From assembly GCA_030390025.1 (NCBI GenBank), contig CM059432.1, positions 43,712,001 through 43,776,000 of the forward strand: 64,000 nt of DNA, written 5' to 3'. This stretch comes from Squalus acanthias. Taxonomy: Eukaryota. Position 1 is the stretch's first letter, and each line of letters begins with the position of its first letter. A program made the translations under genes and the position numbers. Below, piece after piece: positions 1 to 64,000 of this stretch. Under the pieces are notes generated by a model. That model did no database searches, was not told the DNA's origin, and was given only the letters and a program-made list of their open reading frames with translations.

Positions 1-115
1 CTCCTTATGTGGCTCGGTTTCAAATTTTCCTTGATAACGCTCCTGCGACGCGCCATGGGACGTTTTACTACATTAAAGGCGCTCTATAAATGTAAATAGT
101 TGTTGTTGTTGTTGT
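1..115 (+). mobile_element. 3' end of L2-type LINE (or L2-tailed SINE) with (TTG)n tail
   Basis: ...TAAAGGCGCTCTATAAATGTAAA then (GTT)n; the same tail occurs in reverse at 8061, 8604 and 23105. Confidence 0.7.
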
Positions 116-1094
116 TAAGCCAAATTATTGTCTTCAGTTGACCTCCACCTTTCTGGTATATTGCACTTGCCAGTTCATTATCATAATGTTTTCGTACTAT
201 AAACAGAGACCTAGACAAGCATGCACATTATGTGCAAATATGTACACTTTTTACCCTCTTTGGGTGGCATATTCGACGTTGCACTTGATAGCTCATACTG
301 TAACAGCTGGTTTCCTGATCAAGAGATCTTAGCCGGGAGATGGTTGCCGCTCTACCCAGACCAGACATCACCTCACAAAGGGAAGGGAAAGTCAGATAGG
401 AAGTTTCAATTGCACTATCCTTGTGCGTCCCCTGGTGTACTATGATAAGTACATTACTGGAAAAGGAAACTGCAAGTGTTCCTCATACATCCTGAAAAAT
501 ATGGAATAAGGCACACTGCCAGCTTGCTTTTTTCATGTTGAAACCACGAGTAAACATAAAATGAACCCGAATTCCAGTATGGAATCCACCATTAATAAAA
601 TATTAAAACTATATACTTTCTGTAAGTCCAAGCATCCAAATTTTTTCTATCATTTGACAAACTATTTGATAAACTCTGATATGGAGCAGCCTTAAAGGGA
701 CCACTACAGGCTACTCCAAAAATGAAGCGCTGCTCCTGGCCTCACAAAGATACCCTGGCGCGCTGCTGGTTCCGAGAGTGCCTTCCGCCCCCAACCTCCC
801 TCCCCCGAGATCGCCTCCCCACCAGGTCCAAACTGTCAGCCATCTCAGTGTATGAACCGGATGATTTCCCACTGTCCCCTACTGGTAAGCAGGCTAGGAG
901 TCCCCATTCGGCACTGGCAGCTCACAGCCGCATGCTAGTGAGGCCCAACCACCAAGATGGCTCCGACCTCTCACTGCTGCGATCGGGTGGGCAGTACAAT
1001 CACAACACCCGCAGACCACCCGATTACCGCAGCAAACCAAAATCAGTCCCTACACGTTGTAATATCATACTGGTGGCAGGCAGGGTGGTGACAT

Positions 1095-1300
1095 GAAACT
1101 ACAAAAGACAGAATACCTAATATGATGGCGGGGAAATTGCACTGCTGATCCAGGCAAAAACTCACTTCAGAAACGATCGGTTCTGTATCCATTGGTGGAT
1201 CATTCCATCAAGAAAAGGGCTCAGTTAACGGAACTATTCCTAGAGTTGTGGCAAATTATGTAACAATGGTTTCAACAACCAGACACAAAAAGCTAATACA
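1095..1300 (+). pseudogene. possible highly decayed Tigger/pogo CENP-B-type HTH remnant
   Basis: Fragment translates VSIGGSFHQEKG..., weakly like the pogo/Tigger PISGPxLQEKA motif; frameshifted. Confidence 0.25.
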
Positions 1301-2098
1301 TTCATGAATTGTGCTCTTTTACTGGCAGTATTTTCTTAGCAGCGTTTCTTTGCTCTGTGCTACACGTCAGAAATCGGCATATTCTAAAAATGCTGCTGGT
1401 AAATTAATGCTCTGAAGAGAGGAGATTTTACCAAGATAGGCAGAAGGATTTATATGCCTATCACAAGGAAATTCTTTAGTTCAACAGCTACTAGGCGAAA
1501 GCTGTAAAGATGTAATTTAACTGTTGTGTTAAAAAATGAGAGAAATAAAACAGAACTAAGAACTTTATTAATAAGCTAATTGTTACTCAGTCTTGGTATA
1601 GTAAACCCCTTTTGAGATAATAATGCATGATAAACCTATTGTCCTAAAATGTGTATTTATATATGTATGTTTTTGATATATACGTCATGGAATATAAATT
1701 CATGCATTGTCAGATCAATACATTCAAATCACCAAAGGGGTGAGTTTCCTTGGCATTTTTGGCATACTGATCAATCAGGAACACCACAGGAAGTTTTGTT
1801 AATGAACAAATTCAGGTGTAGCCATTTCTGCTACTTGTACACCTTTGAGACACTTCTCCTGAGTTTCCTCATGGTTTTTGAGCCTTCCCGCGATCTGCCC
1901 ATCAAGACCACGCTGGCCCTGTTTGCCTATGTTAGAGTGGGAACCAGTGATGTAGCAGCTGCAAGTTTCCTGGGTTTGCACTGCGATTGCATTCTGGGCA
2001 ACTGACATTTATGAGGCACAGCAGCAACTGCCAGGTAGAAAAGAAGTTTGTGCGCTTGAAGAATCTGGAAACTGTGCGGTGATCTGTACAGTTTGGAA

Positions 2099-2422
2099 AA
2101 AGAAAGAAAGACTTGCATTTATATTGCGCCTTTCACGACCACCGGACATCCCAAAGCGCTTTGCAGCCAATGAAGTACTTTTTGAAGTGTAGTCACTGTT
2201 GTACTGTGGGAAATGTGGCAGTCAATTTGCGCACAGCAAGCTCCCACAAACAGCAATGTGATAATGACCAGAGAACCTGTTTTAGTGATGTTGATTGAGG
2301 GATAAATATTGGCCAGGAGACCGGGGATAACTCCCCGGCTCTTTGAAATAGTGCCATGGGATCTTTTACGTCCACCTGAGAGAGCAGACAGTGCCTTGGT
2401 TTAACATCTCATCCGAAAGATG
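2099..2422 (-). mobile_element. Deu-domain SINE (SacSINE1/AmnSINE-like) with L2-derived tail
   Basis: Reverse complement has CTTTCGGATGAGATGTTAAACC...AAAGATCCCATGGCACTATTTC...CCTGGCCAATATT (Deu core), then an L2-like tail; homologous to 11010-11330. Confidence 0.75.
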
Positions 2423-2519
2423 GAAACACTTTTTTCTGAACATTTCTTCAGCATTTTCTTTTTTCTGCAATGTCCTGCACTTGATTCTGACTGTCTCTCA
2501 CAGGGTCAGTCCACCAGAG

Positions 2520-2827
2520 GATTTTCAACCCCACTCCCCCCACCTGCAGTCAGGGCATCTCAGGAGCAGGTATTTCCCCCTCGGACACTTTAAAAAAAAG
2601 TGTTCCTTGTAGGTCAGGAGGAGCAGGAGTGCCCCAGAAGCAAATATTGGGCCTCCCTTGCCCCAGACTTCCCCCCCCTCCCTCGATCACGATCAGTCAT
2701 AGCCTGAATATTGAAGTGAGGCCTGGGAGTTAAAATCTCTCCAGGCCTCGACATGCGAGTTTGTCTCTCGCCACGGCCGCCACGCCCCTGCACACGCTGA
2801 TCTTGCCCCGAGTTAAAATCAAGGCCC
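2520..2827. mobile_element. non-autonomous Harbinger-type MITE fragment
   Basis: Ends in AAAATCAAGGCCC, like the GGGCxxGATTTT TIRs of other MITEs here; internal similarity to ~690-960, 3560-3973 and 41428-41940. Confidence 0.45.
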
Positions 2828-3559
2828 TAGTTTCAACATCAAGCAATCCAGGGTCAAGTATAATGGGGGATAAATACAGAGTGAAGCTCACTTTACAATG
2901 CCCCAGTATGGTATCTATCCCAACCTCAGAAAAGCACCAGTGTGCCATTCCGATTGCTCACACAAGCTGGTGCTGTAGCCTCTCACAGTTAGATAATGAT
3001 TTGGTGCTGAGTTATCAACAATTTTGTGCTGTGGATTCATGCCTAGTAGAAAAAGGATTCAGATTGCCAAATCACATTACATATAGGACCCTTATAACCA
3101 TAAGACAAAAGCGTCTTTCAGCCCATCAGTGTAACGATGGACTGTATCTAAAATCATTTATTCCATTACTTTGAGAACAGGCCTTGTTTTGAACCCATGT
3201 CTCAGAGGTGTTTTAACCCACCTTGCCACCAAATCCCTGGTTTCACTATTTCAACATTGGTTACTACCCAGACAGTCTTGCCTGCTTGTAATACTTCCAC
3301 CTAAGGGAGCTGTATGTGTTATTCCAGCATTCTTAGAGAAAGAAGTATTAGTATTGCAACTTAGCCATCAGCAATTTGTGCATTCAAAGCAATAAATGAT
3401 TAAAAAATGTTTAAATGAGAAACTACTCCTGCAGGGCTTCCACTTTTCTGTTGGCATAAGATAAAAAGCCACAAGATGTGATGATTGAGGCCACATTCAA
3501 TTTATAGTTTAAATCATTACAAGAATGAATCAACATCATTTGAGGGAAAACAATGATGT

Positions 3560-3973
3560 CAATTTTCACTGCTGTTGTTTGGTGTTAATAGGGCAGTAAT
3601 GGCCTGCAAATGGGGTTGGTAGCCTTACCACCTCGTTAACACCGGTGATGCGGCCGGCTCCATTTTGTAAGGGGTCAGAATTGATCAGACCCTGCACTAT
3701 GCACACTCTGACCAGTTTCACAGTCTGGGCCGCTGCCACCAAGTGACCCCCACCCCCGCAACTTATCTGGCTGGTGGCTGCCCTGGCCTGATCTTGAGGC
3801 CTCAGTCCATCGAGCTGCATTGTGGCACCTGTTTGGCGACCCCTCCTCCCCACTCACCTGCTAAATTTAAATGAGGCCAGGGCCTCAAAATCATGGGGGC
3901 CGCTTCGCCGTTGGAATGCGTGGCTGACTAGTGTGCTTCGATGGTCGGTAGGCCAGAAGTCAAAATCAACCCC
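3560..3973. mobile_element. non-autonomous Harbinger-type MITE fragment
   Basis: Shares TTAACACCG...GGCTCCATTTTG and AAATTTAAATGAGGCC...CTCAAAAT blocks with 41428-41940; ends AAAATCAACCCC. Confidence 0.5.
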
Positions 3974-4360
3974 AATGACTTTTAAACATAAAGTACCGTG
4001 CAATGCTGTGCATGCACAAGATTTCAATTGATGTTGAACTTGGGAGTAGAACTTTTTTGCTGAGTCTTCAGGTTAAAACATTTGAACAAAAACATGTGTC
4101 ATAATAATTCAGGCTGAATATAGAAAGTTCAGAGGGGAAGTGAAAAAGAAAATAAGAGAGGCAAAGAGAGAGTATGAGAATAGATTGGCAGCTAACATAA
4201 AAGAGAATTCAAAAGTCTTCTATATAAAGGCATATAAATAGTAAACAGGTAGTAAGAGGAGGGGTGGGGCTGATTAGGGAGCGAAAAGGAGACCTACACA
4301 TGGAGACAGAGGGCATGGCTGAGGTACTAAATGAGTACTTTGCATCTGTCTTCACCAAGG

Positions 4361-4871
4361 GCATTCAGCCTCGGATCTGCAGGTAAGCGTTCTCCAAGGC
4401 GGCCTTCGGGATACACGACAGCGCAAAATCATAGAGCAGAAACTGATAGCCAAGTCCCGCACTCATGAGGATGGCCTCAATCGCGATATCGGGTTCATGT
4501 CACGATACAGAACGTGACTTGACATCATGGCCGGTCTTCCCAGGTGTTTTTTTTTAAAAAGACTAACACAAGAACCAACACAAATTGACAGGATATGCAG
4601 CCAGCAGGTGGTTTGACACATTGGACCCCCTGGGACACATCTCATTGTCTTGGCTGTGCTCTTAGTGTGTCTTTGATGTAGGGAAAGATTTGAATAGATT
4701 TTGTCTGTGTTTAAATTGTGAATTCTGGGAGATTCTCTCACTGCTAACTTACCTGAGGAAGGAGCGACAGCTCCGAAAGCTTGTAAAATTAAATAAATCT
4801 GTTGGACTATAACCTGGTGTTGTGCGACTTCTCATTTTTGTCCACCCAAGTCCAACGCCGGCATCTCCACA
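4361..4871 (+). mobile_element. Penelope-like element 3' fragment (end of GIY-YIG ORF, pLTR and tail)
   Basis: Homologous to 58092-58576, plus the tail GTCCACCCAAGTCCAACGCCGGCATCTCCACA; flanked by direct repeat TCTTCACCAAGG (4349-4360, 4872-4883). Confidence 0.9.
4749..4786 (+). ncRNA. minimal type I hammerhead ribozyme in Penelope pLTR
   Basis: TTAC-CTGAGGA-A-GGAGC GACA GCTCC-GAAA-GCTT-GTAA: CUGANGA/GAAA core, perfect stem II, TTAC/GTAA stem I, palindromic AGCT stem III. Confidence 0.8.
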
Positions 4872-5492
4872 TCTTCACCAAGGAAGAAGATGCTGCTAAA
4901 GTCATAGTGAAAGAGGAGGTAGTAGAGATACTGGATGAGATAAAAATTGATAAAGAGGTGGTACTAGAAAGGTTGTCTGTACTTAAAGTTGATAAGTCAC
5001 CAGGACCAGATGGGAAGCATCCTCGGATGCTGAGAGAAGTTAAGGAGGAAATCGTGGCGGTACTGGCCATAACCTTCCAATCCTCCTTAGATACGGGTGT
5101 GTTGCCAGAGGACTGGAGAATTGCAAATGTTACAGCCTTGTTCAAAAAAGAGTGTAAGGATAAACCCAGCAACTACAGGCCAGTCAGTTTAACCTCGGTA
5201 GTGGGGAAGCTCTTACGAACGATAATCAGGGACAAAATGAACAGTCACTTGGACAAGTGTGGATTAATTAAGGAAAGCCAGTACGGATTTGTTAAAGGCA
5301 AATCATGTTTAACTAACTTGATTGAGTTTTTTGATGAGGTAACAGGGAGGGTTGATGAGGGCAATGCGGTTAACATGGTGTACATGGACTTCCAAAAGGC
5401 ATTTGATAAAGTGCCACATAATAGGCTTGCCAGCAAAGTTGAAGCCCATGAAATAAAAGGGACAGTGGCAGCATGGATATGAAATTGGCTAA

Positions 5493-6682
5493 GTTTTTTT
5501 AATTCTTTCATGGGATCTTGGCATTGCTGGCAAGGCCAGTATTTATTGCCCATCCCTAATTGCCCTTGAGAAGGTGGTGGTGAACTGCCTTCTTGAACCA
5601 CTGCAGTCCGTGTGGCGAAGGTTCTCCCACAGTGCTGTTAGGGAGGGAGTTCCAGGATTTTGACACAGCAACGATGAAGGAATGGTGGGCGATTTACTTC
5701 CAAGTCGGGATGATGTGTGACTTGGAGAGGAACTTGAAGGTGGTGGTGTTCCCATGCGCCTGCTGCCCTTGTCCTTTTAGGTGTTAGAGGTCGTGGGTTT
5801 GGGAGGTGCTGCCGAAAGAGCCTTGGCGAGTTGCTGCAGTGCATCCTGTAGATGGTACACACTGCAGCCACGGTACGCCGGTGGTGGAGGGAGTGAATGT
5901 TTAAGATGGTGGATGGGGTGCCAATCAAGCGGGCTGCTTTGTTCTGGATGGTGTCAAGCTTCTTGAGTGTTGTTGAAGCTGCACTCATCTAGGCAAGTGG
6001 AGAGTATTCCATCACACTCCTTACTTGTGTCTTGTAGATGGTGGAAAGGCTTTGGGGAGTCAGGAGGTGAGACACTCGCCACAGAATAACTAGCCTCTGA
6101 CCTGCTCTTGTTGCTACAGTATTTATGTGGCTGATCCAGTTAAGTATCTGGTCAATGGTGACCCCCAGGATGTTGATAATGGGGGATTCGGCGATGGTAA
6201 TGCCGTTGAATGTCAAGGTTGCGGTGGTTAGACTCTTGCTTGTTGGAGATAGTCATTGCCTGGCACTTGTGTGGCGTGACTGTTATCTGCCACTTATCAA
6301 CCCAAGCCTGAATGTCGTTCAGGTCTTGTTGCATGCGGGCATGGATTGCTTCATTATCTGAGGAGTTGTGAATGGCACTGAACACTGTGCAGTCATCAGC
6401 AAACATCCCCACTTCTGAACTTATGTTGGAGGGAAGGTCATTGATGAAGCAGCTGAAGGTGGTTGGGCCTAGGACACTGCCCTGCGGAACTACTACAGCG
6501 ATGTCCTGGGGCTGTGATGATTGACCACCAACCACCACAACCATCTTCCTTTGTGCTAGGTATGACTCCAGCCAGTGAAGAGTTTTCCCCCTGATTCCCA
6601 TTGACTTCAGTTTTACTAGGGCTCCTTGATGCCACACTCAGTCAAATGCTGCCTTGATGTCAAGTGCTGTCACTCTCAACTC
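5493..6682 (-). mobile_element. HER1-like LINE, 5'-truncated, inserted in CR1
   Basis: WHQGALVKLKS...[21 protein letters not shown] motifs; 3' tail GGGCAATTAGGGATGGGCAATAAA...polyA typical of shark HER1/HE1; splits the CR1 at GGCTAAGT|ACAGGAA. Confidence 0.8.
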
Positions 6683-7178
6683 ACAGGAACCAGAGAGTAG
6701 TGGTGAACGGTTGTTTATCGGACTGGAGGAAGGTACACAGTGGCGTTCCCCAAGGGTCGGTACTAGGACCACTGCTTTTCTTGATCTATATTAATGACTG
6801 TAGAATTGGGTGTACAGGGTACAATTTCAAAAATTGCTAATGACACAAAACTTGGAAGTATAGTGAACAGTGAGGAGGATAGTGATAGACTTCAAGAAGA
6901 CATAGACAGGCTGGTGAAATGGGCAGACACGTGGCAGATGAAAATTAACACAGAAAAGTGCAAAGTGATACATTTTGGTAGGAAGAATGAGGAGAAGCAT
7001 TATAAACTGAAGGGTACAATCCTAAACGAGGTGCATGAACAGAGAGACCTGGCGGTATATGTGCACAAATCATTGATGGTGGCAGGGCAGGTTGAGAAAG
7101 TGGTTAAAAAAGCATACAGGATACTGGACTTCATAAATAGAGGCATAGCGTACAAAAACAAGGAAGTTATGATGAACT

Positions 7179-7393
7179 ACAATAGCAAAATACTGCGGAT
7201 TCTGGAAATCTGAAATAACAACAGAAAATGCTAGAAACACTCAGCAGGCCAGGCAGCATCCATGGAGAGAGAAACAAAGTTTACGTTTCAGGTCTGTGAC
7301 AAAGGGTCACAGACCTGAAACGTTATCTCTGTTTCTCTCTCCACGGATGCTGCCTGGCCTGCTGAGTGTTTCCAGAATTTTCTGTTGTTATTT
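7179..7393. mobile_element. foldback mini-element from a second Penelope-like family (inverted pLTR ends)
   Basis: 88-bp inverted arms (7213-7300, 7306-7393) plus a 34-nt unpaired tail; 15-bp TSD AAGTTATGATGAACT (7164-7178, 7394-7408); homologous to 28459-28550. Confidence 0.8.
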
Positions 7394-8060
7394 AAGTTAT
7401 GATGAACTTTATAAAACACTGGTTCGGCCTCAACTGGAGTATTGTGTCCAATTCTGGGCACCGCACATTAGGAAGGATGTGAAGGCCTTAGAGAGGGTGC
7501 AGAAAAGATTTGCAAGAATGGTTCCAGGGATGAGGAACTTCAGTTATGTGGATAGATTAGAGAAGCTGGGGTTGTTCTCCATAGAGCAGAAAAGTTTGAG
7601 AGGAGATTTGATAGAGGTGTTCAAAATCATGAGGTGTCTAGAGAGAGTAGATAGAGAGAAACTGTTCCCATTGGCAGAAGGGTCAAGAACCAGAGGACAG
7701 AGATTTAAGGTGATTGACAGAAGAACAAAAGGTGACATGAGGGAAAACTTTTTTACGCAGCGAGTGGTTAGGATCTGGAATGCACTGCCTGAAAGGGTGG
7801 TGGAGTCAGACTCAATTGTGGCTTTGAAAAGGGAATTAGATAAGTACCTGAAGGAAAAAAAATTGCAGGGCTACAGGGAAAGGGCGGGGGAGTGGGACTG
7901 GCTGAAGTTCTCTTGCAGAGAGCCGGCACGGGCTCAACGGGCTGAATGGCCTTCTTCTGTGCTGGAACCATTCTATGATTCTATTCAAATTAGACATATA
8001 GACCCTGAAATTTTATGGGGGTTCTCTTGAACTGTTATAATGTCAGTGGAAGATTGGCAG

Positions 8061-10190
8061 AACAACAACTTGCATTTATAAAGCACTTTTAACATGGAGG
8101 AATGTCCCAGGGCACCATGGAGGTGCAATTATAAACAAATGGATGCTGAGCCAAAGAAGAAGATATTAGGAGAAGTGATCAAAAGCTTTGTCAAATAAGT
8201 GAGTTTTGAGGAGGGTATTAAAGGAGAAAAAGGAGGTGGAGATGGCAATGTGGTTTAAGGAGGGAATTTCACAGTATGGGTCCAGGCGACTGAAAGTACA
8301 GCCACCAATGGTGGAATGAAGTGGGGGGGATACACAAGAGGCCAGAGTTGGAGGAACGGAAAGTCTGGGGAGAGGGTTGTAGGGCTGGAGGAGGACACAG
8401 TGATAGGGAGGGTTAGGCCTTGAAGAAAAATAAACGTGAAGATCAGAATTTTAAATTTGAGGTGTTGGCGAACCAGGAGCCAATGTAGGTCAGTAAGGAC
8501 AGAGGTGATGGGATCGGGACTCAGTGCAACATAGGATATGGGCAGCAGAGTTTTGGATGAACTGAAGTTTACCCCAGGTGTTGGATGGCAGGCCAGCCAG
8601 GTTTCAACAACAACAACTTGTATTTATATAGCGACTTTAATGTAGTAAAACATCCCAAGGCGCTTCACAGGAGTATTATAAGACAAAAAATTTGACACCG
8701 AGCCACATAAGGAGAAATTAGGGCAGGTGACCAAAAGCTTGGTCAAAGAGGTAGGTTTTAAGGAGCGTCTTAAAGGAGGAAAGAGAGGTAACGAGGCAGA
8801 GAGGTTTAGGCAGGGAATTCCAGAGCTTAGGGCCTAGGCAACAGAAGGCACGGCCACCAATGGTTGAGCAATTTTAATCAGGGATGCTCAAGAGGCCAGA
8901 ATTAGAGGAGCGCAGATATCTCGTGGGGTTGTGGGGCTGAAGGAGATTGCAGAGTTAGAGAGGCGAGGCCATGGAGGGATTTGAAAACAAGGATGAGAAT
9001 TTTGAAATCAAGGAGTTGCTTAACCGGGAGCCAATGTAGGTCAGTGAGCACAGGGGTGATGGGCGAACGGGACTTGGTACGAGTTAGGACATGGGCAGCC
9101 GAGTTTTGATCACCTCAAGTTTAAATAGGGGAGAATGTGGGAGGCCAGCCAGGAGTGCGTTGGAATAGTCAAGTCCAGAGGTAACAAAGGCATGGATAAG
9201 GGTTTCAGCAGCGGATGAGCTGAGGCAAGGGCAGAGACGGGCAATGTTACGGAGGTGGAAATAGGCATTCTTAGTTATGCTGCGGATTGTGGTCGGAAGC
9301 TCATTTCAGGGTCAAATATGACACCAAAGTTGCAAACAGTGTGGTTCAGCCTCAGAAAGATGTTAGGGAGAGGGATGGAATCAGTGCCTAGGGAACGGAG
9401 TTTGTGGCGGGACCGAAAACAATGGCTTTGTTCTTCCCAATATTTAATTGGAGAAAATTTCTGTTCATCCGAACTGGATGTCGGACAAGCAGTCTGACAA
9501 TTTAGAGACCGTGGAGGGGCTGAGAGAAGTGGTGGTGAGGTAGAGCTGGGTGTCGTCAGCGTACATGTGGAAACTGACGCTGTGTTTTCGGATGATGTCA
9601 CAAAGGGGCAACATATAGATGAGAAATAGGAGGGGGCCAAGGATAGATCCTTGGGGGACAACAGAGGTAATGATGTGGGAGCAGGAAGAGAAGCCGTTGC
9701 AGGTGATTCTCTGGCTACGATAAGATAGATAAGAGGTGGAAGTAGTGTGGTCTTTGTGATTGAAGGAATATGGGGTCGGAAGCTCTGCTCAGATTCAAAT
9801 AGGACACTGAGGTTGCGAACAGTATGATTCAGCCTGAGACAATGGGCAGGGAGGGGGATAGACTCTATCACAAAAACACAGTATTTGTGGCAGGCAACGA
9901 AGATAATGGTTTTGATATTCGCAATGTTTAACTTGAGGAAATTGCAGCTCATCCAAGACTGGATGCCAGATAAACAGTCTGAAAACATAGAGACAGTGGA
10001 GAGATGATCGAGAGGTCGTGCTGAATGTCATCAGCATTTATGTGTAAGCTGACCCCATGTCTGCAGATGACATCACCAAGGGGCAACATGTAGATGAGGA
10101 AGAGGAGAAAGCTAAGGACAGATCTTTGGGGGACTCTGGACGTAATGATGCCGTGATGGGAAGTAAAGCTATTACTGAAGTTGCTCTGGA
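8061..10190 (-). mobile_element. cluster of L2 LINE 3' fragments (about three pieces)
   Basis: ACAACAACTTGCATTTATA tails at 8061 and 8604; minus-strand RT remnants ([33 protein letters not shown]). Confidence 0.8.
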
Positions 10191-10770
10191 TAGAAACAGG
10201 CCATTCAGCCCAATTGGTCTATGCCGCTGTTTATACTCCACACGAGCCTCCTCCCACTCTGATTACCTCTTCCCACCCTGCCGCCATATTCCTCTATTCC
10301 CTTCTCCCTCATATATGCAACAAGCCTCCTCTTTAATGCATCAATGCTATCTGGTTAAACCACTCCATGTGGTAGAGAATTTCATACTGTTTATTTGATC
10401 TGTTAGTGGCGGTATTATATTTATGCCCCCATGTTCTGGACTCATCCACAAGTGGAAACAGTTTCTTCACATCCACCCTATTTGAACCCTTTCAGAATTT
10501 TAAAGACCTCTTCCAGGTCTCCTCTTATTCTTCACTTTTCCAGAGAAAAGAGCCCCAGACTGCCCAATCTTACCTGATAGTTACATCCATTCAATTCTGG
10601 TAACATCCTTATAAATCTTTTCTGCACTTTCTCCAGTGCTTGAATATTGAAATATGGAGACCAGAACTGCACACAGTATCCCAAGTGTGGTCGACCCAAG
10701 GTTCTATATAAATGTAACATTACCTCCCTGCTTTTGCATTCTATTCCAATGGAAATGAACCCCAGTACTT
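10190..10770 (-). mobile_element. decayed CR1 3' fragment
   Basis: LYRTLGRPHLGYCVQFWSPY...ALEKVQKRF...LGLFSLEK. Confidence 0.8.
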
Positions 10771-11009
10771 TGTTTGTCTGTCCATTACCACAATTCACAG
10801 GACAGTGCTGGGTGCATACTGCAAGGCACGCCAGACCTATCCAGAGATTGGATCCTTCCTGTAAGCATTCACATGGCTGGCTCAATTGTTATGATAGTTT
10901 TCACATGTGCTTCATTGTAGCGTTCCTCTGTGAAACTGGTCGTCCTAAGAAGAGGCATCAAGAGCTATGGGAGTACGGGCTATGCCTTGTTACCCAGCAG
11001 GTGGTTTTG

Positions 11010-11330
11010 CAAGTGCCATCTTTCAAATGAAACATTAAACCGATACCAGTCTGCCCTCTCAGGTGGACATAAAAGATACCACGGCACTATTCAACAAAGA
11101 GCAGAGGAGTTCTCCCAGTGTCCTCAACCAGCACCTAAATAAGATTACTTGGGCATTTATCTCACTGCTGTTTGTGGGATCTTGCTGTGCACAAATTGGC
11201 ATCTGCGTTTCCTACATTACAACAGTGACTGCACTTCAAAAGTACTTCACTGACTGTAAAGCGCTTTGGAACGTTCTGAGGTCATGAAAGGCGCTATATA
11301 AATTCAAGTCTATCTTTCTTCTTTTTTTCT
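11010..11330 (+). mobile_element. Deu-domain SINE with L2 tail
   Basis: Reverse-orientation homolog of 2099-2422; ends GAAAGGCGCTATATAAATTCAAGTC-(TCTT)n. Confidence 0.7.
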
Positions 11331-14262
11331 TTCTATGTATATTGTTCAGAATGTTTTATTTTTTCTGATCTGACATGGCAGATGACTCTTCCATTTCAAC
11401 TGATGTGAGTAGATCACAGCAGTGAGACATGGTCATCAAACATATTTCCCCTGATGATATATCAATGAATAATGACTTGGCTTGTTATCCCTTTCTGTGT
11501 TGTGATCGCAGTGTAGTCACACCATCTTGGTATGCCAGAGATTATAGTAGTTTGAATCTGATTGGTTAAAGAGATGCCTAACCACCTGAATTGAATAAAA
11601 CTAGAATGCCTTAAGAATCAGTGACGGTCGATGTAGTAGGCTGTGGAAGTCTCAGTTGTACTAATATTTGAACGCCTCCTCCACCACAGGAATGATAGAA
11701 TTTTGCAGATAATCATTTTTCCAGATGTTATTTAATAGAAAACATGTGGCTAGTTTGAAAATTGCAAAGAGTATTCAGTATACAAAGAGTTAACTCAAAC
11801 AATGCTATTTGTTTATAAAAAATTAGAGTCATGCTAAAAAAAATCACATTTTCTATCTAATGGCTAAAATAGAAGTTGGATTCCATTACTAATCATTTAA
11901 AGAAGTAGAATCATCTGCTGTAACATCCTAGGGCATTTCGAACATTAATCTTGTTTCTGTCCAGGATATCACCCATATGTAAAACAAATGTTAGAGCAGA
12001 GCATCATGCAGAGCTACTCATATAGCTGTTGATGTTGGATCAAATATATGTGACATGTGAAATTGTTGCAGGGATACTTTCTCTATCAAATATTTATGAA
12101 AAATTATGAAATACAGATGTGCTTTTTATTCCTTTTTTGAAATAAATCAAATGATTTATGTATTTTCTGAAGTTCCGTTTATAATTCAGTGCTTGTTGAG
12201 GATGTTAGTCTGTTCAGCTTTCAATAGAATTAAAGTCAAGAAAGGCGTTGGTCTTCCCAAATTTCTATGAACCCCATTTTTTCTTTTTTTATGGTAATCT
12301 AAACTTTTAAATAAAGTTGGAAGAAGAGTGAGTAGTTAAAGAAGATTTTAAATTGTAAGATAACTAGAACTGTCAATTACCTTTCTACCTAACACGTTAC
12401 TAATTGTGATCTACATAATTCCAGGTTTTCCATTTTTTTAAGGGATTCCGAACCAGAGATCGGTTGTGTTGGCATCTTGAAAATGAAAATTTAATTCAAA
12501 GTTTAAGTTCTTTTAATTGGATGACGTTGCTTTGATATTTTTAGCATTGTGGGACACTCCTCGCAATGGAGCTTCCTCCTGCTAGTGGAACAGGACTGTC
12601 AGTTCTGTAGATTTCTCTGTGGCCCCTCTCAAATCTATGATCAGACAGCAGGAAGTATGCTTCAGGCAGGGTGACCTGCATTACTTTATTTTTCTGCCTT
12701 CCTCCCTGAGGTGAAATGTTTCACTTCTATGTGGCACTCGGTCTAAAAACCCCAGCGGAGACCTGACAGACCTCACCCAGCTAAGCCAAATAAGTCGAAC
12801 TCATTTTTGTTTTGATTTTTGGCCTTTAAAGGAGATACTGCATCATTTTCTTTTTTTTTAATGTTTCTTTCAAAACCTTTATTGACAAGCACAATTCTCC
12901 AGGCGTTCTGAACGGTATTTTGTTGTGTTGTGAAGGACCCTATTTGTATCATTTAACTTTTCTCTATCAATGTTCTGTAATAGTTTCTTCTTCTGTAGCG
13001 GATTCTGGGTACAATAACATCATTGTGGGCCAGCAGCCAATTTGTGTTCTCTAGCTGTGCTCTATAATGCTCGACTGAATTTTGGCTCATGTATTAATAA
13101 AAAGTTCCATTTGACTTATTAGATCAAATCCTATGGAAAGTTATAGTAGGATTCATAAATTAGTAACATATCTTTCATAATGGGAGAATGTAAGCACACC
13201 TTAATCTTCCACCCGGGGTATATAATTTCATGTAGGCACAAATTTTTCATTGTTATTAAAGCAATCACATTACATCTAACTAACTTCTACTGAATTTCTT
13301 TTTCAATGTACGTACATGCATCTCTAGATTTATCACCTCAAGAAGTAACTTCTATCAAGATTTCAACAGATTGCTGTCTGAATTTTTCAGCATAGAAGGG
13401 AATTTCTTTTGGCAGCTATAGTATAAAGTAATTGAAATCAATTCCAGAAGTTACAAGCCGAAAGTTACAAGCACTGGGCTGAAAGATATTTCTATACAAG
13501 TAATCCTCACTATAATCTTCATAAATTCATTTGATGACTGTTGCAGGCAGGGGCAGCTCCATCAATGAGGTACTAATGTCCAACCCAAGCAGTCACACTT
13601 CCAACAAGTATTATTTGGTGCTAAGCCCACAGCATGAAGCCGATGGTCTGTGTAATATATTCTATTAATTATCTTATAAGGAATGAGTCGCAATATTAGA
13701 AGTGGTATGATAATAAATTATCCCAAACAGATTTCTGTTTACTTCTTTATCCTGAGATAAATCTTTCAACTTTAAGTGCTTGGGGCTCAAAATTCAGAGA
13801 TTATTTTGAGGCAAAAGTGGTGTAGTTCTGGAGCAAGGGTCTGGAATTTGGGATGTAATTCAAATACGGCAGAGTAACACCTATTCTAAAATACATGCTC
13901 GATGCCGGTAGAATTGACTACTGGTAGAAGATGCCTCCACCCCCCAAAGTGCTGCATGTCTGCAAATGAGAGGATAATGAGGGCAAAAACTGTAGTCCAA
14001 GAATTGACAACATTTACAACAGAATTGCACCTGACCGAAGTTAAACTTTTAGACAAGAGGTGTCAGTTACCTGCATGATTTGTCTGATTGGAAGTGGTAG
14101 ATTTCACAGGTTTTGAATATCCGCAACCTTTCTCTGAAACATCGTTTTTTAATGAATTGATTCAAAAAATCTTTTCTAGGCTGTGCAGCTAAGAAATAAT
14201 AGCGCAAACTGCCTTCCAGCAGTTTCAGACAGGGAAATCTTTTGCTTCTCTACCCTTCTGTC

Positions 14263-14540
14263 ATGGAGCCCTTATCGTGGGGTTCACAATGGGTATTCCC
14301 ATAAATGTCCTTATAATGGAGGCAGCTCAGGAGCGAGAAGAGAAGGAATTGAGAGAGGCATACAGGATTTATGCTATATCAACAGCGAAGATGGCCAACG
14401 AGGAGGTACCCTTCCACCAGAGTTTAACACCATGCCTCTCCCTCGATGATGTCTCAGACGAGGCCTGCTTAAGGAGGGAATGGTTCAGTAAGGAGACATA
14501 GAAGGAAATTTAGCTGCTGTTGTAAACTGACATCCATAAA
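14263..14540 (+). pseudogene. Harbinger (HARBI1-like) transposase N-terminal remnant
   Basis: SLDDVSDEACLRREWFSKET resembles the HARBI1-family N-terminal motif; TIR-like GGGGCTCAAAATTC upstream at 13782. Confidence 0.55.
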
Positions 14541-14736
14541 TCCTCTCGAACACAAAACACAAAGAAAAGACTTACCTCAGAACAATGAGCTTCATACCAC
14601 AAAGTGGATTTACTGTACACATATATATTACAGAGTGCAACCTTTTACCAGCATGCCTATCCCAGATGCCTCTCTGTGCTGTTCTTAAATCTATGCTGAT
14701 GTTACACTAAGGTGATATCTGAGAGCCGGGGTGGGG

Positions 14737-15507
14737 GGGGGAGAAATTCGGCTGCTTTGCACCTCCCGTTAGCGCCTGGGGAGAGGCGGTAACAGGGCTC
14801 TAAGAGGTTAGCGACTGGGTGCGGCGAATTCAGCGACGCCCGCGAACTTCCCTGCCGGTTTAGCGCTGGCGCTAACATTTACCACCTCGCACTCTAGCGC
14901 CTCACAGATCGTGACGTCATAAAGTGCGCAGTGCCCCGTTACCGCCCCAGATGTGAAATTGCCTCCTGCCCCCTGCTGTATCGCCAGGCGTCAACAATGG
15001 CAGGAAGAGGAGGCGTTGTCACCTCGGCTTTCCACTTGGGGAGCGCTAATTAAAGGCAGTGGTTTTCAGGTAGGCCAAACTTTATTCTTTTCACCGGTCT
15101 GGTGCCTGCTGAAAGTTTTCAATGCTTTATTGCTGCGAGATGTCCGAGCCCTCCACTCTCTGAGAGTGTTTGGGGCTGTAATGGCAGTCACGCAGGTCGC
15201 CTGGCAACACAGAACTGAGCAGAAGTATGTTGTGCATCATCATTGGCCCTTCCCTTTAAGTGGGGGAAGCAGCCTCCGATGCCAGTATCTTTGCACTCCA
15301 CATTGTTCAGCGCTCTGCCACTACCGCCCCGCTTTCACACTTTAGTGCCCTAAGAGAAGTGGTTAGCGCTTGATTTAACGCTCCACTTCCCTCCTGGAGC
15401 GCGAAAGCTCAATTTCCTGGGACCAGAAAATGATGATCACCTGCCGATACTTTTCCGAGATTTCAAAAGTTATTGCCCCAAACGGGGTGCTACCGAATTT
15501 CTAGCCC
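14737..15507. mobile_element. Harbinger-type MITE
   Basis: TIRs GGGGGAGAAATTCGG / CCGAATTTCTAGCCC; same family as 43351-43995. Confidence 0.75.
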
Positions 15508-15599
15508 AGGGTCTCCAGTGGTGCTGAGGTATCATGAGCTTTTGGGGTCGAGTTGTTCCTCGTCTCATCTCAGGGCTTCTGTGTTCTAGGAGGAGTCTT

Positions 15600-16252
15600 C
15601 AGCAGGTTGCTTCAGCACTGCAGATGCGTGGGCAGCCTAGTTCTGTATCCTGACACCTCCTGATCAACCAGGGGTATTTGTAAATCACAAGGGCTTCCAC
15701 TGCATCAATGTGCAGCTGGTGTGTAGTTGTACAAGATATTTCTGCAGGTTTGCGCAAGATTCCTGGAGAGCTGCCATGATGCTTCGACCTGCGGGAATCC
15801 AAGCTCCCTAACCTCTTTGGATCTGCAAGCAGGCTGCGAGGAGACAAGGGATGCCCACTTCAAACTTAGCTGATGTCAAAAAACCAGATGAATGAAGCCC
15901 AACAGCGCTACATGGAATGCCATATGACCACCAGACGTGTGATCGAACAGGCCATTGGCATGCTGAAGATGCGCTTCAGGTGCCTAGACAGATCTGGAGG
16001 TGCCCTTCAGTGCGCACCAGGCAGTGTCTCCAAAATGGTCATGGTGTGCTGCACTCTGCACAACATTGCCCAGCAGTGAGGTTTGGACCTGCAGGAGGAA
16101 CAAGGCACAGAGCACAGATCGTCTATGGATGATTCGGAGGAGGAGGAGGAAGAAGACGAGGAAGGGGAAGGTGATGAGGGCAATGCAGCATCAGCTGCTC
16201 ACATTGGTGCCTGGGATACCAGGAATGCCCTTATTAATGCAAGGTTCACTTA
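15600..16252 (+). pseudogene. Harbinger DDE transposase C-terminal half (decayed)
   Basis: GVFVNHKGFHCINVQLVC; GDKG; RYMECHMTTRRVIEQAIGMLKMRFRCLD...CCTLHNIA (HARBI1/DDE_Tnp_4 signature). Confidence 0.85.
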
Positions 16253-16557
16253 GGTTGCACCAGTGGACCGATGTCAGAACTACATGCAACGGCCCTCTTC
16301 CATCCCCCCGGAATGCCACTGACACAAAGCAATCTTGCAAACAACCAACCACCCCTTGCACATCCCCCCATTGGTCCCCGTCAATTCATGTCTTCCCATT
16401 ATCATCTCATATCATCAAAGGTGACTTGCCACCCAGCAACCAAGAATGAGCAAGGTGGGAAAGTGGTGCGAACTAATAAAATTAGTGATTCTACTAAAGA
16501 ACGGAAACTTAACAACATAACATTTTCTCATACACCCATGCGCATACACATGTGCAG

Positions 16558-19500
16558 CTACAAAGCTTTACTCTTCCTTTTCCTACTGCTCCTATGTGGT
16601 GCAACCCCTCTGGCTTCAGCAGAGGTAGAGGCAGGCTGCACAAATCCCTGTTCTGACTGCTGAGATTTTCTTGGCTGACGACATCTGGGTTTTGGAGCCT
16701 GTGAGGGCCCCACAAAAGACTGCTCCACCTGCACCTGTGCAGGGCTAGACTCGGCCATTGGGACACGAGGCAGCATGTTAGGTACTGAGGGGTGAGAAGT
16801 GGAAGTGCTTTGAGTGAAGCCCCCACTTCCATGTCCCCTTTCATCATCATTCCTATCATGGGCCAGCCACACTTCACTGCTACCATTCTGCTGGAGAGCA
16901 GCTTGCTGCAGATCAGTGTGGTGCTGTAAGGCCAAGGCTGAGGTGTCTGTCATCCTAGTTAAGGTGGCAGACATGTTGGCATCCAGAGTCTGCACGGCCG
17001 TGGTCAAGGCCTGCATGGACTCAGTTGATTGCTGCGTTTGATGTTCCACAGAGTTGGCCACTCTATCCATGCAAGAAGACATCATTGCAATGCCCTGCAA
17101 TATCATCCCACTCATGCTTGAGGTGGACTCCTCCATTCTCTCTGCAATCGTGGTCAGTGTGCTTGGAAGGTCTGTCAGTACATAGAACATAGAACAGTAC
17201 AGCACAGTACAGGCCCTTCGGCCCTCGATGTTGTGCCGAGCATTGTCCGAAACCAAGATCAAGCTATCCCACTCCCTATCATTCTGGTGTGCTCCATGTG
17301 CTTATCCAATAACTGCTTGAAAGTTCCTAAAGTGTCCGACTCCACTATCACAGCAGGCAGTCCATTCCACACCCCAACCACTCTCTGAGTAAAGAATCTA
17401 CCTCGGACATCCCTTCTATATCTCCCCCCATGCACCTTATAGTTATGCCCCCTTGTAACAGCTACATCCACCCGAGGAAATAGTCTCTGAACATCCACTC
17501 TATCTATCCCCCTCATCATCTTATAAACCTCTATTAAGTCGCCTCTCATCCTCCTCTGCTCTAAAGAGAAAAGCCCTAGCTCCCTCAATCTTTCCTCATA
17601 AGACCTCCCCCCCAAACCAGGCAGCATCCTGGTAAATCTCCTTTGCACTCTTTCCAATGCTTCCACGTCCTTCCTATAGTGAGGTGACCAGAACTGCACA
17701 CAATATTCCAAATGTGGTCTCACCAAGGTCCTGTACAGTTGCAGCATAACCTCACTGTTCTTAAACTCAAACCCCTTGTTAATAAACGCTAACACACTAT
17801 AGGCCTTCTTTACTGCTCTATCCACTTGAGTGGCAACCTTCAGAGATCTGTGGATATGAACCCCCAGATCCCTCTGTTCCTCCACGTTCCTCAGAACCCT
17901 GCCGTTGACCCTGTAATCCTTATTCAAATTTGCCCTACCAAAATGAATCACCTCGCACTTATCAGGGTTAAATTCCATCTGCCATTTTTCGGCCCAGCTC
18001 TGCATCCTATCAATGTCTCTTTGCAGCCTACAACAGCCCTCCACCTCATCCACTACTCCACCAATCTTGGTGTCATCAGCAAATTTACTGATCCACCCTT
18101 CAGTCCCCTCCTCCAAGTCATTGATAAAAATCACAAACAGCAGAGGACCCAGCACCGACCCCTGTGGCACACCGCTGGTAACTGGTCTCCAGTCCGAAAA
18201 TGTTCCATCCACCACCACCCTCTGCCTTCTATGAGATAGCCAGTTACTTATCCAATCGGCCAAATTTCCCTCTATCCCACAACTCCTTACTTTCTTCATG
18301 AGCCGATCATGGGGAACCTTATCAAACGCCTTACTAAAATCCATGTATACGACATCAACTGCTCTACCTTCATCTACACACTTAGTTACCTCCTCAAAGA
18401 ATTCAATCAAATTTGTTAGGCAAGACTTACCCTTCACGAATCCGTGTTGACTATTCCGGATTAAGTTGCATCTTTCCAAATGGTCATAAATCCTATCCCT
18501 CAGGACCTTTTCCATTATCTTACCAACCACCGAAGTGAGACTAACCGGCCTATAATTACCAGGGTCATTCCTATTTCCTTTCTTGAAGAGAGGAACAACA
18601 TTCGCCACTCTCCAGTCCTCTGGCACCATCCCCGTGGACAGTGAGGACCCAAAGATCAAAGCCAAAGGCTCTGCAATCTCCTCCCTTGCCTCCCAAAGAA
18701 TCCTAGGATATATCCCATTGTACATTCTCTGCTGCTCAATGATTCTCCTTTTCATCGACGACCCCCAGGGTACAGCATCTGTGTCCAACTGAGCAGAGCT
18801 TGGAGAGGGCTGCACCCTCCAAAGCGGACTCTCTACCGCTGTCCCCATCACCAGCATCTGCTCTTGCTCACTTGTGAAGTGAGTCACCAAGTAAAAACCC
18901 AAATATTTGTCTAACTGGTATCACCAAAGTGGAAGTATCTGAACTGGTGCATGGTAAGCATGAGTCCTGTGACGGTGCACCCTCAGTTTTAATCATCTCC
19001 TCTGAGGATTCATCGTCCGCGAGGTCCATGGACTCCTGCTGCACACGTGAAGGCCCTGACAGAGATAAAAGATATGAATTAGTACTGGTAAAGTGAAAAT
19101 GTTGCGACTTATCATTATGGAGATGACCATATTTCACTCCCTGTTGAAATTAAGTCAACATGACTGAGTGTTGTATGACATGTGTGTGCATTATATTTGA
19201 TTCCATCACCAGGTAGCTGGGAGGTCCACGTCTCCCCATCTCTGATGGCCAGGGATGCCGAGAAGCCACTGATCTCCAGCACTTCCTCCTCTGCAGTGTC
19301 GCCTTCGCTTCTCTCCCTCTCCCTTGTGTTTTGTGCTCTTTTCTCCTGCAACGGGGGAAAGAGCAGACCTATGTGTGACTGTAATGGCATGTGTTTATCC
19401 AATGGTGCAGTACATTTGGTGAGGGTGACTGTCAGGGAGAGGCATGAAATTGCATAAGGATGAGGGTGAGTGGCAGTGGTGGATGGATAGATGAGGATAT

Positions 19501-19850
19501 GAAGAAGTGCATAGAAAGAGAAGGATGGGTGAGTGAGGGGAGGGTGGGGGTGATGCACACAGCAGGATGGAGGTGAATAAGGGAGGCATCAGTGAAGTGG
19601 GGGGCAGCCTTTCACCAGCCTGAATCTATTCTCACAGTTCATCTTCTCTTGCTTCCAACTCCCAACTCCTCCAAATTCCATCTTTTGGATTGGCCCTTTA
19701 AATACTGGAGTTGAACGTCAAACCTGGAAGTGAAATGATAATGAGGTGGCAGCGTTAAAAAGCCACTGACAGATGCACTGAACTTACTTCCAGGTTTCCC
19801 ACGTGATATCGGACCACCCACCCCCCTCACCCTGCTGAACAATTAGGATT
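16558..19850 (-). pseudogene. Harbinger Myb/SANT-like accessory gene (multi-exon, decayed) and element terminal region
   Basis: Convergent with the transposase; coiled-coil C-terminal exon ending RSSRKRKSKAL; minus-strand acceptors near 19055 and 19346; 19670-19830 is the reverse homolog of 44380-44600; split by a CR1. Confidence 0.7.
17184..18719 (-). mobile_element. young 5'-truncated CR1 LINE with uninterrupted RT frame
   Basis: Open frame from ~18715 to 17259 with all RT motifs (FADDTK); (TTCTATG)n tail; apparent TSD GTACAT (17178-17183, 18720-18725). Confidence 0.9.
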
Positions 19851-21464
19851 TCCAAGTCTGCTGCAAAAACATCCTAGTGCTTCCACTCTCAGGCATATAA
19901 GGTTAAAGAGATACTGATTGGAGGCCAAATATTTTATCACAGACAGGGAAGTCCCAGACTGCTCTTGTACATCTCCCAGCAGGTGGTCAGAGAAACATTA
20001 TCTACAGTTAATGTATGGCCTCGGGAGACAAGGGGACAAAATAATAGGGAAAAATATCTCCCCTCCAATGTTTTAAAAGTTTCCTAAGGCATGGTCCTAC
20101 GAGGCCCAATATGGTCACAGTAGTATAGGAAATCAGTGTAATTGTTTTATATCTTTGAACACTGGAAGCTGCTACCTCCATTATTGATGGTTATATAAAG
20201 GTGAGGGTGGTTATCAATGTGCTGGGACTGTTGCTCAGTTCAGAAGTGAAGATACTTGCATGATAAATCAGAAGTCGGGAAAGATAACTAAGAATAATTA
20301 AATAGAACTGTACTGATCATTTTTGCAAATGCTTTATGAGAAAAAATATGTATGTTTTCAAAGCTGCAAAGGGAATTTAATGCTCAATGGGTTAATAAAG
20401 AAAAAGTGACTTCTGCTAAGGCTGACAGTACTAAAATAAAATGGATCCTCAAGGACATCTTTGTTCCCATGGGCAGGTATCTTAATGCTGTTCCTTGAAT
20501 TATAGAGTTACTATTTGTTGTATGATACCATCATGGAACTGTCTGCTTACTGTGAATGAGTAAGATAATCCATTCTGCTGGTACTGTGAAAACATCAATA
20601 AGCAATAGTCTCCACTGTGTGGCACGTAGCCACTGTACTAAAAAAAAGAAAATTGCTCTTTGATGTCACTGACGTAAATGTATTGCCTGCTGCAAGACAG
20701 TTAACAGGCAATAGTGAAAACTAATTAGTCGTGACTTTATCCCAATGGTGCACTAAAATATAGTTCAGTTTGACAAGGGACTGAATTAAATATCACACCA
20801 GATGTGATGGCCATGGAATGGCATGGTGAAATATAGTTTGTAATTTTGACTTCTTATGGAGGGTGAGTTCATTACTACCAAGCCCCATAAATGCTGTTAC
20901 TCACCATCCCCATTGCATTCATTTTAATTAATGACAAAAAGTACTTTTTGAAAGAATAAAACAATGAAGAGAACAATAGTTAAGAAAACAATAAAATGAA
21001 AAATAGCAAGGAAAATGCTCCGGCATAACATGATGCATGATTAAGTGAAGGTGCTGACATAATAGATTTCTTAATTCACTTATAATCACAAATCACCAGA
21101 CTTACTGGCAGTGACCCAGTAGCAGTTTATAGTGACAGGCTCATTAATAAAATAGCTACTTGTGTGTCTGTAAAAAAAGAGTTAGAATATGATACTTTTA
21201 ATGAGAGACAGAATTCGCCACAGGAGTGACACTGATGAAGTACACTGATGGACAGGTTTCTTGAACTTCTAATTTTTTTTTTAAATAACAAGGTTAAGCA
21301 ATACTGACGTGATACTAGAGGTCACTTGCTACTGTTAGATATATGTATATTTATAGATATTTTCTGATAGTAAAAGAGAATTATAGCATAAAATTATGTT
21401 GTCTGATAATGAGTATATGATTGCTTAACACAGTATATGGCATAATTTGTCCAACAGAGGCATT

Positions 21465-22234
21465 GGGCCGGATTTTGCAGTCAGCGGCGAAGTGACGACA
21501 CTTGCCGTTGACCTCGAAGAAAACTGCTCACAAAATTTTAGCGGGCTCTGTAGCATCAATTTCACCTTTTCCAATGTTAATTTCATTCTGGCGCCATCTA
21601 TAGGGGAACTCTGGTGCCAGCAAAAGTGATGTCATCAAGCAGGCTAAGCAGCCAATCACACTGAAGAATTCTCACAGGGCACAAACCGGGAAGTAATAAG
21701 CAAGTTTTATCATTCACTTTTTATAATTTTACAGAAAGCGAAATAAAGATTGGGACATACAGATGAGATTATGGTAGAAGCTGAAATACCATAAACTTAA
21801 AAAAAATATATTTTTTAATTTTATCTTTAAAATCTATGGAATTTTTATCATGGAATGAAGAAAATGACACTCCACACTTATAAAATAAGTTTTTCAGGAC
21901 CAGAGAGGTTGTTCAGCAGTAATTATAATTTAGTGGGCCGTTAAAAACTCAGTTACACCTCATTCAACAAGGCTTAACTTTTTCAAGGGTTTTTACAGCG
22001 AGAATAGTGCATAAAAAGTGGAAGTTCACGTCAATTCAGTGATTCTAATTGATTTCCATCTGCGAGGACTGCAACAGCGCACTCTGTGGAGGCGCAGGAT
22101 ATCACTGACAGCAACTTCAGGGTTTCCGCGTTTAAATGCGTATGTGTGAACGCCAGAAGTTGCTGTCAGTTTTACATAATAATGACGGCAAACGCTAACA
22201 GTTTCGCCGCCATTATAACCGCAAATTCCGGGCC
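21465..22234. mobile_element. Harbinger-type MITE
   Basis: TIRs GGGCCGGATTTTGC / GCAAATTCCGGGCC; 3-bp TSD ATT on both sides. Confidence 0.8.
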
Positions 22235-23104
22235 ATTAAAGCATGGAAAAACTAGAAATTCGATCGCACTTGAAAACGGGAGTGTAGGGGGCGCAATTCA
22301 AGCTCCTGTTTGCCTGGTCTCTGCCAGTACGTTAAATTGGTGCTGGGACCTCATTACAATGTGGCAGATGTACAATATTCATTGGGTACACTCCTGTTTG
22401 GGGGGAGGAGTGGAAATCTGGTTTAGCTGACCCCATTTAAAGGCAGCCAGCACCTCTTAAAGGGGAGGGGCACTCTGGTTGCAGACAGCAAAGAACACTG
22501 CAGAATAAAAAGATGGCTGGGAAAATCACTGACAGAGCACCCAGATTCTGTGATGCCAGGTGGTGGACAGCAGGAGCAAGTGCCTCTTCTCCCCCAGAGG
22601 GTATAAGGCCTTCTAGGCAACACCAATGAAAAGAGATGGCTGAGCTAATGAATGCCAAGAGCTTAGCTCCCAGGACATAGCTACAATGCAGCAAGAAGTT
22701 CAATGACGTGTCCAGAGTTGTTAAGATAACAATACCTCTCTGTTACTCCCTGCTCATACCTCCATGACCTCCAGCCTCACTACTCACGATACTAACCGCT
22801 CCCACTTCCCTTCACTCTCCTATAATCGCTGCACCACTCTTCACTACATCTCTTTCACCTCATACTCACACACTCTGCGCTTCTTACTCTCACCACTATT
22901 CCAACCCTTATTTCCCCAAACCTCACATCTGAGACGCTACAGTTAAGCTATTCCACCATGATAGTCACATTCTCTAATCATCTCACAAGGATCTCACTAA
23001 CATTCTCTTCTTTCTTTCAGGAAAAGGACATCTGGCCCACAATTTGCGACAAGAGGCATCGAATGGACAAGGCACAGCCTGCCTCTACACACTTTCCCTT
23101 CTAT

Positions 23105-24780
23105 AACAACAATTTGCATTTATATATTGCCCTTAACGTAGTAAAACATCCCAAGGCGCTTTACAGGAGTGTTCTCAGAAAAAAATTGACACCAAGTCAC
23201 ATAAGGAGATATTAGGGCAGGTGACAAAAAGCTTGGTCAAAGAGATAGTTTTAAGGAGCATCTTAAAGTGGGAGAGAAAGGTAGAGAGGCAGAGAGGTTT
23301 AGGGAGCAAATTCCAGAGCTTAGGGCCTAGGCAGCAGAAGGCACAGCTGCCAATGGTGGAGCGATGAAAATCAGGGATGTGCAAGAGACCAGAATGGGAG
23401 GAGCGCTGAGATCTCGGAGTGTTGTAGGACTGGAGGAGGTTACAGAGATAGGCAGGGGCAAGACCATGGAGGGAATTGAAAATAATTATGAGAATTTAAA
23501 ATCAAAGCATTTGATAAGGTGCCACATAAGAAGTTACTACACAAAATTAGGACTCATGGTATTGGGGGTAATATATTAGCATGGATTAAGGATTGGTTAA
23601 TGGACAGAAAACAGAGAGTAGGAATAAATGGGACTTTTTCAGGTTGGCAGGCTATAACTAGCAGAGTACCGCAAGGATCAGTGCTTGGGCCTCAGCTATT
23701 TACAATCTATATTAATGACTGAGATGAAGGGACTAAGTGTAACGTATCCAAATTTGCTGATGATACAAAGTTAGGTGGGAAAGTAAGCTGTGAGGAGGAA
23801 GCAAAGAGGCTGCAGAGGGATATAGACAGGTTGACTGAGTGGGCAAGAACATGGCAAATGGAATACAATGTGAGGAAGTGTGAAGTTATCCACTTTGGTA
23901 GGAAAAATAAAAAAGCAGAATATTTTTTGAATGGTAAGAGACTGGGAAATGTTTGCACTCAGAGGGACCTGGGTATCCTTGTACATGAATCACAGAAAGT
24001 TAACATGCAGGTACAGCAAGCAATTAGGAAAACAAATGGTATGTTAGCTTTGTTACAAAGGGATTAGAGTATAAGATTAAAGAAGTCTTACTACAATTAG
24101 ACAGGGCATTGGCGAGGTCACACCTGGAGTACTGTGTACAGTTCTGGTCTCCTTACCTAAGGAAAGACATACTTGCCTTAGAGGGAGTGCAGCGAAGGTT
24201 CACTGGACTGGTTCCTGGGATGAGGGGATTGCCCGATGAGGAGAGATTGAGTAGACTAGGCCTATATTCTTTAGAGTTTAGAAGAATGAGATGTGATCTA
24301 ATTGAAACATATAAAATTCTTAAGGAGCTTTACAGGGTTAATGCTGGGAAAATGTTTCCCCTGGCTGGGGAATCTAGAACACGGGGTCACAGTCACAGAA
24401 TAAGGGGTCGGCCATTTAGGACTGAGATGAGAAATTTCTTCACTCAAAGGATTGTGAATCTTTGGAATTCTCTACCCCAGAGAGGTGTGGATGCTCAGTC
24501 GTTGAGTATATTCAAGACAGAGGTCCATAAATTTTTGGGAACAAAGGGAATTAAGGGATATGGGGATAGTGCGGGAAGGTGGAGTTGAGGTAGAAGATCA
24601 GCCATGATTTTGTTGAATGGCGGAGCAGGCTCGAAGGGCCAAATGGCCTACTCCTGCTCCTATTTCTTATGTTCTTAAAGCGTTACCAGACCGGGAGCCA
24701 ATGTAGGTCAGCGAGCACTGGGGTGATGGGTGAACGGATCTTGGTGCTAGTTAGGATATAGGCAGCAGAGTTTTTGAGGA
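23105..24780 (-). mobile_element. L2 LINE 3' fragment interrupted by CR1
   Basis: AACAACAATTTGCATTTATA tail; GPKLWNLLP motif; L2 sequence resumes at ~24678. Confidence 0.75.
23506..24677 (+). mobile_element. CR1 LINE 3' part (RT)
   Basis: [48 protein letters not shown] tail. Confidence 0.9.
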
Positions 24781-27519
24781 AAACATGCTGGCCATCATGG
24801 GAAGGGGCAGAGTCATGGCCATGGCAACTGGCAACACTGAAGAAGACTGCCACAGGGTTTCTTCACATCTTATCATAATTTTCCCATCTGACTTCGATTT
24901 CACCCTACACACTCTGTATGACAAACTGCAGATGCTTTCACCAGCCACTTCTTTCTTTGCTCACCTTTCACACCACAAGCTCATTTTTTTCCCTCACTTT
25001 CATTTCGAGTGCAGAAAATGTGGAAACCCCTCTGCTACTTGACAAAGGGCAGGCCAGCATTCCTGAAGATGCACTCGATCCGAACCTAGCAAGCAACAAC
25101 CCAGAGACAGGCACCATGCACTTTAGAGGGTAGGTTAGAGGAGGAGTCTTCACATGGTGGATCACCGGGCACATGTGTGTAGGAGCTAGGGCAGGGGATT
25201 GCACGCCACAGGTGCCAGATCGGCAGAGGGCGAGATCCCATACTAGCTCTGCAGCAGTGGACTCAGATGCTGAGCTCAAGGGCTCAGGGTACCGTAGAAG
25301 GCTGATGGGCATATATCAGGAAATGCTAGGTGCACTGGGCAGCCTGCCAGCATGCGTGTGCACAGTGTCACAGAGCATGGAGGAGTCCAGCTCCAACTTG
25401 TGTTGGGGCTTCAAGCAGAGCATGGAAACATGCAGTCCAACATGGAGAGAGTGGTCAACTCCATGAACAGGACAGTTGTGCCCACCATGATGGAACCTCT
25501 GGTGGCAGCTTTGACAGATTCCATGGCAGCTCACACTGCTGCCACGGAAGCTCAGTAGGCTGCCATCTTGGCTGTGGGAGCCAGTGTTGACAGTGGCTGC
25601 TAGAGCGTCTTATGACTCCTGCATTCTGGTCTCGTGCAGAACTGTAGGAGTGCTGCGATGCAGGCTTAAGACACTGGCCATGGCTACTTGGGAGAGGCAC
25701 TTGCTGTCCTCTCCCAGGATGACAACATGCTTACTCCCCTTCACCCACTCCACCAGTGTCCTTGTTAGTGCCACACAGCCAGCTGGGCCTGACTGTCCGG
25801 CCTGCGGAGTGTCGGGCCGGGACAGTCAGGCCCAGGCACAGTGGTAGGCTACCCAGTGCACCTAGCATTTTCTGGTATATGCCCTGGTGCAGACCAATAT
25901 TAGAAAATAGTCCTATAACAAGCGTAGATCCCTAATTTGAATATTTTATTCATCATTTTAAATAGTCCACTCCCTAGACATCTACGAAGAAGCCTGATTC
26001 AGTATGGCTGGCGACGCATTTCCGGCGCATAATGAGCACACTTCTCGGAAGATATGGTTGCTGATTGTGCAGAACCTGCCAGTAAGTGTAAATCACCCAT
26101 CTGAAATAAATACTCAGCTACAGCATGATAACGTGTAGTCTGATTATGGAATACTGCATGGAAGGTTGCCCTGTTAAAAATGAACTGGGCAGCAGAATGA
26201 AACCCCACCAGCTTGTAAAAAGTGAATCATTGGAACAAGATTTTGCATTTAGCGATTCCAACACCAATGTGACCCGAGATGCTAGGGAAAGTACAAGCTG
26301 GGCATTAAGGCATTGGGAAATATGGAGGGGGTTATTTTGGCTGAAGGGCGAAAACAGATGCTAAATGGGTGCAGTTATAATAGGACTAGCATGTTTGAAA
26401 GTTTGGATTTAGCATATAATGCTTGGTCCTAATTGCTGATTACCATAATTTGAACATGCCTGGAGGTGCTAACCAGACACCTGCAGGTTTAGCACCCAAG
26501 TGCTGATTAGACACAATTTTCGTGGAGCAGTATATGTGGGCTCCTCGCACCCACTTCCACTGAAGGCGTGGTGTGCTCTGGCTGGCACACGGCGGCACGT
26601 TGCAGGATAGCTCAGGGACCAAGGGAGAGGGCGCACAGGTTCTTGGATACGGTACTGAAGGTCCTGGTGGAGAAGGTCTAGAGGAGGAGGGATGTCCTGT
26701 GCACGAAGGCCGGGGGGTGGGGGGAGGGTGTGGTGGGGAGAAGGATGCCACCTCGCCCTCCTCACCCTCTAGTCCCTCTCTCCTGCAGTAGCTGGTGCTG
26801 TTCTGCCTGGTCTCATGTCCTCCTCCCATTCCTCGTCCAGACCAAGGGAGACCCCGAGCAAGATGCCCATGACCAAGCACTCCCTTTCTCCTGGTGACTC
26901 CTATAAGGTGTCCAATAAGGTGGAGTAGCACAGCACTCACTCTTTTTAGGTGAATTCCTCAGAGAATTTCCGGAATAAATGTTGCTTGAGTATTGGTGAA
27001 GTCTTAACAAGGTGTCTCAGAAAGTCTCCCAATGTGTTTCAGATGTCTTCTTCACAGCTCCAGCAGCAATGAACATGAAATGGTGAGTATCCCTTTATGT
27101 AGCGCTTGAAATGAATATCAACGCCGTGTTGACTCCCAAGCAGCTGGTCGCTGCTAGGAGAGGGCGTTAGTTGAAGCACTAGCCACCAAAATGCTGTGCA
27201 GCCTCTTTAATGAGTGCTAGCAGGCATTTTAAGTGGCAATCAGCTGTTTAATAAGCCTCCAGGCGGTCGTTCGTAGCGCTGGCTTCAACTCCTTGCGCTA
27301 AACACGGGCTAAACCAGCATTGCAGCTTAAGACCCCATCTTGGCCATCTCAGATGCTCTTTAGCGCCTAAAGTATTCGGCAAAAATCGCCCCTGGAGAAT
27401 TTACTCCATAAGCTGGCCTGGGTTAAGTAAACAACTCGGAACTATCTAAGTGTTCTCAGGAAAGGACACATTTGGTCGTCCTGATGATACTATCTGGTCT
27501 GTCTGAATGACTGGTAGAA

Positions 27520-27930
27520 TTGTTGGAACAGATTTATTCAAATGGGAAAGTAACACTTATCTTACCCCTTGCATTTCATAGCACAGCTCACGTGTTGCAA
27601 ATCACAAGATATTGTGGGATCTGAAATTGATACATGCCCTTCATGGAATACCAGAACTGCTAATTTCAGATAACAAAGCACAACCTTTAGCTCTGGATTT
27701 TGATACATTTTTAAAACGATATGTTTCACACCACAGACAGGTCCATGCATTCACAAAGTAGCAGTGAGGCAGCGAGTGCAATGCAGATTATAAGGAACCT
27801 GGTGAAGAGTGCTAAAAAATCCATGGTTAGGTCTCCTAACATACCATGATACCCCACACACAAATGGGCACAGCCTGCAGAACTGTTATTGGATAGACAG
27901 TTAAGAACTACCCCACTAATGTTTCCATCA
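27520..27930 (+). pseudogene. Ty3/Gypsy integrase remnant
   Basis: HGIPELLISDN (27642 on) and LLTYHDTPH...PAELLLDRQLRT, typical Gypsy integrase core motifs; frameshifted. Confidence 0.65.
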
Positions 27931-28458
27931 ATCCCATATATGGCTATTTTCAGAGGAAGGAAGGAAACATGTAAAATTTGTCAACTGGGCAATTTCAATA
28001 TACAGCAAGGAAGCTACCAAGACTCAACACTGGGTAACAAATCTAAATAGTGGACACAAGTAGCAAATGAACTGGGCTACGTGAAGCACCACCTCCATCA
28101 TTTTTCAAAGAGATACCCCAAGGTCCCAGTATGACAGAAAATTTGGCGTCTTGGTCTAGGGCAGAATCACCAGAGACTGATACAATTAGCAATTCACAGA
28201 TACAAAAACTCCTTGGAAAGGCGCAGAAAGGTCAACTGAGGTCGCAGCCCCTCAGAGTACTTGAGATGTGGTCAATTCAAACTTATATATGGAAAAAAAA
28301 ACCAATCTATGGCAATTTCAAATTTACTTAAATTTTAGCAGATTATAATCTATCGCTCAGTACTTTCCGTTCATCATAAGGCCAGGAGTGAGGCTGTTCT
28401 CTGCTGATTCCATCAGTGAACACTCCAATTCAAAAATCCTCCAACAATGAGGCTGCCC

Positions 28459-28740
28459 AAATAAAAACAGAAAATGCTGGAAATACTCAGCATCTGTGGA
28501 GAGAGAGAAACAGAGTTAATGTTTCAGGTCAATGACCCTTCGTCAGAACTGGAAAAAGCTGGAGATGGAACAGGTTTTTAAGCAAGTGTAGGGTCAGGGA
28601 AAGGGGGGAGGGGAGGAAAGAACAAAAGGGAAGGTCTGTGATAGGATGGAAGGCAGGAGAGATTAAGAGACAAAAGGAGATGGTAATGGGACAAGTTAAG
28701 AAACAAAAGATGGCTCTAGATGAAGTGTAAATGGCAATGG
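28459..28740 (-). mobile_element. 3' end of a second Penelope-like family
   Basis: Homologous to the arms of 7179-7393; contains a hammerhead core. Confidence 0.7.
28514..28550 (-). ncRNA. minimal hammerhead ribozyme (second Penelope family)
   Basis: Reverse complement AGTT-CTGACGA-A-GGGTC ATT GACCT-GAAA-CATT-AACT; the stem III palindrome is mutated (ACGT in the 7179 copy). Confidence 0.65.
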
Positions 28741-28819
28741 CTGAATGATCGACAGCTGCCATGTGGGAGAGAGAAAAAAATGGAAAAAAAAAGAAAGGGG
28801 CAGAGGTTATGGTCTGCCC

Positions 28820-29090
28820 ATGCCAGCCTACAACAAGGCTTGGATAACATCCATGCTTGTACTGACAAGTGGCTAGTAACATTCATGCATATAAATGGCA
28901 TATAATGACCATCTCCCACATGGAAAGACGCAACCATCTACCCCAACCTTTAATGGCACCATCATCACCAAGTTCCCCGCCATCAACATCCTGGGATCAC
29001 CACTGATCAGAAGCTTAACTTTACCAGCTACATTAACAGCATGACTTCACAAGCTGGGCAGGAGATGGATACTCTGTGATGACTGTCACA
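28820..29090 (+). mobile_element. old HER1-like LINE fragment
   Basis: LQQGLDNIHACTDKWLVTF, homologous to MQQDLNDIQAWVDKWQIT in 5493-6682. Confidence 0.6.
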
Positions 29091-31338
29091 CCATACAGCA
29101 CCTGAAGTATTGCTCTGCAATGGTACAAAGCTGCTTAAGGGGTACACACCAGGATTTGTTGATAGGCCATTGAAGGTCACAAGTAATCTCACTGATGTCA
29201 CTGCTACACTTGTAAGGCTGATTTAATTCTCTGTCCAGGCTCTAGTTCCTTAAAAGCTGATCTTCTATGGAAATTCCAGTTATGTTGGCAGCTCGTCCTC
29301 ATGAAGGGAAAGGAATGCAGATGGAGTCTACTCATGAATGCCTACTGACTTTTAGATATTAGATCTGTTTGTCGTATTCATGAAAATATCAAAAAGGTGT
29401 CAAGATTTTGCTGCACGTGCAACAGCTTTATCAATGTACTGCTGGGAGATTGCATATAGCATTGTAGAAAGATTTTATATAGAATATCACCTGGTATTTG
29501 TACAAAATTATCCATCAGTCATGGACTTGTATGTGGAACAGAATCCAAATATTCCAAAAAGAGTTTGGTTTTCTCAGCCATCTGCAGATTGTAAATCATT
29601 TCTTTTTGTTTCTTCACTATCTGATGTCACTGAGCGGCTGCAGAACATTCTGAGGGGAGAGGGTGAACAGCCAGAGGTCGTGGTCCATATTGGTATCAAC
29701 GACATAGGTAGAAAGAGGGATGAGGTCCTGCAGGCAAATTTTAGGGAGTTAGGAAAGAGATTAAAAAGCAGGACCTCAAAGATAGTAATCTCCAGATTAC
29801 TCCCGATGCCACGAGCTAGTGTGTATATAAATAGGAGGATAGAGCAGATGAATGCGTGGCTGGAGTGATGATGCAGGAGGGAGGGCTTTAGATTCCTGGG
29901 ACACTGGGACCAGTTCTGGGGGAGGTGAGACTTGTACAGGCCAGACGGGTTGCACCTCAACAGAGCCGGGACCAATATCCTTGCTGGGGGATTTGCTAGT
30001 GCTGTTGGGGAGGGTTTAAAATAATTTGGCTAGGGGATGGGAACCAGGATGTAGCATTAGAAAGGAGAAACAAGGTGCACAAAGGATTGGTAGAGACAGA
30101 TAACACAAGAGTAAGAAATAATACAGTATTAGGTGGGATCAGACTAAGAGAGAATATAAGAAGGTCCAAGATAGGTTTACAGTGCATGTGTGTAAACGCA
30201 CAAAGCGTGGTAAATAAGGTTGGTGAGCTGCAGGAGCAAATAGACACATGATGGTGTCGTGGCGATAACGGAGACCTGGCTCAAAAAAGGGCAAGATTGG
30301 GTAGTAAATATTCCTGGATATAAGGTGTTCAGGAAAGATAGGGAAGGAGTTAAGATACTGGATGGGATAAAAATTGATAAAGAAGAAGTACTAAAAAGGT
30401 TGGCTGCACTTAAAGTAGATACGTCACCTGAGGGAAGTAAAGGTGGAAATTGCGGAGGTACTGCCCATATCTTCCAATCCTCCTTAGATACGGTTGTGGT
30501 GCTAGAGGACTCGAAAATGCCAAATGTTATTCCCTTGTGCAAAAAAGGGTGTAAGGATAAACCCAGCAACTACAGCCCAGTCAGTTTAACCTCGATAGTG
30601 GGAAGCTTTTAGAAATGATAATCAGGGACAAAATGAACAGTTACATGGACAAATGTGGATTAATTAATGAAAGTCAGCATGGATCTGTTAAAGGCAAATT
30701 GTGTTTAACTAACTTGATTGAGTTGTTGGATGGGCTAACTTAGAGGGTTGATGAGGGCAATGCGGTTGATGTGGTGTACATGGACTTCCAAAGGACGTTT
30801 GATAAAGTGCCGCATAATAGGCTTGCCAGCAAAGTTGAAGCCCATGGAATAAAAGGGACAGTGGCAGCATGGATATGAAATTGGCTAAGTGACAGGAAGC
30901 AGAGAGTAGTGGTGAACAGTTGTTTTTCAGACTGGAGGAAGGTATACAGTAGTGTTCCCCAGGGGTCAGTACTAAGACCACTTCTTTTCTTGATATATAT
31001 TAATGACTTGGACCTGGGTGTACAGGGCACAATTTCAAAATTTGCAGATGACACAAATCTTGGAAGTATAATGAACAGTGAGGAGGAGAGTGATAGACTT
31101 CAAGAGGACATAGACAGGCTGGTGGAATGGACGGACACGTGGCAGATGAAATTTTACGCAGAAAAGTGTGAAGTGATACATTTTGGTAGGATGAACAAGG
31201 AGAGGCAATATAAACTAACGGGTACAATTCTAAAGGGTGTGCATGAACAGAGAGACCTGGGGGTATATGTGCACAAATCATTGAACGTGGCAGGGCAGGT
31301 TGAGAAAGCAGTTAAACGAGCATACTGTATCCTGGGCT

Positions 31339-33597
31339 GCATCAACGCCAGATTCATCAGCCGCACTCACAAGACAGTCCAGAATGTCACCCGAGCACAA
31401 CGCAACGCCATCCACGCTCTCAAGACCAACCGCAACATCGTCATGAAAACAGCGGATAAAGGAGGAGCCATCGTCATACAGAACAGAATGGACTATTGCA
31501 AAGAAGCATACTGACAACTGGACAACCAGGAACACTACAGACAGCTACCCGCAGATCCGACCAAAGAACACACCCGCCAACTCAATAGACTGATCAAGAC
31601 CTTCGATCCAGACCTTCAAAACATCCTACGCGCTCTCATCCCACGTACTCCCCGCATAGGAGACTTTTACTGCCTCCCAAAGATACACAAAGCCAACACA
31701 CCCGGACGTCCTATCGTATCAGGCAACGGAACCCTGTGTGAGAACCTGTCTGGGTACGTCGAGGGCATCCTGAAACCCATCGTGCAGGGAACCCCCAGCT
31801 TCTGTCGCGACACTACAGACTTCTTGCAGAAACTCAGCACCCATGGACCAGTTGAACCAGGAACACTCCTCGCCACGATGGACGTCTCGGCACTCTACAC
31901 CAATATCCCCCACGATGACGGCATCGCTGCGACTGCCTCAGTACTCAACACCAACAACAGCCAATCTCCAGACGCCATCCTACAACTCATCCGCTTCATC
32001 CTTGACCACAATGTCTTCACCTTCGACAACCAGTTTTTTACCCAAACACACGGAACAGCCATGGGGACCAAATTCGCACCCCAATACGCCAACATCTTCA
32101 TGCACAAGTTCGAGCAAGAATTCTTCGCTGCACAGGACCTCCAACCAACGCTGTACACCAGATACATCGACGACATCTTCTTCCTTTGGACCCACGGCGA
32201 AGGATCACTGAAAGGACTACACGATAGCATCAACAGGTTCCATCCCACCATCAAACTCACCATGGACTACTCCTCAGAATCGGTTTCATTCTTGGACACA
32301 CGAATCTCCATCAAAGACGGACGCCTCAGCACTTCACTCTACCGCAAGCCCACGGACAACCTCACGATGCTCCACTTCTCCAGCTTCCACCCTAACCACG
32401 TTAAAGAAGCCATCCCCTATGGACAAGCCCTGCAAATACACAGGATCTGCTCAGACGAGGAGGAACGCGATGGACACCTACGGACACTGAAAGACGCCCT
32501 CGTAAGAGCGGGATATGACGCTCGACTCGTCGATCGACAGTTCCGACGGGCCACAGCGAAAAACCGCATAGACCTCCTCAGAAGGCAAACACGGGACACA
32601 ACCAACAGAGTACCCTACGTCGTCCAGTACTTCCCCGGAGCGGAGAAACTACGCCATGTTCTTCGCAGCCTTCAACATGTCATCGATGACGACGAACACC
32701 TTGCTAAGGCCATCCCCACGCCTCCACTACTCGCCTGCAAGCAGCCGCCTAACCTCAAAAGTACCATCATCCGCAGCAAATTACCCAGCTGTCAGGAGAA
32801 CAGCGACCACGACACCACACAACCCTGCCACGGCAACCTCTGCAAGACATGCCAGATCTTGAACACAGATACCGTCATCACACGTGAGGACACTACCCAC
32901 CAGGTACATGGTACATACTCATGTGACTCGGCCAACGTTGCCTATCTGATACGTTGCAGGAAAGGATGCCCCAGAGCATGGCACATCGGCGAGACCATGC
33001 AGACACTGAGACAACGTATGAACGGACACCGCGCAACAATCGCCAAGCAGGAGTGTTCCCTCCCAGTCGGGGAACACTTCAGCAGTCAAGGGCATTCAGC
33101 CTCGGATCTGCGGGTTAGCGTTCTCCAAGGCGGCCTTAGAGACACACGACAACGCAAAATCATCGAGCAGAAACTGATAGCCAAGTTCCGCACTCATGAG
33201 GACGGCCTCAATAGGGATATCGGGTTCATGTCACGCTACAGAACGTGACTTGACATCGTTGTCTGTCTTTCCAGTTTTTAAAAAAACAAACACAAAAAAC
33301 AAACCCCAAAAAAGACGGAGAGAGAGGAAGGGATATGGAGCGAGATCGGCTGTAGACAGCAGGATTTGACACGTTGGACCCCCTGGGACACATCTCATTG
33401 TCTTGGCTGTGCTCTTGGTGTGTCTTTGATGTAAGGAAAGATTGTATCTCTGCAGTATCTGTGTTTATATTCTATGAACTTTTGTAGATTCACTCATTGT
33501 AACTTTACCTGAAGAAGGGGCAGGATAGCTCCGAAAGCTTGTAATTTTAAATAAATCTGTTGGACTATAACCTGGTGTTGTGCGACTTCTCATTTTT
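31339..33597 (+). mobile_element. Penelope-like element (Neptune-type), 5'-truncated, with a premature stop
   Basis: Near-identical to 56340-58576; TGA at 31512 where the other copy has CGA; YIDD RT motif; GIY-YIG reads AWHIGET instead of AWYIGET. Confidence 0.92.
33505..33544 (+). ncRNA. minimal hammerhead ribozyme in Penelope pLTR
   Basis: TTAC-CTGAAGA-A-GGGGC AGGATA GCTCC-GAAA-GCTT-GTAA. Confidence 0.75.
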
Positions 33598-33611
33598 ATA
33601 AATAGAGGCAT

Positions 33612-34318
33612 GGGCTGGAGTTTGTCTTGGGGTCGGGTTGGGGTCGTGTAATCGCATTTTGTGTTTCCCCCCCGACTCCAGATTAATGTGGATGAATGAT
33701 GCAATTTTCACTTAATTGGGCAATTGAGTTCCAGCATGTGGGAACCCATGAACCAATTAGTGGTTTCAGTCTGAAAGTCGCCTCTGATGATGTCATCATT
33801 ACTGACTGCCTAGTCTCAGAGACTGTTGGTGAGAGAGGACCTGCATTGTTTGCTTTTGATGTGAGTGGACCTGGATGCAAAATATGCAGGGGGGAGAGAG
33901 AGAGAGAGAGAGAATTTTTTTTGCATCCAAGTCCTCTCACAGCATAGGCCAGGCAGTCTCTGAACACATTCAATGCAGCAGCGGCGACTTTCAGACCTAA
34001 TACTACTACTACCTTCATCACATCTCCGTTGTAATAGTGGAGCTGCAGCTGATAGTCAGCTGTCCACTTGTGCTCCCGCCAGGTTTCACTGGAGTGTTTC
34101 ACACCAGGCGTACTTCACGTCAGAAAAGGGTTAAACTAGCTAAAACGTTTCAAAATGGCATTACAGAGCCAATTTAGAGCTTGTTAAGGGCTTTAATGGC
34201 CTCTCCCGCCTCTTGGAGGCAGGACGGAGTCGGGATGGGGTCGGAAACCCCGACCCCGCAAATTTAACCACCCACACGCCTCCAAACCCGACTCCATGGG
34301 TCATTCAAAATCCAGCCC
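33612..34318. mobile_element. Harbinger-type MITE inserted in CR1
   Basis: TIRs GGGCTGGAGTTTG / CAAAATCCAGCCC; CR1 sequence AGAGGCAT|AGAGTACAAAAG rejoins across it; TSD ambiguous. Confidence 0.75.
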
Positions 34319-35619
34319 TAGAGTACAAAAGCAAGGAAACTATGATGAACCTGTATAAAACACTGGTTCGACCTCAACTGGAGTACTGTGTCCAATTCTG
34401 GGCACCGCACTTTAGGAAGGATGTGAAGGCCTTAGAGAGGATGCAGAAAAGATTTACAAAAATGGTTCCAGGGATGAGGGACTTTGGTTACGTGGATAGA
34501 CCGGAGAAGCTGGGGTTCTTCTCCTTAGAGCCGAGAAGGTTGAGAGGAGATTTGATAGAGGTGTTCAAAATCATGAGGGATCTAGCCAGAGTAGATAGAG
34601 AGAAACTGTTCTCATTGGCGGAATTGTCGAGAACCAGAGGACACAGATTGAAGGTGATTGGCAGAAGAACCAAAGGCGACATGAGGAAAAACTATTTTAT
34701 GCAGCGAGTGGTTCGGATCTGGAATGCACTGCCTGAAAGGGTGGTGGAGGCAGATTCAATCATGGCTTTCAAAAGGGAATTGGATAAGTACCTGAAGGAA
34801 AAGAATTTGCAGGTCTACGGGGAAAGGGCGGAGGAAGTGGGACTAGCTGAAGTGCTCTTTTAGAGAGCCAGCATGGGCTCGATGGGCCGATTGGCCTCCT
34901 TCTGTGCTGTAACCATTCTATGATACTATGATTTTTTTTATTACAGGGTTGCAGCCAAGATTTTTAATTTTTTACATAGTTCCACAATCTTTGTCCCCAT
35001 TAACCCCCATCCGATTGGCCACATCTTTCAACAAGCTGCACCATGGAGAGGCAAGACACAGGTCTGTTTCCATGTTTCCCCACCAGGGGTTGGAGTTCCA
35101 CTGATGTTTTCTAGTGCACCAGTTAATATGCTCATGCCAAATTCCTATGTGCACTTTCTAACAAATTCATTAAACTGAAATAAATGGGTTGAACAACTTT
35201 GTTAAAATAACACATGAGAATTTCAACCCCTTCAGTAAGCTCCTGAACTCACCCATGCTGGGCTAGAATTTCTGACCAGCAGGAGTTAGCCACTGGCATG
35301 AGTCGGGTGTGCAGGAGCTGGGAAAAAGTAGTTTAATGGAATTTTCCGGCTCTGTGCTGATTGTGGACAGCATGTTTGTTTCTGTACCTGGTGGACTGCC
35401 AGCAGTAATCAGAGTGTGTGAAAGTTTAATTTAGATGGTAAATTTCCTGGTAATTGGATGCCAATGAATCCTCAGTTGAAATCCTGTTGTTCACGCAGCG
35501 AGTGTGCAGCGTGTTCAGCTGTCCATATATAATGGGTGTTGAAGGCCAGTTTATACTTTAAAAGTAACCTGCAACTGAAATTGAGAAAATTAGTATTGTA
35601 TTAATGCTGTTCTCTCCTG

Positions 35620-36460
35620 TCTCTGCCCCTGCCTCATCCCATTTCTTGCTGAAACCCTTTGTTACTTCCAGAATTGAATATTCAAATGCTGTCCAGGCCA
35701 GCCGCCCACCATTCACCCTCTGTAAACTTGACCTCATCCATAACTCTGCTTCCTGTATCCTAACTTACACCACGTCCCATTCACCCATCACCCTTGTGCT
35801 CGGTGATTTACATTGGCTCCTGGTCCGGCAATGCCTCATTGAGTTAGTCTACAGCACAGAAACAGGCCATTCAGCCAAACTGGTCTACACGAGCCTCCTT
35901 CCACTCCTCTTCATCTAACCCTATCAGTATAACCTTCTATTCCTTTCTCTCTCATATGCTTATCTAGCTTCCCCTTAAATGCATCTATTCTATTTGCCTC
36001 AACTAATGCTTGTGGTATCGAGTTCCACCTTTTAACTATCTTATATTTTATATTTATTATCTCTAGTTTTGGACTAGTGGGAACATTTTCTCTATGTCTA
36101 CTCTATCTAACCCTTTCAGAATTTTGAAGACTTCTATCAAGTCACCCCTCAGCTTCCTCTTTTCTTGAGAAATGAGCCCCAGCCTCTTCAGCCTTTCCTG
36201 ATAAGTATATCCTCTCGGTTCTAGTATCATCCTTGTGAATCTTTTTTTCACCTTCTGCAATGCTTTTTTATAATATGGAGACCAGAACTGTACTCCAAGC
36301 GTGGTCCAACCAAGGTTCGTTACAAGTTTAACATAACTTCTCTGCTTTTCAATTCTATCCCTCTAAAAATTAACCCCAGTGTTTTGGTTTGGTTTTTTAT
36401 GGCCTTATTAACATAGGGCGCTACTTTAGGTGATTTGTGAATGTGTACCGCTAGATCTCT
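35620..36460. mobile_element. L2 fragment (+, ~35620-35840) followed by CR1 3' fragment (-, ~35840-36460)
   Basis: FVTSRIEYSNA...HSPITLVLGDLHWL (L2); KVKKRFTRMI...RGDLIEVFKILKG (CR1). Confidence 0.7.
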
Positions 36461-36462
36461 TT

Positions 36463-38550
36463 AGGCCCCTGATAAGGCCGGTTTCGGTGAAAAAATGGCG
36501 GCTGCCACTTCTGGCCACTTCCGGCACGAAACGCGTTGGCCGCCATTTTGGGCAGGTTGGCAGCGCTGCCGTTGCCTGCGCTCACTGCAAATATGGTAAT
36601 TAGTCTGATCGTGATGTCATTCAGTGTTCATCGTTAAATTGACACACGACCTGCTATTTTGGATGTTGCCACTCCTTTTAACGTCCTCTCCAAAGCATGC
36701 ACAGCTGAACATGCCTTCAGCTGAATGATGGACCCCTCACCAGCGCTTCTTAAAGGGGCACACACAACTTTAAGGTAAGTTTAGATTTTTGCTTTTCTAC
36801 TGCTTTCTTTACATTTTATTCGAGTAGTGGCTTGGTACAAGACATTTAAAAAGTTGTTAAAGTGTGAAGGGAGTGCAGGGAGTGCTGCTGGACCTTTGCA
36901 AGGCTTTGGCTCTTAAACTAAGGCCTCTGAGAACGCCACTTGCTCCCAGTGCTGGGGGCACTAGTTGCAGTCCCCCTTGGGCTGCAGCATGACATGGAGA
37001 TGGAGCAGAGGCAGCAAAGGAGACAAGCTGCTCGCAGAGGGAGGAGGAGGAGGAGGATGAGGAAGAAACAGAAGAGGAAGAAGCAGAAGAGAAGGAAGCG
37101 GAAGGAAGGATGCAACCCAGACAACCCCTTTCTGGCCGGGATATCTGGGATCGAATCATCTGCCTGCGGCACCAGTGAACACAACCACAATTCCCCGTTC
37201 AACATTTGTCCCACACCTTACTTTCCCTCTGTTATCGACCATTACAGTGTCCTCTTGGCCACAATGTTGAAATAAAAGCCACCACAAAGCAAACTTTCCA
37301 ATCCAACTTTATTCAATATTACATCAAAAAAATCAACTAATCACCCTTGTGCATTCCCTTAGTGAGTGTCTTGCAATTGCCTTTGCCTATCCTAGTGCTG
37401 TTACACAGTGGCTACAGCATGGCTGGTGGAAGCTGTTGACTTTCAGTGGGGGAGACTGCAGAGGGCCTTGCAGGACGACCTTGAGGAGCTGGTGGCTGAG
37501 AGCTTGAAATTGAGTGATAGTGTTTTTTCTTCTTCTTCACTCTGCTCTCCCTCTTCTTGGTCAACCACTGGCTGGGTAGGCTGCATTCCTTGGGTGTCTG
37601 AAATGAGGAAGGCACAAGGGTAGGGTTGTAGTGAGGGGAGTGGGTAAAGCAAGAGGTGCATGCTTACATCATGTGCAGCTTGTAAAACAGTAGATATTGT
37701 TGGATGATGGGGAAGTGGGATGTGAGAAGGAGGCTAACATATGAGGACACCGGCATTTTGTATACTTTCATCCCCGCCGCTGGCCAAGGGCTCAGCCATG
37801 CCCCTGCCAAGAATGGCCAGCACCGTTTCCTCCAAGGTGGTGAGGTGAAGCAAGGAATGTGAGGTCTATCTCATGTTTGGTAGAGATTGTTGGTAGGTGA
37901 GTGATGGGGGGTGGGGGCGGGATCGTGTATTGAGCAGTGTGTGAGGCTAGTGGTGCAGTTAGTAGGAGATGGTTTTTGAAGATGCATTCACTTGTGACAC
38001 TCGTCTGAGGTCATGGAACTTCTTTGGCCATTTCCTGGGGGTGACACTGCTGGCAGTGATCGTCTCGGCGATCTAGTCTCACATTCTTCTTTCTAGAAAT
38101 GCTCCTGGGCCCCTGTGGGTAGAGGACCTCTCTTCCAGTGTTCACCCTCTGCACAAAGCTCAAGTGCTGCGTCTGAGACCCTGGATGTCCCTTCCCTGGC
38201 CTATTGAGCTATTTGGGTTAGTGCTGAAGCAATTTTAACATTTTTTATCAGCAGAAGGCAGCTCACCTTTAAGAGGTGCAGACTGTCTTTAAGAGGTTCA
38301 GACTGCCTTTAAGAGACACAGGCAAGCTTTAAGTAAAGCTAGCATCGCGCGCACATCAAGAACTTTGGCCCCCTGCTGAGTGCACAGTCTGTCAGCAGCG
38401 CGTTCAGTGCTGGGCTGTGCACTACAAACATTACAATTAGCAGGCAGCATGAGTTTGATGTGTTGCCTGAGCTACTTTCAACGGGTGCGGATATATCGTG
38501 CATCGCAGTGCCAGCGCCCTTTTCTTGACGTTATCGAGTTTCACCCCCTT
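36463..38550. mobile_element. decayed Harbinger transposon
   Basis: + strand transposase-leader-like MLPVLGALVAVPLG...; minus-strand SANT remnant KKFHDLRR near 38000-38030; ends GAGTTTCACCCC. Confidence 0.55.
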
Positions 38551-38669
38551 GTTATCCAAGCAATATGGGACCTCTTTATTTTTCCTACCAAACTGCACTA
38601 CCTCACACTTACCTGAATTGAAACTTATTTGCCAATTGCATGCCTATTCTGCTAGTTTATTAATGTCTT

Positions 38670-40450
38670 GATTTTTTGCTATTCGTTCCTGGGATGTGGG
38701 CGTTGCTGGCAAGGCCAGCGTTTATTGCCCATCCCTAATTGCCTTTGAGAAGGTGGTGGTGAGCTGTTTTTTATGAACTGCTGCAGTCCGTGTGGTGAAG
38801 GTACTTCCATAGTGCTGTTAGGGAGGGAGTTCCAGGATTTTGACCCAGCGATGATGAAGGAACAGCGATATATGTCCAAGTCAGGATGGTGTGTGACTTG
38901 GAGGGGATCTTGGATGTGATGGTTTTCCCATGCGCCTGCTGCCCTTGTCCTTCTAAGTGGTAGAGGTTGTGAGTTGTGGAGGTACTGTCAAAGAAACCTT
39001 GGAGAGTTGCTGCAGTGCATCTTGTAGATGGTATACACTGCACCCACGGTGCGCTGGTGGTGGAGGGAGTGAATGTTTAAGGTGGTGGATGGGGTGCCAA
39101 TCAAGCGGGCTGCTTTGTCCTGGATGCTGTTGAGCGTCTTGAGTGTTGTTGGAGCTGCACTCATCCAGGCAAGTGGAGAGTATTCCATCACACTCCCGAC
39201 TTGTGCCTTGTAGATGGTGGAAAGGCTTTGGACAATCAGGAGGTGAGACACTCGCCGCAGAATACCCAGCCTCTGACCTACTCTTGTAGCTACAGTGTTT
39301 ATGTGGCTGGTCCAGTTAAGGTTCTGGTCAATGGTGACCCCCAGGGATTTGGTGATGATAATGCCATTGAATGTCAAGGGACAGTAGTTAGACTCCCTCT
39401 TGTTGAAGATAGTCATTGCCTGGCACTTTGTGGCGTGAATGTTACCTGCCACTTATTAGCCCAAGCCTGAATGTCGTCCAGGTCTTGCTGCACGCGGGCA
39501 TGGACTGCTTTATTATCTGAGGAGTTGTGAATGGAACTGAACACTGCAATCATCAGTGAACATCCCCACTTTTGACCTTATGATGGAGGGAAGATCATTG
39601 ATGAAGCAGCTGAAGATGGTTGGGCCTAGGACACTGCCCTGAGGAACTCCTGCAGCGATGTCCTGGGGCTGAAATGATTGGCCTCTAACAACCACAACCA
39701 TCTTCATTTGTGCTAAGTATGACTCCAGCCAGTGGAGAGTTTTCCCCCTGATTACCATTGACTTCAATTTTACTAGGGCTCCTTGATGCCACACTCAGTC
39801 AAATGCTGCCTTGATGTTAAGGGCAGTCACTCTCACCTCACCTCTTGAATTTCATTCTTTTGTCCATGTTTGGACCAAGGCTGTAATGAGGTCTGGAGCC
39901 GAGTGGTCCTGGTGGAAATTGAGCATCGGTGAGCGCGTTATTGGTGAGTAAGTGCCACTTGGTAGCACTGTCGACAATTCCTTCCATCACTTTGCTGATG
40001 ATTGAGAGTAGACTGACGGGGGCAATAATTGGCTGGATTGGATTTGTCCTGCTTTTTGTGGACAGGTCATACCTGGGCAGTTTTGCACATTGTTGGGTAG
40101 ATGCCAGTGTTGTAGCTGTACTGGAACAGCTTGGCTAGAGGCGCGGCTAGTTCTGGAGCACAAATCTGCAGCACGACAGCTGGGATGTTGTCGGGGCCCA
40201 GAGCCTTTGAAGTATCCAGTGCGCTCAGCCGTTTTTTGAATTGAATTGGCTGAAGACTGGCTTCTGTGATGGTGGGGACCTCAGGAAGAGGCCAAGATGG
40301 ATCATCCACTCGGCACCTCTGGCTGAAGATGGTTGCAAACGCTTCAGCCTTGTCTTTAGCACACGCTTGCTGGGCTCCACCATCATTGAGGATGGGGATG
40401 TTCATGGAGCCTCCTGCTCCTGTTAGTTGTTTAATTGTCCACCACCATTC
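38670..40450 (-). mobile_element. HER1-like LINE, 5'-truncated
   Basis: [33 protein letters not shown]; same 3' tail as 5493-6682. Confidence 0.85.
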
Positions 40451-41427
40451 ACAATTTAAAAATTCTCATCCTTGTGTTCAAATCCCAACATGGCCTCGAC
40501 CATCCCTATCTCTGTAACCTCCGCCAAGCTTACAATCCCCCCATCCCAAACTGTCTATTTCTCCGACTCGGGTTTCTTCTGCATCCCAGCACCCTTCACC
40601 CCATTATTGGTGGCTGTGCCTTATTATCTCATAATCTAAATTTTCTGGTTGGACATGATAGCCATTTTGACAGAGGTATCAGAGGTTTCCTTTTCCGATC
40701 TTCAAACATGCCAGGTTTTGTATCCTGAGACACAGAGATGGATAAAATGTGCTTAGAGTGTAAAATATGTTACTCACCTTAGTTTAGATAACAAAATAGC
40801 TTCTGCTGATGGCTTCTTTGTCTACACACACACTTTCACATCAATAACAGGCACACTCTACTTTTGAGATTATTGATTTGGATCATCTTATTTTTAGATA
40901 TGAGGCTTATTTGAAGTGTGAACAACTTTTGAAAAGCTTTGTAAGTTTATACAGCTCAGCATGACCTGATATGACCGTATGTTTAGCTGGAAGTAATGCA
41001 ACTGTGTTTGCAAAATGACAGCCCATGTCCGGAACAAGGCAACCGTTAATACTATTGTTAGAATCTGAATAAACAATAACACCACTGCATAACCACACTT
41101 TGGATTAGTTTAATACACATTTTTTTATTTGTTGCAAGCTTTGACAGTTGTTTGCTTCAGGATAAGCAATTATATAATGGGCACTACTGTGACACAGAAA
41201 GTTGACCTTCTGTAGAATGACCCCTGGAACTAGTCTCTCAATATGTCAAAGTGGTGACATTTGGATGCAGCCCTACAGGGAAGTTTGTAAAACAACAGAA
41301 AACAATACAATGTTGCTACAGTTTAAAAATTAAAAGTGAATTTGCGCAGCATATTATGTGTGACACACTTCATGATTGCCTCCTCCCTGCCATGTAAAGT
41401 GTGACATTTACTATCATTGTGTAATAG

Positions 41428-41940
41428 AAATTGGTGTCGGCCTTTACCTGGTGTTGATGGGGTAGCAACAGCCTAAAAATGAGATCAGTAGCTTTACCGG
41501 CCTCATTAACACCGACGATGTGATCGGCTCCATTTTGAAAGCAGCCTACCGCCGGGTGTCCAAAGCACTCACCTTTTTCAGGTGATGGGCCCCTTTTAAT
41601 ATAATAATCAGGATCCTATGACGTAAATAGGACCCCGATCGCAATTTTAGGTCAAAGTTTGCGCCGTGCACACTCCGACCAGTTCTATGGGCGATGGAAC
41701 CAAAGAGGCCCGCTAAAGGTAAGTATTCCTCCGGGCCCACAAGAATAATCTGGGACGCTGCCGCCCACTCTCAACGATCACCGTCTCCCCAACCCACAGC
41801 CTATCTTCCTGGTGGCCTCCCTGGCGCGATCTTGAGGCTTCAATCCAGCGAGCTACAGTTCGCCTGCCAAATTTAAATGAGGCCGGTGTCTCAAAATTGT
41901 GAGGGCCTCTTCATCACTGGAAACGGCAAATGACCAATGT
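41428..41940. mobile_element. MITE fragment
   Basis: Homologous to 3560-3973. Confidence 0.5.
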
Positions 41941-41987
41941 GTTCTGCCATTGTTTCATGTGATCTTTCTCACACTCCATTCTAAATA

Positions 41988-42160
41988 GCGGTGGAGGCAG
42001 ACTCAATCGTGGCTTTCAAAAGGGAATTGGATAAGTACCTGAAGGAAAAAATTTGCAGGGCTACGGGGAAAGGGCGGGTGAGTGAGACTAGCTGATGTGC
42101 TCTTGCACAGGCTCGACGGGCCGAATGGCCTCCTTCTGTGCTGTAACCATTCTATGATTC
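41988..42160 (+). mobile_element. CR1 3' terminal fragment
   Basis: Matches 7796-7985 and 34740-34932. Confidence 0.85.
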
Positions 42161-43350
42161 AAGCTCTAGGCCCCAAATCATAGCTTCACTATGGGATACA
42201 GTGCAACAAAAGATAGAAATGGATTAGATAAAGACATGAATTTCAGATCACATATACTATATGCATTCTATGCATAAGACATAAATTCTAGTACAGCATG
42301 GTACAAATAATAAAACATTTAATGATACAGTAAATGTCTTCAAATTGACCTTGTATTTAAAAATTAATTTCAAAAATTTTAATTTCTTCATAGTCACAGA
42401 ATGCCATTTCTGGGATTGGCTTGAAGAAATTAAGGGCTTCATTGATTTTGCCACTCGTCCTCATGGACGTTGTAAAGAAATGCGCCTGCGGTTCTAATGA
42501 ACAGATGCAAGAACAACATCTTGAGAACAGCAAATGCCATGTTTATTTTAGGGCCAATCAGCTTGCTGGATGACAACAAAAAACATCCGTGACCTGCTTG
42601 AGGCTCAGTATGTTCCAGAAGTACTGTAGCCTGACAGATGTTTTCATCTGGATGGTTAACAGCACCTTTGTTCAGCAGAGAAATGAACTGGAAATTCAAA
42701 TAATGCTGGGTTTCTGAGTGTGGAGATTATACATTTAGGATACAATGAAAACATATGGAATCCATGATGAAAATTAAATAAAAGATGGAAAATCTGAGGT
42801 AAATGATCAGAGCAAGTTAGAGTGATGGTGATGAACAATCTCATACATATCAAGTGAGTGGACCATTGTGATACATGGAGCAATGAGGGAAATTATTTTA
42901 GTGTCTAACCCAATTTAACCTTCTATTATGAACTCAACACTGACAAAATTGTACGTGTCCCCACTAACATTATGTATCCCATGATGCATGGAATGCTATA
43001 CCAAGAATGGCAGCAATAATTTACTTCTTGTAAAATCCACCCCTCCTGAGAGAAAGGGGTTTGTAACTTGATAATACAGATAGAAGATAAGATTTTAGTT
43101 CATTCACAATTTATATGTTTTCCTTTTGTAGCGGGGATGGTACTGCTACAACATTAAACCGACAATTGTTAAAAACAATTGATCATTGATTACTGTATTA
43201 AACATGTTATTGATCATTCTGGGGCTCAGTACAAGGTAACACAAGAGCAAAAGAGAAAATTAAATACATCATGTACGATTTCCTATGAAAAAGAAATTCA
43301 AGTGAAAGTTTATCAAACTATTTGCTGATGTGATTTGTTTTAAACATATA

Positions 43351-43995
43351 GGGGGCAAAATTCGGTTGCTTTGCGCCTTGTTAGCTAATGGGGTGCAAAG
43401 CAACTGGCGCCCGGGTGCGGCGCCGCTAACGCCTCCCGTGAAATTCAGTGGGAGGTTAGCGGCGGCGGTAGCTGGTAGCATCCCGTGGTGCTGCGCCTCC
43501 ATCGATGACGTCATCGGTGTGCGCAGCGCCCCGCTCGCGCCCCGGCCGCAAACTTGGGTTGCGCCCCCTGATGTACTGCCGGACGCTATGTCCGACAGAG
43601 TTAGGGGACGTACTTGCAGCCGGGGCGGCGATATTTAAAGGGGAGGTGCCGGGCGGCCATTTTTTTTGTGGGCCGCCTGCCAGCACCTGACCCCTCTGCC
43701 CTCTGCCGGCCGCGATCCGTCAGCCCGGCATTCCTCTTGAGTGCCGGGCTCTTTTGCCAGCACCCCGCTCCCTGGTGGCTCAGCAGGGCCCCGGTTCGCG
43801 CTGTGCAAGGGGATGAGGCCTGCATTACCGCTGCGCTACGTGCCGGCACGCATGGCACAGCGGCACATAGCGCCGCAATATTGAACTGGAGTGCCCCAAG
43901 AGGGAGGGGGAGCGCCTCCTGCTTGGGGCGCTACCATTCAATTTCGGGCGTGGGGGCGCTAACTTAGTGAAGGGGCGTGAGCCAATTTTTCCCCC
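43351..43995. mobile_element. CpG-rich Harbinger-type MITE
   Basis: TIRs GGGGGCAAAATT / AATTTTTCCCCC; 3-bp TSD ATA (43348-43350, 43996-43998). Confidence 0.85.
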
Positions 43996-44612
43996 ATAAG
44001 CCGTGAACACGCAATATGAAAAAATAAATAGTCACTGTATTGCTGATTAAAACAGTCAACTGAAAACAATTTCAAAGACCCAGCTGGGCCAGTGAAAAAT
44101 CAGCTAGCTTTTCACCATTAGATTCATTTAACCATTAGATTCAAAAGATAAGGTAGAGTCCATGATAGAAATATTTGACCTTCAAAATGAGTGTGCTTGA
44201 AGGAAAATTGAGCTTTTCTCATTCCATGTTTTCTTAAGTTTTACATTGTCATCAATGTTCTTGCTGCCTTGCAGCACAACTATATGGCTGCAGTTTTACC
44301 ACAGATATGGGCCCCGATCTTAACTTGCAGATGCTCTGGGAGCAGGGAGGGTGGGGCCGGGGCCCAATATCACTTGGGAGGGTGGGGCCCGATATGTGGG
44401 AAACCCGGAAGTATATCACGCACGTCTGCCAGTGGCTTTTTAACTCAGCCACCTCATTTCCATTTTACTTCTGGGTTCAACTGTCCAATCAGCGGCATCA
44501 TGCGTAATGAGGACCCGCGCGACGCGATCTCAACTCCAGTATTTAAAGGGACAATCCAAAGATGCAATTTAAGGTGTTTGGAGTTCTGGGGAAGAAAGGA
44601 GGAAGGAGAAAA

Positions 44613-44851
44613 ATGAAAGGGAGAGGTGCAAAGGCTGCACCCCGGTTCAATGACGCCTTCCTGGATGTGCTGCTGTGGGCTGTGAGGAGCCAGAGGGACA
44701 TACTATTCCCCATCATTGGGAGGAGAAAACCTGTGGCAGAAACCAAGAAGGCGTGGTTGGAGGTGGCAGAGGACATGAGCAGCAGAGCGTAGTGCCACAC
44801 TCCTGGATGCAGTGCAGGAAGCGGTTTAATGATCTAAGCAGGTCAGGAAAG
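44613..44851 (+). pseudogene. Harbinger Myb/SANT-like DNA-binding exon
   Basis: AAPRFNDAFLDVLL...KKAWLEVAEDM...SWMQCRKRFNDL (one frameshift), ending at donor AAG|GTGAGT. Confidence 0.8.
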
Positions 44852-45555
44852 GTGAGTACAGTTGCACATTCACCTACATCCTGCTGTGCGCATCAACCCA
44901 ACCCCTCACTCTGCCTTCTCAAGCCTACTCCATCACATCACTCCTCACACCCACTTACCTTGCAGGTGCACCCATCCCTCTCTGCCTATGCACTTCCTGA
45001 CATCCCCATCTATCCATCCACCACTCACCCTCATCCTTATGCAATTGAATGCTTTTCCTTCATAGTGACCCTCACCAAATGCATTCCATCCATCAGTTGG
45101 ACACATGCCATTACTGTTCACTTTTTGCTGCCCCCCCAATTGACAGCAACCAATGCAGGGATGTGAAAGGGATGTTTGGTTGTTTGAAGAACTGCTTTGT
45201 ATTAATGGCATTGAGGGAGGGGGCAAAACGAGGCTTTTGTATGTGGTTGTTAGATGGGTGCACTGGTGGAACCTAAGTAAACCTCGCAATAATCAGGGCA
45301 TCCTGGGCAGCAATGTGTGCAGCGGGTGGAGCATTGCCCTCAGCAACATCCTCCTCCATGTCTTCATCCTCCTCCTTGGAATCCTCCAAAGATGCTCTAT
45401 GCTCTGCGCCTTGGTCCTCCTGCATGTCCAAACATCGCTGCTGGGCAATGTTGTGCAGAACGTAGCATTCTGAAGACCCTTGCTGGTGTATACCGATGGG
45501 TGCCTCCAGATTTGTCCAGGCACCTGAAGCTCATTTTCAGCATGCTTATGGCTTG

Positions 45556-46459
45556 TGTAAGATTTTCAATATTTGCAGATCCCCAAAAACATATATCGAA
45601 AGGAAAAAAATAAGGACTTTGGAAATTTAAAGGAAACGTGCCTGGTCTGGGAATTCAAAGACCAGCAAAACATTACCATTTGGACAATAGGCTCTGGGGA
45701 AAATCTGCCCCACCCAAAACACAGAGCCCATAGGAATGCTAGGACCAGCAAGGAACCCAAAGCAGGAGAACAATGCAAGCTTCCATGGAACGACAATGCA
45801 ACAGGATGTAAGCCATTTGATTTGATTTAGCACAGTTGAAAGCCCATCAAAATTTCAACAAAGACAATGAACAGGCCTCACCTGAAACTCACTGCATTAC
45901 GAAACCAGTTTTCGTGTGGAGTTTTGGGGGGCGGGGGGAGGCGAAAAGGACTATAATTGCAGCAGGACCCAAGATTTCTCTCTCTTTTCGACTCGACCGA
46001 CTACGCTGGAAGCAAGGGTCTCTGGCAGCACTGCCCAGAAGCCACATGGTAAAGGAAGACGTTCGATGACCAGAATCACCATCTACTTACCTGGCTGGAT
46101 TTCGGATTTATAATACCCCTGTCTGGTGAGCATTATCCCTGATCTCCTGAAACCGAAACCTAGCTAAAAGTGGGATTTTTTTGGGAGGGATAAAGGTTTT
46201 TATTTTTCTTGTATACTGTAATTTTCCTCGCCTGTAACCGTGTGCTCCCCAAACCTGTTTAAGTGTGAAGTGTGTTTAAGTTTGTTACCTTTTAACTTTA
46301 ATAAAAGTTATAGTTCTTTCATTGGAACCTGTGGTCTACTGCATCTTTATTCACAACCCCTAAATAAGTCCAAGTTTTGAACCTGGGGCGTGGGAGCGAT
46401 TCGAACCGCTCACTGAGTCGGGGAAAGGCTGACTCTTATCACAACCCACACCCCTTACA
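45556..46459 (+). repeat. 5' LTR (904 bp)
   Basis: Direct repeat of 52039-52942; about 10 substitutions and 2 indels by eye; AATAAA at 46300-46305. Confidence 0.97.
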
Positions 46460-46461
46460 AA

Positions 46462-48261
46462 ATGGGGACCGTGGCAAGGACTTGGCAAAAGGGTTGTGAA
46501 GCAGTAGACACTGATTCAGAAGAGAGAACTGTAATGGAAGAGAGGATTTCAGATTATGTATTCAGCAAAGTGAATATGGAAAAGAAGTGGGTCACTAATC
46601 TATTAAAAACTGGGCGCCCGGTAGATGCAGCAGCTAAATGGACAGAAGGGAAGGATCATAAAAAATCCTTAGAAAAGGCAGTCTGGCTGATGTGCTTCAA
46701 GAAACAGATCCAACTTTTGGACAGACTCGTTGAAGCACAGGCAGCCGAGATTCGGGAGTCGGCCCTGGAAGTCCAAACAAAGGCCCTAGCAGGGGAGAAG
46801 TTACTGTTAGCATTGCAGGCGCTAAACCAGGAAAGGGGGCAGTTAGTGGGGGAACACAAGACCCAACAGGATTACTTACAGTGCCAGGTCACTGAGGCCA
46901 AGAACAATGAGCTGAGGTTGCGGGAAAAGAATGCCCGCCTGGCAAAACAAGTAAGAGAGCAGGAGGAGACAGTAAAAGGCTTACAGGCTGCCGAAAAGGT
47001 AATGAGCGCACAGGGGTTTGAGGGTGCGGACCACGGCCCCTGCCAGAAGCAGATAGAGAGTCTCAGCCTTGCTCTAAGGAAGGCAAGAGGCGTGGTGTGC
47101 CTCATAAGCCCAAGTGCAGCCCAGGTTGACTTTACAGGGAACCTGGGGAGAACGGTTCAGACACCAAAGATAGCGCCAAGGGACGACCCGGTTGAGGAGC
47201 GGGAGGGCCCACGACCACCACCCATAGCGCCAAGCTTTAGCGCAGTCTGGCAAGAAGAAGTGGTGGAGTTAGGGGCAGAAGCTGAGGTGGAAAAAACCCC
47301 GCAAGAGAGGCTGGGACCGGGGCCGATGTGCCCGGCCCGGCAGGACAGATTTGGCCCACCCGCTGATAACGGGGATGCGAGACCCCTCCAAAGCAAGTTC
47401 GTGGCTCCCCACGGTACACAACAGCTTAGGGTTATGGTAAGCCACCTGAGTAAACTCACCCAACAAGGGGACCCCTCAGTTCACTTCATAGAAATAGAAC
47501 AGGCAGCAAGCATTAACGGCTGTGACGATGCCGAGATGGCAAAAATGCTCCTGTTCTCACTGGACAGCCGGTTATATCAGTCTCTCTCTGCTGAGAGCAA
47601 GAGAGGACAGAATGGGTATGCGGCCATCACTGAGGAAGTTTTAGAGGCAATGGGGATGAATGAGGGAAGTCCTTTCTCCCGGGTGGAGAAAACAGTGCAG
47701 CTCGCAGGAGAGACCCCACAGGCTTTTGCAGACAGGCTGTGGCCCGTGTACAGGGGTGCTTGTGGTGGGGATCTTAACAGGGCTCACCTAAACCGGGACG
47801 AGCTGGCCCACTGGCTCCGTAGCCTAGTGGCAAACAGCTTGCCTCGGATCAAAACCCAGGCTGAGCTTTGGTTTGACCCGAAAGACCCCCGGGGCACTGA
47901 AGAGGCAGTGGTCAGACAGCTGAACCTGGCCTACCGGAACGGGAGAGGGGCGGAAGAGCCCCCACAGAAAGGGAAAGTACATGAAATAAAACCCGGCCAG
48001 AGTAGGAAGGAGTGGCATCAGGAGGGGAATAACCCTTCCAGCACAAAGCTTAACTGTTATGGGTGTGGGAAGGATGGTCACTGGAGGAAGGAGTGTAAGA
48101 ATCCTTGGAAGGATAACAAGGGAAAGAATTCCTCAGCCCCAGCCCAAAAGGCAGAGACAGGGATCCCTCCCGCCACGGTCGAGTCATTTTTGGACGCCAT
48201 GAGGTCCCTATTGACTGGCCCAGGGAAGGTAGCAGCAGCCCCATACAACCCAGACTTCTGA
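46462..48261 (+). CDS. gag: Gag polyprotein (coiled coil, capsid, CCHC zinc knuckle); start may be the ATG at 46534
   Basis: 599-aa intact ORF; MHR-like VQLAGETPQAFADRL; CYGCGKDGHWRKEC knuckle at 48055-48096. Confidence 0.92.
   Translation: MGTVARTWQKGCEAVDTDSEERTVMEERISDYVFSKVNMEKKWVTNLLKTGRPVDAAAKWTEGKDHKKSLEKAVWLMCFKKQIQLLDRLVEAQAAEIRESALEVQTKALAGEKLLLALQALNQERGQLVGEHKTQQDYLQCQVTEAKNNELRLREKNARLAKQVREQEETVKGLQAAEKVMSAQGFEGADHGPCQKQIESLSLALRKARGVVCLISPSAAQVDFTGNLGRTVQTPKIAPRDDPVEEREGPRPPPIAPSFSAVWQEEVVELGAEAEVEKTPQERLGPGPMCPARQDRFGPPADNGDARPLQSKFVAPHGTQQLRVMVSHLSKLTQQGDPSVHFIEIEQAASINGCDDAEMAKMLLFSLDSRLYQSLSAESKRGQNGYAAITEEVLEAMGMNEGSPFSRVEKTVQLAGETPQAFADRLWPVYRGACGGDLNRAHLNRDELAHWLRSLVANSLPRIKTQAELWFDPKDPRGTEEAVVRQLNLAYRNGRGAEEPPQKGKVHEIKPGQSRKEWHQEGNNPSSTKLNCYGCGKDGHWRKECKNPWKDNKGKNSSAPAQKAETGIPPATVESFLDAMRSLLTGPGKVAAAPYNPDF
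46463..46481 (+). promoter_or_regulatory. primer binding site, tRNA-Arg(UCG)-like
   Basis: TGGGGACCGTGGCAAGGAC, separated from the LTR end by 3 nt, versus the complement of the vertebrate tRNA-Arg-TCG 3' end TGGCGACCGCGGCAGGAC (recalled, imperfect match). Confidence 0.7.
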
Positions 48262-49020
48262 CTGGAACCAGCGCAGCCTGCCTACTTGTGTCCCCTTGAA
48301 AGACACGCACAGGAAGTGACCTCCTGTAAGGGGGCCAGGTTAAATGAGCAGGCCTTACGGGAGGAGAACGCCCGCTTAATGGGGAAAGTAGACGGGCTAG
48401 AAGGGCAGCTTAGAGACATAAAGGCAGCCTACAGGGTAGCCAGGAGCAGGGAGTATGAGGATTTAAACCATGGGCCCTGTGAGGAAAGGATAAAAGGTCT
48501 GACCCAAGCCCTATCCAAAGCCAGAGGGATGGTTTGCTCAACAACCCCAGGGGAATTCACCACCCCGCAGTTGCAAGCCATGGTAGCAGAGTTGACCAAA
48601 CTAACAGAGGATAGAAATCTCCAGCCTGCAGCCGGTGAGATTTCACAGAATGCACAAGCAGGGGCGGTGGCCTGTCTTAGGGGAGGGGCCACCCCACCCA
48701 CCGTTTGGGACATTCCCCCAATCCTCTGGGATTTAGAGGAGGAGGAGCCCGAACCAGATAGCCCCGCCCCCGATCCAGGTGTTGAACCAGCACCAGGCTG
48801 CGAAGAGTCACCTGACCCTGAAACAGGTTTAGAAGAGGTACAGCCTGAGGATAGAAATCCCCAGCCAGTGGCAGTGGAAGATTCACAGACCACACAACAG
48901 GGGGCAGTGGCTCATGTTAAAGACCCACCAGCCAGAAAACCCCCACCAGCCAGAGCCCCTAGAAGGTCCCCACGTACGCCACAGCCAAAGAAACCGTGGT
49001 CACCAGGCTCCCCAATTTAA
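48262..49020 (+). CDS. in-frame ORF after the gag UGA: Gag-paralogous coiled coil plus acidic/Pro-rich and basic tail (putative readthrough extension)
   Basis: Same frame as gag; 252 open codons after TGA-CTG; 30/68 aa identical, ungapped, to Gag 46897-47100. Confidence 0.75.
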   Translation: MEPAQPAYLCPLERHAQEVTSCKGARLNEQALREENARLMGKVDGLEGQLRDIKAAYRVARSREYEDLNHGPCEERIKGLTQALSKARGMVCSTTPGEFTTPQLQAMVAELTKLTEDRNLQPAAGEISQNAQAGAVACLRGGATPPTVWDIPPILWDLEEEEPEPDSPAPDPGVEPAPGCEESPDPETGLEEVQPEDRNPQPVAVEDSQTTQQGAVAHVKDPPARKPPPARAPRRSPRTPQPKKPWSPGSPI

Positions 49021-49370
49021 AAGGGCCGCCCCTCAAGCCAGGGGCCGATCTGAGGACAGAGGTTCCCGGCCAGCAGCCATAGGCTGCAAGGGACCAAAGG
49101 TACAGGACAGGGCGGCCACACCAAAGGGAGTAGGGTGCTGCAGTCCTGACAGGAGTTAGGCTAGCCGTCCGGAGACGGGCGGCGAATGTACATAGCTTTT
49201 GTTTATTAAATTTTGAGATTGTTAAGTTTGGGTGTTTTTAGTTAAATTTTAAGTAAGGTGGTTGGTAGTTTTAAAATGTTATAATTTCAAGAGTGTTTTG
49301 TATTGAGTCGAGGTCGCAAGACCCGACTATGCTTCACCCAAGCCAGAGAATCTACTCGGGACCTGGCTAT

Positions 49371-49392
49371 ATGCTCTTGTGTCTCCTTACAG
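49371..49392 (+). promoter_or_regulatory. putative env splice acceptor
   Basis: TGCTCTTGTGTCTCCTTACAG|A, 14 nt upstream of the signal-peptide ATG at 49407. Confidence 0.65.
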
Positions 49393-49406
49393 AAGGGATT
49401 GTCGAT

Positions 49407-51773
49407 ATGAAGGGGGGCATACTCCTACTCGCTCTGATAGGAATGAGCGCTGGGAGGCGAGGTGACGTGGAGGACTCCCACATCTATGGGTGCTCAGGAG
49501 TGAGAGCACCAGTCGTCACCGCAGGGGGTGGCGAGCGGGGAGTGGAGGAGCTCGCCATCTACTTCCACGAGGGAAGGTGGCCAGGGTGGCTGGGGTCCAA
49601 CTCTACTAAATATTCCAACCAGCCCGGGTTCACGTACGGGGAGGCCTCCCTCCCATGCCCCAGAATACAGATCGTTGCCACAAGGGTCAGTGTCACCGAG
49701 GGGAAGCGTGTGTGCCTTATCTGTAAGGGACGAATTCCCCTAAATAGGTGGTGGTGGCTCAGGAAGCTGAGCAGGGACGCAGGGGACCATACAGCCGACT
49801 GGGAAAGATTAGGGAACGACACCCACCGGACAATCACAGGGACCCAAGGAGGAGTCAGTGTTTGTTGGGATAAGTGGTGGGAGTCGGAACAGGGAGTCTA
49901 TGTTTGTATGTGGGGATCAGAGGAAGCCTGCCCCACAGGGGTATCCATCATCTTCTCCAGCCAATGGCAGGATGCCGGGGAGGGGATAGGGTGGGATTCT
50001 AGCCTGCATGGGTGCGTGGTCCCACACATTCCGGTCCCAGTTAATGCCACTGAACTTGTGGCACACACCCGAAAGCCCCTACCCACGACCCAGGTACCGA
50101 AAACCCTGGAAGAAAAGTGCCCTACCACCACCAAGGGACCAGGGAATGGGTTAGTCCTAGTACCAATCGAAAAGGTACTATACCAGGGGGTACACTATGC
50201 AGTAGCTTCAGTAATATTAAACCTCACCGAGGTATACTTACCTGAGTGGTGTCCTAAGGAGACGGAGCAACTGTACCAGGCCCTGCTAAAGGAAATGTTT
50301 AGGAAATTTTACGAATTTGATTTTGCCAATATAGACAAAGTAGAGCTATACAGAATACACCCTGAGAACCCTATGGGCACGGGTAGACAAAGAAGGGGAG
50401 CCTGGAATGATGTCTTCACTGCCTATAGTACAGGGTCCTCTGTAATAAATAGCCTGGATGACATGGAATTACAGACACAGATAAATGGTTTAAAAACCCA
50501 GTTAAGAAAGATCCTGAAGGATGGGGACACAGTGGTAGGCTCAGAGCTACATGAGGACCAAGCTATGACGGTTCATTTAAAGGAAATTATTGCAGAATTG
50601 GAAAGGCATGCCAAAACAGTAAATGCACTCATACGGGAGGATAGAAATGCATCGGATCAGGCTGCACAGAATGAGGTGTGTGTGCTGTACGGGGCATGGT
50701 TGCTGGGCGAGGGCCGTAGCAACCTGGAGGATTTAAAGCAAGGTTTAGTCCCCTCCTGGATCAGCAACAAGCACCTCGCAGCCCTCCACCCATTTAGTAA
50801 TTCGCTGAGCCCATGCCAATTTCGTCTAGCCTCTGAAGCCTACCCTGTCCCAATAGATTGTGGACGTTCAAATCACACTATCATGGGGATAGTAGTGAGA
50901 ATGCCGGTCATGAGTGGGACAGCCCGACCCGTACCGGTATACAGGGTGGAGAACATTGGAGTCATTCAAGGGGGTGCACACATCCGTTTTACAGCGGTCC
51001 CACCTTATGTCATAAAGTGGGAGCACGCCATGACAGGTACTGACCTCTCCGGGTGCCGGAGCCGGGGTTCACACATAATACTGTGTCCCCAGCACTTGAA
51101 CGCCTATTCGAAACCACAGTGCGGGTTTAAAGCTGCTGGCGCACGACCTATCAATTGTACCATGGAGGTGATGGCACACGGCCATGTTTCCCCACAGGTA
51201 GCATATATAGGGGGTGGGACATATTGTGTCACCACAGGTGCGTCCCACTACCAGCATGGACACTTCTGGTGTCCGGTAAGTGACAGCAGTTTCTGCTTTA
51301 AACCCGAGGCAGAAGTTCAAGTGGCCCAGGAACGGATTGTCCCCATCCCTGAACCCTCCACTGTTCACCTCACTGTAACACAAAATTTCACCAACCTGCA
51401 AAAATATGTAGCACATTTTGGCTATGAAATTCCCCCTCTACCAGAACGCCTTACCAAGTTACTAAAAGCTGTAGAGCTCTCTCAAAAACATTTCTACACT
51501 TTAGAACAGAATACACACGAGATAGAGCGAGAGATTCAAGGTATCACAGTCCCACCCTGGTGGGACATCTTCGAAAACATAGAGGTCCCTTCATGGGTCA
51601 GAATGGCTTCCCACCTCCTCGTAGTTTGCCAACTGGGAATAGTATTGTACCTGGTGTGCACTCAGTGCAAGGGAAAGGGCAGAATACTACAGTTCCGAAA
51701 TGAAAGGACTTGGAGGAAGCATTATGCTGAGGTGAGATACACCTGTTTGAATTTTTTTATTCTGTGTTCCTGA
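49407..51773 (+). CDS. env: envelope glycoprotein, class I F-type fusion protein with putative N-terminal Ig-like domain (788 aa)
   Basis: Signal peptide MKGGILLLALIGMSAG; furin site RQRR (50385-50396); heptad repeats; Cys-rich beta region; Trp-rich juxtamembrane segment; TM ~51603-51659; several NxS/T sites. Confidence 0.9.
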   Translation: MKGGILLLALIGMSAGRRGDVEDSHIYGCSGVRAPVVTAGGGERGVEELAIYFHEGRWPGWLGSNSTKYSNQPGFTYGEASLPCPRIQIVATRVSVTEGKRVCLICKGRIPLNRWWWLRKLSRDAGDHTADWERLGNDTHRTITGTQGGVSVCWDKWWESEQGVYVCMWGSEEACPTGVSIIFSSQWQDAGEGIGWDSSLHGCVVPHIPVPVNATELVAHTRKPLPTTQVPKTLEEKCPTTTKGPGNGLVLVPIEKVLYQGVHYAVASVILNLTEVYLPEWCPKETEQLYQALLKEMFRKFYEFDFANIDKVELYRIHPENPMGTGRQRRGAWNDVFTAYSTGSSVINSLDDMELQTQINGLKTQLRKILKDGDTVVGSELHEDQAMTVHLKEIIAELERHAKTVNALIREDRNASDQAAQNEVCVLYGAWLLGEGRSNLEDLKQGLVPSWISNKHLAALHPFSNSLSPCQFRLASEAYPVPIDCGRSNHTIMGIVVRMPVMSGTARPVPVYRVENIGVIQGGAHIRFTAVPPYVIKWEHAMTGTDLSGCRSRGSHIILCPQHLNAYSKPQCGFKAAGARPINCTMEVMAHGHVSPQVAYIGGGTYCVTTGASHYQHGHFWCPVSDSSFCFKPEAEVQVAQERIVPIPEPSTVHLTVTQNFTNLQKYVAHFGYEIPPLPERLTKLLKAVELSQKHFYTLEQNTHEIEREIQGITVPPWWDIFENIEVPSWVRMASHLLVVCQLGIVLYLVCTQCKGKGRILQFRNERTWRKHYAEVRYTCLNFFILCS

Positions 51774-52029
51774 ATAAAGATTGTTGCTTTTTTGTGTTTT
51801 GTTCTTTTTAATAAAGATATGTGTTTTCCCAAGCAGTGCAGGGGTGTCGGACCCTCTCCGTGCTTGGTTGTGAAATAAAGATTTTCTTACCTGTATGTAC
51901 CTAAAACACCACATTTAAAGGGGAATGTATGTTTGGGGTTTTAGTTTAGGTAATACAGGGGAAGGTTGGTTTTCGGGGATCAGGAATTTTGTCCACCCAG
52001 GACGATACTGTAGTGAACTGAAGTATCGC

Positions 52030-52037
52030 AGGAGGGA
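52030..52037 (+). promoter_or_regulatory. polypurine tract
   Basis: AGGAGGGA, one base before the TG of the 3' LTR. Confidence 0.7.
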
Positions 52038-52038
52038 C

Positions 52039-52942
52039 TGTAAGATTTTCAATATTTGCAGATCCCCAAAAACATATATCGAAAGGAAAAAAGTAAGGAC
52101 TTTGGAAATTTAAAGGAAACGTGCCTGGTCTGGGAATTCAAAGACCAGCAAAACATTACCATTTGGACAATAGGCTCTGGGGAAAATCTGCCCCACCCAA
52201 AACACAGAGCCCATAGGAATGCTAGGACCAGCAAGGAACCCAAAGCAGGAGAACAATGCAAGCTTCCATGGAACGACAACGCAACAGGATGTAAGCCATT
52301 TGATTTGATTTAGCATAGTTGAAAGCCCATCAAAATTTCAACAAAGACAATGAACAGGCCTCACCTGAAACTCACTGCATTACGAAACCAGTTTTCGTGT
52401 GGAGTTTTGGGGGGCGGGGGGAGGCGAAAAGGACTATAATTGCTGCAGGACCCAAGATTTCTCTCTCTTTTCGACTCAACCGACTACGCTGGAAGCAAGG
52501 GTCTCTGGCAGCACTGCCCAGAAGCCACATGGTAAAGGAAGACGTTCGATGACCAGAATCACCATCGACTTACCTGGCTGGATTTCGGATTGTTAATACC
52601 CTGTCTGGTGAGCATTATCCCTGATCTCCTGAAACCGAAACCTAGCTAAAAGTGGGATTTTTTTGGGAGGGATAAAGGTTTTTATTTTTCTTGTATACTG
52701 TAATTTTCCTCGCCTGTAACCGTGTGCTCCCCAAACCTGCTTAAGTGTGAAGTGTGTTTAAGTTTGTTACCTTTTAACTTTAATAAAAGTTATAGTTCTT
52801 TCATTGGAACCTGTGGTCTACTGCATCTTTATTCACAACCCCTAAATAAGTCCAAGTTTTGAACCTGGGGCGTGGGAGCGATTTGAACCGCTCACTGAGT
52901 CAGGGGAAAGGCTGACTCTTATCACAACCCACACCCCTTACA
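52039..52942 (+). repeat. 3' LTR (904 bp)
   Basis: Direct repeat of 45556-46459; AATAAA at 52782-52787. Confidence 0.97.
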
Positions 52943-54454
52943 CTTGTTTGATGACACATCTAGTGGTGATATGACATTCATTGTAGCACTCCTGTACCTC
53001 ATTCCTCGGGTTTCTGAGAGGTGTCATCAGCCATGTTTTAAGTGGGTATCCCTTGTCTCCTAGCAGCCACCCGTTAACTCTGCTTCCAGATTGAAGACAT
53101 CAGGGAGGTTGGACTGCCGCAGGACTAAAGCATCATGGCAGCTCCCCAGGAATCTGGCGCACACCTGCATAAACATCTTTTTGTGGTTGCATACCAGCTG
53201 CACATTGATGGAGTGGAAGGCCTTGAGGTTGACGAACACTCCTGGGTGTTCTGGGGGTGCCCTGATTGCCACATGTGTGCAGTCGATGACACCCTGCACC
53301 TGTGGGAAGCCAGCCAGAGCCGCAAACCCAAGCGCCCGCTCATTCTGACTGGCATCATTGCAGGCAAAATTGACATCATTGCTGGCCCTGGCAAACAAGC
53401 CATCAGTCACCTGTCTTATACATTTGTGGGCGGCCAACTGGGAGATCTTGCAAATGTCTCCAGCAGAGCGCTGTAAGGAGCCAGAAGCAAAAAGGCTGAG
53501 GGCGGTGGTAACTCTGACAGCTAGGCCACTAGTTTCAGCTGGTGCTGCTGCTAGTCATCTTGGTCCTCATCTGAGGTCCAGTCTAAGGCAGCATAAGCGG
53601 CACCCATCCTGATCTGATAGATCAGCGCTCCAAATTGTAGATCAGACCTCCAAAGTGTAGAAATAAAGCACTGTGAATAAACTCTTTCCCACTAGCAAGT
53701 AAGAAAGCAGCTGTGAGTACTGAGTATTTATTGGCATATTTCCCTGAGATTGATTAAGCCTCCTCAATTGCCACTGTGCACTCGCCTTGCTTTCACTGGC
53801 GAGTTCCAGGAAGCCTGGGAAACCCATGGACGTGACATTAAGCACAAAAACATAGGTCAAAATCACTTTAATTGATCGATTTACATCTGATGATTGGCAA
53901 ACCCGCCTCTCCCGAGGGGGTTGCATGCACGCAGCCTAACGCGCTCCAGTCAAATACGGAAGTCGGCTTCTCGACGCGCTGACATTTTTGCCACTTTTAT
54001 CTCCCCACCCGCACCCAAACCCACGTGCTCTTCCATGGTCTCACAGAGAGATATCTGTAGAGGGCTGCTCTCAATGAGGCAGACCAGAATGTTATGAGGG
54101 AATGGCAAAATGGATTTTGTCTGTGTTGAATTTTTAAACTTGTATTCTGAAATGCTTAATTCAGCATATAAGTGGTTAACTCTCAAGGCAGTACACACTT
54201 TTTTAAATAGAAAAACAACAACCTGAACCAGTCTGTTTGTCTATTTGATTTCCCTCAAGGTGTAAGTTCTTTTAGGCTCACGCAATAATTATTTGAAGTG
54301 TTAATTAGTTAATCATCCCAGTAGTCGCCACTACTTAGAATTCTAAACATCTTGTGGCATTGTTAGCAATGGTTCCATTGTCCCTCAGGAGTACCATTGT
54401 GACATCTGGTTGGTTGAGATGTTGTTTTATTTAATCCATACAGCATGGGGCTAT

Positions 54455-55230
54455 TTCTTTTAATGTTGATTCTTGGGACGTAGGTGTTGCTGGCATTGCC
54501 GGCATTTATCACCCATCCTTAGTTGCCCTGATTTGATACAACTAATTGGCTTTGTTAGTCCACTTCAGAGGGCAGTTAAGAGTCAACCACATTGATGTGG
54601 GACTGGTGTCACATAAAGGCCCGACCAAGTAAGGACAGCAGGTTTCCTTCTCTAAAGGACACTAGTGAACCAGTTGGGTTTTTAGGACAATCTATACCTA
54701 TCAGGAAAGGATGAACAGGCTGAGTCTCTTTTCTCTTGAAAAGAGAAGGCTGAGGGGTGACCTAATAGAGGTCTATAAAATTATGAAAGCTTTTGATAGA
54801 GTAGACACAGAGAGAGTGTTTCCACTTGTTGGGAAGAGCAAAACTAGAGGCCATCAATATAAGATAGTCACCAAGCAATCAAATAGGGAATTCAGAAGAA
54901 ACTTCTTTACCCAGAAAGTGGTGAGAATGTGGAACTCGCTACAGAGTGGTTGAAGCGAATAGTATAGATGCATTTAAGGGGAGGCTAGATAAGCATATGA
55001 GGGAGAAGGAACAGAGGGTTATGCTGATAGATTTAGATGATGAAAGACAGGAGGAGGCTTGAGTGGAGCATAAATGCCAACATAGACTGGTTGGGCCGAA
55101 TGGCCTGTTTCTGTGCCGTATAGCCTATGAAATCCTATGTAAAACAATCCAACAGCTTCATGGCCACTTTTACTGATACCAGCTTTTTATTTCCAGAATT
55201 TTTTTAACTGAATTCAAATTTTGAACTCAC
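54455..55230 (-). mobile_element. HE1-like SINE interrupted by a CR1 fragment
   Basis: HER1-shared tail at ~54460-54530; SINE body resumes after 55141 with a repeated ACAATC. Confidence 0.65.
54692..55141 (+). mobile_element. CR1 3' fragment
   Basis: LFSLEKRRLRGDLIEVYKIMK...FFTQKVVRMWNSL; CCTATG tail repeats. Confidence 0.85.
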
Positions 55231-55710
55231 CGGCCGGGATTTTGCTCACCTCAGCGGGTCCGTGGCGGGCATTGTCAGTGGTGGGTCGCAGCCCTACTGC
55301 TGGCTCCATCCCGCTGCCTAAAATGAATTTACATTGATAGGGCTTGTTAAGCCTGCCCAGCACGTTTCCCGGCCCAATTAGAGGAAGCGGGTCTGGTGAC
55401 GTCATTCATGATGCATCATCAGTCGGTTTCCTTAAAGGGACCATGGCCAACTTTCTTTTGACATTTGTGCTGTCAGTGTTCTACAGCATTGAGGTGCTGC
55501 AAACACTGACAATCACTGCACGGAGATGCAGGGCTGCACCCAGGTTCTCCCATGACTCCCTCCATATGCTTATGGAGGGATTCACAGCACGCAGGGAGGT
55601 CCTCTTCCCTTCCCATGGGTCATGATGCGGAGATGCCGGCGTTGGACTGGGGTGGACAAAAATGAGAAGTCGCACAACACCAGGTTATAGTCCAACAGAT
55701 TTATTTAAAA

Positions 55711-55748
55711 TTACAAGCTTTCGGAGCTGTCGCCCCTTCGTCAGGTAA
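55711..55748 (-). ncRNA. minimal hammerhead ribozyme in inverted pLTR
   Basis: Reverse complement TTAC-CTGACGA-A-GGGGC GACA GCTCC-GAAA-GCTT-GTAA. Confidence 0.8.
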
Positions 55749-56104
55749 AGTTACAATGAGTGAATCTACAAAAGTTCACAGAATATAAACACAGAAACTG
55801 CAGAGATACAATCTTTCAGGGAAGGTGTCCTTACATCAAAGACACACCAAGAGCACAGCCAAGACAATGAGATGTGTCCCAGGGGGTCCAATGTGTCAAA
55901 TCCTGCTGTCTGCAGTGTTTTTTTGGGGGGGTTTGTTTTTTGTGTTTGTTTTTTTTGTGTTTGTTTTTTAAAAACTGGAAAGACAGACAACGATGTCAAG
56001 TCACGTTCTGTAGCGTGACATGAAACTGATATCCCTATTGAGGCCGTCCTCGTGAGTGCGGAACTTGGCTATCAGTTTCTGCTCGATGATTTTGCGTTGT
56101 CAAA

Positions 56105-58249
56105 ATGGACCCCATCGGTCTCGCGGCAGACACAGAGGAATTCATCAGGAGAATGAGGATCCGGGAATACTACCACAAATCCCAAGATGTCAGCAACAAA
56201 CCCAATGAGACAATCAATGATCCGGAACAGCAGACAGAGGGAACCGCAGTGCAGCAACCGAAGAAGAAAGAGTCAAATTGGACCCCTCCGGAGGGTCGCT
56301 GCCCTAAGCTTGACATGTATGCTCAAGCTGTCAGGAAATGCATCAACGCCAGATTCATCAGCCGCACTCACAAGACAGTCCAGAATGTCACCCGAGCACA
56401 ACGCAACGCCATCCACGCTCTCAAGACCAACCGCAACATCGTCATCAAACCAGCGGACAAAGGAGGAGCCATCGTCATACAGAACAGAATGGACTATTGC
56501 AAAGAAGCATACCGACAACTGGACAACCAGGAACACTACAGACAGCTACCCGCAGATCCGACCAAAGAACACACCCGCCAACTCAATAGACTGATCAAGA
56601 CCTTCGATCCAGACCTTCAAAACATCCTACGCGCTCTCATCCCACGTACTCCCCGCGTAGGAGACTTTTACTGCCTCCCAAAGATACACAAAGCCAACAC
56701 ACCCGGACGTCCTATCGTATCAGGCAACGGAACCCTGTGTGAGAACCTCTCTGGGTACGTCGAGGGCATCCTGAAACCCATCATACAGGGAACCCCCAGC
56801 TTCTGTCGCGACACTACAGACTTCTTGCAGAAACTCAGCACCCATGGACCAGTTGAACCAGGAACACTCCTTGCCACGATGGACGTATCAGCACTCTACA
56901 CAAATATCCCCCACGATGACGGCATCGCTGCGACAGCCTCAGTACTCAACACCAACAACAGCCAATCTCCAGACGCCATCCTACAACTCATCCGCTTCAT
57001 CCTTGACCACAATGTCTTCACCTTCGACAACCAGTTTTTTACCCAAACACACGGAACAGCCATGGGGACCAAATTCGCACCCCAATACGCCAACATCTTC
57101 ATGCACAAGTTCGAGCAAGACTTCTTCGCTGCACAGGACCTCCAACCAACGCTGTACACCAGATACATCGACGACATCTTCTTCCTTTGGACCCACGGCG
57201 AAGGATCACTGAAAGGACTACACGATAGCATCAACAGGTTCCATCCCACCATCAAACTCACCATGGACTACTCCTCAGAATCGTTTTCATTCTTGGACAC
57301 ACGAATCTCCATCAAAGACGGACGCCTCAGCACTTCACTCTACCGCAAGCCCACGGACAACCTCACGATGCTCCACTTCTCCAGCTTCCACCCTAACCAC
57401 GTTAAAGAAGCCATCCCCTATGGACAAGCCCTGCGAATACACAGGATCTGCTCAGACGAGGAGGAACGCGATGGACACCTACGGACACTGAAAGACGCCC
57501 TCGTAAGAACGGGATATGACGCTCGACTCATCGATCGACAGTTCCGATGGGCCACAGCGAAAAACCGCATAGACCTCCTCAGAAGGCGAACACGGGACAC
57601 AACCAACAGAGTACCCTACGTCGTCCAGTACTTCCCTGGAGCGGAGAAACTACGCCATGTTCTTCGCAGCCTTCAACATGTCATCGATGACGATGAACAC
57701 CTTGCTAAGGCCATCCCCACGCCTCCACTACTCGCCTTCAAGCAGCCGCCTAACCTCAGAAGTACCATCGTTCGCAGCAAATTACCCAGCTGTCAGGAGA
57801 ACAGCGACCACGACACCACACAACCCTGCCACGGCAACCTCTGCAAGACATGCCAGATCATGAACACAGATACCGTCATCACACGTGAGGACACTACCCA
57901 CCAGGTACATGGTACATACTCATGTGACTCGGCCAACGTTGTCTACCTGATACGTTGCAGGAAAGGATGCCCCAGAGCATGGTACATCGGCGAGACCATG
58001 CAGACACTGAGACAACGTATGAACGGACACCGTGCAACAATCGCCAGGCAGGATTGTTGCCTCCCAGTCGGGGAACACTTCAGCAGTCAAGGGCATTCAG
58101 CCTCGGATCTGCGGGTTAGCGTTCTCCAAGGCGGCCTTCGAGACACACGACAACGCAAAATCATCGAGCAGAAACTGACAGCCAATTTCCGCACTCATGA
58201 GGACGGCCTCAATAGGGATATCGGGTTCATGTCACGCTACAGAACGTGA
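56105..58249 (+). CDS. Penelope RT + GIY-YIG endonuclease polyprotein (714 aa, probably N-terminally truncated)
   Basis: IKPADKG, LPKIHK, GRPIVS, DVSALYTNIP, GTAMG, YIDDIF; Cys linker PCHGNLCKTC; VYLIRC...YIGET...RMNGH. Confidence 0.93.
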   Translation: MDPIGLAADTEEFIRRMRIREYYHKSQDVSNKPNETINDPEQQTEGTAVQQPKKKESNWTPPEGRCPKLDMYAQAVRKCINARFISRTHKTVQNVTRAQRNAIHALKTNRNIVIKPADKGGAIVIQNRMDYCKEAYRQLDNQEHYRQLPADPTKEHTRQLNRLIKTFDPDLQNILRALIPRTPRVGDFYCLPKIHKANTPGRPIVSGNGTLCENLSGYVEGILKPIIQGTPSFCRDTTDFLQKLSTHGPVEPGTLLATMDVSALYTNIPHDDGIAATASVLNTNNSQSPDAILQLIRFILDHNVFTFDNQFFTQTHGTAMGTKFAPQYANIFMHKFEQDFFAAQDLQPTLYTRYIDDIFFLWTHGEGSLKGLHDSINRFHPTIKLTMDYSSESFSFLDTRISIKDGRLSTSLYRKPTDNLTMLHFSSFHPNHVKEAIPYGQALRIHRICSDEEERDGHLRTLKDALVRTGYDARLIDRQFRWATAKNRIDLLRRRTRDTTNRVPYVVQYFPGAEKLRHVLRSLQHVIDDDEHLAKAIPTPPLLAFKQPPNLRSTIVRSKLPSCQENSDHDTTQPCHGNLCKTCQIMNTDTVITREDTTHQVHGTYSCDSANVVYLIRCRKGCPRAWYIGETMQTLRQRMNGHRATIARQDCCLPVGEHFSSQGHSASDLRVSVLQGGLRDTRQRKIIEQKLTANFRTHEDGLNRDIGFMSRYRT

Positions 58250-58485
58250 CTTGACATCGTTGTCTGTCTTTCCAGTTTTTAAAAAACAAACACAAAAAAC
58301 CCCCCCCCAAAAAAACCACTGCAGACAGCAGGATTTGACACGTTGGACCCCCTGGGACACATCTCATTGTCTTGGCTGTGCTCTTGGTGTGTCTTTGATG
58401 TAAGGACACCTTCCCTGAAAGATTGTATCTCTGCAGTTCCTGTGTTTATATTCTGTGAACTTTTGTAGATTCACTCATTGTAACT

Positions 58486-58523
58486 TTACCTGACGAAGGG
58501 GCGATAGCTCCGAAAGCTTGTAA
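58486..58523 (+). ncRNA. minimal hammerhead ribozyme in 3' pLTR
   Basis: TTAC-CTGACGA-A-GGGGC GATA GCTCC-GAAA-GCTT-GTAA. Confidence 0.8.
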
Positions 58524-59689
58524 TTTTAAATAAATCTGTTGGACTATAACCTGGTGTTGTGCGACTTCTCATTTTTCTTCCCATGGGTGGAAGAGACGTC
58601 CCCAGGAGATCAACACAGCCTGGTTGTACATTGCAGAGGAGGGCACAAGCAAGGATGTGGTCAAGAGGACCTGGGTGCAGTGGTGCAAACGTTTCAATTA
58701 TCTCATTAGATCACAAAACGTTAGTACAAAGCCACACTCAACCTCATCCTGCTGTGCCTCTCATCACATCCCCATCACTCTGCCTTCCCTACCCTACTCC
58801 TGCACATCCTTACTCACACCAACTTACCTTGCACCTCCACCCACCCCTCTCTACCTACATTATCACATCCCCATCTCACTAGCCACCCCTCACACTCACC
58901 CAATCATACCAACTAACAACACACAAGGGTAGGCACTTGAATGTTTTATCCAATGTTCATGTGAAGTTTCTGGTAATGTGCTGTCAAACATTGAAATCTT
59001 TATTTTCCACACTTTCCGGTCTTGGACAGATTTGTGGGCACCTTAGTGAGTTGCAGTGAATGGTGAGACATAACGGTACCCCCCACAATGGTGATGAGTG
59101 TGAAAGGAATGGCTTGGTCATTGCAGGGATGCTTTATGGTGTTGGTGTGGGGTGGTGCCAACCTGGCGCATCATGTGGCAGCGTAAAGTTAAGTAAATCT
59201 GACCATGATGAGGCCATCCCTGGCCTCCCGGGCAGCAACGTGCTCAGGTGCTGATGCCCTCTGTCCTGTATAGCATCAGGTGATTGCGGAGAAGGTTGGT
59301 GTTGTTGTTGGTGCTGCTGGTGTGCCTGGTGCTGCTGGTGTTGGGGCTGATCATGGTGGGATTCTGAGGACCAAGGTGAGAGAGTATAAACGGCACCCAT
59401 GCTGATGGAATAGATGGCAGGTGAAGAACAGATGACAGAAGCGATCTGTCAATGGTGAGAGAGGTAATGAGGTGAGACTGGATGGAGACTGGATGGAGAC
59501 TTGTGGAAAGAATTACAGCATGCTGAATCTGTTGTGGCAATTCAGTGAGGAATAGCTTGTGGCTGAGGAAAGTGATCTCTGTCAGGTGGGAGCTTTTACT
59601 GTACAGTTGAAGCTGTCAAGTAATCGGCTCTTTGACACAGCCAGTTCCAGCAGCACTTACCCTCCATGTGATCAAACCATCCTAATCAC

Positions 59690-60330
59690 ATTTCAATTTG
59701 TATGGCTCTTCATTCTAGTCCCCTCAGCTACTGAAGCAGTCTGTTCCTATTTACACTGTCCCATCATCTAATAATTTTAAACACTTCTATTATATGACCC
59801 TGTAATCTGTGTTGTTCTAATGAGAAAAGCCCCCAATTTTCAAGTCTTTCTTTGTATATGTATTTCCTCATAACAGGCAGCATCCTACGGAATCAGTGTT
59901 GTCCGCCTCGCTAAAGGCTTAATATCCCAATATTACGGAGCCTAATACTGCAACAAATATTCTATTGAGATCTTACTAAGGTTTTACATAGATTCCTCGT
60001 TACCTCTTGGCTTTTATAATCTATATAGCTTGTGATAAAACCTAAAATTACTTTAGCTTTTTTTACGGGCTCATCAAAATGAGGTGATTGTCTTTAATGT
60101 CCTGTGAACCTGCACCTCCAAATTCCTCTACTTTTACACAGCACCCAGCTTACTTCCATTCAGAATATATTTAATGCTGTTATAGTTGTACCAAAATGTA
60201 TCACCTCACACTTACTAAAATTGAATTCCATTTGCCACTTTTTAGCCAATTCCCCCATCTTATCATATTCCCTTGCAGCTTCCTCTGGCCGAGTAAAGAA
60301 TTAACTATACCTCTTATTTTGGTATCTGTT
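59690..60330 (-). mobile_element. very old CR1 fragment
   Basis: CCAAAATGTATCACCTCACACTT...TTGAATTCCATTTGCCAC corresponds to WQMEFNxxKCEVIHFG on the minus strand. Confidence 0.6.
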
Positions 60331-61080
60331 TGAGATAATTCCTTCCTTATCCTTTTAACAGATTCGTAAAGCTACAGATAGTAATATGTCTGAGAAATAA
60401 TATCATATATTCTTGCTTTAAAACATTCACCATAAACCTTCATGCAGAATAGTACGCATTAGCCTTACGTCTAAAACCATCTATGCAGGGAACTTCTGGG
60501 GGAAATCTTGAGAATGGCTTATCCAAGCCTATTCATGTTACCTGGTCTTGAAGGTAGGCAAAGTTTCTACTGAGTAAAACGTTGTATCTCTTTTTATACC
60601 ATTTTCTTTTATGGTCTAGTTCCTATTCAACATTATTGGATGTTCTATGACCCCTCTTTTTTGCACAGATTGCTGGACAAGGATGATGGGCCTCATGTCT
60701 TGTCACACCATATTATTGTTACTTCCTATCATTGTTTTTCCCAAACCATAGCTTTGTTGTACAAACCATTGATGTTATGCTCTGCAGTAAAAGGAACCTA
60801 TTGCCTTTTTTTATACTGCAGTGATCTCCTCCCTTACACCCCCCCTGACTGTGATCAAAAGCCTATGTTTTAAACCTTACAACCCTTTTAGCTCCATTTA
60901 TCCAACTAGTTTATTTATTTAATAATCTATATGTGCCTATGCTTACAGTACAATGTCTTTGGCCCTGAAATTCATCCTCTCCAATGTTATCATTGAGGGG
61001 GAAAATACAGGATTTGTAAGCAAACAGTTTAAACCAATTCTGCTATATCAGTGTTCTTTCTCCGGTCTGTATTAGAATAA

Positions 61081-63692
61081 TGTCACCGAGAGCAGCGGCG
61101 AGAGTGGACCTGGTCGGGGACGGAGCGGAGCCGGGGGAATAAAGAGCGCAGGAGAGAGGAAAACAAAATCGAGGAATGACATCACAGGACAGCAGGTAGG
61201 TGATTGGTTGGTGAGTACTACAGTTTTTTTTGGTCTCTAAGCTAGCTAAGAAACTGTAAATTGCTACAACTTTACTTTATTAAATTAGTAACTAAAACTA
61301 GATAAACCAATTAAGTAATAAAACTAAAATAATTGATAAAAAAATAATTAATTAACTAATCAAATAAATAAAGAAGGTTATATAGACATGGCAGGGCAGG
61401 TGGTGTGCCGTAACTGCAGCATGTGGGAGTTTGTGGAGACCAGTGAGATCCTGAGCAACCACATCTGCGGTAAGTGTCTGCAGCTCGAGGAACTTCAGCT
61501 CAGAGTTGTTGAGCTGGAGTACAAGGTGCAGACATTGCGGGGCATCAGGGAGGGGGAGAGTTACCTGACACTTTGTTCCAGGAGGCAGTCACACCCCTTA
61601 GATGAAGTAGTACTTTAGAGTTTGTCAATGGTCAGGGACAGGAGGGTGTGACTGCGAGTCAGGAAGGTACGAGGACCCAGGATGTAGTGATGGAGGAGCC
61701 TCGGCCCTTGACCTTGTCCACCAGGTATGAGGTTCTTGCTACCTGTGAGGATGAGAAAAAGGACTGCAGGGTGGATGAGCAAACTGACCATGGCACCGTG
61801 GTACAGGAGGCCATTCAAGTGGGGGGACAGTATAGTCAGAGGGATAGCTACTGTTCTCTGCAGCCACGACCGGGAGTTCCAAAGGCTGTGTTGCCTGTCC
61901 GGTGCCAGGGTAAAGGATGTCTCCTCATGGCTGGAGAAGAATTTGGAGTGGGAAGGGTAAGATCTAGTTGTCGTGGTACATGTAGGAATCAATGACATAG
62001 GTAGAACTAGTTCTGCTGAGAGAGTTTGAGGAGCTAGGGTAGAAATTAAAACGCAGAACCTCACAGGTAATAATTTCTGGATTGTTACCTGAGCCACGTG
62101 CAAATTGGCAGAGGGACAAACAGATTAGAAGGTTAAATGCATGGCTCAAAGAGTGGTGTGGGAGGCAGGGGTTTCAATTCTTGGGGCACTGGCACCAGTA
62201 CTGGGGAAAGAGGGAGCTGTTCCGTGGGGATGGGCTCCACTTAAACCGGGCTGAGACCAGTGTCCTGGCGAATCGAATAACTAGGGCGGTAGATAGGGCT
62301 TTAAATTAATGAAAGGTGGGGGGGGTGGTGAGCGGGAGGATTCAGGAAAGAGTAAATTCAAAAGCAGTAAGAGAAATGTCAAGGCTGTAGAGCAGAGTAG
62401 TGATCTAGGTAAAGATAAGCAGAGTGGGTCAGGAAGGGACAGAAAGATTAATAAAGGTAATAGGGCATTAGTGACTAAAGTGACATCAGGAAAAAATAGA
62501 AAAAGGTTAAAGCTAAAAGTACTATATCTGAATGCACGAAACATTCACAACAAAATAGATGAATTAATAGCCCAGATAGAAATAAATAGGTTTGATTTAA
62601 TAGCCATTACAGAGGTGTGGTTGCAGAGTGACCAAGGTTGGGAACTAACTATTCCAGGATATTTGACTTTTAGATGAGACAGGCAGAATGGAAAAGGAGG
62701 AGAGTTAGCCCTGATAATAAAGGAGGAAATAAAAACAGTAGAGAGAAAGGATCGTGGCTTGGAAAAACAAAACAGAATCAGTTTGGGTGGAGCTAAGAAA
62801 CAACAAGGGGCAGAAAACACTAGTGAGAGTAGTCTATAGGCCCCCTAACAGTGGTTGTAGTGTCGGGCAGAGTATAAATTGGGAAATTAGAGATTCACGT
62901 AACAAGGGTAATACAGTAATCATGGGGGACTTTAACTTTCATATAGACTGGGCAAACCAAATTTGCAGAAATAGTGCAGAGAAAGAGTTCATGGAATGCA
63001 TTCAAGATAGTTTTCTAGATCAGTATGTCAAGGAACCTATGAGGGAATTGGTTATTTTAGATCTAGTACTGTGCAATGAGACAGTGTTAATTAATAACCT
63101 TGTAGTAAAGGAGCCTCTGCGGAGCAGTGATCATAATATGATAGAATTTTATGTTGAGTTTGAGAGTGATTTAGTTAAGTCTGAAACTAGGGTCCTAAAC
63201 CTGAGCAAAGCAAACTACGTAGGTATGAGAGGTGAGTTGGCTAAGGTCGGTTGGGAAGCTAAATTAAAACATATGACAGTAGTAAAGCAATGGCAAACAT
63301 TTAAAGAAATAATTCATAATTGGCAATGAATATACATTCCCTTAAGGAATAAAAACACCACAGGAAAAATGGTCCAACCATGGCTAACAAGAGAAATTAA
63401 AGATAGCATTAGATTAAAGGAAGAGGCTTATAATGTTGCCAAAAAGAGTAGTAAGCCTGAGGATTGGGAGTATTTTAGAATTCAGCAAAGGAGGACCAAG
63501 AAATTGATAAAGAAAGGGAAAATAGAATATGAGAGTAAACTAGCGAGAGACATCAAAACAGACTGAAAAAGCTTCTATAGGTATGTAAAAAGGAAAAGAT
63601 TAGCGAAAGAAAACATGAGTCCCTTACAGGCTGAGACAGGAGAAATTATAATGGGGAATAAGGAAATGGCATAGAAATTAAACAAATACTTT
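61081..63692 (+). mobile_element. CR1 LINE 5' half: 5' UTR, ORF1 (zinc finger/coiled coil + SGNH esterase) and ORF2 APE endonuclease, decayed
   Basis: CRNCSMWE...CGKCLQL; GDSIVRG; DGLHLN; LYLNARNIHNK...IAITEVW; YRPPN; MGDFN; SDHN. Confidence 0.88.
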
Positions 63693-64000
63693 GGCCGCGA
63701 TTTTACCAGTGCTCAGAGGGCAGGTTTGGAGGTGGGTCATAGGTTAAATTCATTTTGATTGATGGCGGGTTCCGATCCCGCCGTCAACCCACCTCCAAAC
63801 AGCTTTCCCAAGTGTTGGGTCCCCGATTTGCGAATGGACCTGACACCTAGCAGCGGGAAGTGGATTAAAGGCAATTACCTGCCTATTAACAGGTACTTGC
63901 CAGTAGTTGTCAGCCTATTTTTGGATTTTCCGCTTCTGGCTCGGGTTTCCCAACTTCCGGACACCACACCAGGTAAGTGTGGTGTGTTGTGAGTCTGCTG
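63693..64000. mobile_element. start of a Harbinger-type element/MITE (runs off the window)
   Basis: TIR-like GGCCGCGATTTTACC abruptly interrupts the CR1 ORF2. Confidence 0.55.

Follow-up and report, generated by a model that had tools for sequence, protein, structure and literature searches.

The open reading frame (ORF) that follows gag in an enzyme-less endogenous retrovirus (ERV) of Squalus acanthias is, judged from its sequence, a hollowed-out pol: the two ends of a lost pol gene joined in frame by captured gag pieces. The feature is real and conserved, and it is probably expressed as a readthrough product of the gag stop. We analyzed the element within a 64-kb stretch of DNA, hereafter the window; its features are listed in Table 1.

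A young LTR element, an enzyme-less ERV, spans 45556-52942. Comparison of the LTR pair gave 893 matches, 10 mismatches and two 1-nt gaps, in agreement with the ~99% identity given in an earlier note on this DNA. Counted from its first ATG (46462), Gag is 599 aa long; this ATG lies 2 bases past the 5' LTR, in the stretch 46460-46480, and overlaps the expected primer-binding site. We assigned a putative capsid-like region in gag from the layout, and the zinc knuckle matched zf-CCHC at E 0.0025, a score that falls short of Pfam's cut-off. Language-model (Atlas) features of env matched Fusion_gly and Baculo_F at 0.90-0.91. The Pfam search of env did not match PF00523, and single-sequence fold prediction of env gave a model too poor to use (pLDDT of 36). 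The N-terminal part of env (49659-49907) had a weak Ig_3 match (E 0.077). The provirus interrupts what we take to be a Harbinger-type DNA transposon (44500-45555 and 52943-53600, with Myb-like and nuclease-like fragments). Elsewhere in the window are CR1/L2-type LINE fragments and two near-identical RT plus GIY-YIG-type frames (31338-33248 and 56090-58249; 99% over the block compared), which are presumably Penelope-like.

Table 1. Features of the element and of its post-gag frame in the window
Feature	Position	Strand	Remarks
5' LTR (TG...CA)	45556..46459	+	TSD CTTG before it at 45552-45555
gag	46462..48261	+	N-terminal coiled-coil region, putative capsid-like region, zinc knuckle; TGA end
gag stop and 3' context TGA CTGG	48259..48265	+	likely readthrough signal
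post-gag ORF	48262..49020	+	gag frame; 252 open codons (48262-49017)
pol codons 1-13 (LEPAQPAYLCPLE)	48262..48300	+	end approximately at predicted start of mature protease
captured gag piece 1 (D lineage)	48298..48324	+	then 30-nt in-frame deletion relative to donor
captured gag piece 2 (coiled-coil region to HGPC...VC motif)	48327..48555	+	then 177-nt in-frame deletion
captured gag piece 3 (FTTPQLQAMVAEL.KL, start of capsid-like region)	48555..48604	+	D2 gag
pol C-terminal Pro/acidic tail	48607..49020	+	follows integrase SH3-like domain in pol
RRSxRxxQPxKxW motif	48961..48999	+	kept in otherwise divergent tail types
env	49407..51773	+	RQRR cleavage site; F-protein-like by language-model features; weak Ig match
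3' LTR	52039..52942	+	TSD CTTG after it at 52943-52946

We reproduced the frame described in the earlier note: TTC TGA CTG lies at 48256-48264, the gag frame then stays open for 252 codons with its first ATG at 48379, and fusion to the 599-aa Gag would give the ~850 aa proposed. A frameshift near 49000 that is particular to the window copy closes the frame at 252 codons; a length of 292-303 codons is frequent among close relatives. The evidence supports the note in that the ORF stands in place of pol and that the element depends on a helper, but the note did not recognise pol in the first 13 codons or in the whole stretch past ~48607. The pol-bearing element L082 has a gag 96.7% identical in amino acids to the window gag, followed by TGA CTGG and then pol, and its pol tail is 95.5% identical to residues 115-248 of the window ORF. 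Because of these matches to L082 and other pol-bearing elements, we assign pol codons 1-13 to the start of the ORF and the pol tail to its end. Within pol-bearing relatives, the gag coiled-coil region and the pol tail were the only places that the ORF matched, and a separate copy was absent. At E 0.001 or better, none of 710 candidates was a whole-ORF homologue, the lengths covered being 138-441 only. The four junctions of the module all preserve the frame, and 1-4 nt are shared at three of them. Random joining would leave four founding junctions in frame 1 time in 81, a figure that ignores microhomology bias toward in-frame joins. As the module has a single origin, the four junctions represent one history. 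The mosaic may have been made by template switching between co-packaged genomes.

The middle 103 codons of the ORF derive from other Gag lineages. The earlier note had described this part as a duplicate of Gag's own coiled coil, and we recovered the alignment on which it relied: 48334-48537 matches Gag 46897-47100 without gaps (30 of 68 residues, 122 of 204 nt, blastp E 5e-16), which by that E value is far beyond chance. The duplication itself did not hold. Window positions 48334-48555 were 88-90% identical in nucleotides to 4/4 gags of the D1 lineage versus 59% to the element's own gag. D1 loci matched nt 30-258 of the insert at 87-91%, and eight D2 loci matched nt 258-307 (the 50-nt TPQLQAMV piece) at 94-98%. 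In a tree of 25 natural sequences, support of 100/99 united the insert with the D lineage, and the element's own gag fell elsewhere. We rejected self-duplication of gag on the basis of D-lineage nucleotide identity, junction anatomy and the tree; the D1 and D2 donors and the tree point to the recombinant origin that the note had listed as a check. The D Gags are ~44% identical overall to the window Gag. Because the captured pieces match other Gag lineages, the 44% identity once read as the age of an old duplication reflects lineage divergence. The capsid-side match is indeed joined after a skipped spacer, but the TPQLQAMV piece comes from a D2 gag and not from the element's own, and the skipped stretch is 59 codons of donor gag instead of a ~100-aa spacer.

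D-lineage donors were reached via diverged Gag queries, and a pattern search for the donor gag found none. Because no single locus was best for all three captured pieces, the exact donor is not pinned down. A representative search with the insert returned 6 matches at 35-45%, of which five were Gag-like (two named from sharks) and one was spurious. In a whale-shark gene model (P0001), a Gag coiled-coil piece is fused directly to an env-like N-terminus. We also rejected a lokiretroviral smc gene as the source: the coiled-coil part is gag-derived, and there was no match to the SMC family.

All six pol-A elements fetched, which are pol-bearing relatives, have gag, TGA CTAG and pol in one frame, and the pol frame (1,487-1,513 codons) starts LEPAQPVYLCPL in 6/6. 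The order in pol A is protease, RT, tether, RNase H, integrase, SH3-like domain and a long tail. PF17919/PF17917 matched at 470-602 and PF00075 at 650-793, which places a degenerate RNase H (the tether) before the RNase H, an arrangement also common to true retroviruses. Among named RT-RNase H relatives, the closest are 'NYNRIN-like' proteins of frog and coelacanth (~50%), and the ~270-aa pol tail with its motif was missing from the frog and coelacanth relatives inspected. One pol-bearing family (L051-L062) is very young: its LTR pairs were 100% identical in five of six elements and 99.4% identical in one, and 150/150 scored matches were identical across the first 200 pol residues.

Every lineage examined ends in a pol tail with the RRSxRxxQPxKxW motif. 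We located the motif in frame in 64 of 96 copies, and 6 of the 8 other elements checked also have it in frame; its carriers include the window element, L051, L082, L064, L078 and L185. We take it to resemble nucleosome-binding motifs of the CENP-C type. Our literature search found nothing on the pol-tail motif as a nucleosome or CENP-C-type binder.

The case for readthrough is stronger than it was in the earlier note, since the stop and the first codons recur in pol-bearing relatives, where a pol frame follows them. In our judgement, readthrough of the gag stop is very likely in the pol-bearing relatives and likely in the window lineage. In alignment, residue 16 of Pol pairs with residue 5 of HIV protease, and the first in-frame ATG is codon 24; from the known fold, a start there would remove the first strands of the protease. 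Because Met 24 was kept in 38 of 43 pol-bearing junctions, a spliced or internal start for pol is formally conceivable. Codons 1-12 differed by 7 synonymous and 1 nonsynonymous changes between pol A and L082 pol (P = 0.001-0.002), and by 5 and 1 between pol A and the window ORF (P = 0.008-0.017). TGA-CT was retained across Gag lineages that are ~44% alike. The stop context was TGA_CTAG in 15/15 pol-A junctions; the 28 junctions of other pols had CTAG (18), CTCG (6), CTGG (1), TTAG (1) or a mutated stop (2).

Random stops, frameshifts or changes of frame relative to gag in other copies would have refuted the earlier note, but the window lineage does not follow that pattern: TGA was in frame in 98 of 101 distinct junctions (CTGG 88, CTAG 8, CTTG 1, TTGG 1), and the other three had TGG (two) or CGA (one). 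Two copies (L038 and L039) have TGG in place of the stop (position 3498) as single-copy changes, and L038 has a continuous gag-plus-ORF frame of 879 codons. TGA_CTGG was thus the context in 88/101 junctions of the window lineage versus 1/43 pol-bearing junctions, which suggests that readthrough may be relaxed in the window lineage. UGA_CUAG is a described mammalian readthrough motif, and readthrough in a reporter drops by half when CUAG becomes CUAC (PMC9841425, in part). TGA-CTGG is probably a weaker context than TGA-CTAG; the parts of the literature consulted held no measurement of CUGG readthrough. Single-sequence folds of the same 142 nt across lineages did not reveal a conserved 3' RNA stem-loop after the stop (z of −2.2 and −2.3 in two ORF copies, and +0.4 to +0.9 in four relatives). 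As the retained pol start ends approximately at the protease cleavage point, a helper protease could release the ORF product.

Assembled contigs from four probable RNA runs cover the element, and one contig is unbroken over 47679-48451. A GT..AG env joint was present in one of the four runs (1724 to 8813 on L053). No splice joint at the gag stop was among the joints listed for these runs, whose contigs show presence and not absence. The ATG at 48379 is dispensable: of 101 junctions, 20 have no such ATG within 50 codons, and the same holds for 8 of 9 junctions of the ORF-X type.

A protein search of the 3.7-Gb genome yielded 7,745 candidates, of which 150 were scored, and the exact junction pattern had 242 matches. 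Our sample comprised 96 distinct copies. Most were chosen through protein similarity, a route that favours open frames, and others came from the first 30 places of the pattern search. In 84 of the 96, the frame ran open for 117 codons or more, two of these past a late-insert frameshift. Lesions in the insert were single-copy, with no insert stop common to several copies; a stop at codon 10 was common to 2 copies. The later changes that were common were all multiples of three: +69 nt (11 copies), −9 nt (3 copies) and −138 nt.

The module follows three different Gags that are ~45-50% alike. The second is only ~50% identical to the window Gag, and the third is the Gag of the youngest pol-bearing family (pol-A type; 12/12 loci fetched). 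The largest lineage, ORF X (L183-L194), has TGA CTAG, a duplicated first helix and an in-frame deletion of the HGPC-to-capsid half; it had 1,060 junction matches, and 11 of 12 copies were open to the pol stop. A second pol-less family (L063-L078, e.g., L064 and L071; L170, L200 and L207) has no gag insert. Behind the stop, its frame is pieced together from protease, the RNase H end, integrase fragments and tail, with three large deletions that are all in frame (relative to L072 and L082). All 30 large pol jumps were in frame and represent 4 distinct junctions (120 of 264 loci with pol matches). The 242 and 1,060 junction matches are without enzyme domains, and young pol-bearing relatives are present in the same genome; these relatives would supply the enzymes in trans.

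To assess selection, we counted variants against the commonest codon per column and compared common with singleton variants. For gag (54 copies), common variants had an omega of 0.22-0.29 versus 0.79 for singletons (P ≤ 0.0002). Purifying selection on the insert alone was not significant (0.68-0.78 versus 1.4-1.5, P = 0.085-0.25), at low power. Codons 1-146 together had an omega of 0.58 for variants in at least 4 copies versus 1.32 for singletons (P = 0.03, CpG sites excluded). The open frame or the tail, and not the coiled coil, is the likely target of selection.

The sequences themselves show the mosaic, its donors, the common stop and the retention of the frame in several lineages. We hold with moderate confidence the fuller reading that the pol enzymes were replaced in frame by gag pieces, and that low-level readthrough of UGA-CU(G/A)G yields a minor Gag fusion with a pol tail that benefits the element in cis. 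Ribosomes would read through the inherited stop at a low level. The resulting fusion would co-assemble through its Gag part with helper Gag-Pol and would give its own RNA an advantage in cis, which is what has been reported of IAP 1Δ1. Selection would keep the frame open from the stop to the pol tail, and the captured coiled coil would be mostly a frame-keeping spacer. More tentatively, the module may be a portable cheater cassette, in which the pol tail (with a candidate chromatin-binding motif) and the captured Gag helix are hung on the element's own Gag and favour its own RNA. Such a cassette would have spread over three Gag lineages to more than 1,300 copies, within a lokiretrovirus-like shark lineage that makes Pol by UGA-CUAG readthrough.

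It is unlikely that readthrough is real but the protein irrelevant, the open frame serving to shield genomic RNA from NMD so that any stop-free filler works. Readthrough elements are reported to inhibit NMD (PMC5360307, in part). Such shielding would suit an insert that, unlike gag, has no significant amino-acid constraint (omega of 0.7-1.0 for codons 13-50 between the window lineage and ORF X, on 10-14 differences), and a filler of another kind, assembled from pol fragments, likewise stays in frame. Against it are a pol tail whose RRSxRxxQPxKxW motif is in frame in each lineage examined, and an omega of 0.50-0.57 among common variants of tail codons 116-146, a value not significant alone and confounded with repeated tail swaps from pol-bearing elements.

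We consider it doubtful that the extra Gag-type coiled coil is a decoy, with helper Gag or Gag-Pol as the partner that it binds or competes for. No lineage has lost the first helix, and tandem duplicates of it occur in 11 of 96 copies and 12/12 ORF-X copies; because it is 85-88% identical to a natural Gag segment, the captured helix could plausibly still oligomerise. The insert is nonetheless without significant purifying selection, its HGPC half is gone from the lineage with 1,060 matches, and a separate pol-less family has no such insert, which leaves the coiled coil as a working part, as the earlier note saw it, weakly supported at best. It is very improbable that the frame is an untranslated passenger left open by founder luck, or is expressed from ATG 48379 or by splicing: the probably weaker CTGG context, the single origin of the module and a pyrimidine run with AG dinucleotides after the stop would allow it, but independent pol deletions are also in frame, that ATG is not conserved and the listed RNA joints include none at the gag stop.

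The favoured reading, a cis-acting readthrough fusion, has its closest precedent in IAP 1Δ1, for which Saito et al. 2008 is reportedly the primary paper. IAP 1Δ1 is a helper-dependent mouse ERV with an in-frame pol deletion whose fusion product is reported to act in cis (PMC6466679, PMC7411935, each in part). The two share a large in-frame pol deletion that leaves a Gag-Pol-derived fusion frame, as well as strong amplification. Unlike IAP 1Δ1, the window element keeps gag and its stop intact, so that the fusion would be a minor readthrough product; it also retains env, its gap is filled with gag pieces of other lineages, and its module has moved among three Gag backbones.

In its layout and its dual RNase H, the family is lokiretrovirus-like, a possible member of that group. 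The pol-bearing relatives share the LTR-gag-pol-env layout of lokiretroviruses (PMC7947760, in part), whereas the window copy is without pol enzymes. The tether plus RNase H, a coiled-coil Gag N-terminus and pol-less derivatives are likenesses to lokiretroviruses and to BHIKHARI of zebrafish (bioRxiv 10.1101/2024.03.25.586437, in part), although the latter is a gag-only element. Env has a basic cleavage site, and its suggested F-like features may be a further likeness to lokiretroviruses. The frog and coelacanth hosts of the nearest RT-RNase H relatives fit the Loki host list. The main text of PMC7947760 names no cartilaginous fish among the hosts and does not mention gag-pol recoding, and our search of main texts found nothing relevant on shark lokiretroviruses. 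A further difference is that the window ORF is not a captured smc gene.

In the gammaretrovirus MuLV, gag-pol readthrough involves a pseudoknot downstream of the stop; a shared downstream structure was not found in the window lineage and its relatives. Both systems have gag and pol in one frame with a single stop between them (PMC4178896, in part). The window lineage and its relatives differ in using UGA with CUAG or CUGG instead of UAG, and the post-stop frame of the window element encodes no enzyme.

Overall, our data show how an enzyme-less retrovirus can lose all of its enzymes while retaining both recoding signal and reading frame. They point to UGA-CUAG gag-pol readthrough in a retrovirus-like lineage, of which we found no earlier description in the main texts consulted (PMC12440569 and PMC11089739 included, each in part). 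They also call for caution, as similarity to a neighbouring gene reflected capture from a sister lineage here and not an old duplication. The system separates three causes, namely a cis-acting fusion, protection from RNA decay and a coiled-coil decoy, and it bears on why deleted ERVs often out-replicate their helpers, which is known mainly from IAP 1Δ1.

Follow-up and report, generated by a model that had tools for sequence, protein, structure and literature searches.

A pol-less endogenous retrovirus of Squalus acanthias carries an open env predicted to encode an F-type fusogen

A 64,000-nt stretch of Squalus acanthias DNA (assembly GCA_030390025.1, contig CM059432.1, positions 43,712,001 to 43,776,000 of the forward strand; hereafter the window) contains a long open frame with the landmarks of a viral fusion protein. 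What kind of fusogen does this frame encode, what kind of element carries it, and would its product have served a virus or the host? Our analyses suggest, with a probability of roughly 85%, that it is the open env of a young, many-copy endogenous retrovirus (ERV) without pol, whose product is a predicted class Ib fusogen that likely served virus entry and not a host function.

Results and discussion

Anatomy of the env frame

The env frame is uninterrupted for 788 codons plus a stop, and was rightly called intact in the initial annotation. That annotation also described an RQRR cleavage site less than halfway along the protein and, beyond it, an anchored subunit of about 460 residues with a set order of motifs, which we could reproduce in full. 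RQRR occupies residues 327-330, 42% of the way along, and leaves a membrane-anchored downstream subunit of 458 residues. All seven quoted motifs were found in the given order (GPGNGLVL at residue 244, GAWNDVFTAYSTGSSVINSL at 331, LKQGLVPSWIS at 443, VRMPV at 497, VYRVENIGV at 511, DLSGCRSRGSHIILCP at 546 and WW at 718), together with a Cys block downstream of the cleavage site (cysteines 550, 560, 572, 584, 607, 622 and 630), a single C-terminal hydrophobic segment at about residues 733-753, and HR1 and HR2 regions with 63-80% hydrophobic residues at the heptad a and d positions. The fusion-peptide-like stretch is weakly hydrophobic (mean Kyte-Doolittle 0.25). A search across the 788-residue Env for the CX6CC motif found none. 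The parts of the protein are as follows.

49407..51773 (+): env, 788 aa, open frame (open-frame check)
49407..49454 (+): predicted signal peptide, aa 1-16, recognized by its hydrophobic core (mean KD 2.39)
49659..49907 (+): likely Ig-like domain, aa 85-167 (C103, W115-117, YxC167), a candidate receptor-binding head
50112..50384 (+): F2-like segment, aa 236-326, with strands pairing into the beta domains and then a helix
50385..50396 (+): furin-type site RQRR, aa 327-330 (from the sequence; cleavage presumed)
50397..50735 (+): putative fusion peptide and long HR1/central helices, aa 331-443 (model, heptads)
50835..51340 (+): Cys-rich beta domains, about aa 477-644 (model, pLDDT mostly 83-97)
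51438..51665 (+): HR2 (aa 678-712), WW motif and TM helix (about aa 733-753) (model, hydropathy)

The surrounding provirus and its insertion site

The env frame lies in a provirus of 7,387 nt (7.4 kb) with TG...CA ends, in which gag, ORF2 and env stand between the LTRs. We searched for pol within the provirus and found none.

45552..45555 (+): left 4-bp target-site duplication (right copy at 52943-52946)
45556..46459 (+): 5' LTR (TG...CA), with a TATA-like element at 45952, AATAAA at 46300 and a candidate splice donor at about 46126 (use presumed)
46463..46481 (+): primer-binding site (PBS) for tRNA-Arg(TCG), overlapping the gag start codon (read from sibling sites)
46462..48261 (+): gag, 599 aa, with an N-terminal coiled coil, one CCHC knuckle and a TGA stop (TGA-CTG context)
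48262..49020 (+): ORF2, 252 aa, in frame after the gag stop, at the position of pol in sister copies
49374..49392 (+): candidate splice acceptor, a pyrimidine tract plus CAG, 14 nt 5' of the env ATG (from the sequence)
52029..52038 (+): short polypurine tract (from the sequence)
52039..52942 (+): 3' LTR, paired with the 5' LTR
53063..53554 (-): flanking decayed Harbinger-type transposase (Pfam DDE_Tnp_4, E 2.7e-11)

The two LTRs differ by 10 substitutions and 2 indels over 903 columns (1.1% apart; K2P 0.0112), which corresponds to an age of 2.5 My at a mammalian rate or 25 My at a ten-fold slower rate, the latter being assumed in the accessible part of PMC4422223. Target-site duplications of 4 bp also flank two sibling copies (L036 and L041). 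The PBS of the window copy has one mismatch that is missing from its siblings; used alone it gave 0 primer tRNA matches, and the sibling sites gave tRNA-Arg. In the genome, the complementary tRNA 3' end is matched 422 times (control, 0), and ARAGORN called both of the two loci submitted as tRNA-Arg(tcg).

The Gag knuckle matches Pfam zf-CCHC with E 0.0026, below the curated cut-off. ORF2 is a Gag-like coiled-coil piece (43% identical to residues 146-217 of the element's own Gag) fused to a pol tail, and we found in it no protease, reverse transcriptase (RT), RNase H or integrase core. The candidate env splice acceptor, whose use is presumed, is shared by 9 of 20 fetched copies; an LTR-to-env splice joint was absent from four contig runs of uncertain kind matching the family at 88% or more, which is uninformative either way. 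Between the env stop and the 3' LTR lie 265 nt. As read from the flanking sequence, the provirus is inserted into a decayed Harbinger-type transposase and splits it; its presumed continuation, recognized by a motif, precedes the 5' LTR on the minus strand (about 45200-45555).

Predicted fold of the Env

We modelled Env residues 236-756 with AlphaFold2 from an alignment of 34 rows (pLDDT 73.4, pTM 0.54). The model consists of two N-terminal strands, long post-cleavage helices, a beta-rich Cys region, HR2 and TM. Its F2-like segment forms strands at model residues 14-24 and 27-37 and a helix at 49-71, and the region of the cleavage site and fusion peptide is unreliable (pLDDT <50). The check by AlphaFold and Foldseek proposed in the initial annotation came out in favour of the F-type fold: the best PDB match was hPIV3 F (E 1.6e-10, TMq 0.39), and all 44 listed rows were paramyxovirus or pneumovirus F proteins. 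In BFVD the best E-values belonged to arthropod-virus and baculovirus glycoproteins (baculovirus F, 1.4e-10), and matches were also found to the Envs of WEHV-1 (3.5e-10), WDSV (1.4e-7) and feline foamy virus (5.1e-4). A VIA search of 48,161 chains placed 10 F chains and 2 foamy Env chains in its top 12 (Z 11.2-7.5, rmsd 5.6-26.5 across 274-369 residues), followed by a row of plain helix (Z 6.8). An individual Z near 8 is modest, and it is the concordance between rows that constitutes the evidence. These structural matches start at model residues 3-10, which supports the F2-like segment, and in the VIA top 12 end at 414-521. A mixture of conformations in the monomer model keeps global TM-scores low (TMq 0.24-0.43) and rmsd high. 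The top Atlas clusters for Env were Gypsy/Baculo_F (0.94-0.95), with a low recognition score.

The model shows a three-domain beta-rich core built from both subunits, as in paramyxovirus and pneumovirus F, and the protein has a basic cleavage site followed by a fusion peptide (weakly hydrophobic), HR1, HR2 and TM. These are the features of class Ib as defined in the portion of PMC11468914 available, which also describes the F scaffold as able to accept an N-terminal receptor-binding module. The env product is thus predicted, from the model, to have an F-type (class Ib) fold that matches both paramyxovirus/pneumovirus F and foamy Env. Six Env cysteines or landmarks are invariant in 10 aligned shark and frog relatives of 18-77% identity; given these and the significant fold search, the architecture is not due to chance.

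The likeness to F proteins (hPIV3 1ZTM, NDV 3MAW, RSV and hMPV), the best structural matches, extends to the order of F2-like segment, furin site, fusion peptide, HR1, Cys-rich beta region, HR2 and TM. However, identity is 9-16%, the fusion peptide of the shark Env is far less hydrophobic, its N terminus has some 220 extra residues with the likely Ig-like domain, and the shark element has no separate attachment protein. Foamy Env (PDB 8RM0, 8RM1 and 8OZH; PMC11468914, as far as available) shares the F-type core (VIA Z 8.3, rmsd 5.8, 274 residues aligned), but has an N-terminal membrane-anchored leader peptide and an inserted receptor-binding domain, both of which are missing from the shark Env, whose extra domain is N-terminal.

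Sequence relatives of the Env

As a single sequence, the Env matched no viral-fusion family in Pfam or among PDB sequences, and gave a weak Ig_3 match alone. The family profile (A1) was more informative: its top three PDB rows were foamy Envs (E 0.0012-0.023), and the rows under E 0.05 were exclusively foamy Env, with no F. We then compared profiles by hhalign with 18 of 32 viral loci, 17 of them with an env-size frame. The SnRV Env scored 91.5% and a walleye-type Env (L077) 90.6%, with alignments across 190-290 columns; four of seven foamy Envs scored 49-62% and the other three 3.6-7.6%; and all eight gamma/delta-type Envs scored 4.3% or less. The group names of viral loci, such as walleye-type for L077, are our presumed assignments, made partly from tree position and env features. 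The fusion peptide/HR1 region aligns by profile to the equivalent region of the SnRV Env, and the Cys-rich beta domains have profile similarity to foamy Env 660-821 and structural similarity to F proteins. A direct BLASTP comparison with the SnRV Env gives a weak match (19%, E 0.033). Pristiophorus, Scyliorhinus and Rhinoraja carry the nearest Env relatives (62-81%), and remoter ones occur in Chiloscyllium, Mustelus, Heterodontus, Heptranchias and frogs.

Judged by these sequence comparisons, env encodes a retroviral Env despite its predicted F-type fold. The initial annotation had read it as an F-type fusogen rather than a retroviral SU/TM; its statement on the fold is supported, but the exclusion of a retroviral Env was too strong, because the closest named proteins by sequence come from retroviruses (the SnRV, walleye-type and foamy Envs). 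Its remark that gamma-type hallmarks are missing agrees with our results, and we reject a gamma-type (class Ia) Env on the 458-residue subunit, the absent CX6CC and the scores of the eight gamma/delta-type Envs. The walleye epsilonretrovirus Envs (WEHV-1 and WDSV), alike in the Foldseek and hhalign matches above and in having no CX6CC, differ in their length of 1160-1320 aa and in being carried with a class I Pol.

Placement of the retrovirus lineage

The family was placed by the RTs of pol-bearing sister copies in two trees, one built from 24 of 54 Pol hits with SnRV and two genome rows, the other from 10 of 32 viral loci with 13 Pol hits. The loki rows (P0058-P0060) were identified by visual comparison with dataset S3 of PMC7947760, in its accessible part. 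In both trees the sister RTs fall inside the canonical retroviruses (support 97/95 and 99/97) and outside the loki, foamy and gamma/epsilon clades. A joint clade with loki is rejected by an AU test on the first tree (p 0.022); in the second tree, foamy rows form a 100/100 clade without the sister RTs, and Gypsy rows a 100/100 outgroup. By BLASTP, SnRV-like RT rows score 202-235 bits, foamy 158-186, gamma 168-175 and loki 169-184, and one class I-side row (P0065) scores 220 bits, within the SnRV-like range. In an RT scan of viral contigs, the RT of locus L051 matched the SnRV row. The fork that joins the sister RTs, SnRV, a coelacanth row and cyprinid-type rows yields no supported SnRV-like clade, so "SnRV-like" is the nearest label and not a demonstrated clade. 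By the RT of its pol-bearing sisters, the family is a canonical retrovirus, with SnRV-like as the closest label.

The features of the SnRV-like group (Huo) are present: an in-frame gag-stop-pol arrangement, a CCHC Gag, an Arg-type primer site and a long non-gamma Env. SnRV's own primer site is likewise Arg. SnRV resembles the family in its RT, which is among the best scores (219 bits, 43%), in having gag and pol in a single frame across a stop, in a CCHC Gag with a coiled coil, in a TGGCGA.C-type primer site, and in a long post-cleavage Env subunit that is profile-homologous. It differs in its gag stop (TAG, versus TGA here) and in its Env of about 1130 aa (versus 788). In the shark family the gag ATG falls within the PBS, and env encodes a signal peptide of its own, with an N-terminal part far shorter than that of SnRV. 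The window copy lacks both pol and room for a 3'ORF, and the family Gag is alignable with SnRV Gag at the knuckle only. SnRV is described in the available text of PMC12193657 as having a complex genome with an accessory 3'ORF and a spliced Env leader, and we reject SnRV itself on the 265 nt between env and LTR, which leave no room for a 3'ORF, and on env's own hydrophobic leader. According to the consulted portions of the sources, SnRV-like ERVs occur in elephant shark (CmiERV lineage I, PMC4422223) and clade Huo in all vertebrate lineages (PMC6001957).

Other placements were discarded. ERV4 has a 5-bp target-site duplication and a Gag without a zinc finger (PMC4299795, in the part available), versus a 4-bp duplication and a CCHC knuckle here. 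Membership in Spumaretrovirinae is rejected by the RT, which lies outside the 100/100 foamy clade, and unlike foamy viruses the shark element has no accessory genes. An errantivirus is likewise rejected, the Gypsy rows being the outgroup. The initial annotation likened the protein to errantivirus Env and proposed a comparison with lokiretroviral Env; by RT, the element is neither a lokiretrovirus nor an errantivirus.

Copies in the genome and selection on env

We estimated the number of env copies in the 3.7-Gb genome, the counts being lower bounds. There are at least 80, and all 80 scored matches are 88-100% identical, most of them broken; a stop-free frame of about 800 aa was found in 12 of the 80, the window copy among them. 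The 20 fetched copies comprised 8 pol-less copies of the window type, 6 of a second pol-less form, 5 with pol-length inserts and 1 with a larger deletion. Protease, RT, tether, RNase H and integrase are all present in each of the three pol-bearing sisters that we tested. The pol-less junction was matched at 97-100% by 40 of 40 scored matches, and RT at 90% or more by 150 of 150. Since the pol-less junction is shared by many copies, pol loss predates amplification.

The env dN/dS is 0.34-0.35 in pol-less subfamily A (4 disjoint pairs, p 1e-11), and 0.26 in pol-less subfamily B. A single pair of pol-bearing copies gives 0.19, comparisons between lineages give 0.10-0.19, and one pair, the window copy and L036, gives 0.8-1.3. 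Changes private to single copies have a dN/dS of 0.48 and include 5 stops, as expected if decay after insertion overlays older selection. The simplest reading of a dN/dS of about 0.3 among pol-less copies is helper-assisted reinfection with Env in use; inheritance from the source elements, recombination with a helper or a CpG-inflated dS may also bring dN/dS below 1.

Virus entry or another origin and role

Might the host have recruited the window env, as a syncytin-like fusogen (a candidacy raised in the initial annotation) or as a receptor-blocking gene? The open frame with signal peptide, furin site and TM, the small number of changes private to this copy (2 synonymous, 3 non-synonymous, no stop) and the rarity of stop-free frames among the scored copies would suit this. 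Yet five private changes cannot demonstrate selection, 11 other scored copies are equally open, and nothing singles out env because gag is open too. Instead of a single old locus whose env has outlasted its provirus, we found one of at least 80 copies, with LTRs 1.1% apart (2.5-25 My, depending on the rate), a PBS that differs from that of its siblings, final tail residues in a different frame from three sibling copies, and decayed transposase on its flanks. We consider co-option extremely improbable. Syncytins, which are gamma-type captured Envs, share with this locus an open env frame in a host genome, but belong to another fusogen subclass, and the shark env is young, multicopy and inside a whole provirus.

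We had also considered a lokiretrovirus, which would make this the first from a cartilaginous fish, with an F-like Env of an already known kind. The family does have loki features: a dual RNase H (tether plus RNase H), an F-like Env with RxRR and a coiled-coil Gag. The Loki-Xtr Env has similar landmarks by eye, and loki-type Pols are 33-34% identical across tether-RH-IN. Dual RNase H is, however, common to all retroviruses; the RT has LPQG-type motifs, SnRV-like by eye, and not the loki CPFG...NSP.EFNIFL; and both trees and the AU test above separate the sister RTs from the loki rows. Lokiretroviruses are alike in their F-like Env with an RxKR site, in being dual-RNase-H LTR elements and in occurring in aquatic vertebrates (PMC7947760 and PMC9040795, in the parts available), whereas the Loki-Xtr Env (one read) begins at the F2-like strand and has no long head. 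Wang and Han report loki in 0 of 6 chondrichthyan genomes (PMC7947760, accessible portion). This placement is largely refuted, and we hold it to be very improbable. Recent, independent capture of an F-type env from a mononegavirus, baculovirus or errantivirus would explain why arthropod-virus and baculovirus glycoproteins lead in BFVD and Gypsy/Baculo_F in Atlas at its low recognition score, and env has been exchanged between lineages within this genome. But sequence-level relatives of the Env span sharks, a skate and frogs, the sole PDB profile rows under E 0.05 are foamy Env and not F, and the SnRV and walleye-type Envs align across 190-290 columns, making such a capture very improbable.

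For a viral Env of class Ib, the anatomy and the analogy to F and foamy Env suggest how it would have worked. A spliced mRNA joining the LTR donor to the acceptor at 49392 would yield an Env precursor with a signal peptide, and furin cleavage behind RQRR would leave an N-terminal subunit with the likely Ig-like receptor-binding head and with the F2-like segment, the latter retained in the beta core. Upon triggering, the peptide that follows RQRR would insert into the target membrane. HR1 would lengthen into a trimeric coiled coil and HR2 would fold back against it, in the manner of paramyxovirus F and foamy Env. Pol-bearing sisters likely supplied the pol-less subfamily with protease, RT and integrase, and the subfamily's Gag and Env would have stayed under selection during its spread.

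An Ig-like N-terminal head

From its sequence, the region of Env residues 85-167 is likely an Ig-like domain. It matches Pfam Ig_3 with E 0.004 and 18 bits, under the cut-off of 30, and an Env relative (P0051, E 0.0027) gives a match of the same kind, likewise under the cut-off. Atlas pointed to Ig clusters (0.88-0.90); a single-sequence fold of the N-terminal 231 residues was unusable (pLDDT 37). The initial annotation mentions neither this domain nor the absence of pol from the provirus.

Implications for the origin of retroviral Envs

Finding a predicted F-type fold in a lineage of canonical retroviruses outside the foamy viruses and, judging from profiles, in the SnRV and walleye-type Envs bears on the origin of retroviral Env. 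On the boldest reading, the F-type Env would be common to loki, foamy, SnRV with its shark and frog relatives, and walleye viruses, and the HIV/MLV-type class Ia would be a later replacement. We tentatively propose, at somewhat less than even odds, that the F-type Env was ancestral to retroviruses, that the Ig-like head was gained in the shark lineage, and that pol-less genomes spread as helper-dependent infectious particles. The available part of PMC9040795 favours, in opposition to an ancestral F-type Env, a scenario of independent origins.

In the sources as far as accessible, F-type Envs are described for foamy viruses (PMC11468914), which is also where orthoretrovirus Env is listed as class Ia, for lokiretroviruses (PMC7947760) and, as an F-like Env, for errantiviruses (10.1101/2023.10.26.564294). 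The consulted part of Viro3D expects more retroviral cases and names none of the SnRV-like or walleye viruses. Our search of open-access literature and of bioRxiv main texts found no statement that the SnRV-like or walleye Env is F-type, and the accessible portions of 10.1101/2024.03.17.585361, PMC13709493, PMC4977317 and PMC11089739 do not mention it.

The window locus itself is an ordinary young copy. The family offers a compact model of an F core that carries a candidate receptor-binding head of its own, and also of an ERV in which env stays under selection without pol. For the latter, BHIKHARI is a pol-less precedent, but without env (10.1101/2024.03.25.586437, in the part available).

Exchange and distribution of the F-type env

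Sequence identities show that env has been swapped among lineages of this ERV family. When loci L040-L050 are compared with the window provirus, subfamily B is 72-73% identical to it in gag and 94-95% identical in env, whereas L041 and L042 are 96-97% identical to it in gag and 87% identical in env.

The F-type family profile, built on the Env family of the window, is also matched by the Env of the snakehead retrovirus (SnRV) locus (L051:6131-9535) and by that of a walleye-type epsilonretrovirus locus (L077), and the Envs of WEHV-1 and WDSV are likewise Foldseek matches to the window Env model. The frog Mantella holds at least 15 near-identical members of the family (P0037 cluster), 12 of them with a length of 677 aa, a pattern that points to another young burst. 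Three database gene models join Env-family pieces to host genes (P0002, P0003 and P0029; Niban1-like, cadherin-related 5-like and fbxo15), and these fusions could be annotation artefacts or exonisation.

A more distant relative lies elsewhere in the genome:

L058:1189-3543 (G000:C4), open env of 784 aa, 28% identical to the window Env, preceded by a frameshifted pol

Nearly all remaining matches of its family contain stops, unlike this open frame. If any env here was co-opted by the host, the L058 env appears more likely to be the one than the env of the window provirus.

ORF2 and the gag start

The place of pol in the window provirus is taken by a short frame:

48262-49020, ORF2, a Gag-like coiled-coil piece plus a pol tail, in frame after TGA-CTG

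A Gag-ORF2 readthrough product may have undergone selection, because dN/dS is 0.37 over the initial 114 codons of ORF2 (p 0.015; 4 pairs). The separate pol-less form of subfamily B is an in-frame mosaic, about 400 aa long, made up of short pol pieces.

The gag start codon overlaps the opening bases of a tRNA-Arg primer-binding site (window 46462-46481), and in nearly all of the copies listed this overlap lies 2-4 nt past the LTR; in SnRV, gag starts ~250 nt downstream. Matches to tRNA-Arg(TCG) number 422 across the genome, and units containing it form long tandem arrays with a period of ~1623 nt at G000:C26:39.0-42.2 Mb.

A neighbouring reverse transcriptase element

The window also carries an element that we take to be Penelope-like:

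56090-58249, open RT frame of 714 aa that has a GIY-YIG-like tail; inverted and direct repeats on its flanks

A second copy, 99% identical, lies 25 kb upstream, in the region of 31338.
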